Positions 1 to 64,000 of a stretch of DNA of 64,000 nt are shown one piece after another. A program made the translations under genes and the position numbers. Origin of the DNA: a virus. Taxonomy: Duplodnaviria; Caudoviricetes. Under the pieces are notes generated by a model that ran no database searches, was not told where the DNA came from, and saw only the letters and a program-made list of their open reading frames with translations. The DNA lies in IMG/VR virus record IMGVR_UViG_3300025889_000071; one strand, 5' to 3'. Each line of letters begins with the position of its first letter. Positions within the stretch are counted from its first letter, which is position 1.

Positions 1-2
1 AA

Positions 3-3000
3 ATAGTTAGGCCATCGGACTATGTTATTTCACCTTCAAATGCCATTTATCAAAAAACAAAGGATTTAGTAGCAGAATTTATATCTGGAGATCCATATGA
101 TTTAGTTAATAAAACTCTTTATCAAAGTGGTGATGAAAATATACCGGAAGCATATTCGCCAGTTTCAAATGTAGAGAAAATATCTACTGGTTCATTAAAT
201 AAGGATTATTATCGAATAACCATAGATGGTTCTTATCTCAAAAAAGAGGGATCAAATACAGAATCAATATATGATAATTTTTCAATACACCCAAAAACAA
301 AATGTATTGGTGAGATTGGTATTGGACAAACATTCATAGATGTTGACTCTACAGTAGGATTTCCAAATTCTGGCTCTTTAGATGTTGTATATAATGATTT
401 CACTACGGATACTATCACATATTCAAACAAGACAATTAATCAATTTTTGGATGTATCAGTAATATCTAAAAGAATTTTAGATGGTTCTGATATAGATTAT
501 TCATCCTTTGCATATTCTGCTGGATTAGGTAGAACTGATGGGATTAAATTAAGAATAAGATCGGTGATAGGTGGATATAATATTCCAAAAGTAACTTATC
601 AACAAAATATTGGTTCTAAGATAAAAATAAAATCTTTAGGAAAAATTGGCAATAAACTTAAAGAAAATAATTGGATATTTAACAATTCCCAATCATATAA
701 TGTGGAGTCTTTGGAATTAATTGACTCTAGAAATTTCGTTTATAGATTAACAACTATTGATGATAATATTCTAAGAGTTGGCGATACTTTGAGATTAAAA
801 TCACTAAATGATGTATTTTTAACTGATGATTTTACAGTTACAACGATAATTAATAATAAAATTTCTTTAATACGTGGAAGTGACGTTGAAAATCCCAACG
901 GAATAGTAAGTGTTAATAGAATTTTAAATAAAGTTAAAACTAATATACACCCACAACTTAGTAAATTTACTGCAAATGTTCAAAATGTTTATATCGATAA
1001 TGATGATGATAGTGTTTTAGTAGCTTCAAATTCTTTGCCGTATTTTGAGTCACCTACAAATCCAGATATTCAAAAAATAATTCTTTCTGGTTTAGTTGCA
1101 AATAATCAAACTACACTTAAAGTTACTGAAGATTTTGATCATAATTTTTTCACTGGAGATTCAATTTATTATACTCCAAATAAAGATAATAATGGTAATG
1201 TGATTAGTAAAATTTTTGATGAAGGTTTATATTTTGTTCATAGAGTTGATTCTAATAATGTAAAGTTGGCAAAAAGTGGATCTGATTTATATAACGAAAA
1301 ATATGTTACAATTGATGATCTTTCCGGAAAAGCAAACGTAGATATTACTAATCATATTATAGAAAAATATGCATTTAATGGGAAGATTATTGAGCCGCAA
1401 AAATTAATCAGAAAAATTCCCAATATCCATAATCAGAGAGATGATGAAGTAAATGAAAAGTCACTTGCCACTAAAGCAGGGGCTACTGGAATTTTTATAA
1501 ATGGTGTTGAAATTTTAAATTATAAGTCTCATAGTTATGTGCATTATGGAGAAATTGAAGAAATTAATCTTACCTCCCCTGGTTTTGGATACGATGTGAT
1601 TAACCCACCACTATTATCAATTTCAGATTCTGTTGGTAGTGGAGCCACTGGAGTCTGTGGCGTGAAAGGAAACTTTGTAGATATTGATTTAATCGATGGG
1701 GGATTTGATTATCTTGATATTCCATCTATTCAAATAACCGGTGGAAATGGAAAATCAGCCAAAGCATCTGCAAATACAACGTTTGTAGATCATACACTCT
1801 CATTTGATTCCTCCAATCTACTCGACATTTCTGTAGATTTTGAATTGAGATCTGGTTTTGGTGGAATTTCAACTGAAACATCAAAAATTGGATTTTCAAC
1901 ATATCATAGATTTAAGAATGGAGAATCTGTAGTATATAAAACTCTTGGAGGAAATGCAGTCACAGGATTGTCAACGGATTCAACATATTATGTAAATGTA
2001 GTTAATGATTATGATATAAAGTTACATTTATCTAAAGGAGATGCATTAGCATCCTCTGGAACTGGTATTAATACAATTTCTTTATCGGATTTTGGAACGG
2101 GTAATCATTCTTTTACTGCAATACCAAAACTATCAGTTTCTTCAATAAGAATTATTGATCCTGGATTTGATTATGAAAATAAAAAGAGAATGTGTTCATC
2201 AGCGGGTATTAATACTTCCATCAATACGATAGATATACTAAATCATGGGTATAAAACTGGCGAAATAATTAGATATTCTTTTAATGAAACATCTATTGGA
2301 GGTCTTTCTACAACAAAGGATTATATAGTAACAACTATTAATAATGATTCCTTTAAATTATCTGATGTTGGAATCGGTTCTGATTTAAAATATTTGTATT
2401 TTAATAGAAACGTCTTTAAAAATTTAACGTCTTCTGGTTCGGGATTACACACTTTCAATTATCCAGAAATTTCTGTAAAAGTTATTGGAAAAGTTGGAGT
2501 AACTTCTATAGGTGAAGATACTTTTGAAGCTAAAGTTCAACCAATAGTTCGTGGTGAGTTAACTTCAATACATTTAACTAATAATGGACAAAATTATGGA
2601 ACTAGTAGAATCTTAAACCTTAAAAGATTGCCAAAGGTAAGTTTAATTAGTGGAACTGATGCTGCACTAAAACCTGTCATACTAAATGGACAAATTGTCA
2701 ATGTCGTAATTTTAAATTCTGGAAAAGATTATACATCTATACCAGATTTGATTGTACGTGGTACAGGAACATCTGGAAAATTAGTACCGATATTAAAAGA
2801 TGGTGCTATTGTTGATGTTAAAATATCCAGACCTGGCGTTGGATATGAGCAAAATTCCACATCAATTGAAGTGTTGCCGGCCGGCAATAATGCAGAATTT
2901 GAATCAGTAATTCAATCGTGGAGAGTGAATGAGGTTCGAAAAAATCTATCAAATGTCAAGGATGATGATATTTTTGTTTCTCCTAGTATGAATGATGGCA

Positions 3001-6000
3001 AAGGATTGCAGTGTTATTTTGCTTATGGCCCAAGAAATTTAAGAAAATTAGTATATTCCACTGATAGGGGTGGGAGAATTTTGTATGGTAGAAATGATCT
3101 AAGAATTGTGAATGGATTAGAGTCTAGCAATATAAACCACTCACCAATTATTGGATGGGCATATGATGGAAGTCCGATATATGGTCCATATGGATACAAG
3201 ACAAATAAAGGAACTGGAGGAGTAACACAACTTAAGAGTGGTTATACATTAAAGTTATCCCCCAATAGACCTCCATTAGTAAATTTTCCTGAAGGATTTT
3301 TTGTTGAGGACTTTGAGTGGAGTTATTCTTCTTCTGAAGATACTCTTGATGAAAATAATGGAAGATTTTGCATAACACCAGAATTTCCAAATGGAATCTA
3401 TGCGTATTTTACAACTTTTGACGCAATACCATCAGAGGATGGGGTATTTAAAAATTTTAAAGCACCCACATTTCCATATGTAATTGGAAATTCATATCAT
3501 AAAACTCCAGATGAGTTTAATTTCAAAAAAAGATCAAATCAGGATGATATAAATTTAAATGATTTTAATATAAGTAGAAATACATATCCATATTTGCTGT
3601 CTAATGATAATAGTGGTTATGATTATCTGGTAGAATCTTACAAATTTACCGATCAAGATCCTACTATTACATCAGTAAATAGGGGAAATATTACATCAAT
3701 TGGTATTGTTAGTGAAGGTATAAATTATCAAGTTGATGATACAGTCGTTCTTGACGCATCGACCACCTCTAGAGATTTTGGGCAAAGTAACAAAGTTTCT
3801 CTGATAGGAGGAGTTGGTGTATCTTCAATATCTTGCGAAACCTTTATCGTACCAAACTTAGAATTTTATCCAAATGGAAGCACTGTAGTAGCTGTACACA
3901 CTACTAACCATAATATTAGTAATAATGAGGCATTGAATGTAGTTGGACTGAGCACTGAAAAATACATTAAACCGGGTCAGTATACTGTTGGTATTTCTTC
4001 ATTAACATTTGAACTGCAAAATACTTTAAATGCTCAAAATATAACCGGAATTGTTACTTACATAAACATTAAGGCTAATACAACTTCATTTTTCTCAGAC
4101 TTAAAGTTTGTAGAACCAAATGATGTATATAATTTATATGCAAATAAGACGTATACTGAATCAGTTCGTGTTCTTCTCCCACAGGTCGGAACTGCAATTA
4201 CAAGCAAGGCTTTGGATCCTGAAAGCAATCCTACAAGATTTACCGATGCTGCCGTATATGACTATATATGGGATAATTATGATGAATTTGATGTTGATGG
4301 TGATGGAGTAGTTTCTTTTAATGATGCGATAGTTATAGTAAGACACCTGTATGGAGACGAGGTTAAGGAAAGGGGTGCTTTTTCTGGAAATCGTATTTTT
4401 TCTACAGGTGGCGGTATTAGTGGAATTGGTTATAGTGGTGTGCCGGCCGCCGCCACAAGAACTACCAACAGAGAAGTGAGAGATTTCTTGGATTTCAGAT
4501 CTTTTCATTCTAGGGAAGGTAATATTGGAGTTTCTACAAATGTAATTACTGGTATACAAACGGGATATCTTTTTTATGGATCAGATCCAGATAATGTTGT
4601 TCGTGGAAAAGTTAGTATTGGCCAATCCGTCAACAGTACATTTGTGGCTGCTGGCACTACAGTGACTGCTATTGGTAAAAATTCTATTACTATCAGCAAC
4701 ACTACAACAAATACAGAAACTCAAGTAGGAACTTCAATTACATTTGGAAATGGATTGTATGATGTTGATGGTAATGGTCAAATAACTGTTTTTAGTGATG
4801 GCATAATGATAGCTAGAGTTTTTGGCCCTAGTGAATTTAAAAATCCATCTGATAATGGCATAGCTGGTTTTGCTACTGATAATACAATTTTTGATACTCT
4901 TAAGGTTTTAAATATAGATCCAGATTTGGGAAGAATTAGAGTATTACGAACAGGTAATGGAACATATAGTGGTGTATTTGGTTCTAACAGTGAACTTGTA
5001 GAAAGATCTAGAAAAGTAGAGATTCCATTCATTGGAATTTCAACAGTTAATGACTCAAGAAAAACCTATGAGTATTATTTTAATCCTACAGAATCCATAG
5101 GAATAGGGGAAGACATTAGTGCAGGTGCAGGTACTACAATTACATTTACGAATCCTGGTGCTGGCCAAACTCAGGTCTTTGTTCCAACCAGAGCAATTTA
5201 TCTTCCATATCATACATTAAGAACTGGTGATAAAGTTGTATATAAGACAAATATTGGAGATACAATAGGTGTATCTACTGTTAGTGGAGGTTCTAGTGTA
5301 CCTCTTACCCAATATTCCGAGTTATATGTTGGAAAAATAAATGACAACTTTATTGGACTTTCTACAGTAAAAGTTTCTGCGGGAACAACGGATGGAATTT
5401 TTGTTGGGGTTACACCAGAAACAGAGCATCATGAATTGCTCTATTTTGTTGGGTTGGGGACAGGTGTATATCACAGTTTAACATTTAATAATCCAGACAC
5501 AGTAACTGGTAATTTAGAAAAGAACATCGTTACTGTTTCAACTTCAAGTACGCATGGATTATCTCTTCTTGATAATGTTTTTGTTGAAGTAAAACCAAAT
5601 ATTAATGAAACAATAAAAGTAAAATATAACAAGAGTATTAGAAAATTAATTGTCAATGAATATGATTATGTCACATCAGGAATTTCTTCCGAAAATAGAA
5701 CAATTTCTATAACAGATCATAAACTTTCAACAGGCCAAAAAGTTATTAATTTTTTAAATACATCTATTAATGATGATTCTTTTAAAGATGAGGGAGAATA
5801 TTATGTATACGTTGTTGATAGAAATACAATCAAGTTAACAAATGAAAAATATGAATTATTCGAAAAAACTCCATCATTTATTGGACTTTCTACTCTTTCT
5901 TCAGGATCTTTATCTTTAATAAATCCCCCCTTAAATCTAGTTAAAAATTCTACGGTTAAATTTGATTTATCGGATTCTTCGTTATCTTATGTTCAAAATA

Positions 6001-9000
6001 ATATTTCATATTCAGCGTTTAGATTTGATTTTTATAGAGATTCTAGTTATAAAGACATATATGTTACTAATGAGTTAAATTCATTATTCGCAGTATCTTC
6101 TGAAGGACAAATTGGAGTAACTGCAGGTGCAAATTATACATTGACAGTCAATGATAATACTCCAAATAGACTTTACTATAAATTAACTCCCATTGATTTA
6201 AATCAAAATGTAATAGAAAATAAACAAATTTCCGTAGATAAAGAAGTAGAATTTTTTAATTCTATTTTTCCAATAGATAGTGATTATTCTGGAAAGCATA
6301 CGGTTACTGGAATTGGATCTACATCTTTTTCATATTTACTTTCAGTAAAACCAGAAGCATCTGCTTATATTTCAACAAACACATCACTATCATATAATAC
6401 TACATCATCTAGTGCATATGGACCAATAAAAAATATATCTGTTGGTAATGGGGGCAAATATTATTCAGAAATTCCAGGAATTTCTGAAATAGTGACTGGA
6501 ATAGGAACTGGAGCTATTCTTAATGTCTTCAGTGACAGTATTGGTAAAATTAATTCAGTAAGAATTGATGATATTGGATTTGATTACCCATCAGATTTAA
6601 CTTTAAAACCTGAAGTATACATTCCACAAATATTAAGAGTTGAACAATTATCAAAGTTTAAGTCAATTAGTATAATCACAGATACTCAAGGTGCTACAGG
6701 GCCCACTAATATTTTTAGACACAATATACCACCAAAACTTGTTGTAGTTGATGGAATTACTAACAAAGTTGTGGATGATGCAATTTTGAAAATGAATCTA
6801 CCTGAAAAAAAGGTAGACATTCTTCAAAATACATTTTCATTATCTGATGCTATACCAAAATTAATTCCTACAGAAAATGTAACTGGAATTGGATTCACTT
6901 CTTTAACATATGACATTTCAACCAAGGAAGTCACTGTTTCTTTGACTAACGCTCAAGGACCAAAATTTGCAAATCTCAATCAAAATACCACCGAAGATTT
7001 TGTAAATATTAGAGTTGGTGATAATGTTTTAGTAGAAAACGTAAGTGTTGGAGTAGGAACTACTGGAACTGGATATAATTCTTCAAATTATAATTACAAA
7101 TTATTCCCAGTGGTAGGTGTTACTACTGCAACAGGAATTGTTACATTTAGTATGAGTAGTGTTATTGAGGACGATTATAATCCAGGTAAATTTATTAGTA
7201 ATTTATCTTCACCTTCATTATTACCAGAAAGACTATTTCCAAAGTTCTCTATAGAGTTAGATAAAACTGGATTTAAAGAATCCGAAATTGTGAAGTCTGG
7301 TTCTAAGACAGGAAAGGTAATAAAATTTGATAGTTTCAATAAATTAGTTCATATTGAAAGCGCAGACGAATTTTTTATCAATGATACGTTAATTTCAGAA
7401 TCCTTCGGAACAAAAGCTATAGTAAAAGATAATACTTTCTTTGAAAGTAGATTAGATTTAGACTATTATTCTATAATTGGAAGAAAATGGTCAAACACCA
7501 CAGGTTTTATAAGTGATAATTTGCAAAGGGTACATGACAACGACTACTATCAATATTTTTCATATGCAGTAAAATCTAAAATTGGTATTGATAAGTGGGA
7601 TGAAAGTGTAAGTACTCTTAATCATGCTGCAGGATTTAAAAAGTTTAGTGATTTACAAATTGAATCTTCGGTCCCAACTTCTTTGAGTATGAAACCAACG
7701 ATTGAAGAAGTTACTACCGTGTTTATTACTCTCGATAATATTGTAGATTTGAACTGCTATGATAACTTTGATTTAGTTCATGAAAATTTACTTATTTCTG
7801 ATGGTAATAGGACATTTTCAAATGAAATTAATTTTACATCCACAATCTTAACAGATTATGATGAATCTATTTCAAATAGAGTAGTTAATATTGATGATGT
7901 CAGTGGAGAGTTTAATAGTAATCCAAGATCAACACCATTTTCGGAAATATTCAGAACATTAACAGAAGACACAAGATCTCAAAAATTTATCACATACGTT
8001 AGAGATAGAACTTTTGTTGGAGAAAGGCAATTGATGGTGGCCACTGTTCTAACTGATACTGATCGCGCCTTAGGCATGATTAATCAATATGGAACTGTCT
8101 ATACTCAATCTGATTTAGGATCTCTCGATTATGTGATTGACGGCAATGATGGTGTGCTTCGTTTTTATCCGACAAAATATCAATATAATAATTATAATGT
8201 TTCGTTCTTTGCATATTCTTTAGAAGATATAGTATCAATATCAACAGTATCTTCATCGCATACTGTAGGAATTTCTTCAGAATTAGCAGGAAAACCTCAA
8301 GGAAGTATAGCCAGTATAGGATCTTCCGAAATACTTACAGTTGGTACTGCGGTTACAAATTTAGTGGTCATTTCGGGTATTGGAACTACCCTTCCTAGTG
8401 TTAGGTCTGCAAAAGTTTTAGTCAATATTGAAGTCGATGATGGTCAAACTGAATTTAATGAACTTAATGTTATTCATAATGGAACAGATGCACATCTATT
8501 AGAATTTGGTCAACTAAATGCACATTCAATTGATACTTTTGGATCATCTGGTCTTGGAACATATGGTGCATCAGTTTCTAGTGATAATGAATTGATAATT
8601 GAGTTCACTCCATCAGTAGGACTTGGAACAACTGCAGTAATTAGTGCAAATACTATTACTGTGGGTCTCTCTACAGAAATCTATAATAATCAAAATTCTG
8701 GACTTGGTTCTGAGTCTACATTAAGTTCGGGAACATTAATAACAAAATGTACAGAATTAATAGGTGGTTCTGCAGAGTCTGTTGCAGAATTTTCAAGTGA
8801 GTTTGATGCTGCGTATTCAATTATTCAAGTTGCAGATCTTGATAATGATATGTATCAAATGTCAGAGGCTATCATTGTTTCTGATGGAACAGATGCTCAC
8901 ATTACAGAATTTGGAAATGTAGAAACTAATCATAGTTTGGGTGAAATGACTGGAGGTGTTAATTCAGGAATAACCCAGATTACATTCACTCCTGCTGCTG

Positions 9001-12000
9001 GAGTTGGAGATCTTCATGTCAAATCATTTACACATGCAATTAAAGTGGATACTGGAACTGATTCTGGAGAAATTGATTTAGATAACTCCAAATTGATAAC
9101 AAATTCAGGAACTTACACTGGAACTGAATTAGATGTTAGAAAAGATTTTGAAATTCTCCATAAAACATATCCAGTATTTAAGAGAGTATTTGATGGATCT
9201 GACAGCAGTTTTGTTGATGTGGTCAATAATAAAATTATTCTACCATACCATTTCTTTACAACAGGAGAGAAAGTAGAATACAGACCTAAAACAGGAATTG
9301 GTACTAATAGTATAGGTATTGATGATATAACTGTTGGAAGTGGTACTACAGATAAATTACCAACTACAGTATATGTAATTAAATTAAGTGAAAGTGAAAT
9401 TAGATTTGCACAAACCGCTGAAAATGCCCTTAAACCTTTCCCAGAACCAATTACAATAACTTCAGTTGGAATTAATAGTGATCATAGCATAACTTCAACT
9501 AATCAAAATCAGAGAGTATTAATTTCTATTGATAATTATATACAGTCTCCTATAGTTTCTACATCAGTAACAACATCTTTAGCAGATCAAGTTTTGATAA
9601 CAGAGGATTCCGTCAAATTCTCGGGAATAACTTCGTTCTTTAGTGGTGATTATATTAAGATTGATGATGAAATCATGAGAATACGTGGAGTTGGTATTGG
9701 TTCCACTAATGCAATTACGGTCTTTAGAGCCTGGGCAGGAACCTCACTTGCTGGACACTCTACGGATAGTTTAGTTACAAAGATCAAAGGAAATTATAAT
9801 ATTATTGGAAATACACTAAACTTTATTGAAGCTCCTTTTGGCAATAATCCAATAAGTTCTACAACTAATGCACCATCTGAAAGAGATTGGGAAGGTATTA
9901 CTACATCATCTTCATTCCATGCAAGAGCGTTTATGAAAACGGGTGTTGTTGGAGCTACCACAGACACATATGCAGGAAACTACATATTTGACGACATTTC
10001 TCAAAACTTTAGTGGAAGTGAGGACACTTATATAATAACTTCAGGAAATTCAAATGTTGTAGGAATCTCTACTAATAATGCGATAGTATTGATAAATGGT
10101 ATTTTACAAGAACCAGGACTTAATAATGATTTTACTATAACTGAAGATTCTGATGTTGGAATAAGTTCTATTAAATTTACGGGAACAGCGAGTGCCACTT
10201 CTACTGATCCAAATTCACTTAATGTTCCTGTAGGAGGTATTATAGTTTCTGTAGCCTCATCTAGAGGACTTGGATATCAACCTTTAATATCTGCAGGTGC
10301 AACTGCTGTAATTTCAGTTGGAAATACTGTTGAATCTATTACTATTGGAAATACTGGTTCTGGTTATAGATCAAATAACATTTATGAAATTGAAACAACA
10401 ACAAAATATTCTGTTGGTGTAGGATCTACTAACATTTTACTTTCAAATACTAATAGTGCCCTTAATGTTATTAATTTGAACACAAGTTCTACTAATACTA
10501 TTGCAATTGGTACATACATTAAAGAAACAACATCTATTGTTTCTATAGCAAATACATTTGTTGGTATTGGTTCCACTTCTCCATATGAAATACCTGCAGG
10601 CACTTCAGTGAAGATTCAGATAGAGAATCCGGATGTCGGTATTGTAAATGTTGGTGTTGCTACGACTTCTTTGGGTATTGTGAATGTAACTCATGTCGGT
10701 TTTAGTACAATAAATGCAGGATTTGTTACGTCTGTGACAATAACAAATGGTGGAGATGGATTCTCATCAACAAATCCCCCATATGTAATATTTGATGAAC
10801 CTCTCCCATATTCCAACATACCTTTAGTTTATAGTGAAACTTCTGTTGGAAGTGGAGGAACACAGGCAAAAGTTAATATTACTGTTGGACAAGGTTCTAG
10901 TGTGATTGATTTTGAAATCATTAATCAAGGTTATGGATATGGTCAAGGACATGTGCTTACCATTCCTACAGGAGGTATTACCGGTATTCCTACAGATTCT
11001 TCAATTGGAACATCATTTGAAGAATTTAAATTGACAATACAAGAAACATTAACTGATGAATTTTCTGCATGGTTTATCGGTGAAATAGAACCACTTGATG
11101 ATTTCTCCGATCTTTTTGATGGATCCAGAAAAACATTCTCATTATTTAGATCTGGAAATAGATTGTCAGTTCAGTCTGATTATGGATCAATTGTAAACGT
11201 TGATGATGTCTTAATTGTTTTCATTAATGATATTTTACAAATTCCTGGCGATTCCTATACATTTAGTAGTGGAAGCACAATTACTTTTAGTGAAGCTCCA
11301 AAATCCGGAGATAGATTAAAGGTATTGTTCTATAAAGGAACGAGTGGAACTGATGTATTGCCAAAAGAAGTTACTAATGAAGTGCATGAGGGTGATGAGT
11401 TAATAATAAATTATGATAAATCTTTAAATCAAAACAAATTTAATCAACAAGACAATAGATCTGTTTATAGTGTACTTAGTTCTGGAACAGTTAAAACAAA
11501 TTCATATTATGGTCCAGGACTATTATCAGACTCTTCTATTCATAGACCTGTTACTCTTTGCAAGCAAACTGAAGATAAAATGATCGAAGGGTTTGTAGTA
11601 AATAAAGATCGTGAGCAGTATGAACCAATCATTTTCCCCACAGCACATTTAATTACTAATATTGGAATAGGTTCTACAATAGCATTTGTTGATAATATTC
11701 GACCATTCTTCAATCCATCAAATGAAGCATCTAATTTAGATTTCCAAAATGATATAATTATTGTAGAAAATGGAGAAAAGGTTTCTGCAGCTGCTACTGC
11801 AATAGTTGGAGATGACACTCTAATTCAATCTATTGTTATTTCTGAAAATGGTGTTGGTTATAGTACAGCAACTGTGAGCATTGCAAGCACTGATGGTACT
11901 TTGGGTGTTGGAACAACAGCAGTAGCTAAAGCATACGCTATTATAAGTATTGGTGGAACAATAAATTCCATAGCTATTACAACATCTGGAATAGGTTATA

Positions 12001-12641
12001 CGAATACAAATCCACCATCAGTGTTAATTTCGCCACCACAATTTGAACAAGAAACTAATAAAGTTGTATCTTTTGAAGGCGATTTTGGTATTATTGTTGG
12101 TGTTGGAACAACTAATGTTGGGGTTTCTACTGGAATAGCATTTGATTTAATAATACCTCAAGATTCTTATTTGAGAGATACTTCAATTGTCGGAACTGCA
12201 ACAACATTAACAGGATTAAAAGAGGGTTATTACTTTACTGTCTTTAATTCAAACGTTGGATATGGTGTGACTTCACTTGATGAAAATAATGAAATAGTTG
12301 GAATTGGAACCACTTGTTTAGATAATGTTTATAGAGTTTCTGGAATCACCACTGCTCTTGAAAGAGATATAATAGGATATGGTTCAACTTATGTGACACG
12401 AGTTATTGTTAGCATTTCGACTTATTATGGATTGGATAGTGATATTCCATCTCCAGATCAAGTTGTTTCCGGATTTACCACAGATTTCTTTGGTAAATAT
12501 AGTTGGGGAAGGTTAATGCTTTCTCAAAGAACTGGAGTAATAACTTATTCAGCACAAACAAATAATGGTGTTGTTGGAATTAATACTGGATCTTTTGTGA
12601 GGAGAAAAAATTCTTTAAAATTTAGAAATTATACCACATAA
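3..12641 (+). CDS. gp7: Giant baseplate wedge protein (gp7-like), 5'-truncated at the window edge, at least 4212 aa
   Basis: Seen: the frame of ORF 447..12641 stays open back to base 3 (IVRPSDYVISPSN...), so the TTG start at 447 is an artefact. It has repeated 'H(x)F(x)TG(D/E)(x)V(x)Y...Y(F/Y)V...IKL' beta modules, G(x)GY(x)(x)(x)P repeats and an HSPIIGWAYDGSPIYGPYGY motif. Knowledge: very large gp7 wedge proteins directly precede gp8 in T4-like cyanophages. Confidence 0.75.
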   Translation: MVRPSDYVISPSNAIYQKTKDLVAEFISGDPYDLVNKTLYQSGDENIPEAYSPVSNVEKISTGSLNKDYYRITIDGSYLKKEGSNTESIYDNFSIHPKTKCIGEIGIGQTFIDVDSTVGFPNSGSLDVVYNDFTTDTITYSNKTINQFLDVSVISKRILDGSDIDYSSFAYSAGLGRTDGIKLRIRSVIGGYNIPKVTYQQNIGSKIKIKSLGKIGNKLKENNWIFNNSQSYNVESLELIDSRNFVYRLTTIDDNILRVGDTLRLKSLNDVFLTDDFTVTTIINNKISLIRGSDVENPNGIVSVNRILNKVKTNIHPQLSKFTANVQNVYIDNDDDSVLVASNSLPYFESPTNPDIQKIILSGLVANNQTTLKVTEDFDHNFFTGDSIYYTPNKDNNGNVISKIFDEGLYFVHRVDSNNVKLAKSGSDLYNEKYVTIDDLSGKANVDITNHIIEKYAFNGKIIEPQKLIRKIPNIHNQRDDEVNEKSLATKAGATGIFINGVEILNYKSHSYVHYGEIEEINLTSPGFGYDVINPPLLSISDSVGSGATGVCGVKGNFVDIDLIDGGFDYLDIPSIQITGGNGKSAKASANTTFVDHTLSFDSSNLLDISVDFELRSGFGGISTETSKIGFSTYHRFKNGESVVYKTLGGNAVTGLSTDSTYYVNVVNDYDIKLHLSKGDALASSGTGINTISLSDFGTGNHSFTAIPKLSVSSIRIIDPGFDYENKKRMCSSAGINTSINTIDILNHGYKTGEIIRYSFNETSIGGLSTTKDYIVTTINNDSFKLSDVGIGSDLKYLYFNRNVFKNLTSSGSGLHTFNYPEISVKVIGKVGVTSIGEDTFEAKVQPIVRGELTSIHLTNNGQNYGTSRILNLKRLPKVSLISGTDAALKPVILNGQIVNVVILNSGKDYTSIPDLIVRGTGTSGKLVPILKDGAIVDVKISRPGVGYEQNSTSIEVLPAGNNAEFESVIQSWRVNEVRKNLSNVKDDDIFVSPSMNDGKGLQCYFAYGPRNLRKLVYSTDRGGRILYGRNDLRIVNGLESSNINHSPIIGWAYDGSPIYGPYGYKTNKGTGGVTQLKSGYTLKLSPNRPPLVNFPEGFFVEDFEWSYSSSEDTLDENNGRFCITPEFPNGIYAYFTTFDAIPSEDGVFKNFKAPTFPYVIGNSYHKTPDEFNFKKRSNQDDINLNDFNISRNTYPYLLSNDNSGYDYLVESYKFTDQDPTITSVNRGNITSIGIVSEGINYQVDDTVVLDASTTSRDFGQSNKVSLIGGVGVSSISCETFIVPNLEFYPNGSTVVAVHTTNHNISNNEALNVVGLSTEKYIKPGQYTVGISSLTFELQNTLNAQNITGIVTYINIKANTTSFFSDLKFVEPNDVYNLYANKTYTESVRVLLPQVGTAITSKALDPESNPTRFTDAAVYDYIWDNYDEFDVDGDGVVSFNDAIVIVRHLYGDEVKERGAFSGNRIFSTGGGISGIGYSGVPAAATRTTNREVRDFLDFRSFHSREGNIGVSTNVITGIQTGYLFYGSDPDNVVRGKVSIGQSVNSTFVAAGTTVTAIGKNSITISNTTTNTETQVGTSITFGNGLYDVDGNGQITVFSDGIMIARVFGPSEFKNPSDNGIAGFATDNTIFDTLKVLNIDPDLGRIRVLRTGNGTYSGVFGSNSELVERSRKVEIPFIGISTVNDSRKTYEYYFNPTESIGIGEDISAGAGTTITFTNPGAGQTQVFVPTRAIYLPYHTLRTGDKVVYKTNIGDTIGVSTVSGGSSVPLTQYSELYVGKINDNFIGLSTVKVSAGTTDGIFVGVTPETEHHELLYFVGLGTGVYHSLTFNNPDTVTGNLEKNIVTVSTSSTHGLSLLDNVFVEVKPNINETIKVKYNKSIRKLIVNEYDYVTSGISSENRTISITDHKLSTGQKVINFLNTSINDDSFKDEGEYYVYVVDRNTIKLTNEKYELFEKTPSFIGLSTLSSGSLSLINPPLNLVKNSTVKFDLSDSSLSYVQNNISYSAFRFDFYRDSSYKDIYVTNELNSLFAVSSEGQIGVTAGANYTLTVNDNTPNRLYYKLTPIDLNQNVIENKQISVDKEVEFFNSIFPIDSDYSGKHTVTGIGSTSFSYLLSVKPEASAYISTNTSLSYNTTSSSAYGPIKNISVGNGGKYYSEIPGISEIVTGIGTGAILNVFSDSIGKINSVRIDDIGFDYPSDLTLKPEVYIPQILRVEQLSKFKSISIITDTQGATGPTNIFRHNIPPKLVVVDGITNKVVDDAILKMNLPEKKVDILQNTFSLSDAIPKLIPTENVTGIGFTSLTYDISTKEVTVSLTNAQGPKFANLNQNTTEDFVNIRVGDNVLVENVSVGVGTTGTGYNSSNYNYKLFPVVGVTTATGIVTFSMSSVIEDDYNPGKFISNLSSPSLLPERLFPKFSIELDKTGFKESEIVKSGSKTGKVIKFDSFNKLVHIESADEFFINDTLISESFGTKAIVKDNTFFESRLDLDYYSIIGRKWSNTTGFISDNLQRVHDNDYYQYFSYAVKSKIGIDKWDESVSTLNHAAGFKKFSDLQIESSVPTSLSMKPTIEEVTTVFITLDNIVDLNCYDNFDLVHENLLISDGNRTFSNEINFTSTILTDYDESISNRVVNIDDVSGEFNSNPRSTPFSEIFRTLTEDTRSQKFITYVRDRTFVGERQLMVATVLTDTDRALGMINQYGTVYTQSDLGSLDYVIDGNDGVLRFYPTKYQYNNYNVSFFAYSLEDIVSISTVSSSHTVGISSELAGKPQGSIASIGSSEILTVGTAVTNLVVISGIGTTLPSVRSAKVLVNIEVDDGQTEFNELNVIHNGTDAHLLEFGQLNAHSIDTFGSSGLGTYGASVSSDNELIIEFTPSVGLGTTAVISANTITVGLSTEIYNNQNSGLGSESTLSSGTLITKCTELIGGSAESVAEFSSEFDAAYSIIQVADLDNDMYQMSEAIIVSDGTDAHITEFGNVETNHSLGEMTGGVNSGITQITFTPAAGVGDLHVKSFTHAIKVDTGTDSGEIDLDNSKLITNSGTYTGTELDVRKDFEILHKTYPVFKRVFDGSDSSFVDVVNNKIILPYHFFTTGEKVEYRPKTGIGTNSIGIDDITVGSGTTDKLPTTVYVIKLSESEIRFAQTAENALKPFPEPITITSVGINSDHSITSTNQNQRVLISIDNYIQSPIVSTSVTTSLADQVLITEDSVKFSGITSFFSGDYIKIDDEIMRIRGVGIGSTNAITVFRAWAGTSLAGHSTDSLVTKIKGNYNIIGNTLNFIEAPFGNNPISSTTNAPSERDWEGITTSSSFHARAFMKTGVVGATTDTYAGNYIFDDISQNFSGSEDTYIITSGNSNVVGISTNNAIVLINGILQEPGLNNDFTITEDSDVGISSIKFTGTASATSTDPNSLNVPVGGIIVSVASSRGLGYQPLISAGATAVISVGNTVESITIGNTGSGYRSNNIYEIETTTKYSVGVGSTNILLSNTNSALNVINLNTSSTNTIAIGTYIKETTSIVSIANTFVGIGSTSPYEIPAGTSVKIQIENPDVGIVNVGVATTSLGIVNVTHVGFSTINAGFVTSVTITNGGDGFSSTNPPYVIFDEPLPYSNIPLVYSETSVGSGGTQAKVNITVGQGSSVIDFEIINQGYGYGQGHVLTIPTGGITGIPTDSSIGTSFEEFKLTIQETLTDEFSAWFIGEIEPLDDFSDLFDGSRKTFSLFRSGNRLSVQSDYGSIVNVDDVLIVFINDILQIPGDSYTFSSGSTITFSEAPKSGDRLKVLFYKGTSGTDVLPKEVTNEVHEGDELIINYDKSLNQNKFNQQDNRSVYSVLSSGTVKTNSYYGPGLLSDSSIHRPVTLCKQTEDKMIEGFVVNKDREQYEPIIFPTAHLITNIGIGSTIAFVDNIRPFFNPSNEASNLDFQNDIIIVENGEKVSAAATAIVGDDTLIQSIVISENGVGYSTATVSIASTDGTLGVGTTAVAKAYAIISIGGTINSIAITTSGIGYTNTNPPSVLISPPQFEQETNKVVSFEGDFGIIVGVGTTNVGVSTGIAFDLIIPQDSYLRDTSIVGTATTLTGLKEGYYFTVFNSNVGYGVTSLDENNEIVGIGTTCLDNVYRVSGITTALERDIIGYGSTYVTRVIVSISTYYGLDSDIPSPDQVVSGFTTDFFGKYSWGRLMLSQRTGVITYSAQTNNGVVGINTGSFVRRKNSLKFRNYTT

Positions 12642-12644
12642 ATA
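12637..12644 (+). promoter_or_regulatory. Late-promoter variant CATAAATA (gp8); same motif at 22730 (gp13) and 36985
   Basis: Seen: NATAAATA motif overlapping the upstream stop codon. Confidence 0.65.
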
Positions 12645-12659
12645 ACTAAAAACATAAAA

Positions 12660-14210
12660 ATGGCTGCAATTGTAACAGACAAGATTAGAATATTAAATGC
12701 GAAAAATTTTGTAGCAGGTATTTTGACTACTACAAATTCATACTATACTTTTGTGGGATTACCAAATCCCACATCTATTCAAAGTGACTGGAATGAAGAC
12801 CCTCCATCTCCTGTAGATAATTTTGATAATGAGTCTGATATTTGGGATACGGCAATAGCACTTAAAAAGATAACAACGAATGATGTCAGACAAGTTGTCA
12901 ATAAAAATACTTGGGAATCTGGAACGACTTACGATTACTATCGTCCAGATTATAGTGCTTCAAACCCACCAAAAAATTCAAATGGAACATCTTTATACAC
13001 AGCAAATTATTACGTAATTAATAGTGATAATCGTGTTTATATTTGTCTTCAGAATGGAACTGCACCAGAAACTCCTGATGGAAAACCATCACTAGATGAA
13101 CCACAATTTGTGGATTTAGAACCTAGATCCGCAGGCACTAGTGGAGATGGTTATATATGGAAATATCTTTATACTATAAAACCATCAGAATTAATTAAGT
13201 TTGATTCTACAAGTTATATGCCAGTCCCATTAAACTGGCAAACTGATAGTGAGCATGATGCAGTGAGAAATAATGCTGTTGATGGGAGTATTAAAGTTGT
13301 CGTAATTCAAAATAGAGGTGTAGGAGTAGGCACTGCAAATAGAACTTATCGTAGAGTTCCAATTAAGGGAGATGGTTCAGGTGCTGAATGTACTGTTACT
13401 GTAAATAATGATCAAGAAATAGAAAGTGTAACTATTTCTAATCAAGGTTCTGGATATACTTTTGGAAATGTTGATTTAAAGTCTGGAGGAGTTCCTGATG
13501 CTTCAACAATACCAGTTTTAGATGTAGTAGCAACTCCTGCTGGAGGTCATGGTTATGATATCTACAATGAGCTTGGTGCATCTAATGTGCTTTTATACAC
13601 TAGAATAGAAAATGATTTGGAAAATCCAGATTTCATTACAGGAAATGAAATATCTAGAATAGGTGTTGTTGAAAATCCACTTTCATTTGGTTCAAATCAA
13701 CTATTGAATTCAGATAAGGCAAGTGCCGTTTATGCAATTCGTTTAACTGGTATTGGTTATAGTTCGGCAGTTTTTACTGCAGATTCTACTATAACTCAAA
13801 CTGTTGGAACCGGAGTTACTGCTGCTGGAAAAGTTATTAATTACGATAAAGAAACTGGGGTGCTAAAGTATTGGCAGGATAGAACATTAGCTGGGTTTAA
13901 CACGGTTGGAACTTCCCAAACTAATCCACAATATGGATATAACCTAACAAGATTCACGGCATCTCCAACTTCTGGAGGAAGTTTTTTGATTAATGGTGGA
14001 AGTGTAACTTTATCAATTAGTACCTCTTTTAGTGGTTTCTCGACCACAATAAATAATAGAACATATTTCCTTGGGCAATCTTTCGAAAATGGATTATCAA
14101 ATCCAGAAGTAAAAAAACATTCTGGAAATATTATCTACATCGATAACAGACCCGCTATAACAAGATCTTCAAATCAAAAAGAAGATGTCAAGATTATTTT
14201 GCAATTCTAA
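12660..14210 (+). CDS. gp8: Baseplate wedge subunit gp8
   Basis: Seen: MAAIVTDKIRILNAKNFV N-terminus, 'WESGTTYDYYR', 'DGYIWKYLYTI' and C-terminal 'YIDNRPAITRSSNQKEDVKIILQF'. These match my recollection of cyanophage gp8; synteny agrees. Confidence 0.9.
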   Translation: MAAIVTDKIRILNAKNFVAGILTTTNSYYTFVGLPNPTSIQSDWNEDPPSPVDNFDNESDIWDTAIALKKITTNDVRQVVNKNTWESGTTYDYYRPDYSASNPPKNSNGTSLYTANYYVINSDNRVYICLQNGTAPETPDGKPSLDEPQFVDLEPRSAGTSGDGYIWKYLYTIKPSELIKFDSTSYMPVPLNWQTDSEHDAVRNNAVDGSIKVVVIQNRGVGVGTANRTYRRVPIKGDGSGAECTVTVNNDQEIESVTISNQGSGYTFGNVDLKSGGVPDASTIPVLDVVATPAGGHGYDIYNELGASNVLLYTRIENDLENPDFITGNEISRIGVVENPLSFGSNQLLNSDKASAVYAIRLTGIGYSSAVFTADSTITQTVGTGVTAAGKVINYDKETGVLKYWQDRTLAGFNTVGTSQTNPQYGYNLTRFTASPTSGGSFLINGGSVTLSISTSFSGFSTTINNRTYFLGQSFENGLSNPEVKKHSGNIIYIDNRPAITRSSNQKEDVKIILQF

Positions 14211-14225
14211 TATCCAATAACTCCC

Positions 14226-17200
14226 ATGGCTCAACAAACAAATTTAAATGTTTCTCCATATTTTGACGATTTTGATGCTGACAAGAATTATCATAAAATT
14301 CTGTTTAAACCGGGATATCCTGTTCAAGCCAGAGAGTTAACAGGTGTTCAATCCATAATACAAAATCAAATTGATAGATTTGGGCAACATGTGTTTAAAG
14401 ATGGTGCCAAAGTTATTCCCGGAAATTGGTCTTACTACTCAAACTATCCTGGAATTAGAATAAACAATACTCATCTTGGTGTTCCAGTATCACTATATAC
14501 TGATCAATTGGTTGGTAAAAGAATTATTGGTCAAACTTCAGGAATTACAGCTATAGTTGATTATGTATTACCTCCAGAACTATCTAGTACTGGAGATACT
14601 GTTTTATATGTTCAATATGCATCATCATCTGCAACCGATAAAGAAAGTGATACTTTTTTGGATGGAGAATTTTTAAATTTACAATCAGATGTTATCACGA
14701 CAGAGTTAAATGATAATTTTATACCTCAAGGAGAGTCATTTGCATCAACAATATCGTCAAACTCTAATATCACAGGTTCATCATTTTCAATAAATGATGG
14801 TGTTTATTTTATTAGAGGATATTTTGTAGATGTACAATCTGAAAGAATTTTGTTGGCAGAAAATAATGCTGATGTTGAAAGATTTAATGTAAGAATTGGA
14901 TTTAGAATACTCGAAGAAATTGTAACTTCTGATTTTGATGAATCTTTAACAGACAATGCTAAAGGATTTAATAATTATGCAGCACCAGGAGCAGATAGAT
15001 TTAAATTATCAGTGTCTCTTGCATATAAATCATTAACCGATTCCAATGATGCAGATTTTGTAGAATTAGCTAGAGTTGAAAACGATACTCTTCAAGAGAT
15101 ACAAAAATATACTGAGTATGATCATCTTGCTGACGAATTTGCTAGAAGAACATTTGAAGAATCTGGCGATTATTTTGTAAAAGATTTTGATATAAGTGTT
15201 TTAGAATCATTAAATAATGGTAACAATGGTGGTATTTTTTATGATGGAGAAACAACATATTCTGGTGGAACGCCAAATCCGAGCACTGCAATATACAAAA
15301 TTTCTCCTGGATGTGCTTATGTTAGAGGATACAGAATTGATAGAACTTCTCCAACATATTTGGATATTGCAAAACCAAGAACTACAAAAGAATTAACAGG
15401 TCAAAGTATAGAATATAATACTGGAGCAACTTTTAAACTGAATAGAGTTAAAGGTGCTCCCACGATTGGAATTGGAAATACTTATATTGTAAGTTTAAGA
15501 GATCAACGTATAGATCCAAGAGCTGCTGGTTTGGGAACAGATCCTGTTTTGCCGAATAAAGAAATTGGTATTGCTAGAGTATATGATTTTGCATTGGAAG
15601 GTGGTTCTTATGATACTACTGATGGGGACATAAATCAATGGGATATTACATTATATGATATTCAAACGTTTACTGATATTAAATTAAATGAGCCAATAAC
15701 TCTTAGTGTTCCTACCCATATTAAAGGAAAATATTCTGGAGCAACAGGATTTTTAAGAAGTCCTGTAAGTGCAGGAACAGCGATGACTGTATATGACACA
15801 AAGGGTGATTTTGTTTTAAATGAACCATTCATATTTGATGGTGTAGAAAATAGTAGAATTGGTGTGGGTCTCACAATTCACAAACTATCTGATGCAAAAT
15901 CGATTATTGGTGGAGCAGGTTTATTAGGGGATGTTGGTTCTGGAGTTTCATTTACTGCAGATATTATGCTTTCCAGAATTGGTTATAATATTGGTCTTGG
16001 AACTATTACTTCTTCCAGCATCAGCAATAGCGTGACGAGCTATCATCTTTTCGGTACTTTAGATCCTGACGGAAATCCTGGAGTATCTACATTTATTGCC
16101 GAAAATATGAACGGACTTCTCAATAATGTGGAAGTTAATGATATTATCAGGTATACCACAACGGGTTCAAATGGTGGTTCTGATGTGCCTGATGGTGGAA
16201 GAACCTGGTATAATAGAGTTGTCAAGATTGTAAGGACCGAAGAAGACACGGAAACTGCACCATCACCTGGATTAGCAGGTATGGGAAGTTTTGGAAGATA
16301 TGGACAACACTTACTAGTAACTCCAATTCCGAATATTCCTGGTAGAGTAGAAGCTACTGGTCCAACTGTAAATAATATTGCCAGTGGTAGAAATCCGTAC
16401 GGATTTGTAGGTCACTCTGGTAGAATACTTGGTGGAACTAATGCAACCTGGAATGTACAAGATGCAGTTATCTTAAAATCCCCCCTAATCAGTTCCACTA
16501 ACAATACTTTATATACAAAAATACCAAAAAATAATATTTCCGATGTAACTTTAGATGATGCACAACTGGTTATTAGAAAAACATTTGATGTAACAATTGC
16601 TGATAACCAGTTGTCATCTGCATTGGTAGCAGGTGACAATGAAACATTTGAACCTTTTGATGAAGAAGATTATATTTTAATTCGCACTGATGGTGATGAT
16701 GGGGGAACAGAGGTTCTTACGGAAGATAAATTTGAGATAACTTCAGGCGGAAAATCTTTACAAATAAGAAATTTAAGTGACACTGGTGGTGCAGCAAAAT
16801 TAATAGCAACTCTTCGTAAAGTAAAACCAACTTCAAAAATAAAAATAAAGAACAAAATTAATACTATTGTAATTGATAAATCAAATGATGTTGGTTCTGG
16901 AGCAGGGTCAACTACTCTCAATGATGGTTTAACATATGGAAATTATCCGTTTGGTACAAAAGTTCAAGATGAATCAATATCTTTAAATGTACCAGATGTT
17001 GTGGAAGTTCTGGGAATTTTTGAATCAAAAGATACCTCAGCTCCATCGGCACCAAAATTAACATTGAATGCACTAACCGGTCCTTCTGGAACAACGGACG
17101 ATTTAATAATTGGTGAAAAGGTATTTGGTCAAACATCCAAAGCAGTTGCTATTGTTGCATCAAAATTATCATCAAATCAAATAGAATGTTTATTTAAAAC

Positions 17201-20200
17201 AGATGTCAAATTTGAAATTGGAGAGGTTTTACGATTCCAAGAATCGTCTGTTCGTGCTCTTCCGTCAGCATTAGATGAAACAAGTAAAAATATATCATCA
17301 CATTATCTTTATAATAGTGGACAAACTGGTTCGATCTATAATTATTCTTCCATAAAAAGAAAACCAGGTTTTGAAAAACCAAAGAAACAAATAAAAGTAT
17401 ATTTTTCAAATTTATATTTTAGTTCATCGGATGATGGCGATATTGTAACTGCAAGATCATATAGCACTGGAATAGATTATGCTAAAGATATTAGAACGGT
17501 TAATGGAATAAGAAACACTGATATTATTGACATTAGACCAAGGGTTTCTACTTATGGTGTTGAAGTTGATAAGAGGTCTCCTCTAGAATTTTTTGGTAGA
17601 ACTTTTAATCAAAGTGGAAATTCTGCTGCAAATATTTTAGCCTCAGATAAATCAATACTTATTGATTATACATTTTATCTTGGAAGAATTGATAGGATTT
17701 ATCTTTCAAAAACGGGAGCTATTACAGTTCAAAAAGGAGATCCATCAGAACATCCCAAAAAACCAGTTTCAATTGATGAAGCTTTAGAGTTAGGATTTAT
17801 AAATCTTCCACCATATCTATATTCTTCTAGACAAGCAAAAGTTTCATTTTTAGAACATAAGAGATATAGAATGAAGGATATCTCTAAATTGGAAAATAGA
17901 ATTAAAAATTTAGAATATTATACTTCTTTATCATTACTGGAAACGAATACTGAAAATCTATTTGTACCAGATGATGAAGGATTGAATAAATTTAAATCTG
18001 GATTTTTTGTTGATAACTTCAAGACAAATCTCAATCAAGAGGGCAGTATTCCTCTTAAAAATAGTATTGATATTGGAAATAGTGAATTGCGCCCAAGACA
18101 TTATACAAATTCTGTAGATTTAGAAATAGGACCTGTTGATGGAGTTTCTCCTGATACTGATGCTAGATGGAGTATTCCCGAAGGTACTAATATTGCAAGA
18201 AGTGCAAATAATTTATTAACATTGTCTTATAATGAATTACTCTGGAAAACACAACCATTTGGTACAAGAGAAGAAAGTGTAACCCCATATTTGATAGATG
18301 TATGGTATGGTAGATTAACTCTAGACCCATCATCAGATACCTGGGTAGATACTGTAAGAATAGATGCAAAAGTAATTCAAGTTGAAGGAAATTATAATGA
18401 TACGATTGCCATTCTTGGTGCAGATCCACAAACTGGGTTAGGGCCAATAATTTGGGATGCTCCAGAGACTGTTTGGACTGGCACGAGGACCAATTCATTC
18501 TCTGTTCAAAGAACCGAAGTTGGTAATTTTTCAATTGATACAGACCTTGAAACTAATATTAACACATCGCAAGATGCACTTAGAGCAGGTCAAACAACTA
18601 CGGTGAATGGAAGTGTTTCTAGTACATTTGAGGTAGAACTATCAGGTACGGAAACAGTATTTGAAGATACTATTACAGAGACGTTCAATACAGGTACAGA
18701 AACAAGGAATGGTGTAAGGGCTCTTATTACTGAAAGATATGATCAAGAATCTCAAGGAGATAAAGTTGTAAGTAGAGAGTTAATCACTTTCATGAGGAGA
18801 CGCAATATTACTTTTATTGGTTCTCAATTGAAACCACAGACTAAACTCTATGCGTATTTTGATGGCGTTAAAGTTGATAAGTATGTTACTCCAAAACTTT
18901 TACAAGTTGAAATGATTTCGGGGGTATTTCAAGTTGGAGAAACTGTTGCAACTGATATAGTTCCTGGTACATATACAAATCCTTATATAAAATTTAGACT
19001 TGCAAGACCTGATCATAAAGAAGGTCCTTTCAATGATCCATCTAGGACATATACTTCAAATCCATATACTACTGTTGTTTCTACATCAACTGAAAGTTAT
19101 TACGACTTAGCAGCTAGATCTGAACTTAATGCCATTCCATCTTCATACTCATCAACTTCAGATATATTAAATATTGACCTATTATCTTTATCAAGTCGTG
19201 GTAATGGATTCTTTGGTTATGCTTCAGTTGGAATGATATTGAAGGGTCAAACTAGTGGTGCCATTGCTCGTGTAACAGCTAAAGATTTAATAACTGATAT
19301 TGCTTCTACAATATATGGAGATTTACGTATTCCAAATCCAAATTTTGCATCTAATTTGAAATTTGAAACTGGCAGTAAAGTTTTAACTTTAACTGATAAT
19401 CCAAATTCTTTCAGCTCATTTAATAAAACAAGTGCTCAAGCAGAATTTGTATCTTCTGGTACATTAGAAACGGTTCAAGAAGAAATTATCAGTACAAGAA
19501 ATGCTCAAGTTCGATATCAAGAACTTCAAACTTCACGCACAGTTGAGGAATTTGTAGGATCTGACGTTGTGACAGAAGTTGTAAGCACTACAAACTTTAC
19601 AGATAATGGTTCAACTACTTCAAATGACACTTTTAGTCTTCAGATACCTCCAGGTGCACAAGGTGCCACAGGTGCACAAGGTGCCACAGGTGCCACAGGT
19701 GCACAAGGTGCACGAGGTGGAACAGGTGGTGGCGGCCGTGCTTTCTGGAATAATTTCGATCCTAGAACCCAGACTGGGTTCCACAACGTGCCGGTGCGGT
19801 GGAACAACGGCGGTGGTGGTGGTGGTGACCCCATCGCACAAACTTTCTTATGTGAAGAACCTAGTGGACTGTTCTTAACTTCTTTAGATGTCTTTTTCTC
19901 TCAAGTTGATCCTGATGGAATCCCTGTAATTTTTCAATTAAGAAATGTTGTCAACGGATATCCAGAATCTAATGTGTTTATACCAGGTTCTGAAGTATAT
20001 ATCGAACCATCAGAGATTCAGGTTTCACCAGATGGATCTATTCCCACAAGAATTAATTTGCCAGGTCCAGTTTATTTGAGTCCGGGAAAAGAATACGCTT
20101 TAATATTAATGTCAGCATCTACATCATATAAAGTTTTAATATCTAGAGTTAAAGAAAATGATTTAATAACTGATGAATTTGTTAGCACTCAACCTACATT

Positions 20201-22334
20201 AGGATCACTATTCAAGTCACAAAATTCCACTGCATGGGAATCAAGTCAGTGGGAGGATCTCAAGTTCAATTTATATGTTGCCAATTTTGCCACTAGTGGA
20301 ACGGTTGAATTCTATAACCCAATCCTCTCTGATGCTGATGGCTATGTTCCTACGTTAATGAAAGATTCTGTGGTTGTAAATTCTAGGCAAGTACGAATTG
20401 GAATTGGATCAACTTTACAAGATGACAATATCCGCATAGGAAATACGGTAACGCAGGATGGAACTAGTGCTTCAGGAAATTTAAAAGGATTTGCTGGCTC
20501 TATAGACGGAGCATTTTCTATTGTCAATAGTGGAATTGGTTATACTCCCAATTCCGGATCTTTTACATTTACTGGTGTTGCAGTAACTGCTGTTACTGGA
20601 TTTGGAAGAGATGCCACAGCAGAAATTACCGTTACTGATGGTGTAATCTCTTCAGCAACTGTAACAACAGGTGTTGAGGGAACAGGATATCAAGTCGGTG
20701 ATGTTCTAGCTGTTCCAAAACTTGGAAATGAAAATGTTGGAGAAGTTGGAGCTAATGGAAGACTTTCAGTCGTTTCTATTGCTGCTACAAATATGCTAAT
20801 CCTTGATGATGTTCAGGGAGATTTCCAAACTGGAAGTTTTAATTCAGGAATTTCATCTGTTCGATATGATACCATTAAAGATGGTGTAGGACTTTCTACA
20901 ACATTAAATGGTGCAAATGATGTTGGTGGTGGTGTATACATCGATAATATTATTACGGTCAGTGATGGTTTGCATCTTAAAATAAACCATAAAAATCATG
21001 GTATGCACCATGAAATTAATAGAGTTGCTTTAAATAATGTAATTTCTGATGTGTCTCCAACAAAATTAAGTGCAGCGTATTCATCTTCTTCAACCGATTC
21101 TATTTCAATTGATGATAGTTCACAATTTGGAACATTTGAGAATGTTTCAGTTGCATCATCTATGCCAGGTTATGCTAGGATACAAAATGAAATTATTTCG
21201 TATACTGGAGTTTCTGCAGGTCAACTTACTGGTATTACTAGAGGAGATTTGCCTGGAGATTATCCCTTAGGAACACCAGTTGAAAAGTATGAATTTCATG
21301 GAGTTTCTTTGAGAAGGATAAACAAAACACATTTACTTAGTGATGTGGATAAAACAATTATACCCAAACCCATTACATTTGATAGTTATCATGTAAAACT
21401 TGATATGGGAATTGATGGAACCGATAGAAACACCAATGAAAACAGCTATCCAAAACTTTATCTCACAGAAACTTCTAGTGATGGTGGACTTATAACTAAT
21501 GCATCACAAAATATGCCTTTTGAAATTATTAAACCAATGGTCCAAAATATTTCTGTGAGTGGAGCATCAATTAAAGCTTCAATTAGAACAGTCTCTGGAA
21601 CAAATCTTAATGATGGATCTGGAACTGGATCTGATCTTCCTTTTGTAGTTCAACCAAGAGTTCCTGTTACAATAAATGAAGTAAATTATCTCGATAATAC
21701 CAGTATTATTTGTTCTAGAAATAATGAACTTGAAAATGCATCAATTTCTCAACTTCCAGGAGCAAGATCATTCAATCTTCAATTACAGTTAAATACTAAT
21801 AATCAATTAGTATCTCCTGTTATTGATCTTGAAAGGATAAATGTTGTGTTAACCTCTAATAGAATTGATTCGCAAATTTCTGATTTTAATACTGATAATA
21901 GAGTGAATACTTTATTAGAAGATCCATCTTCTTTCTCTTACATCACAAAAGAACTTCAACTAAAAAATTCATCAACTTCCATTCAAGTTCTTCTCGATGC
22001 ACACCTCAATGTGTTCTCGGATTTAAGAGTGTTTTATGCTATCAGTGATAAATCTAATTTTGAACCAATATTCATTCCCTTCCCAGGATATGATAATCTT
22101 GATCCACAAGGAAATATAATATCTTCACAAAATAATAGTGGTAGACCAGACAGCCGTGTTTCACCATCATCATATGGTTCATTTGAATCTCTTGATTTGG
22201 CCTTCAAGGAGCATAAATTTAGTGTTTCTAATTTGCCATCATTCAGATTCTATAGAATAAAACTGGTGGCAGCATCATCCAATCAGGTGTATGTCCCCAG
22301 AATTCGTAACCTAAGAACCATTTGTTTTGCATAA
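14226..22334 (+). CDS. Large virion structural protein, DUF4815 / VrlC-like (2702 aa)
   Basis: Seen: 'NLNVSPYFDDFD..KNYHKILFKPGYPVQARELT..QSIIQNQI', 'NNYAAPGADRFK', 'KRYRMKDI..LENRIKNLEYYTSLSLLE..' and 'DPIAQTF'. Recognised as the conserved post-gp8 protein of T4-like cyanophages; family name from memory. Confidence 0.8.
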   Translation: MAQQTNLNVSPYFDDFDADKNYHKILFKPGYPVQARELTGVQSIIQNQIDRFGQHVFKDGAKVIPGNWSYYSNYPGIRINNTHLGVPVSLYTDQLVGKRIIGQTSGITAIVDYVLPPELSSTGDTVLYVQYASSSATDKESDTFLDGEFLNLQSDVITTELNDNFIPQGESFASTISSNSNITGSSFSINDGVYFIRGYFVDVQSERILLAENNADVERFNVRIGFRILEEIVTSDFDESLTDNAKGFNNYAAPGADRFKLSVSLAYKSLTDSNDADFVELARVENDTLQEIQKYTEYDHLADEFARRTFEESGDYFVKDFDISVLESLNNGNNGGIFYDGETTYSGGTPNPSTAIYKISPGCAYVRGYRIDRTSPTYLDIAKPRTTKELTGQSIEYNTGATFKLNRVKGAPTIGIGNTYIVSLRDQRIDPRAAGLGTDPVLPNKEIGIARVYDFALEGGSYDTTDGDINQWDITLYDIQTFTDIKLNEPITLSVPTHIKGKYSGATGFLRSPVSAGTAMTVYDTKGDFVLNEPFIFDGVENSRIGVGLTIHKLSDAKSIIGGAGLLGDVGSGVSFTADIMLSRIGYNIGLGTITSSSISNSVTSYHLFGTLDPDGNPGVSTFIAENMNGLLNNVEVNDIIRYTTTGSNGGSDVPDGGRTWYNRVVKIVRTEEDTETAPSPGLAGMGSFGRYGQHLLVTPIPNIPGRVEATGPTVNNIASGRNPYGFVGHSGRILGGTNATWNVQDAVILKSPLISSTNNTLYTKIPKNNISDVTLDDAQLVIRKTFDVTIADNQLSSALVAGDNETFEPFDEEDYILIRTDGDDGGTEVLTEDKFEITSGGKSLQIRNLSDTGGAAKLIATLRKVKPTSKIKIKNKINTIVIDKSNDVGSGAGSTTLNDGLTYGNYPFGTKVQDESISLNVPDVVEVLGIFESKDTSAPSAPKLTLNALTGPSGTTDDLIIGEKVFGQTSKAVAIVASKLSSNQIECLFKTDVKFEIGEVLRFQESSVRALPSALDETSKNISSHYLYNSGQTGSIYNYSSIKRKPGFEKPKKQIKVYFSNLYFSSSDDGDIVTARSYSTGIDYAKDIRTVNGIRNTDIIDIRPRVSTYGVEVDKRSPLEFFGRTFNQSGNSAANILASDKSILIDYTFYLGRIDRIYLSKTGAITVQKGDPSEHPKKPVSIDEALELGFINLPPYLYSSRQAKVSFLEHKRYRMKDISKLENRIKNLEYYTSLSLLETNTENLFVPDDEGLNKFKSGFFVDNFKTNLNQEGSIPLKNSIDIGNSELRPRHYTNSVDLEIGPVDGVSPDTDARWSIPEGTNIARSANNLLTLSYNELLWKTQPFGTREESVTPYLIDVWYGRLTLDPSSDTWVDTVRIDAKVIQVEGNYNDTIAILGADPQTGLGPIIWDAPETVWTGTRTNSFSVQRTEVGNFSIDTDLETNINTSQDALRAGQTTTVNGSVSSTFEVELSGTETVFEDTITETFNTGTETRNGVRALITERYDQESQGDKVVSRELITFMRRRNITFIGSQLKPQTKLYAYFDGVKVDKYVTPKLLQVEMISGVFQVGETVATDIVPGTYTNPYIKFRLARPDHKEGPFNDPSRTYTSNPYTTVVSTSTESYYDLAARSELNAIPSSYSSTSDILNIDLLSLSSRGNGFFGYASVGMILKGQTSGAIARVTAKDLITDIASTIYGDLRIPNPNFASNLKFETGSKVLTLTDNPNSFSSFNKTSAQAEFVSSGTLETVQEEIISTRNAQVRYQELQTSRTVEEFVGSDVVTEVVSTTNFTDNGSTTSNDTFSLQIPPGAQGATGAQGATGATGAQGARGGTGGGGRAFWNNFDPRTQTGFHNVPVRWNNGGGGGGDPIAQTFLCEEPSGLFLTSLDVFFSQVDPDGIPVIFQLRNVVNGYPESNVFIPGSEVYIEPSEIQVSPDGSIPTRINLPGPVYLSPGKEYALILMSASTSYKVLISRVKENDLITDEFVSTQPTLGSLFKSQNSTAWESSQWEDLKFNLYVANFATSGTVEFYNPILSDADGYVPTLMKDSVVVNSRQVRIGIGSTLQDDNIRIGNTVTQDGTSASGNLKGFAGSIDGAFSIVNSGIGYTPNSGSFTFTGVAVTAVTGFGRDATAEITVTDGVISSATVTTGVEGTGYQVGDVLAVPKLGNENVGEVGANGRLSVVSIAATNMLILDDVQGDFQTGSFNSGISSVRYDTIKDGVGLSTTLNGANDVGGGVYIDNIITVSDGLHLKINHKNHGMHHEINRVALNNVISDVSPTKLSAAYSSSSTDSISIDDSSQFGTFENVSVASSMPGYARIQNEIISYTGVSAGQLTGITRGDLPGDYPLGTPVEKYEFHGVSLRRINKTHLLSDVDKTIIPKPITFDSYHVKLDMGIDGTDRNTNENSYPKLYLTETSSDGGLITNASQNMPFEIIKPMVQNISVSGASIKASIRTVSGTNLNDGSGTGSDLPFVVQPRVPVTINEVNYLDNTSIICSRNNELENASISQLPGARSFNLQLQLNTNNQLVSPVIDLERINVVLTSNRIDSQISDFNTDNRVNTLLEDPSSFSYITKELQLKNSSTSIQVLLDAHLNVFSDLRVFYAISDKSNFEPIFIPFPGYDNLDPQGNIISSQNNSGRPDSRVSPSSYGSFESLDLAFKEHKFSVSNLPSFRFYRIKLVAASSNQVYVPRIRNLRTICFA

Positions 22335-22340
22335 AGTATT

Positions 22341-22568
22341 ATGAGCGATTTAATTAAGGTGGAGGGTCATGCAAATTTGAGACGTGACCCTCATACAAAT
22401 TCAATTATCAATACAGATAAATCTGGATATGATCAGTATATTGCACGTCGCAATAAAAAAAACGAAGAAAAACAAAAATCCTTGCAAATGGAGGAAGAAG
22501 TTGCTAATATGAAAAAAGATCTAGATGAAATTAAAACCTTACTAAGGAGATTAACTAATGGATCCTGA
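22341..22568 (+). CDS. Conserved small phage protein with C-terminal coiled coil
   Basis: Seen: 75-aa ORF, 'KVEGHANLRRDPHTNSIINTD' followed by a heptad-like tail. Function unknown. Confidence 0.75.
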   Translation: MSDLIKVEGHANLRRDPHTNSIINTDKSGYDQYIARRNKKNEEKQKSLQMEEEVANMKKDLDEIKTLLRRLTNGS

Positions 22569-22734
22569 ATCAATTCAACTGGATAATATCAATAAGCAAT
22601 TTGAATATTTTAAAATTTCTAAAGAAGTTGATAATATTACTTGCATTGATTCTCTTAAGAATATGTTAAAAGCATATATTAAGTTATACTATAAGCAACA
22701 AGAGGTATTAACCAACATGGCTAAAATGCCATAA
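22558..22734 (+). CDS. 58-aa helical protein missed by the ORF track (possibly NblA-like)
   Basis: Seen: AAGGAG RBS 8 nt upstream of ATG 22558; MDPESIQLDNINKQFEYFKISKEVDNITCIDSLKNMLKAYIKLYYKQQEVLTNMAKMP*; it fills the gap before gp13. The NblA resemblance is inference only. Confidence 0.7.
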   Translation: MDPESIQLDNINKQFEYFKISKEVDNITCIDSLKNMLKAYIKLYYKQQEVLTNMAKMP

Positions 22735-22758
22735 ATATTCAAAAAAGAGTCCATAGAT

Positions 22759-23601
22759 ATGGCGCAACCATCCACAAAACAAGAGTTAATAGATTATGCA
22801 AAAAGAAAACTGGGAGCGCCAGTTTTAGAAATTAATGTTGCGGATGAGCAAATTGATGACTTAATTGATGATGCTGTTCAATTTTTTCAAGAACGGCATT
22901 TTGATGGTGTATATCCTGCATTATTTAAATATCAAATAACAGAAGAAGACATAAATCGAGGAAAAGCAAAGGCCCCGACAGGTGTTGGTATCGCTACGAC
23001 TTCTGCCACAGAAACAATTGTTGGTACAGCAACAACTTTCAGTTATTATGAAAATTCAAATTATTTAAAAATTCCAAATTCTGTAATTGGTGTTACTAAA
23101 ATATTTCATTTTGATGGATCTAATGCTGTTTCCAGCAATATGTTTAGTGCCAAATATCAATTATTTTTAAATGACGTTTATTATTGGGGTTCGACAGAAC
23201 TTTTATCTTATTCAATGGTAAAAACATATCTTGAAGATATTAATTTTTTACTTACTACACAAAAACAAATTAGATATAATAAGAGACAAGATAGACTTTA
23301 TTTGGATATTGATTGGAATACGGTAAATGCCGGAGACTTTTTTATCATCGATTGTTTTTCTGTTTTAGATCCAAATTCATATTCTGAAGTATGGAATGAT
23401 TCTTTTTTGAAAAAATATGTGACTTCACTGATTAAGAAACAGTGGGGCCAAAATTTAATTAAATTTCAAGGCGTAAAACTTCCCGGTGGTGTGGAGCTTA
23501 ATGGAAGACAGTTATATGATGATGCTCAAAAAGAAATAGACGACCTAATGGAAAAAATGTCAAATACATACGAACTTCCTCCATTAGATATGATTGGTTA
23601 A
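22759..23601 (+). CDS. gp13: Neck protein gp13 (head-tail adaptor)
   Basis: Seen: 'ELIDYAKRKLGAPVLEINVADEQIDDLIDDAVQFFQERHFDG' and 'WGQNLIKFQGVKLPGGVELNGRQLYDDA', typical of T4-like gp13. Confidence 0.93.
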   Translation: MAQPSTKQELIDYAKRKLGAPVLEINVADEQIDDLIDDAVQFFQERHFDGVYPALFKYQITEEDINRGKAKAPTGVGIATTSATETIVGTATTFSYYENSNYLKIPNSVIGVTKIFHFDGSNAVSSNMFSAKYQLFLNDVYYWGSTELLSYSMVKTYLEDINFLLTTQKQIRYNKRQDRLYLDIDWNTVNAGDFFIIDCFSVLDPNSYSEVWNDSFLKKYVTSLIKKQWGQNLIKFQGVKLPGGVELNGRQLYDDAQKEIDDLMEKMSNTYELPPLDMIG

Positions 23602-23605
23602 TGCT

Positions 23606-25027
23606 ATGCTAAATCCATTTTTTCTACAAGGGTCGCAAACAGAGCAAGGTCTGGTTCAAGATCTCATAAATGAGCAATTGAGAATGTATGGTGTAGAAGT
23701 ACATTATATTCCTAGAAAATATGCAACTGAAAAGACAATAATCCAAGAAGTCATTCAATCAAAATTTGATCAGGCTCATCCTATTGAGGCATATGTCAAT
23801 AATTATGAAGGGTATGGTGATAATACAACTATCCTTTCAAAGTTTGGTATACAAGCAACAAATGAAATTGAATTGATAATTTCTAAAGAAAGATATGAGC
23901 AATATATATCACCATTACTCAAAGATAGGTCTAACGTAAAACTAACTACTCGGCCAAAAGAAGGAGACTTAATTTATTTTCCACTAGGCGATAGGATTTT
24001 TGAAATTAAGTTTGTTGAGCACGAAAAACCATTCTATCAACTTAGAAAAAACTATGTTTATGTTCTGAAATGTGAACTATTCAGAATGGAACAAAATGAT
24101 ATCCTCGATACGGGTATTTCAGAAGTTGATGATGTTCTTACAGGAATCTCAACAAATTTAGACGATGGTTATGTCTCATTTGGTAGTGTACAAACTTTAA
24201 ATATGGTTGGTGCAGGAGTGACTGCAACTGCATCCATATCTCAAGTGTTAAATGGATCAATTCAATATATTACAGTCACTAATCGTGGTGGTGGGTATTC
24301 AAGTGCACCAACAGTTGCTATATCCTCTGCACCTTCTGGAGGAACTACTGGAATAGCAACGGCAGTGATGATTAGTGGTATTGTTGTATGTACAGACAAT
24401 ACTAATCCTAACGCAAAGTCTGTTCAATCAGTTAATTTAGTTAATCCTGGTAGTGGTTATACCACTGCACCTGGAATTAGATTCATTGGAGGTGGTGGAA
24501 GTGGTGCAGCTGCGACTTCTATGATATCTACAGGTTCTATTGGTCCAATTACAGTTTCGAATGCTGGATCTGGTTATACTGTTGCCCCACCTGTCACGTT
24601 TACAGGAATTTCCACAGTATCAGCCGCTGCCACTGCGGTGGTGAGTTCTGCAGGAACAATTACTGCAATTAATATTACAAATACTGGTACTGGATATACT
24701 GAAGCACCAACGGTCACCATAGGATCTCCATATTTGTCTGGAATTGGAACTTATATTTTCAATGAAGTTATTACAGGTTCTACTAGTGGAACAACAGCAA
24801 GAGTTAGATCTTGGAATGTAAATACTAGTGTTCTTGAAATTGCTTCTGCTAGTGGAGAATTTGTTTCCGGAGAAACTGTCGTTGGTGAAGATTCTGAAGC
24901 ATCTTATATGATAAGAACGATAACTGAATTTGAGGCATCAGATGGATTTAGTAGTAATGATGATATAGAGACAGAAGCTGATGCAATTATCGACTTTTCA
25001 GAGGGAAATCCTTTTGGTCAGGCATAA
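23606..25027 (+). CDS. gp14: Neck protein gp14 with an inserted G(S/G/T)GY(T/S)xAP repeat region
   Basis: Seen: 'EQGLVQDLINEQLRMYGVEVHYIPR', 'PKEGDLIYFP', 'FVEHEKPFYQL' and C-terminal 'IIDFSEGNPFG'. ATG 23606 preferred over TTG 23594. Four GxGYxxAP repeats in the middle. Confidence 0.9.
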   Translation: MLNPFFLQGSQTEQGLVQDLINEQLRMYGVEVHYIPRKYATEKTIIQEVIQSKFDQAHPIEAYVNNYEGYGDNTTILSKFGIQATNEIELIISKERYEQYISPLLKDRSNVKLTTRPKEGDLIYFPLGDRIFEIKFVEHEKPFYQLRKNYVYVLKCELFRMEQNDILDTGISEVDDVLTGISTNLDDGYVSFGSVQTLNMVGAGVTATASISQVLNGSIQYITVTNRGGGYSSAPTVAISSAPSGGTTGIATAVMISGIVVCTDNTNPNAKSVQSVNLVNPGSGYTTAPGIRFIGGGGSGAAATSMISTGSIGPITVSNAGSGYTVAPPVTFTGISTVSAAATAVVSSAGTITAINITNTGTGYTEAPTVTIGSPYLSGIGTYIFNEVITGSTSGTTARVRSWNVNTSVLEIASASGEFVSGETVVGEDSEASYMIRTITEFEASDGFSSNDDIETEADAIIDFSEGNPFGQA

Positions 25028-25029
25028 AG

Positions 25030-25037
25030 TATAAATA
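25030..25037 (+). promoter_or_regulatory. T4-type late promoter TATAAATA (gp15)
   Basis: Seen: exact gp55-type consensus in the intergenic gap, 28 nt before the gp15 ATG. Confidence 0.85.
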
Positions 25038-25065
25038 GAACTTATTGGCCCTCTAAAGTGTAGAA

Positions 25066-26070
25066 ATGTTTGATTATTTTTATCACGAAATTTTTAGAAA
25101 AACAATCATTGCTTTTGGAACATTATTCAACAGCATAGAAATTAGGCAGACAAATTCTGCAGATTCTGTTGTTAATATAATGAAAGTGCCTCTTGCATAT
25201 GGGCCCACACAGAAGTTTTTAGCAAGACTTGAGCAATCTCCGGATTTAAATAAACCAACTCAAATGACACTACCAAGAATGTCATTTGAATTTACTGGTG
25301 TTACATATGATCCTTCTAGAAAAATTACCGCAACTCAACAATTTGTTGTAAAAAATCCAAATGATGGATCGGACGTTAAGAAATCGTTCATGCCTGTTCC
25401 ATATAATATGCAGTTTGAATTGAGTATTATGACAAAACTCAATGATGATGCTTTGCAAATAGTTGAGCAAATTCTTCCATATTTTCAACCAGCATATAAT
25501 CTATCAGTGACTCTCGTAGAATCTGGAATAAATGAGAAAAGGGATATTCCCATTGTTTTAGAAAATGTCACAATGCAAGATGATTATGAGGGCGATTATT
25601 CTACAAGAAGAGTTCTTCTTTACACATTGAGGTTTAGTGCAAAGACGTATCTTTTTGGACCTGTTTCTTCTGCATCCAAGGATATTATCAAGTCTTCAAC
25701 AATCAGTTATATTACTGGTACAGATACTACAAATACCACAAGAAATCTTTCTTACACGGCCGTCCCAAGAGCAATTAAGAATTATAGTGGTGATGTATTA
25801 ACCAATCTAACATCAGATATTGTAAAAACAGACACATCTATTGAAGTTGATGATGCAAGTTCTATTACAAATAAAACGTATCTTGATTTGGAAGGAGAGC
25901 AAATATTTGTCACTCGAATTGATGGCAATACTATGACAGTGGAAAGGGGTAAAGATGGCACTACTATTACAGATCATCTTCGTGGTGCTCCGATAAAACC
26001 AATTACAGCAACCGATAATGCACTTGTCGAATTTGGAGATGATTTTGGTTTTGATGGTACTATAAGTTAA
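25066..26070 (+). CDS. gp15: Tail sheath stabilizer / terminator gp15
   Basis: Seen: 'YFYHEIFRKTIIAFGTLFN', 'KVPLAYGPTQKFLARL', 'LPRMSFE' and 'QIVEQILPYFQP'. Confidence 0.93.
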   Translation: MFDYFYHEIFRKTIIAFGTLFNSIEIRQTNSADSVVNIMKVPLAYGPTQKFLARLEQSPDLNKPTQMTLPRMSFEFTGVTYDPSRKITATQQFVVKNPNDGSDVKKSFMPVPYNMQFELSIMTKLNDDALQIVEQILPYFQPAYNLSVTLVESGINEKRDIPIVLENVTMQDDYEGDYSTRRVLLYTLRFSAKTYLFGPVSSASKDIIKSSTISYITGTDTTNTTRNLSYTAVPRAIKNYSGDVLTNLTSDIVKTDTSIEVDDASSITNKTYLDLEGEQIFVTRIDGNTMTVERGKDGTTITDHLRGAPIKPITATDNALVEFGDDFGFDGTIS

Positions 26071-26083
26071 GTAATTAAAAAAT

Positions 26084-26512
26084 ATGACTAAAAAGTATGA
26101 AGATTTGAGCGATGCTTTTAATGTAGAAGCAGAAATAGTTCCTGAAAAAGAAAATGACATGAATGTACCTGTAATAACACCTGATGAAAAAAAGATTTCA
26201 AATGATGTTCAAAAAGATTATGAATATACGAGAGGAAATTTATATTCGATAATTGAAAAAGGTCAAGAAGCAATTAATGGTATTCTTGAGTTAGCTCAAG
26301 AAACGGAGCAACCAAGGGCATATGAAGTTGCTGGTCAATTAATTAAAAGTGTTTCAGATGCGACAGATAAATTAATGGAACTTCAGAAAAAACTAAAGGA
26401 TGTTGAGGAAGATAAAGGTTCAAAAGGTCCAACAAATGTTACTAATGCACTCTTTGTTGGTTCTACAGCAGAATTAGCTAAACTCTTGAAAAAACAAAAC
26501 GAAGATAAATAA
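26084..26512 (+). CDS. gp16: Terminase small subunit gp16
   Basis: Seen: 'DYEYTRGNLYSIIEKGQEAINGILELAQETEQPRAYEVAGQLIKSV..ATDKLMELQKK' and 'TNALFVGST'. Follows gp15. Confidence 0.9.
   Translation: MTKKYEDLSDAFNVEAEIVPEKENDMNVPVITPDEKKISNDVQKDYEYTRGNLYSIIEKGQEAINGILELAQETEQPRAYEVAGQLIKSVSDATDKLMELQKKLKDVEEDKGSKGPTNVTNALFVGSTAELAKLLKKQNEDK
26504..26511 (+). promoter_or_regulatory. Late-promoter variant GATAAATA; also at 27193; AATAAATA at 33374, 52408, 55304, 57190, 62055
   Basis: Seen: recurrent NATAAATA just upstream of starts. The AT-rich background lowers specificity. Confidence 0.55.
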
Positions 26513-26531
26513 CTAAAAATACAAGTGTGTC

Positions 26532-26864
26532 ATGGCAGCAACATCGGTAAATTTAACAATAGATAAAGGAACCGACTTTGAGGCAACTTTTAATCTAACA
26601 AATAGTGATGAATCGATTGCAAATTTGGCAAGTTCTTCAATATCTGCAAAAATTAAAAAACATCCAACAGCATCTTCTTCAGTATCTTTTGCATCAACCA
26701 TAACTGAAGCAACGGGAAAAGTTATAATATCAATGGCATCCACAGTTACTTCAGAATTAAGTTCTGGAAGAAATTACTACGATGTTTTGTTGACTGATAG
26801 TGGAGGTTCTGTATCAAAAGTTATTCAAGGTATGGTTTTAGTTAATGATTCTGTATCATCATGA
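26532..26864 (+). CDS. Small beta-sandwich virion protein (BppU-N/Ig-like adaptor candidate)
   Basis: Seen: 'VNLTIDKGTDFEATF', 'GRNYYDVLLTD..G.VSKVIQGMVLV'. Fold and role are inference. Confidence 0.55.
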   Translation: MAATSVNLTIDKGTDFEATFNLTNSDESIANLASSSISAKIKKHPTASSSVSFASTITEATGKVIISMASTVTSELSSGRNYYDVLLTDSGGSVSKVIQGMVLVNDSVSS

Positions 26865-27190
26865 CAGAATACAACGTATCTTTAACAAGTTCAGAATATA
26901 GCATTTCTTTAGATACCCAGTCTTCTTTAACAGTATCTAGTGTTAGTATAGGAGCAACAGCTGTGCCTGCAAAATTTTCAGATCTTTCAGATTTTAATGG
27001 AGATTCAGTATCTGATAAGTACGTAATTATGTACAATTCGTCAACACAAACTTATGAGGCAGTCAATCCTGATGAAATATTTACAGCTGCTGTAAATGAA
27101 ACCTCATCTCCAGGAATATCTACTGTATTTTTAAATCAATTGGGAAGTGATTTAGATAATCAAATAGATGTTGATGCTGGGACTTTCTGA
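26861..27190 (+). CDS. Small putative structural protein upstream of the fibre gene
   Basis: Seen: ATGA-coupled to the previous ORF; 'FSDLSD', 'YVIMYNSSTQTYEAVNPD' and C-terminal 'IDVDAGTF'. Confidence 0.6.
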   Translation: MTEYNVSLTSSEYSISLDTQSSLTVSSVSIGATAVPAKFSDLSDFNGDSVSDKYVIMYNSSTQTYEAVNPDEIFTAAVNETSSPGISTVFLNQLGSDLDNQIDVDAGTF

Positions 27191-27257
27191 AAGATAAATA
27201 TTTTTAATGCCTGGTATATACTAGGTTTAAGGTAAATACCATCAATGAGGAAGTTGA

Positions 27258-30200
27258 ATGGCTGACCCAACGATAAGAATTAAAAGGTCTTCTGTCGCCG
27301 GAAAAATTCCGACAGGAGACCAATTATCTTTAGGAGAAATAGCCCTAAACACATATGATGGTAAGTTTTACGCTTCTAAAAATGTTGGTATTGGAACTAC
27401 AGTATTTGCAGTCAATACATGGTCTGCTGGAGTAGGGACTAATTATTATGATACTTATTTTACTGAAGGTAATGTTGGAATAGGAACGACAATACCAACA
27501 TCAAAACTTCATGTTGGTGGTGATATTTTAGTATCTGGGTTTTCGACAGTAAGTAATATTAAAATTGAAAATTCACTATATGATTCAAACAATAACGTAG
27601 GTTCATCTGGATCGGTATTAAGTTCCACAGGTTCCAATTTAATCTGGATATCTCAAGTTGCTGGAAATCAAGGTTTCCAAGGTGCACAAGGTAATCAAGG
27701 ATATCAAGGAAACACAGGATCTCAAGGTGCCGCAGGGTCTACAGGTGCACAGGGTTCACAAGGAACTTCAGGATCCCAAGGTAATCAAGGAAATCAGGGC
27801 GATACTGGAGTACAAGGTTCTACTGGAGCACAAGGTGCCACAGGTTCTCAAGGTGCTACTGGAGCTCAAGGTGCTACTGGTGCTCAAGGAGATGTTGGTG
27901 CACAGGGTAATCAAGGTAATCAAGGTAATCAAGGAACTTCAGGATCCCAAGGTAATCAAGGTAATCAAGGCGATACTGGTGCTCAAGGTGCACAAGGTGC
28001 CACAGGTGCTCAAGGAGACACTGGTGCTCAAGGTGCTCAAGGCGATACTGGAGCTCAAGGTAATGAAGGCGATACTGGAGCTCAAGGAGACACAGGTGCT
28101 CAAGGTAATCAAGGAGACACTGGTGCTCAAGGCAATCAAGGTAATCAAGGTAATCAAGGTGCTACAGGAACCCAAGGTAATCAAGGTAATCAAGGAGACA
28201 CTGGTGCTCAAGGCAATCAAGGCGATACGGGAGCTCAAGGTGCCACAGGTGCTCAAGGAAATCAGGGCAATGATGGAAATTTTGGTGGTGCTACCTTTGA
28301 TTATACATTTAGCACTACAACAACAGATTCTGATCCCGGTCAGGGAAATTTAAGATTTAACAATGCTACTTTATCATCAGCTACATTAATGTATATTGAT
28401 GATGAAGATGATAATGGAACTGACATACAATCATTTTTAAGAACTATTGATGATTCCACTTCTACAATTAAGGGACATGTTAGAGTATCTAATAAATTAG
28501 ACGCTAGTGATTTTGCACTGTTTACAATTAGTGGAACAAATGTAGAAGCAACTGGATATCATAAAGTAACTGTAACTTTTGTTTCTGGGAGTGCATCTTC
28601 ATTTAGTGATAGTGAAGATATAATAGTTACCTTTGCTAGAACTGGTAATATTGGTGACACTGGAGCTCAAGGTGCTCAAGGTAATCAAGGTGCTACAGGC
28701 ACTGGTGCTCAAGGAGACACTGGTGCTCAAGGTAATCAAGGACATCAAGGTCTTACTGGATCTGGAGCTCAAGGTGCTCAAGGAGATACAGGAGCTCAAG
28801 GTAATCAAGGCGATACGGGAGCTCAAGGTGCCACAGGTGCTCAAGGTAATCAAGGCGATACTGGAGCTCAAGGTAATCAAGGCGATACTGGAGCTCAAGG
28901 AGACACTGGTGCTCAAGGTAATCAAGGAGATACTGGAGCACAAGGTAATCAAGGCGATACGGGAGCTCAAGGTGCCACAGGTGCTCAAGGTGCTCAAGGA
29001 GATGTTGGTGCACAAGGTAATCAAGGACATCAAGGTGATACAGGAGCACAAGGTAATCAAGGAGATACTGGAGCACAAGGTGCCACAGGTGCTCAAGGAA
29101 ATCAAGGTAATCAAGGTAATCAAGGCAATCAAGGTAATCAAGGAAATACTGGCGATACTGGTGCTCAAGGTGCCACAGGAAATACTGGTGCTCAAGGTGC
29201 ACAAGGCAATCAAGGAAATCAGGGATATCAGGGAGATCAAGGTGATAAAGGAGGTCTTTTATATCTCTTTGATGGTGCAAGTCAGGCAAGTGACCCATCT
29301 AATGGAGATGTTAGATTTAACAATGCTACATTTGGTTCTGTAACAATAGTATATGTTGATGGACTAACATCAGATGCAGCAAATATAGAAACTTATGTTG
29401 ATACTTGGGGAGATTCTACCAATACCGTTAAAGGTCATTTAATTATAAAATCAAATACAAATTCGGATGTAACATATTGTATTTTTGAAGTTACTGGGGT
29501 TAGTGCACAAACTGGATGGACTAATATTAATGTCCAAAACCCAGTAGGGTCTGCACCATCAGATAATGAATCAATAGTTCTTGAATTTATTAGATCTGGT
29601 GATATAGGTGCTCAAGGTGCTCAAGGAGCACAGGGAAATCAAGGATATCAAGGTGATACTGGAGCTCAAGGTAATCAGGGCCATCAAGGAGACACAGGTG
29701 CTCAAGGCAATCAAGGTAATCAAGGAGACACTGGTGCTCAAGGTGCCACAGGTGCTCAAGGAGATGTTGGTGCACAAGGTAATCAAGGTAATCAGGGAGA
29801 TGTAGGTGCTCAAGGTGCACAAGGTGCCACAGGTGCTCAAGGAGATGTTGGTGCTCAAGGTAATCAAGGACATCAAGGACATCAAGGTGCCACAGGTGCT
29901 CAAGGAGACGTTGGTGCACAAGGTAATCAAGGCAATCAAGGTAATCAAGGTGCCACAGGTGCTCAAGGAGACACCGGAGCTCAAGGTAATCAAGGACATC
30001 AAGGAGACACTGGTGCTCAAGGTAATCAAGGACATCAAGGTGATACCGGAGCTCAAGGTAATCAAGGGCATCAAGGAGACACCGGAGCTCAAGGTAATCA
30101 AGGGCATCAAGGTGATACCGGAGCACAGGGAAATCAAGGATATCAAGGTGATACCGGAGCACAGGGAAATCAAGGATATCAAGGTGATACTGGAGCACAG

Positions 30201-32120
30201 GGTAATCAAGGACATCAAGGAGACACCGGAGCTCAAGGTAATCAAGGACATCAAGGTGATACTGGAGCACAGGGTAATCAAGGACATCAAGGAGACACCG
30301 GAGCTCAAGGTAATCAAGGTTATCAAGGCAATCAGGGCACTGAAGGTAATTTCGGTGGTGCCACATTCTATTACACCTTTGAAACAAATACTACAGATGC
30401 CAATCCTGGTGCTGGAGATTTAAGATTAGACAACTCTACGCAAAATGCTGCAACTGGTATCTATATCTGTGATACTGATGAGAGCGGTAATGATATATCA
30501 TCTTATCTACAAACTATTGATGACTCTACGAGCACTATCAAGGGCCATGTCAAAATTTCAAACAAAACAGACGCAAGTCAATTCATATTATTCACAATTT
30601 CCAGCCTGACTGACAACACTGGTTATTTTGATATTACAGTAAGTCCTGTTGACTCATCAGCAACCAATCCATTTAGTGATGGTGAAGACATTATCATTAC
30701 TTTTGCTAGAACTGGTGATAAAGGAGACACTGGAGCTCAAGGCAATCAAGGTTATCAAGGTAACACTGGAGCACAAGGAGACACTGGTGCTCAAGGTAAT
30801 CAAGGTAACACTGGAGCACAAGGAGACACTGGTGCTCAAGGTAATCAAGGTAATCAAGGTGATACTGGTGCTCAAGGTAATCAAGGTAATCAAGGACATC
30901 AAGGAGACACTGGTGCTCAAGGTAATCAAGGACATCAAGGTGATACCGGAGCTCAAGGTAATCAAGGTCATCAAGGAGACACCGGAGCTCAAGGTAATCA
31001 AGGGCATCAAGGAGACACTGGTGCTCAAGGTAATCAAGGACATCAAGGAGACACTGGTGCTCAAGGTAATCAAGGACATCAAGGACATCAAGGTGATACG
31101 GGTGCACAAGGAGATGTTGGTGCACAAGGTAATCAAGGACATCAAGGACATCAAGGTGATACGGGTGCACAAGGAGATGTTGGTGCACAAGGTAATCAAG
31201 GACATCAAGGACATCAAGGTGATACTGGTGCACAAGGTAATCAAGGACATCAAGGACATCAAGGTGATACCGGAGCACAGGGAAATCAAGGATATCAAGG
31301 TGATACTGGAGCACAGGGTAATCAAGGACATCAAGGTGATACCGGAGCACAGGGAAATCAAGGTTATCAAGGCGATGATGGTGCTCAAGGATTCCAAGGT
31401 GAAGCTGGAGGTGGAGGCGGCGGTGGTGGATTTGACACCGGAATCACAACCTCTGCTTATGCTTCTTCATCGGATGATATTGATGGATTCACTGCTATTG
31501 GTGTCACTTTCCCGGCAACTGCAAGTAAGAGATATGTCATTGAAAGTGTGCACATCACAAATGTGACAGCAAGTGATTTGTATGTGACCACTAGAATGGA
31601 TTATGATGGTGGACAGAATGTTCCAATCACGAATAAAATTATTGTTCCTTATCAAGGTGCACTAGAAGTTGTTGATCAACCACTGGTCGCAAATCCATCA
31701 GACAATCTTCGTTTTGCTTCTTATGCTGGTCTCGGAACTAATCCTGCAGGAGTTGCAAATGGTCTTGATTGTTGGATTACATATAAGCAAGATGATGCAA
31801 CGGATTATATTGGAATCGGTTCAAATATTACTGCAACCACAGATCAAACAGTCTTTACTTCTGTCACTAATCCATCAGTAATTAATACGATTGTGCTTGC
31901 AAATTATAGTGATACTGTAGATGTTGATGCATCTATTTCTATTTTCAGAGGTGGTTCTGTTCGTGTTGGATATCTGGCATATAATCTTACGATTCCTCAA
32001 AACAGCAATGTTCAGATTCTTCCAAGACAAAAGAGAATCGAAGCCACTGATACAATTGTTGCCACAGCATCAGTTGCAAATGCTTTAACTGTGAATGTTG
32101 CAGGCAAATATATAACCTGA
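27258..32120 (+). CDS. Collagen-like fibre protein (1620 aa): four G-X-Y segments, three repeated globular spacers, duplicated C-terminal domain
   Basis: Seen: N-terminal '[29 protein letters not shown]' fibre anchor and '[16 protein letters not shown]' motif; about 890 residues of G-X-Y repeats. Confidence 0.85.
27663..31406 (+). repeat. Collagen-coding 9-nt-period repeats in four blocks (27663-28283, 28644-29249, 29598-30353, 30714-31406)
   Basis: Seen: GGN-NNN-CAA/ACN units encoding [18 protein letters not shown]; 36-nt ([12 protein letters not shown]) super-repeat in blocks 3 and 4. Confidence 0.95.
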
Positions 32121-32147
32121 TATAATTAGAATATTTGATTTGAATAT

Positions 32148-32726
32148 ATGTTTAATATTAAACAGGGGGATATTTTTCCTACCAGGTTTTATAGTGTAGA
32201 TATTTTTGAGCACGATGAAAATCAAAAATATAAAAACTTTTTGATTGATATGTCGAAAAAGACACCCGGAACTGTGAGGAGTAATCGTGGTGGGTGGCAG
32301 AGTGAAACAAATTTGTGGGAACATGAAGTATTCAAACCACTACTAGAAAAGACGACGGCAATTACTCAAAGTATTATTGAAAATTTATCAAAGAATCGTC
32401 CACAGATGGTGATTCGTTCAATGTGGGGTAATATAAATCCAAAAGGTGGAATGAACTTTACCCATGTTCATCCATCTGGCTGGATGAGTGGAGTTTACTA
32501 TATACAATTGCCACAGGGAACAGATGTAATTAACTTTGAGGATCCAAGACCTGCAAGAATGATGGATTTTCAAATGTCTTGTATTGTGAACGATGAATAC
32601 TTTGCACACAATCCTAAAGTTGGTGAACTGCTTTTGTTTCCTTCTTGGCTTCCACACTTTGTTCTTCCAAATACATCTGATGAAGAACGAATTTCAATCT
32701 CATTTAATATCGAACTAATAGTATGA
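32148..32726 (+). CDS. Putative 2OG-Fe(II) oxygenase, TIGR02466-like
   Basis: Seen: 'SNRGGWQS', 'WGNINPKGGMNFTHVHPSGWMSGVYY', 'GELLLFPSWLPHFVLPN..ERISISFNI'. Confidence 0.85.
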   Translation: MFNIKQGDIFPTRFYSVDIFEHDENQKYKNFLIDMSKKTPGTVRSNRGGWQSETNLWEHEVFKPLLEKTTAITQSIIENLSKNRPQMVIRSMWGNINPKGGMNFTHVHPSGWMSGVYYIQLPQGTDVINFEDPRPARMMDFQMSCIVNDEYFAHNPKVGELLLFPSWLPHFVLPNTSDEERISISFNIELIV

Positions 32727-33382
32727 GCGTTTTAATTGCACTGCCTTGTTATGGTGGAATCGTTAGTGATAAGACTGCCAAAGGGTTATTTAATCTTGGA
32801 AAAGAATTAAGAACAAATCAAATTGATCATGGATTAATCACTCTGGCAAATGAGAGTTTGATTACCAAAGGTCGGTCAAGAATTGCCAACTTCTTTATCA
32901 ATAACACACAATATGAATATGTAATGTTTATTGATGCGGACATTGGATTTGAACCACAAGATGTATTAAAACTTTTATCATATCAAAGAGATATTGTTTG
33001 TGGAGCTTATCCTATGAAGAGTATTCCATTACAATACAATTATAATATTTCACAACCACCATTAGCAGAGGATGGATTGATTAAGATTGATAGTATTGGA
33101 TTTGGGTTTGCTCTTATTCACCGTAGAGTTTTTGATAAAATTCGTGAGAACTATGAGGATTTAAAATATACTCCTTCACTGGGACACTCATCTTATCCAA
33201 TCACAGAAGCAGAATATCATAATTCATATCATTATTTTAATGAACTCAAAAAAGATATGGCATTCTTACCAGAGGATTTTTCATTCTTTGAGAGAGCAAG
33301 TAGTGTTGGATTTACATCATGGTTAGACACAAGTATTAAATTGTGTCATGTTGGTTCTCATGTCTTCCAGGAGAATAAATAA
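32723..33382 (+). CDS. GT-A fold glycosyltransferase-like protein
   Basis: Seen: 'LIALPCYGG', 'SLITKGRSRIANFF', DxD motif in 'VMFIDADIGF', 'GFGFALIHRRVF' and 'EDFSFFER'. Confidence 0.7.
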   Translation: MSVLIALPCYGGIVSDKTAKGLFNLGKELRTNQIDHGLITLANESLITKGRSRIANFFINNTQYEYVMFIDADIGFEPQDVLKLLSYQRDIVCGAYPMKSIPLQYNYNISQPPLAEDGLIKIDSIGFGFALIHRRVFDKIRENYEDLKYTPSLGHSSYPITEAEYHNSYHYFNELKKDMAFLPEDFSFFERASSVGFTSWLDTSIKLCHVGSHVFQENK

Positions 33383-33402
33383 AAAAAATAGTGTACTGAT
33401 AA

Positions 33403-35325
33403 ATGTCTGGAGTTTTTGGTTTATCGGATGTAAGAACGGAGCAAATAGATAGAACCTGGCCAGAATTTACGAATTATGGTTATTTTGTTGGTGGTGTAGC
33501 TCCTCCTGGATTTGCAGAGTCACGTATTGATCGATTTGAGATAGCAACGGAAACAATAAGTCAACCACCTAACTTTAGTCAGTATAGCTCTGGTCAAGCA
33601 ATTTCGGATGCTGTAGAAGCTTCTTCATCAGAATATGGTTATATTGCTGGAGGTGATAATAGAGGAGGTAGTCCTGCAGCGAGAAGTTATATACGTAGAA
33701 TTGATTTTTCACACGAACTTGATAGTGTTGTAGGGATCACACAAATTCCTGCCACACTACCTGCGAATCAGGACAACATGGCATCAATTTCCACCCCACA
33801 ATATGCATATTTTGGTGGTGGTGCTGCTCCTTATGTGTGTAATATTCATAGACTTGAATTCTCATCAGAAACAATGTCTACAGATGCTTCAAATCTCACA
33901 CAAAATAGAGGATTTCTTGCAGGTGTATCTGGTTCTCAATATGGATATTTTTGTGGAGGATTTTCCACTCCACCTCCAACCAGACATTCTACAATTGATA
34001 GGATGGATTTTTCTACAGAAACTGGAAGTGTTCCTCCTGTTGAAGGTCAATTGACAGTTGGAAGAAGTCACCTCAATTCTTTTGAGAGTTCAGAACATGG
34101 TTATATTGTTGGTGGTTTGACACCGGTTGTTTGTACCGTTGACCGATTAGATTTTTCTTCAGAAACTGTTGCGGCAACTACAGGAGTACCTGAAATAATA
34201 GCGGCAGGAATAGATTTTTCTGTTAAAGAATATGGTTATATTGGTGGTAATGGCCCAGGAGCAAAATCCACTATCTATAGATTTGAGTTTTCATCCGAAA
34301 CATTTTCAGCACCAGGAGCAATTTTAAGTAGTGTGAGGGGTTATGGTTCTGGAGTTAGAGACAGTAGTCGTATAAAACCAAATTCACTGAAAGGAACTGA
34401 TATTGATGGAGTTCCTATTTCCAGCACTTATGGATATTTTATTGGTGGTTTTTCTTTTAGTACTCCACCTCCGGTCACTAGTTATCACACTACTATTGAC
34501 CGCATCAATTATTCTACCGAAACTGTATCGTCTAATATATCTCCTAGAGGATATTTATCTTCACCAGGAAGAAATGGTGCAGGAGCAGTATCTAATTTCA
34601 ATTATGGGTATGTTGCTGGTGGACTTTCTCCAATTAAAACAACAGTTGAAAAGATGGATTTTACTAATGAAATTACATCATTACCGGGAAATAATTTATC
34701 TCAAGCAAGAGCATATTTAGCAGGAGTTTACAATAATAATTATGGATATTTTTGTGGAGGATTCCATCCAACACCAGCATATTATAGCACTATTGATCGT
34801 ATTGATTTTTCTACAGAATCTGTATCAACTCCTCCGGTAAAAATGAATAATGAATTGAGTATACCTAATGGTGGAACCGTATTTAATCCAAGTTATGCAT
34901 ATATAACTGGATTTAACGGATATGTTTGTACTATTGACCGATTAGAATTTTCTACAGAAACAATGGTAGAACCATCCCAGCAATTAACTAGAGCGGCTTT
35001 GGGTTTTGGTACATTGCAGAATTCAAATTATGGTTATTTTTGTTCTGGAAGAACTTCACCAACTGTGCGTCCGGCAGTCATAGATCGTATGGATTTTTCA
35101 AATGAAACTGTAAGTTCACCTATTGGCAATGTGTCTCAAGCAAGACCGGGTTTAGCAGGAGTTTACAATAATAATTATGGTTATCTTGGTGGAGGAGAAA
35201 TACCACCACTTAGTCCTGATTATGTCTGTACAATTGACCGATTAGAATTTTCAAATGAAACAGTATCGGAACCAAGTTCAGAATTGACAAGAAGTAGAAG
35301 CAATGCCAGAGGCCTCTCAAACTAA
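33403..35325 (+). CDS. Kelch-like tandem beta-propeller protein 1 (most divergent paralog)
   Basis: Seen: about 12 repeats of YGY(F/I)xGG...(T/V)(I/V)DR(L/M)(D/E)FSxET; mid-protein linker 'GTDIDGVPISST'. Confidence 0.75.
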   Translation: MSGVFGLSDVRTEQIDRTWPEFTNYGYFVGGVAPPGFAESRIDRFEIATETISQPPNFSQYSSGQAISDAVEASSSEYGYIAGGDNRGGSPAARSYIRRIDFSHELDSVVGITQIPATLPANQDNMASISTPQYAYFGGGAAPYVCNIHRLEFSSETMSTDASNLTQNRGFLAGVSGSQYGYFCGGFSTPPPTRHSTIDRMDFSTETGSVPPVEGQLTVGRSHLNSFESSEHGYIVGGLTPVVCTVDRLDFSSETVAATTGVPEIIAAGIDFSVKEYGYIGGNGPGAKSTIYRFEFSSETFSAPGAILSSVRGYGSGVRDSSRIKPNSLKGTDIDGVPISSTYGYFIGGFSFSTPPPVTSYHTTIDRINYSTETVSSNISPRGYLSSPGRNGAGAVSNFNYGYVAGGLSPIKTTVEKMDFTNEITSLPGNNLSQARAYLAGVYNNNYGYFCGGFHPTPAYYSTIDRIDFSTESVSTPPVKMNNELSIPNGGTVFNPSYAYITGFNGYVCTIDRLEFSTETMVEPSQQLTRAALGFGTLQNSNYGYFCSGRTSPTVRPAVIDRMDFSNETVSSPIGNVSQARPGLAGVYNNNYGYLGGGEIPPLSPDYVCTIDRLEFSNETVSEPSSELTRSRSNARGLSN

Positions 35326-35326
35326 C

Positions 35327-35334
35327 ACTAAATA
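35327..35334 (+). promoter_or_regulatory. Late-promoter variant ACTAAATA (GT-MTase gene); same motif at 39724 and 42325, TCTAAATA at 54679 and 60851
   Basis: Seen: CTAAATA motifs in short intergenic gaps 20-30 nt before start codons. Confidence 0.65.
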
Positions 35335-35355
35335 ATCAAAACTACATTATTGTAT

Positions 35356-36993
35356 ATGAAGTCCGGAGCAACTGAAAGTTCTTTTTATTATCTTGCTCAA
35401 CATTATACTTTTCCAGAGAATGTTGATGTTAAGAGAACGACGAATGAAATTATAAAGTCCAATAAACAGTATAAAATTATCTGGGCTCATGATAATTGTG
35501 ACCAGATGGGACACAAAGACCTTCCACAATATGTGAATAAAATTGATGGCATTGTTTGTGTTTCGAACTGGGAACGAGAGCAGTATATAAAGTATAAAAG
35601 AGCACCAGCAGAGAAACTTCATGTAATTCCAAACGGAGTTCATGATATGTTTCGTCCTTCTGGAAAACCAAAATCAAAAACTTGTATCTTTTTTTCTGCA
35701 CCACATAAAGGAGTTGCACCTTTAGTTCCAATTTGGAAGGAAGTTATTAAACATCATCCAGATGCAAAACTCAAAGTGTTTTCTTCGATGTCTCTTTATG
35801 GTGATATTCAACCAGGAGAAGGTGACAATGAAACAATCACAGGACCAAATGGATTAGAGCCATCACCATTTATTTCTGTTTATAAAGAACTTCAGAAACT
35901 TCCTGGTGTTGAGTATTCACCTTGTATTGATCGTGAAGAGTTGCTACCTCATATTCAGGATGCAGCTTTTTATATTCATCCCAATGTTTGGGAGGAAACT
36001 TTTTGTGTATCATTAGCAGAAGCAATGTCTTGTGGATGCTTTCCAATAACAACAGACATGGGAGCACTTCCAGAAACGGCAAATGGAATTGGAAAGTTTA
36101 TTCCAATGTCAGGAAAAAACACACCAAGAGGATGGATACCTGACGAAACATTTCATAAAAACTTTGCCGAAGAAATGATTCGTGCTTTTCATTTCTTTGA
36201 TGTTGCAAGAGATGAATATTATCAGGCATCAGAACTGATATCAAATTATGCAATAGAAAATTATAATTGGAAAAGAGTTGCTGGACTGTGGAAAAGTTAT
36301 ATTGAAAAGTATGATGATTATTATGAAAGATTTTCCGAAATCTTAATGACTCCATATGATCATATTGATTATCTCTATCAGATGAAGTATGAGCAATCAA
36401 TAAATCCAAAAGTGATTTATGATATTGGTTCCAATTGTTTGCACTGGTCAAAGGTTGCACAAATGGTATGGAAAGATTCTAATATTTTTCATGTTGATGG
36501 ATATGACCAATTCGAATCTCTCTATAAAAATAAGAAAGTTAATTATGCCATTGAGGTATTAAGTTCAGTAGATGATAAAGTTGTAACTTATTTTCAGAAT
36601 GCCAGAAATCATGGAGGGTGTTCTTATTATGAATTAAACTATAAGGATTTTCCTTATAATCAAAATGCATTTAGAAATCAACATTACTCTGAAGTTAAGA
36701 GAAGGACAAAGACTTTAGATACTCTAATCAGAGAGAAAGGATGGCCAAAACCTGACTTGATTAAGATGGATGTTCAGGGATGTGAATTAGATATTATCAA
36801 AGGTGCTGTTAGTGCTATTAAATATTGTCCGAATATTATTCTTGAGTTGCAAAACAAAGAGTATATGAAAGGTGCTCCAATGAGAGATGAAGTCATTTCT
36901 TATATGAAATCGATTGGATATGTTCTGTCTTCACACTTTACACAAAACTCATCTGATGCTGATGGAGATTATCACTTCTCCAAACATAAATAA
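35356..36993 (+). CDS. GT-B (GT4-like) glycosyltransferase fused to an FkbM-family methyltransferase
   Basis: Seen: 'IIWAHD', 'VCVSNWER', 'VIPNGV', 'YIHPNVWEETFCVSLAEAMSCGCFPITTDMGALPET' (ExF...E motif of GT4); C-terminal 'IYDIGSN', 'TLDTL', 'PDLIKMDVQGCELDIIKGA' (FkbM). ATG 35356 preferred over TTG 35350. Confidence 0.85.
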   Translation: MKSGATESSFYYLAQHYTFPENVDVKRTTNEIIKSNKQYKIIWAHDNCDQMGHKDLPQYVNKIDGIVCVSNWEREQYIKYKRAPAEKLHVIPNGVHDMFRPSGKPKSKTCIFFSAPHKGVAPLVPIWKEVIKHHPDAKLKVFSSMSLYGDIQPGEGDNETITGPNGLEPSPFISVYKELQKLPGVEYSPCIDREELLPHIQDAAFYIHPNVWEETFCVSLAEAMSCGCFPITTDMGALPETANGIGKFIPMSGKNTPRGWIPDETFHKNFAEEMIRAFHFFDVARDEYYQASELISNYAIENYNWKRVAGLWKSYIEKYDDYYERFSEILMTPYDHIDYLYQMKYEQSINPKVIYDIGSNCLHWSKVAQMVWKDSNIFHVDGYDQFESLYKNKKVNYAIEVLSSVDDKVVTYFQNARNHGGCSYYELNYKDFPYNQNAFRNQHYSEVKRRTKTLDTLIREKGWPKPDLIKMDVQGCELDIIKGAVSAIKYCPNIILELQNKEYMKGAPMRDEVISYMKSIGYVLSSHFTQNSSDADGDYHFSKHK

Positions 36994-37024
36994 AAAAAAT
37001 TGAACTGATATCTATAGGAGTTCT

Positions 37025-37870
37025 ATGTCAAATAATTATAAAGAAATTGCTCTTGCAAAATCCGATGAAGTTCTTGATGAGAGTAATGAATTTATGCTCA
37101 AGGTTCTTGCGGAGTGTGATCGTTGGAAAGAATCTGAAAGAGAACTTGCACAAGGAAGGTCAAACTTCCAGATTGAAAAGTTTATCGTTCATGATAATTT
37201 TACCATTCCATCAGCATTCAAAGCTGCAATTATCAACCGCAAGTCTGTGGCAGAGAACCTTCTAAATGGAATTCAGGATGCAAAGAAAATTGTAAGAGAG
37301 TTTCATTATAAGTGGGAAGGTAAAGATAAAACTCAACCAATCTGGTGGAAGAATCGTGAAGGTGGTGAAGACCTTTGTTGGTATGATATTGATGAATTCA
37401 ATTTTCATCGTTTTATTGATGGATTGAATGCTGGATTCAAAGCACAGACAACTGAACTTGAATTCTTTGATAAATTGATTGAAAGATTAATCGAATTGAA
37501 CGGTGGTCATCCTCCAACAAAAGAAGAATTTGATGCCGATCAACCAGTTTATTGGGAAAGAAGATTTGCCAACCAGGCTCTTGATGAACTTCTTGCTGCA
37601 CAAACAGGAGTCTCTGGTGGTAATATTCGTTCTATGAGAAGAGCAACCGCACCAACAGTTCTTGAGGATGATGTGAATCGTATTAAGGAAGGCTATGCAG
37701 ATCCAAGCAATTCAATCGCATTCCTTGAGAGTCTTCAGAGACATGTTGCTTCTGGTATTGAGGAAATTAGTGGACTATCAAATAATATTCTTCAAGGAAG
37801 AAAGGAGCAAACAAAACAATTAAGTGAGGAAAAAGTTTCGTTATTTAACGAAGAACTTCGCAAAAAATAA
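37025..37870 (+). CDS. Uncharacterised helical protein (281 aa)
   Basis: Seen: strong RBS (TAGGAG), charged helical composition, located between the GT-MTase gene and the propeller genes. No motif I can name. Confidence 0.75.
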   Translation: MSNNYKEIALAKSDEVLDESNEFMLKVLAECDRWKESERELAQGRSNFQIEKFIVHDNFTIPSAFKAAIINRKSVAENLLNGIQDAKKIVREFHYKWEGKDKTQPIWWKNREGGEDLCWYDIDEFNFHRFIDGLNAGFKAQTTELEFFDKLIERLIELNGGHPPTKEEFDADQPVYWERRFANQALDELLAAQTGVSGGNIRSMRRATAPTVLEDDVNRIKEGYADPSNSIAFLESLQRHVASGIEEISGLSNNILQGRKEQTKQLSEEKVSLFNEELRKK

Positions 37871-37874
37871 GTAA

Positions 37875-39728
37875 ATGCCATCAGATGTTTTTGGGTTAGA
37901 TGTAGTTTATGATAGACAGGTCGATTCTAATTGGCCAGAGTCTGCGAATTATGGTTACTTTGGTGGTGGTATTGCTCCACCTTTTGTTTGTACAATAGAC
38001 CGCATAGATTTTTCTAGTGAAACTGTATCGGAACCAAGTAGTGAATTAACTCAAGCAAGATATCTGTTAGCAGCAGTTTCTAATTCTAATTATGGTTACT
38101 TTGGTGGTGGTTATGCTCCACCACCTTTTGTTTGTACAATAGACCGATTAGATTTTTCTAGTGAGACCGTAACAGCACCAAGTAGTAATTTAACTCAAGC
38201 AAGAAACGGTTTAGCGGCAGTTTCTAATTCTAATTATGGTTACTTTGCTGGTGGTTTATTTAATTCATCTTATCTTTGTACAATCGACCGTATAGATTTT
38301 TCTAGTGAAACTGTATCGGAACCAAGTAGTGAATTAACTCAAACAAGACAGGGTTTAGCAGCAGTCTCAAATTCTAATTATGGATACTTTGCTGGTGGTA
38401 CAGCTCCACCTTTTGTTTGTGCCATTGACCGACTAGATTTTTCTAGTGAGACTGTAGCAGTGCCACCAGTAGGAGATCAATTAACTCAAGCAAGATATCA
38501 ATTAACAGCAGTCTCAAATTCTAATTATGGATACTTTGCTGGTGGTACAGCTCCACCTTTTGTTTGTACCATTGACCGACTAGATTTTTCTAATGAGACT
38601 GTATCGGAACCAAGTAGTGAATTAACTCAAGCAAGATATATTTTAGCAGCAGTCTCAAATTCCAATTATGGTTACTTTGCTGGTGGTAGTGTTCCAGCTA
38701 TTGTTTGTACCATTGACCGTTTAGATTTTTCTAATGAAACTGTATCGGAACCAAGCAGCAACTTAACTCAAGCAAGAAGTTATTTAGCGGCAGTTTCTGA
38801 TGGAAAATCAATAAACGCAAAAGGAGTTAAAAAAGGAACTGATGTTAATGGAGTTCCCATCTCTAGCACTTATGGATACTTTGGTGGTGGTGATGCTCCA
38901 GGTGTGGGTGTAGTATGCACCATTGATCGTATTGATTTTTCAAATGAAACGACATCAGTTCCATCAGTTGATAATCAATTAAGTGCTGCGAGGGATGATT
39001 TAACGGCAGTTTCTAATTCTAATTATGGATATTTTGCTGGTGGTTTTTCTCCACCTTTTATTTGTACTATTGACCGTTTAGATTTTTCTAACGAAATTAC
39101 ATCAATACCAAGTAGTCAATTGACTAGAAAAAGGGGAGATTTATCATCACTCTCTAATTCAAATTATGGTTATTTTGGTGGTGGTGCTAATCCACTCAGT
39201 ACTTCTACTGTTGATCGTATAGATTTTTCAAATGAAACTGTATCTGAACCTAGTTCAGATTTAACTCAAGCACGGCATGAACTTGCGGCAGTATCTAGTT
39301 CTAGTTATGGATACTTTGCCGGAGGAAATCCCCTTCGTAGCACGATTGATAGATTAGATTTTTCTAATGAAACTATAATTGTCCCTCCAGTAGGAAATCA
39401 TTTACCACAGGCTAGATCATTATTATTTGGAGTTTCTGATTCTAATTATGGTTACTTTGCTGGTGGTTCTCCTCCAGCACATTCTACTGTTGACCGTTTG
39501 GATTTTTCTAATGAGACTACATCAGCTCCATCACCAGAATTAGGAACGACAAGATTAGGACTTTCTGGAGTTTCTAATTCTAATTATGGTTACTTTGCTG
39601 GTGGAGATAATCCTTCCATTGGCTTTCTCAGTAGTTTTGATCGCATAGAATTTTCTACTGAGACTATTTCAGCACCAGCAAATAATTTACCTCAACCAAG
39701 AGGTACTTTAGCAGGAGTCTCAAACTAA
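37875..39728 (+). CDS. Kelch-like tandem beta-propeller protein 2 (2 x 6 blades)
   Basis: Seen: 12 repeats of ~47 aa, SNYGYFAGG-x-VCTIDRLDFSNETVSEPSSELTQAR-xx-LAAVSN, split 6+6 by the linker 'GKSINAKGVKKGTDVNGVPISST'. Confidence 0.85.
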   Translation: MPSDVFGLDVVYDRQVDSNWPESANYGYFGGGIAPPFVCTIDRIDFSSETVSEPSSELTQARYLLAAVSNSNYGYFGGGYAPPPFVCTIDRLDFSSETVTAPSSNLTQARNGLAAVSNSNYGYFAGGLFNSSYLCTIDRIDFSSETVSEPSSELTQTRQGLAAVSNSNYGYFAGGTAPPFVCAIDRLDFSSETVAVPPVGDQLTQARYQLTAVSNSNYGYFAGGTAPPFVCTIDRLDFSNETVSEPSSELTQARYILAAVSNSNYGYFAGGSVPAIVCTIDRLDFSNETVSEPSSNLTQARSYLAAVSDGKSINAKGVKKGTDVNGVPISSTYGYFGGGDAPGVGVVCTIDRIDFSNETTSVPSVDNQLSAARDDLTAVSNSNYGYFAGGFSPPFICTIDRLDFSNEITSIPSSQLTRKRGDLSSLSNSNYGYFGGGANPLSTSTVDRIDFSNETVSEPSSDLTQARHELAAVSSSSYGYFAGGNPLRSTIDRLDFSNETIIVPPVGNHLPQARSLLFGVSDSNYGYFAGGSPPAHSTVDRLDFSNETTSAPSPELGTTRLGLSGVSNSNYGYFAGGDNPSIGFLSSFDRIEFSTETISAPANNLPQPRGTLAGVSN

Positions 39729-39752
39729 ATACAACATAAGGAAATAGATATC

Positions 39753-42323
39753 ATGCCATCAGGAGTATTTGGTTTAGAAAAAACATATAAGAAGCAAAGA
39801 AAAAAAGATTGGCCAGAGTCTGCGAATTACGGTTATTCTGTGGGAACCACAAATCCTACACTTGCACCACCAACTGGAGGAGCTTGTATTATTGATAGAC
39901 TGGATCTTTCTACAGAAGTTGTTTCTAGTCCTGGATCAATTGCGAATTATACTTATGCCATGTTTGACATGTCATCCCTAATTGGTAGGAATTATGGATA
40001 TCTTGTCGGTGGAAAATCTCCATATAGTGCTGGTGTTCATTGTACAATAGTAAGACTTGATTTTTCAAATGAAACTTTTGAGGATATTGGTACTCATTTA
40101 AATTCATCTAAACAATGGACTTCTAGTGTCAACAGTCCGGAATATGGATACGTTTGTAGTGGTAGAGTTCCAACTCCAGCAGACATATCTACCATAGATA
40201 GATTGGATTTTTCTAGTGAAACTTTAACGTCTTCACTATCCAATCTTACGACATCTAGAACAAATGCTGGGTCAACTTATTCGACACAATATGGATATAT
40301 TGCTGCTGGTTTTGATGGCACATCTAATGTTGCTACAATAGATCGATTTGATTTTACCAACGAATCATCATCTGTGATTTCTGGAACATTAAATAATCCA
40401 GGCAGAACCGGATTATCTCAACATATACAAAGTCAGAGTTATGGATATGTTGCTAGTGGCAGTTCATCTTATCCCACCGTAGTGGATAAAATTGATTTTT
40501 CAAATGATAGTTTTTCAAGAACAACAGATATAACTGTAGGAAGAGGTTCTGCTGGAGGAGCATCTACTTTAAATTATGGATACTTATTGGGAGGTATGTT
40601 TCCATATCGTTCTGATATGGATAGAATAGACTTTTCAACGGACAGTGTATCAACACCTTCTTCAACACAAACTTTGAATAATAGGGGAGGTTCTACAGTA
40701 ATTGCGGGTGGAATAAACAAGAGTGCAAAATCAAGAAGATATTTTCTTGATGTTGATGCTGTCCCTATAGGAAATGCTACTGGTTACTTTGCTGGTGGTG
40801 GTGCTCCGGCTGTTGTTTGTACAATCGACCGTATAGATTTTTCTAATGAGACTGTATCGGAACCAAGTAGTGAATTAACTCAAGCAAGATATCAGTTAGC
40901 AGCAGTCTCAAATTCGAATTATGGGTACTTTGCTGGCGGTTTTGCTCCACCTCAAGTTTGTACAATAGACCGATTAGATTTTTCTAATGAGACTGTATCA
41001 GCACCAGGTAATGATTTAACTCAAGCAAGACAGTATTTAGCATCAGTCTCTAATTCTAATTATGGTTATTTTGGTGGTGGTGCTACTACTCCATCTTATG
41101 TTTGTACTATTGACCGATTAGATTTTTCTAATGAAACTGTATCAGAACCAAGTAGCAATTTAACTCAAGCAAGAAATCAATTAGCAGCAGTCTCAAATTC
41201 GAATTATGGTTACTTTGCTGGTGGTGGTCCAGGTAATGTTTGTACTATTGACCGACTAGATTTTTCTAATGAGACTGTATCGGAACCAAGTAGTGAATTA
41301 ACTCAAGCAAGAACTGCTTTAGCAGCAGTCTCTAATTCTAATTATGGATACTTTGCTGGTGGGTGGGCCCCACCTCAACTTTGTACAATAGACCGACTAG
41401 ATTTTTCTAATGAGACTGTATCGGAACCAAGTAGTGAATTAACTCAAGCAAGAAATGGTTCAGCAGCAGTCTCTAATTCTAATTATGGATACTTTGCTGG
41501 TGGTGCTACTCCATCTTATGTTTGTACTATTGACCGACTAGATTTTTCTAATGAGACTGTATCGGAACCAAGTAGTGAATTAACTCAAACAAGATATACT
41601 GCAGCAGGAGTCTCTGGTGGATGGGCTACTGCACCATCAATCGGACCAAGATCTGGACCAAGAACATCTGTCAATCCTGGTGGTGAAGGTGGTGGAGGTG
41701 GTGAAGGTGGTGGAGGTGCATCATCACAAATGACATTTAAGTATTATGGTTATGGATCAAATACGGGAACTTTATCCGTTCACTGGGCACCAGGACCACC
41801 CACTTCTAATACAATCAGTGCCGCACTTCCATTTACTGCCGATGGTTCAACAGTAACATCAATCTCCGGACAAACGCATCCAGGACCAGGACAAACTTGG
41901 AAATCTGCTACTGTAGATTTAAGTCCATTATCACCGAGCACCGGACACTTTGTATTTAAATATCGTACTGGAACAAGTTTTAGAGGAGACTTCCAACTTG
42001 ATGATATGGAATTCACACACTCTGGAGGAACTGATGATTTAGATCCGGATTTGAAGAGAACTGCATCAACCGATAATTGGCAAAAATGGAATGCTGGCCC
42101 ACCAGCAACATACAATACATCTTTCTTTTCTAATGTGACAGTTTCAACTTCTGCTCCTGGTGGATGGAACTATGATGCCGGAGGAACACCATCTGGTTCT
42201 ACTGGAACGACATCAGACTCTGATGGGAGTCCAACTGGATATTACATCTATGCAGAAACTTCTTCACCAAACTATCCACAGAAATATATGTGGTTGAGAA
42301 CTGCAACTCCGGTTACGATTTAG
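39753..42323 (+). CDS. Kelch-like tandem beta-propeller protein 3 with Gly-rich linker and C-terminal MAM-like domain
   Basis: Seen: a divergent first propeller, a highly regular second propeller, 'GGEGGGGGEGGGG' linker, then 'FKYYGYGSNTGTL', 'RGDFQLDD' and 'GYYIYAETSSPN'. Confidence 0.8.
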   Translation: MPSGVFGLEKTYKKQRKKDWPESANYGYSVGTTNPTLAPPTGGACIIDRLDLSTEVVSSPGSIANYTYAMFDMSSLIGRNYGYLVGGKSPYSAGVHCTIVRLDFSNETFEDIGTHLNSSKQWTSSVNSPEYGYVCSGRVPTPADISTIDRLDFSSETLTSSLSNLTTSRTNAGSTYSTQYGYIAAGFDGTSNVATIDRFDFTNESSSVISGTLNNPGRTGLSQHIQSQSYGYVASGSSSYPTVVDKIDFSNDSFSRTTDITVGRGSAGGASTLNYGYLLGGMFPYRSDMDRIDFSTDSVSTPSSTQTLNNRGGSTVIAGGINKSAKSRRYFLDVDAVPIGNATGYFAGGGAPAVVCTIDRIDFSNETVSEPSSELTQARYQLAAVSNSNYGYFAGGFAPPQVCTIDRLDFSNETVSAPGNDLTQARQYLASVSNSNYGYFGGGATTPSYVCTIDRLDFSNETVSEPSSNLTQARNQLAAVSNSNYGYFAGGGPGNVCTIDRLDFSNETVSEPSSELTQARTALAAVSNSNYGYFAGGWAPPQLCTIDRLDFSNETVSEPSSELTQARNGSAAVSNSNYGYFAGGATPSYVCTIDRLDFSNETVSEPSSELTQTRYTAAGVSGGWATAPSIGPRSGPRTSVNPGGEGGGGGEGGGGASSQMTFKYYGYGSNTGTLSVHWAPGPPTSNTISAALPFTADGSTVTSISGQTHPGPGQTWKSATVDLSPLSPSTGHFVFKYRTGTSFRGDFQLDDMEFTHSGGTDDLDPDLKRTASTDNWQKWNAGPPATYNTSFFSNVTVSTSAPGGWNYDAGGTPSGSTGTTSDSDGSPTGYYIYAETSSPNYPQKYMWLRTATPVTI

Positions 42324-42360
42324 AACTAAATATTTTTAAAGATTGAGAAATTGAGTTTGA

Positions 42361-43020
42361 ATGAATCATTTACTTGGTAATATCCTTATTCAACCAAATG
42401 TTGTGACAAAGGAAGGATGTAAATATCTCACAGAATATGTAAAGAAGGCACCCAAAATGAGGATGGGTGTTTATGATGCCGAAAAATCAAATGAAACAAA
42501 AAAGGATGAATCAAAAGTAGATCCAAATGTAAGAGATGTAGAGTGTGCCGATATACAACCAATCATGGCAGACGTTAAATCTCTTTATGATGATATGGTA
42601 TATAATGTCATCAATCCTTTTTATGACTTTTATATCAACGATAGTGAAGTTCCCCAGTTTTTATATTATAGGGAAGGAGGACACTACAAACCTCATTATG
42701 ATGGTGAAGCCTTATGGGTAAATCCTGATGGAACAAAGCAATGGAAAAAATCTATTGATAGAGATATTTCTACTGTTTTATTTTTGAATGATGATTTTGA
42801 GGGTGGAGAGTTTGTATTTCCAAAATACAGAATTCGTATTAAACCAGAACCAGGCCTTCTGATCGCATTTCCATCAACACATCATTATCTGCATGGAGTA
42901 GAACCAGTTAAATCTGGTGAGAGAATCGTCAGTGTTTGTTGGATGAGAGTAAAAGGAGTTCCAACAAAGGATGAGCAAGATAAACAGATTGCAGATAAAT
43001 ATGGAATAGAGGTCTATTAA
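42361..43020 (+). CDS. 2OG-Fe(II) dioxygenase, prolyl-4-hydroxylase-like
   Basis: Seen: 'YREGGHYKPHYD' (HxD), 'RDISTVLFLNDDFEGGEFVF', 'LIAFPS..YLHGVEPVKSGER' (distal His plus 2OG-binding Arg). Confidence 0.9.
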   Translation: MNHLLGNILIQPNVVTKEGCKYLTEYVKKAPKMRMGVYDAEKSNETKKDESKVDPNVRDVECADIQPIMADVKSLYDDMVYNVINPFYDFYINDSEVPQFLYYREGGHYKPHYDGEALWVNPDGTKQWKKSIDRDISTVLFLNDDFEGGEFVFPKYRIRIKPEPGLLIAFPSTHHYLHGVEPVKSGERIVSVCWMRVKGVPTKDEQDKQIADKYGIEVY

Positions 43021-43026
43021 TTTAAA

Positions 43027-43581
43027 ATGACACAACTTTTAAAACATTATTGGGTAGATAGGGATAATACCAGTGTCTTTGCAATTTCTTCATCAATGTG
43101 GAGTCGTCCCAGATTTGGATATGTGGCTCCTAATATCGCAGGTCTTGAGATCGTTCATAGAATAACTGATAGTAATGGTATTCCTTTTTGCTTATCGACT
43201 TGCCCCGATGATACTACCATCACAGAAGAAGATGGTCTTGAAATTCTGACTCAAGCAGAATGGGATGCAGAAATTGCTACTTATGATACCGCACAAGAAA
43301 CAAAAAGATATGTTGAGGTAAGAAGTATTCGAGATAAACTTCTGTCCGAGACTGATTGGATTGTCACAAAATCGTTGGAGACAGGTGTTGCTCTGTCATC
43401 AGAATTTACAACCTGGAGAACTGCTTTAAGAAATCTTCCAAATGGTTCTGAATTTCCACTTACTCTTCCTGATGCACCAGTTGCAGTTTCTGTAAGTAAT
43501 GCAGAATATCTGGCACAAGTAACTCAAATTCCGATGATTAATGATCCAAATGTTGTGGAAGAAGAATTACCTGGTGAGTAA
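43027..43581 (+). CDS. Tail fibre assembly chaperone-like protein
   Basis: Seen: C-terminal 'VRSIRDKLLSETDW...W(x)(x)WRTALRNLP', the R-x-x-L-L-x-x-T-D-W...R-x-A-L-R-x-L-P pattern of phage tail assembly chaperones. Confidence 0.7.
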   Translation: MTQLLKHYWVDRDNTSVFAISSSMWSRPRFGYVAPNIAGLEIVHRITDSNGIPFCLSTCPDDTTITEEDGLEILTQAEWDAEIATYDTAQETKRYVEVRSIRDKLLSETDWIVTKSLETGVALSSEFTTWRTALRNLPNGSEFPLTLPDAPVAVSVSNAEYLAQVTQIPMINDPNVVEEELPGE

Positions 43582-44148
43582 GGAATAACACTTCTCATTT
43601 CTATCATAAGCATAGTCAGCATACTCACCATTCTTTCTGACATAGTGTAGAAAGAGTTGCATAAACCTATCGTTCTTATGTGTTCGTAGTGGTGACCTCC
43701 AGTGAGGAACGATAGTTCCAAGATATGCAACACCATGTCCAACAGGTGTCACGACCTCTCTACGCTTCCCTGTGAGGTCTTTAAGTTTAATAGGCCACTC
43801 TGCATCACCACAGATATTCATCGTTACAGAGACCTCACAGGAGGGTCTGTCAGTGTGACAATTCATCCATCCTTTATTATGATATGTTGTAGTAAACCAA
43901 TATGATGGAATGAGTTCCTCTCCAAGTAGTTCTTCAAGAATAGGTTTCATTCTCTTCACAACAAATGTGGAGGACTCTGGAGCATAACAACACATCACAT
44001 TTCCTCTTTCAGGATCATAATGAGTTTTAAGACCTCCAAGATCATGAATTGCACCCATTAGATTCTGATATTTAATTTGTATTGCTTCTTGTTTACTAAT
44101 AATGTCTGGTATATAATGCCAACCTTTCTTTGCAAATGATGAAGTCAT
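43567..44148 (-). CDS. 2OG-Fe(II) oxygenase-like protein (only clear minus-strand gene in the window)
   Basis: Seen: 'CHTDRPSCEVSVTMNI' (HxD), 'WPIKL', 'GHGVAYLGTIVPHWR..FMQLFLHYV'; ATG start; upstream minus-strand CTAAATA. Confidence 0.8.
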   Translation of the reverse strand: MTSSFAKKGWHYIPDIISKQEAIQIKYQNLMGAIHDLGGLKTHYDPERGNVMCCYAPESSTFVVKRMKPILEELLGEELIPSYWFTTTYHNKGWMNCHTDRPSCEVSVTMNICGDAEWPIKLKDLTGKRREVVTPVGHGVAYLGTIVPHWRSPLRTHKNDRFMQLFLHYVRKNGEYADYAYDRNEKCYSLLTR

Positions 44149-44168
44149 ATATAAATTTCATGTTATAA

Positions 44169-44175
44169 TATTTAG
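44169..44175 (-). promoter_or_regulatory. Minus-strand late-promoter variant CTAAATA for the inverted oxygenase gene
   Basis: Seen: plus-strand TATTTAG, 20 nt upstream of ATG 44148 on the minus strand. Confidence 0.6.
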
Positions 44176-44191
44176 AAAAATCTTATTGATT

Positions 44192-45433
44192 ATGAATTAT
44201 AAGTTTAGCATTATCACCCCAGCACACAAAAAAAATCCATACCTTGAAGAACTTTATGATAGTATTTTGGCACAAACATATTCAAATTGGGAATGGGTTC
44301 TTTGGTTGAACAATCATTTAAAAGAGCATAATATATCAGAAAGAATTAGGAATGATGATAGGGTAAAGATTTTCAGGACAGAAAATACCTCAAAAAATAT
44401 TGGATATCATAAACATCATGCGTTTCATAAAGGAACGGGTGATGTTCTGGTTGAAGTTGATTATGACGATATGATTACTTCAAATTGTTTAGAAGAATTG
44501 AATAAAGCATATCAAGATGAGAATATTGGATTTGCATACAGTAATGCTATCCAATATAACATGAAAAAGGAATTTATTCCATATAATCCGGCCCATGGTT
44601 GGTCATATTCGAAAGTCAAGTTTCGTGAAGAAGAAAGATATGTAATGAATTCTTGGCATCCAAGTAGTCATAGTCTTTCATTTATTTGGTATGCTCCAGA
44701 TCATGTGAGGTCTTGGAGATCTGATTTATATAAAAAAGTTGGAGGACATAATCAAGAACTTGAAATATGTGATGATCATGAATTAATGATAAGGACATAT
44801 TTAAATACAAATATGTATTTTATAGAAAAACCGCTTTATGTTTATAGAGTAACTGGCAACAATACTTATTTGAAAAAAAATTCACAGATTCAAAAAGAAA
44901 CTGTAAGACTTGCTTATGAGAATGTTTATGCTCTTGCTGAACATGATGCTGAAAAAAATAATTTACTAAAAGTAGATCTTGGTGGAGGTTTATACCCCAG
45001 GGAAGGATATATGACAATCGATCAACATGATGCGGATATCATTTGTGATTTAAATGATGGAATTCCTCTTCCAGATAATAGTGTTGGAGTTTTGAATGCC
45101 AGTCATGTGATTGAGCATTTGAGAGATCCAATTAAAACAATGAGAGAGATACATCGGGTTCTTGCACATGGTGGTTGGGCTTTAATTGAAGTTCCTTCTA
45201 CAGATGGACGCGGGGCATGGCAAGATCCGACTCATGTGAGTTTTTGGAATGAACATAGTTTTTGGTATTATACTGACAAGAGTAAAGCAGAATTTATTAG
45301 GAATAAAGATATTAGATTTCAATCATATCGCCTAGATACATGGGAAATGTCTCCCCATATTCCTGTTGTTACCACAAATTTAGTTGCAATTAAAGAAGGT
45401 GGAAAAAGACTTCCAGGTATTTTAAATATTTGA
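44192..45433 (+). CDS. GT2-family glycosyltransferase fused to a class I SAM methyltransferase-like domain
   Basis: Seen: 'FSIITPAH', 'LYDSILAQTYSNWEW', 'VEVDYDD', 'DDHELMIR', then 'VDLGGG', 'ASHVIEHL', 'EIHRVLAHGG', 'GAWQDPTHVSFW'. ATG 44192 preferred over TTG 44186. Confidence 0.85.
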   Translation: MNYKFSIITPAHKKNPYLEELYDSILAQTYSNWEWVLWLNNHLKEHNISERIRNDDRVKIFRTENTSKNIGYHKHHAFHKGTGDVLVEVDYDDMITSNCLEELNKAYQDENIGFAYSNAIQYNMKKEFIPYNPAHGWSYSKVKFREEERYVMNSWHPSSHSLSFIWYAPDHVRSWRSDLYKKVGGHNQELEICDDHELMIRTYLNTNMYFIEKPLYVYRVTGNNTYLKKNSQIQKETVRLAYENVYALAEHDAEKNNLLKVDLGGGLYPREGYMTIDQHDADIICDLNDGIPLPDNSVGVLNASHVIEHLRDPIKTMREIHRVLAHGGWALIEVPSTDGRGAWQDPTHVSFWNEHSFWYYTDKSKAEFIRNKDIRFQSYRLDTWEMSPHIPVVTTNLVAIKEGGKRLPGILNI

Positions 45434-45434
45434 T

Positions 45435-46025
45435 ATGAATTATTTTTTAAAGAATCAAAAACTCAATGAGTCTCCAAGTCCAACATTATGGGTTGTAGAT
45501 AATTTTTATGATGATCCACATTCTATTAGAAATTTTGCATTGGAACAAAATTTCATTTCTGACAGTGGATATAAAGGAAAGAGAACTGAACATCAATATG
45601 AAATTCCTGGAACAAAGGAAAGATTTGAGATGATTATGAATAAAAAAATTACTGGATGGACAGACACATATACAATGTGTGGAAGATTTCAGTATTGCAC
45701 TTGTGAAGACCCATTAGTATATCATGCAGATTATCAAAGATGGGCCGCTACTGTTTACCTAACACCAGATGCTCCGTATGAGTGTGGAACATCTTTACTT
45801 GCACATAAAGAAACAAGGATTAGGCATGTTAGTGTTGAAGGATCTGATGTAATTTGGTCTAAAAAGTTTTTAGATCCTACACCTTGGGATCATATTGATG
45901 TTGTTGGCAATGTTTTTAATCGATTAGTCATATGGGATGCAAAGTGCCCTCATGCTGCGTCTAAATATTTTGGATATGATAAATATGACTCTAGATTATT
46001 CCATATGTTCTTTTTCGACACTTAA
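45435..46025 (+). CDS. 2OG-Fe(II)-fold protein (DUF6445-like)
   Basis: Seen: 'VVDNFYDDPHSIR', 'YHAD', 'WAATVYLTPDAP..CGTS', 'VFNRLVIWD..CPHAA..YFG...RLFHMFF'. Family name from memory. Confidence 0.7.
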   Translation: MNYFLKNQKLNESPSPTLWVVDNFYDDPHSIRNFALEQNFISDSGYKGKRTEHQYEIPGTKERFEMIMNKKITGWTDTYTMCGRFQYCTCEDPLVYHADYQRWAATVYLTPDAPYECGTSLLAHKETRIRHVSVEGSDVIWSKKFLDPTPWDHIDVVGNVFNRLVIWDAKCPHAASKYFGYDKYDSRLFHMFFFDT

Positions 46026-46030
46026 AGGCA

Positions 46031-47617
46031 ATGAGTTCTCTTCAAGAAAAATGGTCAGATAAATATAAAAAGAGTATTGACTGCAATAACCCAAAGGGTT
46101 TTAGTCAGAGAGCTCACTGCCAGGGTCGCAAAAAGAAAATGAGTGAAGAAAAAAAAGATCACGAATATTCTATGGCTAGGTCAGAATTAAAGACCGTAGC
46201 AAGTGCTGTTAAACGTCTTCAAAAGAAGATGGGTAAAAAAGGTGAGGGTAATTTACAAGCCTGGGTTCAATCTAAAATTACTAAAGCAGCAGATTACATT
46301 GATACTGCAGCAGATTATGTTACTAACGAAGAAACGAAAAGTGGTGATAGTTCTTTGCGTGACTGGTTTAGCAAGAGTCGCTCTTCTGATGGCACCCCTG
46401 GTTGGGTTCAACTGGGCGGCAAGTATGCAGGAAAACCCTGTGCAAAGCAACCAGGTCAAACAACCAAACCCAAGTGCGGTTCTTCAAAAATGAAGCGTAA
46501 TCTTTCTAAAGATGAGGAAGAAGCAGCTTTTAGACGCAAGAATCGAAAAGATCCAAATCCAGATAGAAAAGGGAAGGCAATTAACGTGAAAACAGAAGAA
46601 GCAATGATCGAAGCAGCAGGTGAAAAAGATGCTTGTTATCATAAAGTAAAATCTCGTTATAAGGTTTGGCCTTCTGCATATGCTTCTGGGGCTTTAGTTA
46701 AGTGCCGTAAAAAAGGTGCTGCTAATTGGGGAAATAAAACTAAAAAAGAAGAAATTGACCTCGGTGAAAAGTGTTGGCCTGGTTATGAGAAAAAAGGTAT
46801 GAAAAAAATGTTTGGAAAAAAATATCCAAATTGTGTCAAAAAAGAAGGATATGAATTTTCTAATTGGAGAGACGATTTCAAGGCAACTGAATATGAGTTT
46901 ATTGACCTCATCAAACCAGAACCTTGGAAATCAGTAAAAGAAGAATGTGGTGTTCAAAGATATTGTCCAAAATGCAAAAAGAATGAATTAAGAACCGAAT
47001 GTAAGTATGGTGGTCACTATTGGGATATGTTCTCAAAACCAGCATCTTTAGCACCAGAAACTCCAGAGGATTTTGTACCATCAGAATCATCTGATGGTGG
47101 TGGTGACATTGGTGAAGCAGTAAGAGTTCCACAAAGAACTGGAAATATAATTGTGGTAACTTTGAGTTGGAGAGGAAAGTTTTACATGATTAAGTTGTTC
47201 TTCCCACAAATTACAAAACCAAGTAGAAAAGAAGTTCAAGACCAAATTGAAAAAGTCTATCCCGGTTCAAAAGTAAATACCTATTATGTAACTGATTACA
47301 AACCAGGGGAGCAATTGCTTTATGTGTCTGAAGAAGAGGTTGATGAAGATTGGCAATCTGTAAATCGCAAAGACAAAACCGATGGTTTAAGTCAAAAAGC
47401 AGTTGATGCCTATCGCAGAGAGAATCCAGGTTCAAAACTGAAAACTGCAGTTACTAAAAAACCATCAAAATTGAAAGCAGGTTCTAAAGATGCAAAGCGT
47501 CGCAAGTCGTTCTGCTCAAGAATGAGTGGTATGAAGAAGCGTCTCACTTCTGCTAAAACTGCTAGAGACCCAGATTCCAGAATCAATAAAGCCCTCCGTC
47601 GTTGGAACTGTAACTAA
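46031..47617 (+). CDS. Basic modular protein, candidate internal head polyprotein (C-terminal DUF6321-like domain)
   Basis: Seen: about nine Lys/Arg-rich modules separated by hydrophobic-X-Glu sites; ends with 'GLSQKAVDAYRRENPGSKLKTAVT...RRKSFCSRM...RWNC'. Confidence 0.65.
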   Translation: MSSLQEKWSDKYKKSIDCNNPKGFSQRAHCQGRKKKMSEEKKDHEYSMARSELKTVASAVKRLQKKMGKKGEGNLQAWVQSKITKAADYIDTAADYVTNEETKSGDSSLRDWFSKSRSSDGTPGWVQLGGKYAGKPCAKQPGQTTKPKCGSSKMKRNLSKDEEEAAFRRKNRKDPNPDRKGKAINVKTEEAMIEAAGEKDACYHKVKSRYKVWPSAYASGALVKCRKKGAANWGNKTKKEEIDLGEKCWPGYEKKGMKKMFGKKYPNCVKKEGYEFSNWRDDFKATEYEFIDLIKPEPWKSVKEECGVQRYCPKCKKNELRTECKYGGHYWDMFSKPASLAPETPEDFVPSESSDGGGDIGEAVRVPQRTGNIIVVTLSWRGKFYMIKLFFPQITKPSRKEVQDQIEKVYPGSKVNTYYVTDYKPGEQLLYVSEEEVDEDWQSVNRKDKTDGLSQKAVDAYRRENPGSKLKTAVTKKPSKLKAGSKDAKRRKSFCSRMSGMKKRLTSAKTARDPDSRINKALRRWNCN

Positions 47618-47925
47618 TGAAAAGTTTTAAACAATTTTTAACCGAAAGCATCACCATCAATGGTGATTTCAATGGAACTCTCAATGTAGGAGGTTCTCAA
47701 CCAGAACAGGCACAAGAGTCATTCTTTGCCGATGTTGTCTGGGAAGGTAAGTTATACCGTCTTGAAGTAGAAGGTAAAATGCTTTCCAAAAATGAATTGG
47801 CAGAGCAGATTCAAGGAGAATATCCAGGTGCAATTGTTCATCAAATTTATCCAGGAAATTCTCCTTCTTCAAAAATCAAAAACGCACAAAGATATCAACC
47901 AGAAAGATTAAGTTGGAGTGACTAA
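47617..47925 (+). CDS. Candidate internal head protein with a T4-type capsid-targeting N-terminus
   Basis: Seen: starts MKSFKQFLTE. Knowledge: T4 internal proteins carry an N-terminal CTS such as MKTYQEFIAE that gp21 removes. Confidence 0.65.
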   Translation: MKSFKQFLTESITINGDFNGTLNVGGSQPEQAQESFFADVVWEGKLYRLEVEGKMLSKNELAEQIQGEYPGAIVHQIYPGNSPSSKIKNAQRYQPERLSWSD

Positions 47926-49487
47926 TGGCTCAGTGGAATAAAACTACACAAGATTACCTCAATCAAGAGAGAAGTCTATTTGAGGTTTACATGTGTGCCG
48001 ACAGATACGGCAACATTGATGGGTGCAATGGAACTGCGAGTGGTAGTGGTGCATTTGGAGAACAAATTGTATCTCAAATCACCCCAGTCCTTCAACTTGA
48101 TGGTCTGTATGGTTTAAACTCAGATAGATTTGAACTCTACTCATTTGGTACTGGTAGCACTAGTGATGCTAATAATTTGATGACTACATCAACAGGAACT
48201 GGTGCTTATGGTTATGGAGTTGTTCGTTCTAAAAGATCTGTAAGATATCGTCCAGGACAAGGTGCTCTCGCAAGATTCACAGCACAGTTTTCTGGTATTG
48301 CAACAGGATATACACAAAGAGCAGGATTCTTCACACAAGAGCAAGCACTTCAAGTTGGATACAGCACTGAAGGAAGGTTTGGTATTCTTCGTGAGAATGG
48401 TGGTAAAGCTCACATTCATAGATTTACTATCACAACACCTTCAAGTGGCACAGAGAATATAACAGTCACTCTTGCTGGTGTCGCATCCACAGTTACTATT
48501 GGATCAGGAACAACAACACAAAACGCAACTGGTATTGGAACTCATACTTATGCTGGTTGGATTGCCGACTATAAGAATGGTTATATTGATTTCTTATCCA
48601 CAAGCGTCGGTCCAAAAACAGGCACATTCTCTATTGTAAGTAATGGTGACCTGGTAGCTACATCAACAACTTCTCAAACAGGTGTAAATCATACAAGCAA
48701 CTGGACATATCAAGAGGACTGGAACTTTGATACGATGACTGGTGTTGGTGGCACCACCAATCCATCAGGAGTTACATTAGATCCAACCAAACTGAATGTA
48801 TACCAAATCAACTTCCGTTGGTTGGGTGCTGGTGAGATGAGATTTGCTATTGAAAATCCCACAACGGGAGATATGATGCCCGTTCATCATATTCACTATA
48901 CAAACAGGAATAATACTGTTCATTTAGATAATCCATCACTCAAGATTGGATATGTGGCTGCCAATCTGGATGGTAATACTGGTGCTGGTGTAACAGTCTC
49001 TGGCGCATCTATGATGGGTGCGATTGAAGGTGTTATTAATACCACAACCCTTCCAATCGGTGCCTTTAGAACAAAGACTGGTGGAATGAATAGTACTGGC
49101 ACAAAATTCCACCTGATTACCATTAAGGGCGGTATGATTGTCAATAACAAAATTAATACCAGAGAACTTATAGTAAAGAAAATTAGTGCTCTAACAACAT
49201 CGGCAGGAACAGCACCTTGTTTTATCTATCTGTATATTGATCCAATAACAGCAGATCCTTTAGATTTCACACCTCTTGGAAATGCTTCTTCATATTCAAC
49301 AACTGATACAACAATCACTGGTGGAGATCCAGCAGCAGTTTTTTGTGTTACATCGGGTGCTCCAGAAACAATTGATCTTGATGAGTTGAGAATTGTTTTA
49401 CCACCACAAAGACTATTCACGCTAGCAATTTCTTCCAGTGCTGTTCTACAAAATGCAGATGCTGCAATAACATTTGTTGAGGATTAA
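47925..49487 (+). CDS. Putative virion structural protein (520 aa, Thr/Gly-rich beta protein)
   Basis: Seen: 'GAFGEQIVSQITPVLQLDGLYG', 'VRYRPGQG', 'LDPTKLNVYQINFRWLGAG'. Function not assignable. Confidence 0.6.
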   Translation: MAQWNKTTQDYLNQERSLFEVYMCADRYGNIDGCNGTASGSGAFGEQIVSQITPVLQLDGLYGLNSDRFELYSFGTGSTSDANNLMTTSTGTGAYGYGVVRSKRSVRYRPGQGALARFTAQFSGIATGYTQRAGFFTQEQALQVGYSTEGRFGILRENGGKAHIHRFTITTPSSGTENITVTLAGVASTVTIGSGTTTQNATGIGTHTYAGWIADYKNGYIDFLSTSVGPKTGTFSIVSNGDLVATSTTSQTGVNHTSNWTYQEDWNFDTMTGVGGTTNPSGVTLDPTKLNVYQINFRWLGAGEMRFAIENPTTGDMMPVHHIHYTNRNNTVHLDNPSLKIGYVAANLDGNTGAGVTVSGASMMGAIEGVINTTTLPIGAFRTKTGGMNSTGTKFHLITIKGGMIVNNKINTRELIVKKISALTTSAGTAPCFIYLYIDPITADPLDFTPLGNASSYSTTDTTITGGDPAAVFCVTSGAPETIDLDELRIVLPPQRLFTLAISSSAVLQNADAAITFVED

Positions 49488-49500
49488 AAGGAGTTTTGTT

Positions 49501-50379
49501 ATGAGTGACGTATATCTTGGCAATCCATTATTAAAAAAAGCAAATACTGCGATTGAATTTACTCAAGAACAGATTGAGGAGTTTATTAAATGTCAGAGTG
49601 ACCCAGTATATTTTGCAAAAAATTATGTGAAGATTGTGACTCTTGATAAAGGATTACAACCTTTTGAGTTATACCCATTTCAAGAAAAGTTAGTTAATAA
49701 CTTTCATAATAATAGATTTAATATCTGCAAGATGCCACGGCAGACAGGTAAATCAACAACTGTGGTTTCTTTTCTTTTACACTATGCAGTATTTAATGAT
49801 AATGTCAATATAGGCATTCTAGCAAACAAAGCTGCAACCGCAAGAGAACTTCTTGATAGGTTACAAACTGCATACGAGAACTTACCAAAGTGGATGCAGC
49901 AAGGTATCATAGCATGGAATAAAGGTAGTTTGGAGTTAGAAAATGGCAGTAAGATATTGGCAGCTTCTACATCTGCAAGTGCTGTCCGAGGCATGTCGTT
50001 CAATATCCTCTTTCTCGACGAATTCGCCTTCGTCCCTAATCACATCGCTGACTCCTTCTTTGCATCTGTTTATCCTACTATTACTTCTGGTAAAAGCACA
50101 AAAGTCATCATAGTTTCAACGCCACATGGTATGAATCATTTCTACCGTATGTGGCACGATGCGGAAAAAGGTAAGAACGAATATATTCCCACAGATGTTC
50201 ATTGGTCAGAAGTTCCAGGTAGAGATTCTAAATGGAAAGAACAGACTATTGCAAACACATCAGAGCAGCAGTTTAAAGTTGAGTTTGAATGTTTGGATGG
50301 AAATACATCGATTGAAATTTTAGATGAGAATAATACCATTCAAAAAATTTCAATGGAAAACTTATATAAACGGTTGTGA
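49501..50379 (+). CDS. gp17: Terminase large subunit, N-terminal part (263 aa) fused to a 29-aa N-intein
   Basis: Seen: Walker A 'PRQTGKST', Walker B 'ILFLDEFAF', 'IIVSTPHGMNHFY', then '...KVEFE|CLDGNT...LYKRL*'. RBS AAGGAG precedes ATG 49501. Confidence 0.93.
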   Translation: MSDVYLGNPLLKKANTAIEFTQEQIEEFIKCQSDPVYFAKNYVKIVTLDKGLQPFELYPFQEKLVNNFHNNRFNICKMPRQTGKSTTVVSFLLHYAVFNDNVNIGILANKAATARELLDRLQTAYENLPKWMQQGIIAWNKGSLELENGSKILAASTSASAVRGMSFNILFLDEFAFVPNHIADSFFASVYPTITSGKSTKVIIVSTPHGMNHFYRMWHDAEKGKNEYIPTDVHWSEVPGRDSKWKEQTIANTSEQQFKVEFECLDGNTSIEILDENNTIQKISMENLYKRL

Positions 50380-50390
50380 GTTTTTTGGAT

Positions 50391-50398
50391 TATAAATA
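50391..50398 (+). promoter_or_regulatory. T4-type late promoter TATAAATA (homing endonuclease and IntC-terL)
   Basis: Seen: exact consensus between the IntN stop (50379) and the HEG ATG (50408). Confidence 0.85.
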
Positions 50399-50407
50399 AT
50401 TAAAAAA

Positions 50408-50977
50408 ATGTATTATATTTACTTTCTTAAAGACTTGGATGGAAAAGTCAAATATGTTGGACAGACTCAAAATTTAGATTCTAGAAGAAGAGAACATAAA
50501 AGAAATAAACCACCACATAAATTTGAAATAAGTGAGCAGATAGATATTTCAGAAAAAGCAAAAGAAGCAGAAATTTTTCATATAGAAAAATTTGATACTT
50601 TTAAAAATGGATGGAATAAATCTACTGGTGGAGAAGGATTTGATGACTACGAAAGAAAAGGAATTGGTGGAGCAAAAAAGGGAACTATTCCTTGGAATAA
50701 AGGAGTCAAAAATTGTTTCTCTGAAGAGACTATAGAAAAAATGAGCAATTCTAGAAAAGGTAGAGTTTTTAGTAGAAAAATAAATGACGATCAAATAAGA
50801 GAGATAAGGAAACTATATAATGAAAAACCAGAATTACAAAATGTCGGTGCAATTATGAAAAATGGTAAAAGATTATCATATATTCAGGCATTTTGTAAGG
50901 AATATGCAAAAGATTATAATTTAACTCCACAAGGGATAAAAAGAATTATTTTAAAGGAATGCTGGACAAATGTTTAA
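50408..50977 (+). CDS. Free-standing GIY-YIG homing endonuclease with NUMOD3-like DNA-binding motif
   Basis: Seen: 'YYIYFL...VKYVGQT' (GIY-YIG variant), 'RRREH', conserved Glu and 'GWNKSTGG', 'PWNKG', 'SEETIEKMSNSRKG'. Confidence 0.88.
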   Translation: MYYIYFLKDLDGKVKYVGQTQNLDSRRREHKRNKPPHKFEISEQIDISEKAKEAEIFHIEKFDTFKNGWNKSTGGEGFDDYERKGIGGAKKGTIPWNKGVKNCFSEETIEKMSNSRKGRVFSRKINDDQIREIRKLYNEKPELQNVGAIMKNGKRLSYIQAFCKEYAKDYNLTPQGIKRIILKECWTNV

Positions 50978-52133
50978 ACTTAATAAAAATATTAAAGTAA
51001 AAACTCCTAGTGGATTTAAATATTTTTCTGGAATTCAAAAAGTTTACAAACCATTTTATCATTGGATAATATTTGATGATGGAACAGAAATAAAATGCTC
51101 TGACAATCATTCTTTTGGGAAAGAACAAATAAAAGCATCAATGATTAAAGTTGATGATTTTTTTCAGGGGAAAAAAGTAGTTTATAATGAAATAGTAGAA
51201 GAAGAAATATACCTTTATGACTTACTTGATGTTGGTGAAGATAATCTTTATTTTTCAAATGGAATAATATCTCACAATTGTGAGTTTCTAGGGTCTGTTG
51301 ATACACTTATTGCTCCTAGCAAATTGAGAAGTTTAATTTATGATCATCCTAAAGTAAGAAATAAAGGTCTTGATGTTTATGAAGACCCCAAAAATGACCA
51401 CGACTATTTGATGACAGTTGATGTTGCTAGAGGAGTGAGTGAGGATTACTCTGCATTCGTAGTTACTGACATAACAGAATTTCCACATAAAGTAGTTGCA
51501 AAGTATAGAAATAATGAAATCAAACCAATGCTATTTCCGAATATCATATATGAAGTAGCAAAAAATTATAATGGAGCCTATATTCTTTGTGAGGTAAATG
51601 ATATTGGAGATCAGGTTGCAAGTATTCTTCAATATGATTTAGAGTATCAAAATCTTCTCATGTGCTCAATGAGAGGAAGAGCTGGTCAAATTGTTGGTCA
51701 AGGATTTTCTGGAAAGAAAACTCAACTGGGAGTTAAGATGTCCAAGACCGTAAAGAAGGTTGGGTCATTAAACCTCAAGACAATGATTGAGGAGGATAAA
51801 TTAATCTTCAATGACTATGAAATTATTTCGGAACTTACAACTTTTATCTCAAAACATAACTCATTTGAGGCTGAAGAAGGGTGTAATGATGACCTTGCAA
51901 TGTGTCTTGTTATCTATGCATGGTTGGTAGCACAAGACTACTTTAAGGAACTTACTGATCAAGATGTTCGTAAGAGATTATATGAGGAGCAGAGAAATCA
52001 AATTGAACAAGACATGGCACCATTTGGGTTTATATCTGATGGTCTAGATTCAAATTCATTTGTGGATGCTGAAGGTGATCGATGGTACACTGATGAATAT
52101 GGTGATCGTTCATATATGTGGGATTACCTTTAA
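50970..52133 (+). CDS. gp17: 103-aa C-intein fused to the terminase large subunit C-terminal nuclease part (284 aa)
   Basis: Seen: '...SHN|CEFLGSVDTLI', RNase H-like 'MTVDVARGVSEDYSAF', 'EAEEGCNDDLAMCLV'. Confidence 0.93.
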   Translation: MFKLNKNIKVKTPSGFKYFSGIQKVYKPFYHWIIFDDGTEIKCSDNHSFGKEQIKASMIKVDDFFQGKKVVYNEIVEEEIYLYDLLDVGEDNLYFSNGIISHNCEFLGSVDTLIAPSKLRSLIYDHPKVRNKGLDVYEDPKNDHDYLMTVDVARGVSEDYSAFVVTDITEFPHKVVAKYRNNEIKPMLFPNIIYEVAKNYNGAYILCEVNDIGDQVASILQYDLEYQNLLMCSMRGRAGQIVGQGFSGKKTQLGVKMSKTVKKVGSLNLKTMIEEDKLIFNDYEIISELTTFISKHNSFEAEEGCNDDLAMCLVIYAWLVAQDYFKELTDQDVRKRLYEEQRNQIEQDMAPFGFISDGLDSNSFVDAEGDRWYTDEYGDRSYMWDYL

Positions 52134-52369
52134 TGGATTTAGATGGTCAAATAAAACTTGGTCATTTACTTTTAAATGATAGGAGATGTAGAATATGTGG
52201 AGAAACTAAAAATTTAATAGAGTCATTTTATAGAACCAGAAAAGATAGAGGAGCTGTAGCATCGTCATATTCATATGAATGTAAAGACTGCACAAAGCAA
52301 AGAATAAAGAAACAGAGAAAAAAAATTAACTCAATATCTAAAATTAAAGACGTATATCCCGATTGGTAG
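52133..52369 (+). CDS. Small zinc-finger-like protein (78 aa)
   Basis: Seen: CxxC...CxxC ('CRICGETK...YECKDC'); ATG overlaps the terL stop (TAATG). Confidence 0.7.
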   Translation: MDLDGQIKLGHLLLNDRRCRICGETKNLIESFYRTRKDRGAVASSYSYECKDCTKQRIKKQRKKINSISKIKDVYPDW

Positions 52370-52450
52370 CGTTCACGTCGAACTTCCCCAGTGTAAATTT
52401 GCTTTTTAATAAATATTTTTTAGATAAACTGAAAAAATACGGAGAGAAAA

Positions 52451-54670
52451 ATGGCAACTCCTCAATTATCTCCCGGAGTACTTACGAGAGAGGTTGACTT
52501 AACAGTAGGAAGAGTTGATAATGTTTTAGATAATATTGGTGCTATTGCAGGTCCTTTCCCTATTGGTCCAGTCGATTTTCCTATCGATATTGCTACGGAA
52601 CAAGACTTAATCAATGTTTTTGGAAAACCTCTTTCAACAGATGCTCAATATGAATACTGGATGAGTGCATCCTCATTCTTGTCATATGGAGGAGTTCTGA
52701 AAGTTGTAAGATGTGGAGATGAAGACCTCAACAATGCAAATGCCGGTGTTGGAATTGCATCCACTAATGCACTTCAAGTTCTTAACTATGATGACTACAG
52801 TGCAAATCACTATGAGGCAACTAATTTTACATATGCTGCAAAAAATCCAGGTTCATGGGCGAATGGATTAAAAGTTTGCACAATTGATGACTTTGCAGAC
52901 CAAACTATTGGAATTAGCACTGTAAGTCCGCTACTTGCCGGTGCTCAAATTGGATATGGTGTTACCGCAGGTATTTCAACTACTCTTGCTGGAGTTGGTA
53001 CAGAATCTACGCTTGGTGGTTACCTCAAAGGAATTATCGTAGGAGTTACCACAGATGGTACAAATGGCAATTCAACGATTGATGTAAAGATTGTTTCAAG
53101 AGTTTCTGCTGGTGGAACTGAAACAGCAATAACATATGCAGAAGGTTCTCCGACCAGATCTTTTGATACTTCGGATGAATTGTATTTTGTTAATAATTCT
53201 GGTATTAATACTGGATTATCTGCGGATGTTGGAGCATACACACCAGCTACTTCTGTTGATTGGTATGATCAACAAGTCTTGACTTTAGAAAATGCCACGA
53301 TTTTCTGGAAAACTATTGCACCAAGACCAATAACCAATCAATATGTATTGGATAGAAATGGTAAAGGTGATGGATTACACCTTGCAGTTGTTGATGACTA
53401 TGGACTAGTTACCGGCAATCAAGGAACACTTATTGAAAAGCATGTTGGCCTTTCAAAAGCACTTGATGCGGTTTCAACAGTAAATGCACCACAAAAAATA
53501 TATTACAAGCAGTATATTGCAGATTTCTCTGCCAATGTTTATGCTGGATATAATCCATCACAAGCAGAAGATACATATCATGGTACTGCACCAAGAGCTG
53601 TTGGATTCTCTACAGATTTTACTGCAGTAACAACAGGAAATGGTTTGTGGGGACAAACAGCACAAGATATAACATTCTCTGCAATTGGAAATGTAACATA
53701 CTCTCTTGCTGGTGGTGAAGATTATTCTTCCGGTGTTCCTGAATCTGGATCAAATGGTAGAATGAAGGCAGATTTGGGCCAATTAATGTCTGCTTATCGT
53801 CTTTTCAGTAATAGAGACGAAATTGCGGCGGATTATTTAATCATGGGTCCTGGAGGTTCTACTGTATTTGAATCACAAGCAAAAGCAAATCAACTTATCT
53901 CTATTGCAGAAGAAAGAAAGGATTGTATAGCAGTCATTGGTCCTCACAGAACAGATCTTGTTGGCCAAACAAACACAACGACTCAAACTAATAATCTTAT
54001 CAGATACTTTGGTGATATAAATTCTTCATCATATGCAGTATTTGATAGTGGTTATAAGTACACATATGATAGATTCAATAATGAGTTTAGATACATTCCA
54101 GTCAATGCTGATATTGCTGGTTTAATGTGCCGCACAAATATTACGGCATATCCTTGGTTCTCTCCTGCTGGACAGCAAAGAGGCATTATTAATAATGCCA
54201 TTAAACTTGCATATAATCCAAATAAAGCACAAAGAGATCAACTTTATCCTAAGAGAGTTAACTCCATTATCACCAAACCTGGTGTAGGAACAATGCTTTT
54301 TGGAGATAAAACTGCTCTTGGTTATGCTTCTGCTTTTGATAAAATTAATGTTCGTCGTCTTTTCATCACAGTTGAACAGGCACTTCAAAGAGCTGCTGAA
54401 GCACAGTTATTCGAACTTAATGATGAACTGACAAGAGCTAACTTCAGAAATATCATTGAACCTTATCTCAGAGATATTGAAGCTAAGAGAGGAATTTATG
54501 GATTCCTTGTTGTATGTGATACAACAAACAATACTCCAGATGTCATTGATAACAATGAATTTAGAGCAGACATCTTTCTGAAACCTGCCAAGTCTATTAA
54601 TTATGTAACACTCACTTTTGTTGCAACTCGCACAGGAGTAAGTTTTGAAGAAGTAGCAGGTAGAGTTTGA
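52451..54670 (+). CDS. gp18: Tail sheath protein gp18
   Basis: Seen: 'LSPGVLTREVDLT', 'YAAKNPGSWANG', 'WFSPAGQQRG', 'INVRRLFI', 'FLKPAKSINYVTLTFVATRTGVSFEEV'. Confidence 0.97.
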   Translation: MATPQLSPGVLTREVDLTVGRVDNVLDNIGAIAGPFPIGPVDFPIDIATEQDLINVFGKPLSTDAQYEYWMSASSFLSYGGVLKVVRCGDEDLNNANAGVGIASTNALQVLNYDDYSANHYEATNFTYAAKNPGSWANGLKVCTIDDFADQTIGISTVSPLLAGAQIGYGVTAGISTTLAGVGTESTLGGYLKGIIVGVTTDGTNGNSTIDVKIVSRVSAGGTETAITYAEGSPTRSFDTSDELYFVNNSGINTGLSADVGAYTPATSVDWYDQQVLTLENATIFWKTIAPRPITNQYVLDRNGKGDGLHLAVVDDYGLVTGNQGTLIEKHVGLSKALDAVSTVNAPQKIYYKQYIADFSANVYAGYNPSQAEDTYHGTAPRAVGFSTDFTAVTTGNGLWGQTAQDITFSAIGNVTYSLAGGEDYSSGVPESGSNGRMKADLGQLMSAYRLFSNRDEIAADYLIMGPGGSTVFESQAKANQLISIAEERKDCIAVIGPHRTDLVGQTNTTTQTNNLIRYFGDINSSSYAVFDSGYKYTYDRFNNEFRYIPVNADIAGLMCRTNITAYPWFSPAGQQRGIINNAIKLAYNPNKAQRDQLYPKRVNSIITKPGVGTMLFGDKTALGYASAFDKINVRRLFITVEQALQRAAEAQLFELNDELTRANFRNIIEPYLRDIEAKRGIYGFLVVCDTTNNTPDVIDNNEFRADIFLKPAKSINYVTLTFVATRTGVSFEEVAGRV

Positions 54671-54705
54671 TAATATTATCTAAATAAAAAAAGGAGGAAA
54701 AATCA

Positions 54706-55305
54706 ATGGCAACTTCAAGACCCAATCAATCTATCTCTCAATTTAAATCGGCTCTAATTGGGGGTGGAGCCCGTCCAAATCTATTTGAAGTGGAATTGGC
54801 AACTTTCCCAGATGCTGCTGTAAATGCAGCCTGGGATCCAAACAACTTTAGATTTATGTGTAAAGCGGCAAATCTTCCTGCTTCGAATATTGCTTCAATC
54901 GATGTTCCATTTAGAGGAAGAATTTTCAAAGTTGCTGGAGACAGGACAATTGATACTTGGACTGTAACAGTAATTAATGATGAGAATTTTGCTGTTAGAA
55001 ATTCGTTTGAGCAATGGATGCAAGGTATTGCTAGATTGGAAAATAATCTAGGAGCAACAGATCCATCAGCATATATGGCAAATGCTAAAGTATTCCAACT
55101 TGGAAGAGGTCAAACCTCATCAAGTCGTGACAGTTCTGGAGAATCAAATACAGTATTAAAAGAGTATGAATTTATTGACATTTTCCCAACAAATATTTCT
55201 GCAATTGATCTTTCATACGATTCCACAGACACAATTGAAGAATTCACCGTAGAATTCCAAGTTCAGTCATTTAGTCTTGCTGGAGCAGGTAGCCCCAACG
55301 GTTAA
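54706..55305 (+). CDS. gp19: Tail tube protein gp19
   Basis: Seen: 'GGARPNLFEV', 'VPFRGRIFKVAGDRT.DTWTVTVIND', 'FPTNISAIDLSYD..DTIEEFTVEF'. Confidence 0.97.
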   Translation: MATSRPNQSISQFKSALIGGGARPNLFEVELATFPDAAVNAAWDPNNFRFMCKAANLPASNIASIDVPFRGRIFKVAGDRTIDTWTVTVINDENFAVRNSFEQWMQGIARLENNLGATDPSAYMANAKVFQLGRGQTSSSRDSSGESNTVLKEYEFIDIFPTNISAIDLSYDSTDTIEEFTVEFQVQSFSLAGAGSPNG

Positions 55306-55333
55306 TAAATAAGTAAAAAGTTCAAAATAAATT

Positions 55334-56995
55334 ATGGCAAAACTGTTTGGGTTTTCGATAGAGGATACAGAACCTCTATCACCTTCATCGGTTTCCCCCG
55401 TTCCTCCAAATAACGAGGACGGGGTTGACCATTATATGAGCAGTGGATTTTTTGGATCCTATGTTGATATTGAAGGTGTATATAGAACCGAATATGATTT
55501 AATAAAAAGATATCGTGAAATGGCACTTCACCCAGAATGTGATAGTGCCATTGAAGATATTGTAAATGAAGCTATTGTTTCTGATACTAATGATACTCCT
55601 GTTGAAATTGAACTTTCTAATTTAAATGCAAGTGATGGTATAAAGAATAAAATAAGAAAAGAATTCAAACATATTTTAAATCTTCTCGATTTTGATAAGA
55701 AATCTCACGAAATTTATAGGAATTGGTATATTGATGGTAGAATTTATTATCATAAAATTATAGATTTAAAAAATCCTCACGAAGGAATACAAGAATTACG
55801 GTATATTGATGCAATGAAAATGCGTCATGTACGCCAATCTAAAAATACTGAAAAAGAAAATAGAAGTCCTATAAATCTGAGAAGCAATGATCCAATGGAT
55901 TATAAGTTTCCAGAAATTGAAGAGTATTACATTTACAATCCAAAAGGAACATATCCGACTGGAAATATGAATGCAACTGGCGCAAGTCAGGGAATCAAAA
56001 TTGCAAAAGATGCAATCACGTATTGCACTTCTGGTCTTGTAGATAGAAACAAAGGTTCGGTTCTTTCATATCTTCACAAATCCATCAAATCTCTCAATCA
56101 ACTTCGAATGATTGAAGATTCTTTGGTAATCTACAGATTATCAAGAGCACCAGAACGTAGAATTTTTTATATTGATGTTGGCAATTTACCTAAAGTAAAG
56201 GCAGAACAATATCTTCGCGATGTCATGATGAGATATCGCAACAAACTTGTATATGATGCAAACACTGGAGAGATTCGCGATGACAAAAAATATATGGCAA
56301 TGCTCGAAGATTTTTGGCTTCCTAGAAGAGAAGGAGGAAGGGGAACAGAAATCTCAACTCTGCCAGGAGGCCAAAACCTTGGAGAAATTACTGATATTGA
56401 ATACTTTAAGAAAAAATTATTCAGGTCCCTTAATGTTCCCCCATCAAGAATGGATGGAGAAGGTGGGTTTAACTTGGGGAGATCTTCTGAAATCTTAAGA
56501 GATGAACTCAAATTTACAAAATTTGTTGGAAGATTGAGAAAGAGATTCTCAAATATGTTTAATGATATGTTGAGAACTCAATTGATTCTCAAAAATATTA
56601 TTACTCCAGAAGATTGGGAGGTTATGAGTGAGCACATTCAATATGATTTCCTTTATGATAATCACTTCTCCGAATTAAAAGAAGCTGAGATTATGAATGA
56701 AAGATTGGGTATGGTTGCAACCGCAGAACCATATGTTGGTAAGTATTTCTCTCAAGATTATGTAAGAAGAAAGATTCTTCGTCAAACAGACATTGAAATT
56801 TTAGAGCAAGATAAATTAATTGAAAAAGAAATCAAAGATGGAATTATTCCAGATCCAAGTATTCCAATTGATCCACAAACAGGTGCTCCATTAGATTCTA
56901 ATGCATCAATGGATTTGGGACAACCTGTAATGGAACCGGAAATTGATGCATCGTCAGTGGAAGCTCCTGAAATGCCCAAGGGCGGGGAAATATAA
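55334..56995 (+). CDS. gp20: Portal protein gp20
   Basis: Seen: 'WYIDGRIYYHK', 'LRMIEDSLVIYRLSRAPERRIFYIDVGNLPKVKAEQYL', 'EDFWLPRREGGRGTEISTLPGGQNLGEI'. Confidence 0.98.
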   Translation: MAKLFGFSIEDTEPLSPSSVSPVPPNNEDGVDHYMSSGFFGSYVDIEGVYRTEYDLIKRYREMALHPECDSAIEDIVNEAIVSDTNDTPVEIELSNLNASDGIKNKIRKEFKHILNLLDFDKKSHEIYRNWYIDGRIYYHKIIDLKNPHEGIQELRYIDAMKMRHVRQSKNTEKENRSPINLRSNDPMDYKFPEIEEYYIYNPKGTYPTGNMNATGASQGIKIAKDAITYCTSGLVDRNKGSVLSYLHKSIKSLNQLRMIEDSLVIYRLSRAPERRIFYIDVGNLPKVKAEQYLRDVMMRYRNKLVYDANTGEIRDDKKYMAMLEDFWLPRREGGRGTEISTLPGGQNLGEITDIEYFKKKLFRSLNVPPSRMDGEGGFNLGRSSEILRDELKFTKFVGRLRKRFSNMFNDMLRTQLILKNIITPEDWEVMSEHIQYDFLYDNHFSELKEAEIMNERLGMVATAEPYVGKYFSQDYVRRKILRQTDIEILEQDKLIEKEIKDGIIPDPSIPIDPQTGAPLDSNASMDLGQPVMEPEIDASSVEAPEMPKGGEI

Positions 56996-56998
56996 ATA
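56991..56998 (+). promoter_or_regulatory. T4-type late promoter TATAAATA overlapping the gp20 stop
   Basis: Seen: exact consensus upstream of ORF 57021. Confidence 0.8.
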
Positions 56999-57020
56999 CT
57001 ACTAGTTTTTATTAAACAAT

Positions 57021-57191
57021 ATGGATGATCTTTTAGATTTAATTGCTTCTGGTGAAAAACAATCTGATGTGAGTTCTGCTATCAAAGATATTTTATATAC
57101 AAAAGCAGCAGCAAAAGTCGATTCTATCAGACCTGATGTTGCAAATTCTTTTTTTGATAATGTAGAAACAGAATCGGAAGCAGAAGAATAA
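57021..57191 (+). CDS. 56-aa acidic protein missed by the ORF track (gp67-position prohead core candidate)
   Basis: Seen: MDDLLDLIASGEKQSDVSSAIKDILYTKAAAKVDSIRPDVANSFFDNVETESEAEE*, preceded by TATAAATA at 56991. It sits where T4 carries gp67; homology is inference. Confidence 0.75.
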   Translation: MDDLLDLIASGEKQSDVSSAIKDILYTKAAAKVDSIRPDVANSFFDNVETESEAEE

Positions 57192-57222
57192 TAAATAACT
57201 ATTAAATGAATTTCTAAAAAAA

Positions 57223-57492
57223 ATGGCAAGAATATTAGTCTCTGCTGCTGAAGTAGATATCACAGCAGGTGTTGCAAATTCTACCACTGTGAATAATGCC
57301 AGATTCGTAAGAATTTATAATAATTCTGGAGGTGTGGCAACTTTGTATGTTCAAGATGCAGGTTATAATGGAATTGGTTCTGTTTCCATTAAAGATGGTG
57401 CAGTTGAAGTAATTGAAAAGCATCAAGAAGATACAATTTATTTTGATGGAAGTGGGACAATTAAAGCAGCAAGAATAGGTATCACCGCATAA
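57223..57492 (+). CDS. Small conserved protein between portal and protease
   Basis: Seen: 89 aa, 'ARFVRIYNNSG', 'GAVEVIEK'; late-promoter-like motif upstream. Confidence 0.7.
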   Translation: MARILVSAAEVDITAGVANSTTVNNARFVRIYNNSGGVATLYVQDAGYNGIGSVSIKDGAVEVIEKHQEDTIYFDGSGTIKAARIGITA

Positions 57493-57498
57493 AAATCA

Positions 57499-58149
57499 AT
57501 GAAACTAATCAGAGAAGAAATCGAAAAGGTTGAAGTTGTTACTGAGAGTGTGAATGGTAAAAAGACCTTGTTTATTCAAGGACCCTTTTTACAGACCGAA
57601 AAAGAAAATAGAAATCACAGAGTTTATCGTAGACCTGTGATGGAACGTGAGGTAAAAAGATATACCGAATCTTATATTAATAAAGGTCGTGCTCTTGGTG
57701 AATTAGGCCATCCCGATGGTCCAACTATCAATCTTGATCGGGTTTCTCATAAAATTGTTTCTCTTGAGCAAAAGGGAAATGATTTTCATGGGAAAGCACA
57801 AATCCTTTCAACACCAATGGGAAAGATTGCAGAATCTCTTCTTAAAGAAGGTGTGACACTTGGAGTTTCTTCTCGTGGAATTGGTTCTTTAAAAATGTCC
57901 AAAGAAGGATGGTCTGAAGTTGGTGAAGATTTTATGTTAGCAACTGCTGCTGATATTGTTGCCGATCCTTCTGCACCCGATGCATTTGTTTCGGGAATTA
58001 TGGAAGGAAAAGAGTGGGTTTGGGAAGGTGGAATTCTTCGTGAACAACTCGCAGAAAAAACTTACAAGAGAATTAATACACTTGTAGACCAGAAAATACT
58101 TGAGGAACATAAATTGGATTTGTTTAACAATTTCCTAAATAGTCTTTGA
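57499..58149 (+). CDS. gp21: Prohead core protease gp21
   Basis: Seen: 'IQGPFLQ...NRNHRVY', 'RALGELGHPDGPTINLDRVSH', 'GVSSRGIGSL', 'DIVADPSAPDAFV'. Confidence 0.97.
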   Translation: MKLIREEIEKVEVVTESVNGKKTLFIQGPFLQTEKENRNHRVYRRPVMEREVKRYTESYINKGRALGELGHPDGPTINLDRVSHKIVSLEQKGNDFHGKAQILSTPMGKIAESLLKEGVTLGVSSRGIGSLKMSKEGWSEVGEDFMLATAADIVADPSAPDAFVSGIMEGKEWVWEGGILREQLAEKTYKRINTLVDQKILEEHKLDLFNNFLNSL

Positions 58150-58170
58150 CTATACATAAAATAATTTAAT

Positions 58171-58178
58171 TATAAATA
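58171..58178 (+). promoter_or_regulatory. T4-type late promoter TATAAATA (gp22-gp23)
   Basis: Seen: exact consensus in the gp21-gp22 gap. Confidence 0.85.
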
Positions 58179-58217
58179 AATATAGATTTAAAAAAATCAG
58201 GTAAACGGAGAGTTCAA

Positions 58218-59321
58218 ATGTCTAGTGACAACAATTTACAAGAGATGGAGGTAAAGACACAGCAATCCAAAACCGCTGTAAATGCCGGTGCTAAAGCTGG
58301 CGATGCAATGGATACATCGGTTGCTGGTTCTGTAGAGGATCTTGGCGGTCCAACTCCAGAAAACTACAAGCCCGATGACGATTCGGCAAAACTTAAGGAA
58401 CCTTCACTTGCAACAGTTAAAGATGTTGTAAACAAGGGTGCCAAGCCTGCAATGGCAAAAGAGGAAGTTGAAGAAGAGGAAGAAGTAGTGTCCGAAGAAG
58501 AAACTTCCGAAGAAGAAGTTGTTGCAGAACAAGAAACTTCTGAAGAGGAAGAAGTAGTGTCCGAAGAAGAAACTTCCGAAGAAGAAGTTGTTGCCGAGTA
58601 TGATATCGAAGAAGATGTAAATGCTCTCTTCGGTGAAGAAGAACTCTCCGAAGAATTCAAAGAGAAAGCAGCAACAATCTTTGAGGCTGCTATTAACTCG
58701 AAGGTTTCTAAAATCCAAGAGGATCTCGAAACTGCATATGCAGCAACACTTGCTGAAGAAGTAGCAGAAATTAAATTAGAACTTACAGAAAGAATGGATT
58801 CATATCTTGAGTATGTTGCTCAAGAATGGATTCAAGAAAATGCCCTTGCAGTTGAGCAAGGACTTAAGACCGAAATGACTGAGAGCTTCCTCTCGGGCAT
58901 GAAGGAACTTTTTGAAGCACATTATGTATCAATCCCTGAAGATAAGTATGATGTTGTCAATAACATGGTAGAAAAACTTGATGAAATGGAAGCAAAACTC
59001 AATGAGCAAATAGAGAAAAATATCCATTTAAACAAGCGTCTCGCAGAGTCGGTTGCAGATGGAATTTTTGATGAAATTTCTGAGGGGCTTGCTGCTACTC
59101 AGAAAGAGAAGCTCGCTTCACTTGCCGAAAGTGTTGAGTTTGGATGTGAAGAAGAATATCGTGAAAAACTGGAGACCTTAAAGGAAGCATATTTCCCATC
59201 AAAGGTATCATCTCCAACTGCTAAGAAAGAAAATCTTTCAGAAGGTGTTGATAGTTCGCCCGAATCAATTTCAGGTTCTATGAGTGCTTATCTGAATACA
59301 CTTTCTAAATTTAGCAAATAA
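58218..59321 (+). CDS. gp22: Prohead core scaffold protein gp22
   Basis: Seen: acidic; 'LSEEFKEKAATIFEAA', 'DSYLEYVAQEW', 'FLSGMKELF..HY'; located between gp21 and gp23. Confidence 0.93.
   Translation: MSSDNNLQEMEVKTQQSKTAVNAGAKAGDAMDTSVAGSVEDLGGPTPENYKPDDDSAKLKEPSLATVKDVVNKGAKPAMAKEEVEEEEEVVSEEETSEEEVVAEQETSEEEEVVSEEETSEEEVVAEYDIEEDVNALFGEEELSEEFKEKAATIFEAAINSKVSKIQEDLETAYAATLAEEVAEIKLELTERMDSYLEYVAQEWIQENALAVEQGLKTEMTESFLSGMKELFEAHYVSIPEDKYDVVNNMVEKLDEMEAKLNEQIEKNIHLNKRLAESVADGIFDEISEGLAATQKEKLASLAESVEFGCEEEYREKLETLKEAYFPSKVSSPTAKKENLSEGVDSSPESISGSMSAYLNTLSKFSK
58473..58594 (+). repeat. Exact 53-nt direct repeat (69-nt period) in gp22
   Basis: Seen: gaagaggaagaagtagtgtccgaagaagaaacttccgaagaagaagttgttgc at 58473-58525 and 58542-58594. 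Confidence 0.9.
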
Positions 59322-59374
59322 TTGAATTCAATATAATTCAAACAAAAACCCGTAAACTTATTAGGTAAAAGCAA

Positions 59375-60799
59375 ATGTTCCAATCAGAGCAATTGCAGGA
59401 AAAGTGGGCACCTCTCCTCGATCATGAGGGAGGAATCAAAGATTCCCATCGTAGAGCTGTAACAGCCGTCCTGCTCGAAAACCAAGAAAAATTCCTTCGT
59501 GAGCAAACTGCATTCAACAATGGTTCAATGCAGAACCTCATGGAAACCCCAACAAACAGTGGTAATGCTGCTGGTGGTTCTGGTGCCTTCGGTGCCGATT
59601 CTGCCGCTGCTGGTCCTACCGCTGGTTTTGACCCCGTTCTGATCTCTCTGATCAGACGTTCAATGCCTAACCTGATCGCTTATGATCTGGCTGGCGTTCA
59701 ACCAATGAGTGGTCCTACTGGACTTATCTTTGCAATGCGTTCCCGCTATGCAAATCAAAGCGGAACCGAAGCATTCTACAACGAGCCTAATTCTGCATTC
59801 TCTGGTCAAGATGCTGGCAACGATGAGTATGCTGGTCATTCTGACAGTCTTGCTGGTATGGGTACTACCACCCAGTCCGGCACTAACCCTGCTGTTCTGA
59901 ACCCTGTTGGTAGTGCTTCCTCAACCGCATATGATGTCGGTCAGGGAATGGTCACTGGTGATGCCGAGAACCTCGACGGCACTGGTGCAGATGCATTCAA
60001 CGAAATGGCTTTCTCGATCGAGAAAGTTACCGTTACTGCGAAGTCAAGAGCACTGAAGGCCGAGTATTCACTCGAACTCGCTCAAGACCTCAAGGCAATC
60101 CACGGTCTGAATGCTGAAGCAGAATTGGCAAACATTCTCTCCACAGAGATTCTTGCTGAAATCAACCGCGAAGTCATCAGAACCATCTATAAGGTCGCTG
60201 AGCAAGGTGCTGTTGCTAACACCGCTACTGCTGGCGTATTCGACCTCGACATCGACTCCAACGGTCGCTGGTCTGTTGAGAAGTTCAAGGGTCTCCTGTT
60301 CCAAATCGAGCGTGATGCTAACGCAATCGCACAAAGAACTCGTCGCGGAAAGGGCAACATCATCATGTGCTCTGCAGACGTTGCTTCTGCACTGACCATG
60401 GCTGGTGTTCTCGACTACACCCCTGCACTCAACGCTAACCTCAACGTTGATGACACTGGTAACACCTTCGCTGGTGTTCTCCAAGGTAAGTATCGTGTTT
60501 ATATCGATCCTTATTCCTCCAACCTCACCTCTGCTAACGCATCGAACGGCAATCAGTATTACGTCGTCGGTTATAAGGGTTCTTCACCTTATGACGCCGG
60601 TCTGTTCTATTGCCCATATGTACCTCTGCAGATGGTACGTGCCGTTGGTGAGAACTCCTTCCAGCCAAAAATCGGATTTAAGACTCGCTACGGCATGGTC
60701 GCTAATCCATTCGCAGAAGGAATCAACCAAGGCCTTGGTGGTCTTAATGTTAACCAGAACCGCTACTATCGTCGCGTTGCTGTTAAGAACCTCATGTGA
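59375..60799 (+). CDS. gp23: Major capsid protein gp23
   Basis: Seen: 'LQEKWAPLL', 'DPVLISLIRRSMPNLIAYDLAGVQPMSGPTGLIFAMR', 'KSRALKAEYSLELAQDLKAIHGL', 'QPKIGFKTRYG'. Confidence 0.99.
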   Translation: MFQSEQLQEKWAPLLDHEGGIKDSHRRAVTAVLLENQEKFLREQTAFNNGSMQNLMETPTNSGNAAGGSGAFGADSAAAGPTAGFDPVLISLIRRSMPNLIAYDLAGVQPMSGPTGLIFAMRSRYANQSGTEAFYNEPNSAFSGQDAGNDEYAGHSDSLAGMGTTTQSGTNPAVLNPVGSASSTAYDVGQGMVTGDAENLDGTGADAFNEMAFSIEKVTVTAKSRALKAEYSLELAQDLKAIHGLNAEAELANILSTEILAEINREVIRTIYKVAEQGAVANTATAGVFDLDIDSNGRWSVEKFKGLLFQIERDANAIAQRTRRGKGNIIMCSADVASALTMAGVLDYTPALNANLNVDDTGNTFAGVLQGKYRVYIDPYSSNLTSANASNGNQYYVVGYKGSSPYDAGLFYCPYVPLQMVRAVGENSFQPKIGFKTRYGMVANPFAEGINQGLGGLNVNQNRYYRRVAVKNLM

Positions 60800-60821
60800 T
60801 CCATACTCACAAGAGTTTATC

Positions 60822-60849
60822 AGAGAGTCCTTCGGGACTCTCTTTTTTT
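60822..60849 (+). terminator. Rho-independent terminator after gp23
   Basis: Seen: AGAGAGTCC-TTCG-GGACTCTCT followed by a T run. The C(UUCG)G tetraloop is typical of T4-like terminators. Confidence 0.92.
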
Positions 60850-60879
60850 ATCTAAATATTTCAATAGTGCAGTTCCATA

Positions 60880-61434
60880 ATGGCAAACAGGGAAACACAA
60901 ATAGAAAATAGAAACTTTTTATCTCCAGTAGGTTTTAAATTTGTATTGGAAAGAAGTCCAAAGGCAGTATTTTTTTGCAACCAAGCCAATATTCCAGATT
61001 TAAACTTGGGTGTAACTTTTCAACCCAATTATCTCCGTGATATTCCAACTCCTGGTGATAAAATAGAATTTGGAGATCTTAATATTAGATTTTTAGTTGA
61101 TGAAGATCTTGTAAATTATATGGAAATACAAAATTGGATTCGTGGATTAGGTTATCCCGATTCAGTTCAAGAATTTAGAGACCTTGATGTAGAAGGTAGA
61201 ATCAGAGTCAATTATTCTAATAAAGGTCACAACATCTACTCTGATGGCACTCTGCAAATTTTAAGCAGTAATATGATATCAAAATTTAATGTCATTTTTA
61301 CAGATTTATTCCCATACTCATTAACTACACTCTCATTCGATGCCACCGATACTGACATTGAATACTTTACGGCTGAGGTGTCTTTCAAGTATACTAGTTA
61401 TAGAGTAGAGACACTATCCGGAACTTCCTTATGA
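60880..61434 (+). CDS. gp3: Tail tube terminator / completion protein gp3
   Basis: Seen: 'NRNFLSPVGFKF', 'FFCNQANIP', 'PGDKIEFGDL.IRFLVDEDL.NY.EI.NW', 'DLFPYSL'. Confidence 0.88.
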   Translation: MANRETQIENRNFLSPVGFKFVLERSPKAVFFCNQANIPDLNLGVTFQPNYLRDIPTPGDKIEFGDLNIRFLVDEDLVNYMEIQNWIRGLGYPDSVQEFRDLDVEGRIRVNYSNKGHNIYSDGTLQILSSNMISKFNVIFTDLFPYSLTTLSFDATDTDIEYFTAEVSFKYTSYRVETLSGTSL

Positions 61435-61868
61435 GTTTTGACCTTGATAAAATACAAGAGATGTGGGAAAAAGATTCTTCTATTGACCGAGACAATTTAC
61501 ACGAAGAATCATTAAACATTCCTTCACTCCATGCAAAATATTTTGAAATATACAATACCATTTTTTTGTTAAGAAAAAAAGCAGAGCAACAAAGAAAAAA
61601 TATAAGGCACGAACGATACGAATATTTTAGTGGGAAAGCAGATCCAGATGTTTATATAGAACAACCTTTTCCCAAAAAAATTCGTGATAAAGATACCATG
61701 CAAAAATATCTTGATGCTGACGAAAAACTTTCATCAATATGCTTAAAGATTGATTACTATGATACCATGCTGGTATACATTGAAAGTATTTTAAAGCAAA
61801 TAACAAATAGAACTTATCAAATAAAAAACGCAATAGAGTTTATGAGATTCAATGCAGGTTTAGGTTAA
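61431..61868 (+). CDS. uvsY: Recombination mediator UvsY
   Basis: Seen: 'WEKDSSID..NL.EESL.IP.LHAKY', 'YEYFSGKA', 'I.NRTYQIKNAIEF.RF.AG'. Confidence 0.9.
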   Translation: MSFDLDKIQEMWEKDSSIDRDNLHEESLNIPSLHAKYFEIYNTIFLLRKKAEQQRKNIRHERYEYFSGKADPDVYIEQPFPKKIRDKDTMQKYLDADEKLSSICLKIDYYDTMLVYIESILKQITNRTYQIKNAIEFMRFNAGLG

Positions 61869-62056
61869 TGGAAGAAGATTCATTTGTTTTAAACTTTTCT
61901 ATTGAAGATGTACATTTAATGTATCATTGTGTAAGTGAAAGATTAAAAAATTGGGAGGGATTTCCTTCTCGACATCCTCAAGAACAAGAACATTTGAATT
62001 ATTTAAAGAGTGAGTTATATAAATGTATTTTAGATTTTAAGTTTAATGATATGTAA
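61868..62056 (+). CDS. Small hypothetical protein (62 aa)
   Basis: Seen: TAATG-coupled to uvsY; 'W.GFPSRHPQEQEHL' pattern. Confidence 0.65.
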   Translation: MEEDSFVLNFSIEDVHLMYHCVSERLKNWEGFPSRHPQEQEHLNYLKSELYKCILDFKFNDM

Positions 62057-62083
62057 TAAATAGATTTAGATGAATGGATCATC

Positions 62084-63565
62084 GTGATTGACACAACAGC
62101 TAATCTTGTTATATCTAAATCTAACGAAGTATTTTTAAAAATAAACACGGAACCACATATAGAATATGAACTTAGAGATCACTTTAAGTTCGAAGTTCCA
62201 AATGCAAAATTTATGCCACAGTATCGTGGTAGAAATTGGAACGGCGAAATACATTTATATGATATGAGGTCTAAACAGATATATGTTGGCCTTTTGGATA
62301 AGATAGTTCAATTTTGTGAGAATTACGGATATACTTACAAATTTGAAGATAATAAATTTTATGGAACTCCATATGAAGAGAACAATGGAATTTCATATGA
62401 AGGTGTAAAAGATTATATGAATTCTATTTGCACACATAAACCCAGAAAGTATCAAATAGAAGGTGTTTATGGTGCATTGAAACATAACAGAAAATTATTA
62501 ATAAGTCCTACTGCATCTGGTAAATCTTTGATGATTTACTCTCTTGTGAGATACTATGTTGCTAAAGGAGAAAAAATTCTTTTAGTTGTTCCAACAACAA
62601 GTTTAGTGGAACAGATGTTTAAGGATTTTATGGATTATGGGTGGGATGCAGAATCACATTGCCACAAAATTTATTCAGGTAAAGAAAAGAGTAATAATGC
62701 ACCAGTTACTATAACCACTTGGCAATCTGTTTATAAGTTAGAGAGATCATTCTTCGAAGATTATGGTGTCATTATAGGTGATGAAGCTCATTTGTTTAAG
62801 AGCAAATCTTTAGTCTCTATCATGACTAAACTTCATCATGCAAAATATAGATTTGGATTTACTGGTACATTAGATGGCACCCAAACTCATAAATGGGTAC
62901 TAGAAGGATTGTTTGGACCATCATATAAAGTCACAAGAACTGACGAATTGATGAGACAAGGACATCTTTCAACATTGGATATACAATGTATAGTATTAAA
63001 ACATGAACCTCAAAAGTTCCAAACGTATGAGGATGAAATTAAGTATTTAATTTCTCATGAACAAAGAAACAGATTTATTACAAATCTTACTTTAGATTTG
63101 AAAGGTAACACTCTGGTGCTATACAGTCGTGTTGAAACTCATGGTGCAATACTATTTGAAAAGATAAATAATCTTAAGCGAGATAATCGCAAAGTCTACT
63201 TCGTTCATGGAGGAGTAGATGCTGAAGAACGAGAAACAATACGTGAAATTGTTGAAAGAGAAAATAATGCAATTATTGTAGCTTCATACGGAACTTTTTC
63301 AACAGGTATTAATATTAAAAATCTTCATAATGTAATATTTGCATCTCCCAGTAAATCGAGAATTAGAAATCTACAATCGATTGGTAGAGTTTTAAGAAAA
63401 GGAAAAAACAAAACAAAAGCAAAACTTTATGATTTAGCTGACGATATTACATATAATTCGAAAAGAAATTACACGCTAAATCATTTGATTGAAAGAATTA
63501 AAACTTATAATGAGGAGAATTTTAATTACGAAATAATCACTATAAAGATAAAAAGAAATGATTGA
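62084..63565 (+). CDS. uvsW: SF2 DNA helicase UvsW
   Basis: Seen: 'SPTASGKS' (Walker A), 'IIGDEAH' (DEAH), 'GFTGT', 'ASYGTFSTGINIKNLHN', 'QSIGRVLR'. Confidence 0.97.
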   Translation: MIDTTANLVISKSNEVFLKINTEPHIEYELRDHFKFEVPNAKFMPQYRGRNWNGEIHLYDMRSKQIYVGLLDKIVQFCENYGYTYKFEDNKFYGTPYEENNGISYEGVKDYMNSICTHKPRKYQIEGVYGALKHNRKLLISPTASGKSLMIYSLVRYYVAKGEKILLVVPTTSLVEQMFKDFMDYGWDAESHCHKIYSGKEKSNNAPVTITTWQSVYKLERSFFEDYGVIIGDEAHLFKSKSLVSIMTKLHHAKYRFGFTGTLDGTQTHKWVLEGLFGPSYKVTRTDELMRQGHLSTLDIQCIVLKHEPQKFQTYEDEIKYLISHEQRNRFITNLTLDLKGNTLVLYSRVETHGAILFEKINNLKRDNRKVYFVHGGVDAEERETIREIVERENNAIIVASYGTFSTGINIKNLHNVIFASPSKSRIRNLQSIGRVLRKGKNKTKAKLYDLADDITYNSKRNYTLNHLIERIKTYNEENFNYEIITIKIKRND

Positions 63566-63971
63566 AGACGATTTTTACGCAACAATAAAATTTAAAAATG
63601 GTGAAGAGATATTTGCTAAAGTAGCTCCTTCAGAAGAAGAAGAGGAAACTTTTTTAATTGTTTCAAATCCAATAGTAATAAGTGAAGTCAAATCTAGAAT
63701 GGGAGTAGTTGGATATAAACTAGATCCTTGGTTAAAAACCTGTGATGAAGATATGCTTATTGTTAGAATGAGTGAAATATTAACCATCTCCGAATCAAAA
63801 AGTATTGAAATGATCATGATGCATCAAGCTTTCATTAGATCTAATGAAAGAGATGAAAACAATGAACCTCCAATATCAAGAGAAATGGGATACATTTCTA
63901 ATGTTAATGATGCTAAAACTCTTTTAGAGAAGCTATATAATAGTAATTCTTTTCAACCTCCACAAAGGTAA
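63558..63971 (+). CDS. Conserved hypothetical protein downstream of uvsW (Sm-like beta fold suspected)
   Basis: Seen: 'ATIKFKNGEEIFAKV', 'SNPIVI', 'PWLK'; overlaps the uvsW stop. Confidence 0.75.
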   Translation: MIEDDFYATIKFKNGEEIFAKVAPSEEEEETFLIVSNPIVISEVKSRMGVVGYKLDPWLKTCDEDMLIVRMSEILTISESKSIEMIMMHQAFIRSNERDENNEPPISREMGYISNVNDAKTLLEKLYNSNSFQPPQR

Positions 63972-63999
63972 TTGTACACAAATATTGAAGGGTTGTCAA
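63971..63999 (-). promoter_or_regulatory. Sigma70-type promoter TTGACA-N17-TACAAT on the minus strand
   Basis: Seen: minus strand reads TTGACA acccttcaatatttgtg TACAAT (perfect -35, 17-nt spacer, 5/6 match at -10). Confidence 0.7.
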
Positions 64000-64000
64000 G

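Follow-up and report, generated by a model that had tools for sequence, protein, structure and literature searches.

The closest described relatives of the element studied here are the atypically split inteins AceL-TerL, GOS-TerL and Cat, all of which are reported to be active in trans-splicing (PMC11766414, where the work of Thiel 2014, Bachmann & Mootz 2015 and Stevens 2018 on these inteins is cited). They share a gp17-type large terminase subunit (TerL) as host and are split just after block A, which leaves a very short N-terminal part (IntN) and a long C-terminal part (IntC). The reported IntN/IntC lengths are 25/104 residues for AceL, 37/115 for GOS and 30/104 for Cat (PMC11766414). Furthermore, Dassa, London, Stoddard, Schueler-Furman & Pietrokovski described in 2009 fractured genes with co-oriented halves carrying split-intein parts, overlapping ORFs and a GIY-YIG or Vsr-like endonuclease ORF in between, together with a gp41 locus that has no endonuclease (PMC2677866). 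Among their examples is a fractured Myoviridae gp17-like terminase gene broken 'at an unusual point' and encoding a long IntC; this locus from Lake Gatun is incomplete, with a C part of 122 aa (PMC2677866). In Aeh1, nrdA is likewise an essential T4-like phage gene cut by a free-standing homing-endonuclease gene, mobE, but it contains no intein and its halves assemble non-covalently (PMC3045599; cited in PMC2677866).

Here, we analysed a 64,000-nucleotide stretch of a viral contig (IMG/VR record IMGVR_UViG_3300025889_000071; hereafter the window), in which the terL gene of a marine T4-like cyanophage consists of two ORFs with a GIY-YIG gene between the halves. The features of the locus are:

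49501 (ATG) to 50377-50379 (stop), plus strand: ORF 1, 263 TerL residues ending in ...KVEFE, followed by 29 residues, CLDGNT...LYKRL
49501-50289, plus strand: terL N-extein, 263 codons, ATPase domain (Pfam Terminase_6N, E 1.3e-23)
50290-50379, plus strand: IntN, 29 codons (Cys1 ... LYKRL) and a TGA stop, matching CatN
50391-50398, plus strand: TATAAATA, a T4-type late-promoter-like motif and candidate promoter, 9 nt upstream of the endonuclease ATG
50408-50977, plus strand: ORF 2, GIY-YIG endonuclease gene, 189 aa
50970 (ATG) to 52131-52133 (stop), plus strand: ORF 3, 103 residues, MFKLNKNIK...IISHN, followed by 284 TerL residues from CEFLGS
50970-51278, plus strand: IntC, 103 codons, blocks B, F and G, matching CatC
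51279-52133, plus strand: terL C-extein, 284 codons and a stop, from Cys+1 (CEFLGS), RNaseH-like nuclease domain (Pfam Terminase_6C, E 3.4e-16)

The 991-bp cassette interrupts terL after codon 263, where the ATPase domain is almost complete and the nuclease domain begins 45 residues further on, and its G+C content is 24-28% compared with 35-37% for the exteins. ORF 2 and ORF 3 overlap by 8 nt, with the IntC ATG lying inside the endonuclease stop region (ATGTTTAA). A virion protein gene flanks terL on one side and endonuclease VII and tail-sheath genes on the other, which is the normal gp17 position, as in Synechococcus phage S-SCSM1. A first-pass annotation had read this region as a fractured terminase gene with a 29-aa IntN, a 103-aa IntC and a free-standing GIY-YIG gene between them. 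All its ORFs were found exactly where it had placed them, both lengths are exact, intein blocks occur at the break and the Pfam assignment of ORF 2 agrees. Its statement that the class was already known is likewise supported by the gp17-like terminase with unusually long IntC in PMC2677866. Unlike that terminase locus, the one in the window is complete: both exteins are present, and phage genome extends for about 49 kb on one side and 12 kb on the other.

The break is flanked by Cys1, block B S-x-N-H (S-D-N-H in the window), block F YLYDLLDVG and a terminal H-N followed by Cys+1, so that the class 1 catalytic set of Cys1, block B His, penultimate His, terminal Asn and Cys+1 is complete. IntC matches the engineered consensus CatC (PDB 6DSL_B) with E 2.4e-55 over 105 residues and an identity of about 84%, counted by hand on the alignment. 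IntN, compared together with three extein residues (EFE), matches CatN (6DSL_A) with E 7.2e-9, and its identity to Cat is about 66%. These direct matches to the crystallised chains lie far outside what chance would give and bear out the closeness to the AceL/GOS-TerL/Cat group that had been stated in the first-pass annotation. With a 29/103 split, Cys1/Cys+1 chemistry shared with AceL and Cat, and EFE (-3 to -1) and CE (+1, +2) exteins as in the Cat crystal constructs (6DSL), IntN and IntC are, judged by their sequences, a natural member of the atypically split TerL inteins. In contrast to Cat, an engineered consensus, they occur in nature, encoded on a long phage contig. No further inteins or endonuclease paralogues were detected in the 64-kb window by tblastn and a block G pattern scan. 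A contiguous, unsplit form at the same TerL site was not found among proteins of 679-2000 aa, a search that constitutes weak evidence.

In the N-extein, Walker A (PRQTGKST) is located at residue 79, Walker B (LFLDEF) at residue 170 and VSTPHG at residue 205. When joined, the exteins form a 547-aa protein that aligns colinearly with S-SCSM1 TerL, which is uninterrupted (491 of 547 residues identical). This alignment is gap-free at the junction, where KVEFECEFLGS is identical in both proteins, in keeping with the 547-aa product and the KVEFE-CEFLGS junction predicted earlier. Since the motif (K/R)(V/I)EFECEFLGS is common to eight intein-less cyanophage TerLs, Cys+1 is a native TerL residue.

ORF 2 was recognised by Pfam GIY-YIG (PF01541) with 33.1 bits (cut-off 22.6), matching residues 1-67, and by PHROG 314, homing endonuclease, with E 1.9e-18, while NUMOD3 remained just below its cut-off (19.4 versus 20.4 bits). 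The protein has a pI of 9.5 and carries the motifs YIY...YVGQT...R-x-x-H...E-I...GWN, and conservation at these positions extends to 48 distinct homologues; comparison with PDB sequences gave no match. In 70 of 71 homologues the reading frame contains no internal stop and the GIY, YIG, R, H, E and N positions are conserved. The C-terminal half is also conserved among the homologues and is common to the endonuclease of Vibrio phage VP-1. AAGGAG lies 8 nt upstream of the terL ATG at 49501. No obvious Shine-Dalgarno sequence precedes the endonuclease ATG at 50408. The exact TATAAATA motif is kept in 68 of 70 endonuclease-carrying spacers; within the window alone its frequency is at chance level, with four plus-strand copies in 64 kb at 35% G+C. 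RNA folding gave no signal of a hairpin between IntN and the endonuclease (z-score 0.01), and no terminator-like site was detected on the plus strand in 49200-52600.

At least 112 IMG/VR contigs carry the same cassette, and 80 IMG/VR loci were examined for layout, conservation and selection. Nearly all of these loci have the same layout, and two have lost the endonuclease, which recalls the endonuclease-less gp41 locus of Dassa and co-workers (PMC2677866). The exact proteins of the window recur on 11 (N half), 21 (endonuclease) and 20 (C half) contigs, of which the longest is 215 kb. Of 72 related loci, 71 have an IntN of 29 aa; its block A residues C, L, G and T and an L-Y pair close to its end are invariant. 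The 81 IntC homologues align without gaps, with EIKCS-NHSFG, YLYDLLDVG and SHN invariant. Cys1, S-x-N-H, YLYDLLDVG, S-H-N and Cys+1 are invariant throughout these 72 IntN and 81 IntC homologues, which represent 42 and 44 distinct sequences, respectively. With dN/dS values of 0.08 for IntC, 0.31 for IntN, 0.16 for the endonuclease and 0.07 and 0.12 for the exteins, all parts of the cassette as well as the exteins are under purifying selection.

Pairwise distances of IntN, endonuclease and IntC are mutually correlated with Mantel r of 0.72-0.88, compared with 0.42-0.50 against the exteins. Synonymous similarity is also higher for the three cassette parts than for the exteins, although their lower dS is partly confounded by A+T bias (GC3 0.14-0.19). 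The cassette therefore seems to evolve as a unit partly uncoupled from the exteins, a pattern that would agree with transfer between phages. However, in 19 intein-plus loci third-codon-position identity stays at 0.45-0.60 whatever the distance from the junction, giving no co-conversion gradient. In the 90 nt around the junction, comparison of 57 distinct intein-plus alleles with eight intein-minus ones showed no consistent difference that would indicate an immunity signature. These results thus do not demonstrate recent homing. Among 50,697 deposited phage records, IntC has only four distant matches, none of them in a cyanophage.

Taken together, it is very probable that terL is a fractured gene in which the cassette splits TerL into two polypeptides that are rejoined by protein trans-splicing, with the GIY-YIG protein acting as the homing nuclease. 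The two products would be TerL-N-IntN (33.4 kDa) and IntC-TerL-C (44.8 kDa); translation of the latter is probably coupled to that of the endonuclease ORF, and a late promoter is probably part of the cassette. The 29-residue IntN is expected to dock into the nearly complete 103-residue IntC and thereby finish the HINT fold. Class 1 splicing would then proceed through a thioester at Cys1, transfer to Cys+1, cyclisation of Asn103 and an S-to-N shift, yielding a TerL of 547 aa and 62.7 kDa with the native junction ...KVEFE-CEFLGS..., across which the predicted tryptic peptide is VEFECEFLGSVDTLIAPSK. The endonuclease most likely cuts the intein-less terL of co-infecting phages, after which repair would copy the cassette in.

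The alternatives differ in what they make of the break and the insert. The break lies close to the Terminase_6N/Terminase_6C boundary, and some fractured genes, such as Aeh1 nrdA, are known to function without any intein (PMC2677866; PMC3045599). TerL might accordingly be a two-piece terminase that is never spliced, in which the intein halves only clamp the ATPase and nuclease chains together non-covalently, comparable to the assembly of the Aeh1 NrdA halves. This is quite unlikely: a clamp alone does not need the invariance of the splicing nucleophiles and catalytic residues in 42 distinct IntN and 44 distinct IntC sequences, and the intein shows about 84% identity to Cat, a consensus described as fast-splicing (PMC11766414). 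A terL that is dead or an assembly artefact, with the functional terminase encoded elsewhere, would be compatible with the fact that the window is only part of a genome, which leaves room for a second terL outside it. Nevertheless, the identical layout in many metagenomes, on dozens of independent contigs, the recurrence of exact proteins on 11-21 contigs, the strong purifying selection on both exteins (dN/dS 0.07 and 0.12) and the normal gp17 position, as in S-SCSM1, make this explanation extremely unlikely.

GIY-YIG genes are often intron-encoded in T4-like phages (PMC2677866), and the 991-bp insert could in principle be a group I intron with its own GIY-YIG gene, like T4 td/I-TevI, the resemblance to inteins being coincidental. 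The chance of this is practically negligible. Rfam comparison of 49000-52600 gave no match at E <= 1 to any family, including those of group I and II introns, and hence no group I ribozyme core. At both ends the insert is an open frame in phase with terL, and these parts match intein chains of known structure (E 2.4e-55 and 7e-9). Neither this nor the strong protein-level selection on IntC (dN/dS 0.08) is explained if the insert is untranslated RNA. Finally, the cassette could be a domesticated control point of DNA packaging rather than purely selfish. The TerL C half would then be produced only through the late promoter and coupling of the cassette, and active terminase only after Cys-dependent trans-splicing, possibly responsive to redox, light or temperature; the endonuclease could also cut the terL of cassette-free competitors in mixed infection. 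We regard this additional role as improbable.

A distant relative of the cassette is present in a cultured phage. Vibrio phage VP-1 (MH363700.1, Ackermannviridae) has the same atypical split at the same terL insertion site (..QEYD|C.. and ..SHN|CSFLGSVGTL), with IntC and TerL-C 38% identical to those of the window and a GIY-YIG endonuclease homologous over its whole length (E 7e-9). Unlike in the window, its IntN is fused to the endonuclease as one ORF, the C-half ORF overlaps by about 150 nt, and a second, contiguous mini-intein is situated at Walker A of the same terL. The deposited VP-1 record carries no intein annotation. The TerL mini-inteins of Vibrio phage vB_VmeM-32 and Desulfovibrio phage SRB7757 are also similar, with HINT domains 34-35% identical to IntC and first residues (about 30) resembling IntN (CV(S/T)GDTMVTV...). 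However, they are contiguous, have no endonuclease and occupy a different TerL site at Walker B (..DE|C...SHN|CAFI).

The locus is real and read correctly, and it adds a natural example to an already well-described class of elements, whose type, mechanism and uses are established, so that no new biological question is opened. Its weight is modest: metagenomes often contain the cassette, the deposited cultured phage VP-1 has a homologous one, and the engineered family consensus is already a protein engineering tool. It nevertheless suggests that an essential phage motor in a widespread marine cyanomyovirus group would depend on trans-splicing. It also places the metagenome-derived AceL/GOS/Cat family in a natural genomic setting, which comprises the order of the genes, their translational overlap, a likely promoter, derivatives that have lost the endonuclease and a distantly related cassette in a cultured Vibrio phage. 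Protein engineers gain dozens of natural IntN variants of 29 aa (42 distinct), which pair with a highly conserved IntC. One point that weighs against the splicing reading is that the IntN of the window has Asn at position 5 and Asp at position 3, both unique among the relatives examined, every one of which has Ser or Gly at position 3 and some of which are Ser3/Asp5 variants; the exact N-half protein carrying this Asp3 IntN nevertheless recurs on 11 contigs.

The large terminase gene (terL, gp17) is divided by a cassette made up of the N-terminal half of a split intein (IntN), a GIY-YIG endonuclease gene and the C-terminal half (IntC). The ORF list, the sequence and a translation script confirmed the anatomy proposed in the first-pass annotation to the base:

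49501–50289, + strand: N-extein of TerL; ATG at 49501, 263 codons, ending ...KVEFE (ORF list and translation)
50290–50376, + strand: IntN; 29 codons, CLDGNT...LYKRL, followed by a TGA stop
50408–50977, + strand: endonuclease ORF, 189 aa
50970–52133, + strand: ORF of IntC plus C-extein, 387 aa; 103 residues up to ...IISHN, then 284 from CEFLGS

The terL start codon is preceded at 8 nt by AAGGAG. A spacer of 28 nt separates the IntN stop from the endonuclease ORF, while the end of the latter overlaps the start of the 387-aa ORF by 8 nt (ATGTTTAA). Pfam assigned Terminase_6N to the first ORF and Terminase_6C to the third; in the second, GIY-YIG exceeded the gathering score and NUMOD3 was borderline. 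The G+C content of the insert is 24–28%, compared with 35–37% for the exteins. An 83-aa Cys-rich ORF (52118–52369, + strand), which shares 16 nt with the end of terL, is endonuclease VII-like (phrog_4723, E 1.8e-34); a small gene of this type also lies 3′ of terL in S-SCSM1 and SynMITS9220M01.

IntC matched chain B of PDB 6DSL ("Consensus engineered intein CatC") with an E value of 2.4e-55 and approximately 84% identity, as counted from the printed alignment, and IntN with the three preceding extein residues matched chain A ("CatN"; E 7.2e-9). The crystal constructs carry the same flanking extein residues as terL here, EFE on the N-terminal side and CE on the C-terminal side. Cat was derived as a consensus from TerL inteins that are atypically split in nature, AceL-TerL (25/104 aa) and GOS-TerL (37/115 aa), and trans-splicing in vitro has been reported for all three (PMC11766414). 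Dassa et al. (2009), who defined "fractured genes", list a Myoviridae gp17-like terminase with a break at an unusual point and a long C part, and describe GIY-YIG genes between the halves of such genes (PMC2677866). The 6DSL matches and these two papers therefore support the earlier interpretation, including its link to the AceL/GOS-TerL family, and agree with its view that the class is already known. The locus was read correctly in that annotation and is a real, complete and natural member of a well-known type of element.

All megablast matches among 50,697 deposited phage records were to T4-like cyanomyoviruses and were confined to the two exteins. The inferred spliced product is identical at 491 of 547 positions to the uninterrupted 550-aa TerL of the top match, Synechococcus phage S-SCSM1, with a gap-free junction (KVEFECEFLGS) common to both. 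Since eight intein-less cyanophage TerLs carry (K/R)(V/I)EFECEFLGS, the +1 Cys is native to TerL. The gene order also follows S-SCSM1 (virion protein, terL, small endonuclease VII-like gene, tail sheath). The best deposited matches differ between the N-extein (49501–50289; Bellamy, S-SKS1 and S-SM2, 83–84.5% nt identity, none of which matches the C-extein by megablast) and the C-extein (51279–52133; S-SCSM1 and marine virus AG-345-F15), which suggests that the cassette marks a recombination boundary.

The IntC region matched 291 metagenomic protein clusters, mostly at 83–100% identity, and 112 IMG/VR contigs. Nearly all 80 loci examined share both the order N-extein, IntN, endonuclease, IntC, C-extein and the 8-nt overlap, and IntN is 29 aa long in 71 of 72 cases. 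The exact N half occurs on 11 contigs, the exact endonuclease on 21 and the exact C half on 20, the longest being 215 kb; Asp3 of IntN is found in the window alone among the sequences compared. All but one of the 71 endonuclease homologues lack an internal stop, and their GIY-YIG catalytic positions are conserved. Median dN/dS values (N-extein 0.07, IntN 0.31, endonuclease 0.16, IntC 0.08, C-extein 0.12) indicate that every part of the locus is under selection at the protein level. This recurrence and purifying selection rule out an artefact or a pseudogene.

Removal of the insert by RNA splicing is very unlikely, as no Rfam family matched and the ends of the insert are translated, resemble an intein and evolve under protein-level selection. 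It is also unlikely that the terminase is held together non-covalently from two pieces that are never spliced, because binding alone would not need the invariance observed at the catalytic nucleophiles. Cys1, L2, G4 and T6 of IntN are invariant in the homologues examined, as are block B S-x-N-H, YLYDLLDVG and S-H-N of IntC, together with Cys+1.

Related IntC sequences were found in only four records among deposited phages (33–35% identity); three of these phages have the following features:

Vibrio phage VP-1 (MH363700.1), 837–4179: terL with two inteins, annotated only as 'terminase large subunit' and 'terminase like family protein'
VP-1, 2902–4179: overlapping ORF of IntC and TerL-C
Vibrio phage vB_VmeM-32, 1102–3216: terL interrupted at Walker B by a contiguous mini-intein
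Desulfovibrio phage SRB7757, 1703–3835: terL interrupted at Walker B by a contiguous mini-intein

In VP-1 one intein has the same insertion site in TerL and the same atypical split as here, but its IntN forms an in-frame fusion with a GIY-YIG endonuclease that is a homologue of ours; the second intein, a contiguous mini-intein, lies at Walker A (SGK|C...SHN|T). The mini-inteins of vB_VmeM-32 and SRB7757 (..DE|C...SHN|CAFI) are 34–35% identical to the IntC described here. Because the annotated vB_VmeM-32 TerL begins inside another intein-like stretch (ending ..IASHN|TT), its start may be wrongly annotated, or another piece may be located elsewhere. No contiguous intein was found at the TerL site of the window, which is weak evidence.

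Pairwise distances among IntN, endonuclease and IntC correlate strongly (Mantel r 0.72–0.88), and those between cassette parts and exteins more weakly (0.42–0.50). Synonymous divergence is lower in the cassette (dS ~0.8 versus ~1.3), and its composition-corrected third-position similarity is higher (0.53–0.56 versus 0.32–0.39). This pattern fits movement of the cassette between phage lineages as a unit, with its A+T bias as a confounder. Neither a co-conversion gradient nor a site signature distinguishing intein-plus from intein-minus alleles was found; homing of the cassette is what we infer.

The spacer upstream of the endonuclease ORF contains TATAAATA, the T4 late-promoter consensus; it is conserved in 68 of 70 endonuclease-carrying loci and is by itself not significant in the A+T-rich window. 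If used, it would leave a very short leader before the endonuclease ORF, which lacks a Shine-Dalgarno sequence. The start of the C half falls within the stop of the endonuclease ORF and is preceded at a distance of 11 nt by AAGGA. Between the ORFs, neither a terminator-like site on the + strand nor a significant hairpin was detected, and read-through from upstream likely also occurs. The only other copies of the motif in the 64-kb window, at 25030, 56991 and 58171, are all on the + strand, with none on the − strand, and are possible late promoters.

The endonuclease gene has been lost in two related loci, in which both intein halves look intact:

L078, 2873–3321: endonuclease-less cassette; IntN stop and IntC ATG separated by only the 11 nt TGAGGTAAGAAATG, which contains GAGG
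L012, 146–630: endonuclease-less cassette with ~35 nt of the 3′ end of the endonuclease gene retained

In L078, TGAGGTAAGAAATG provides a good Shine-Dalgarno sequence. The split intein therefore persists without the nuclease in these loci, as does gp41-7 of Dassa et al.
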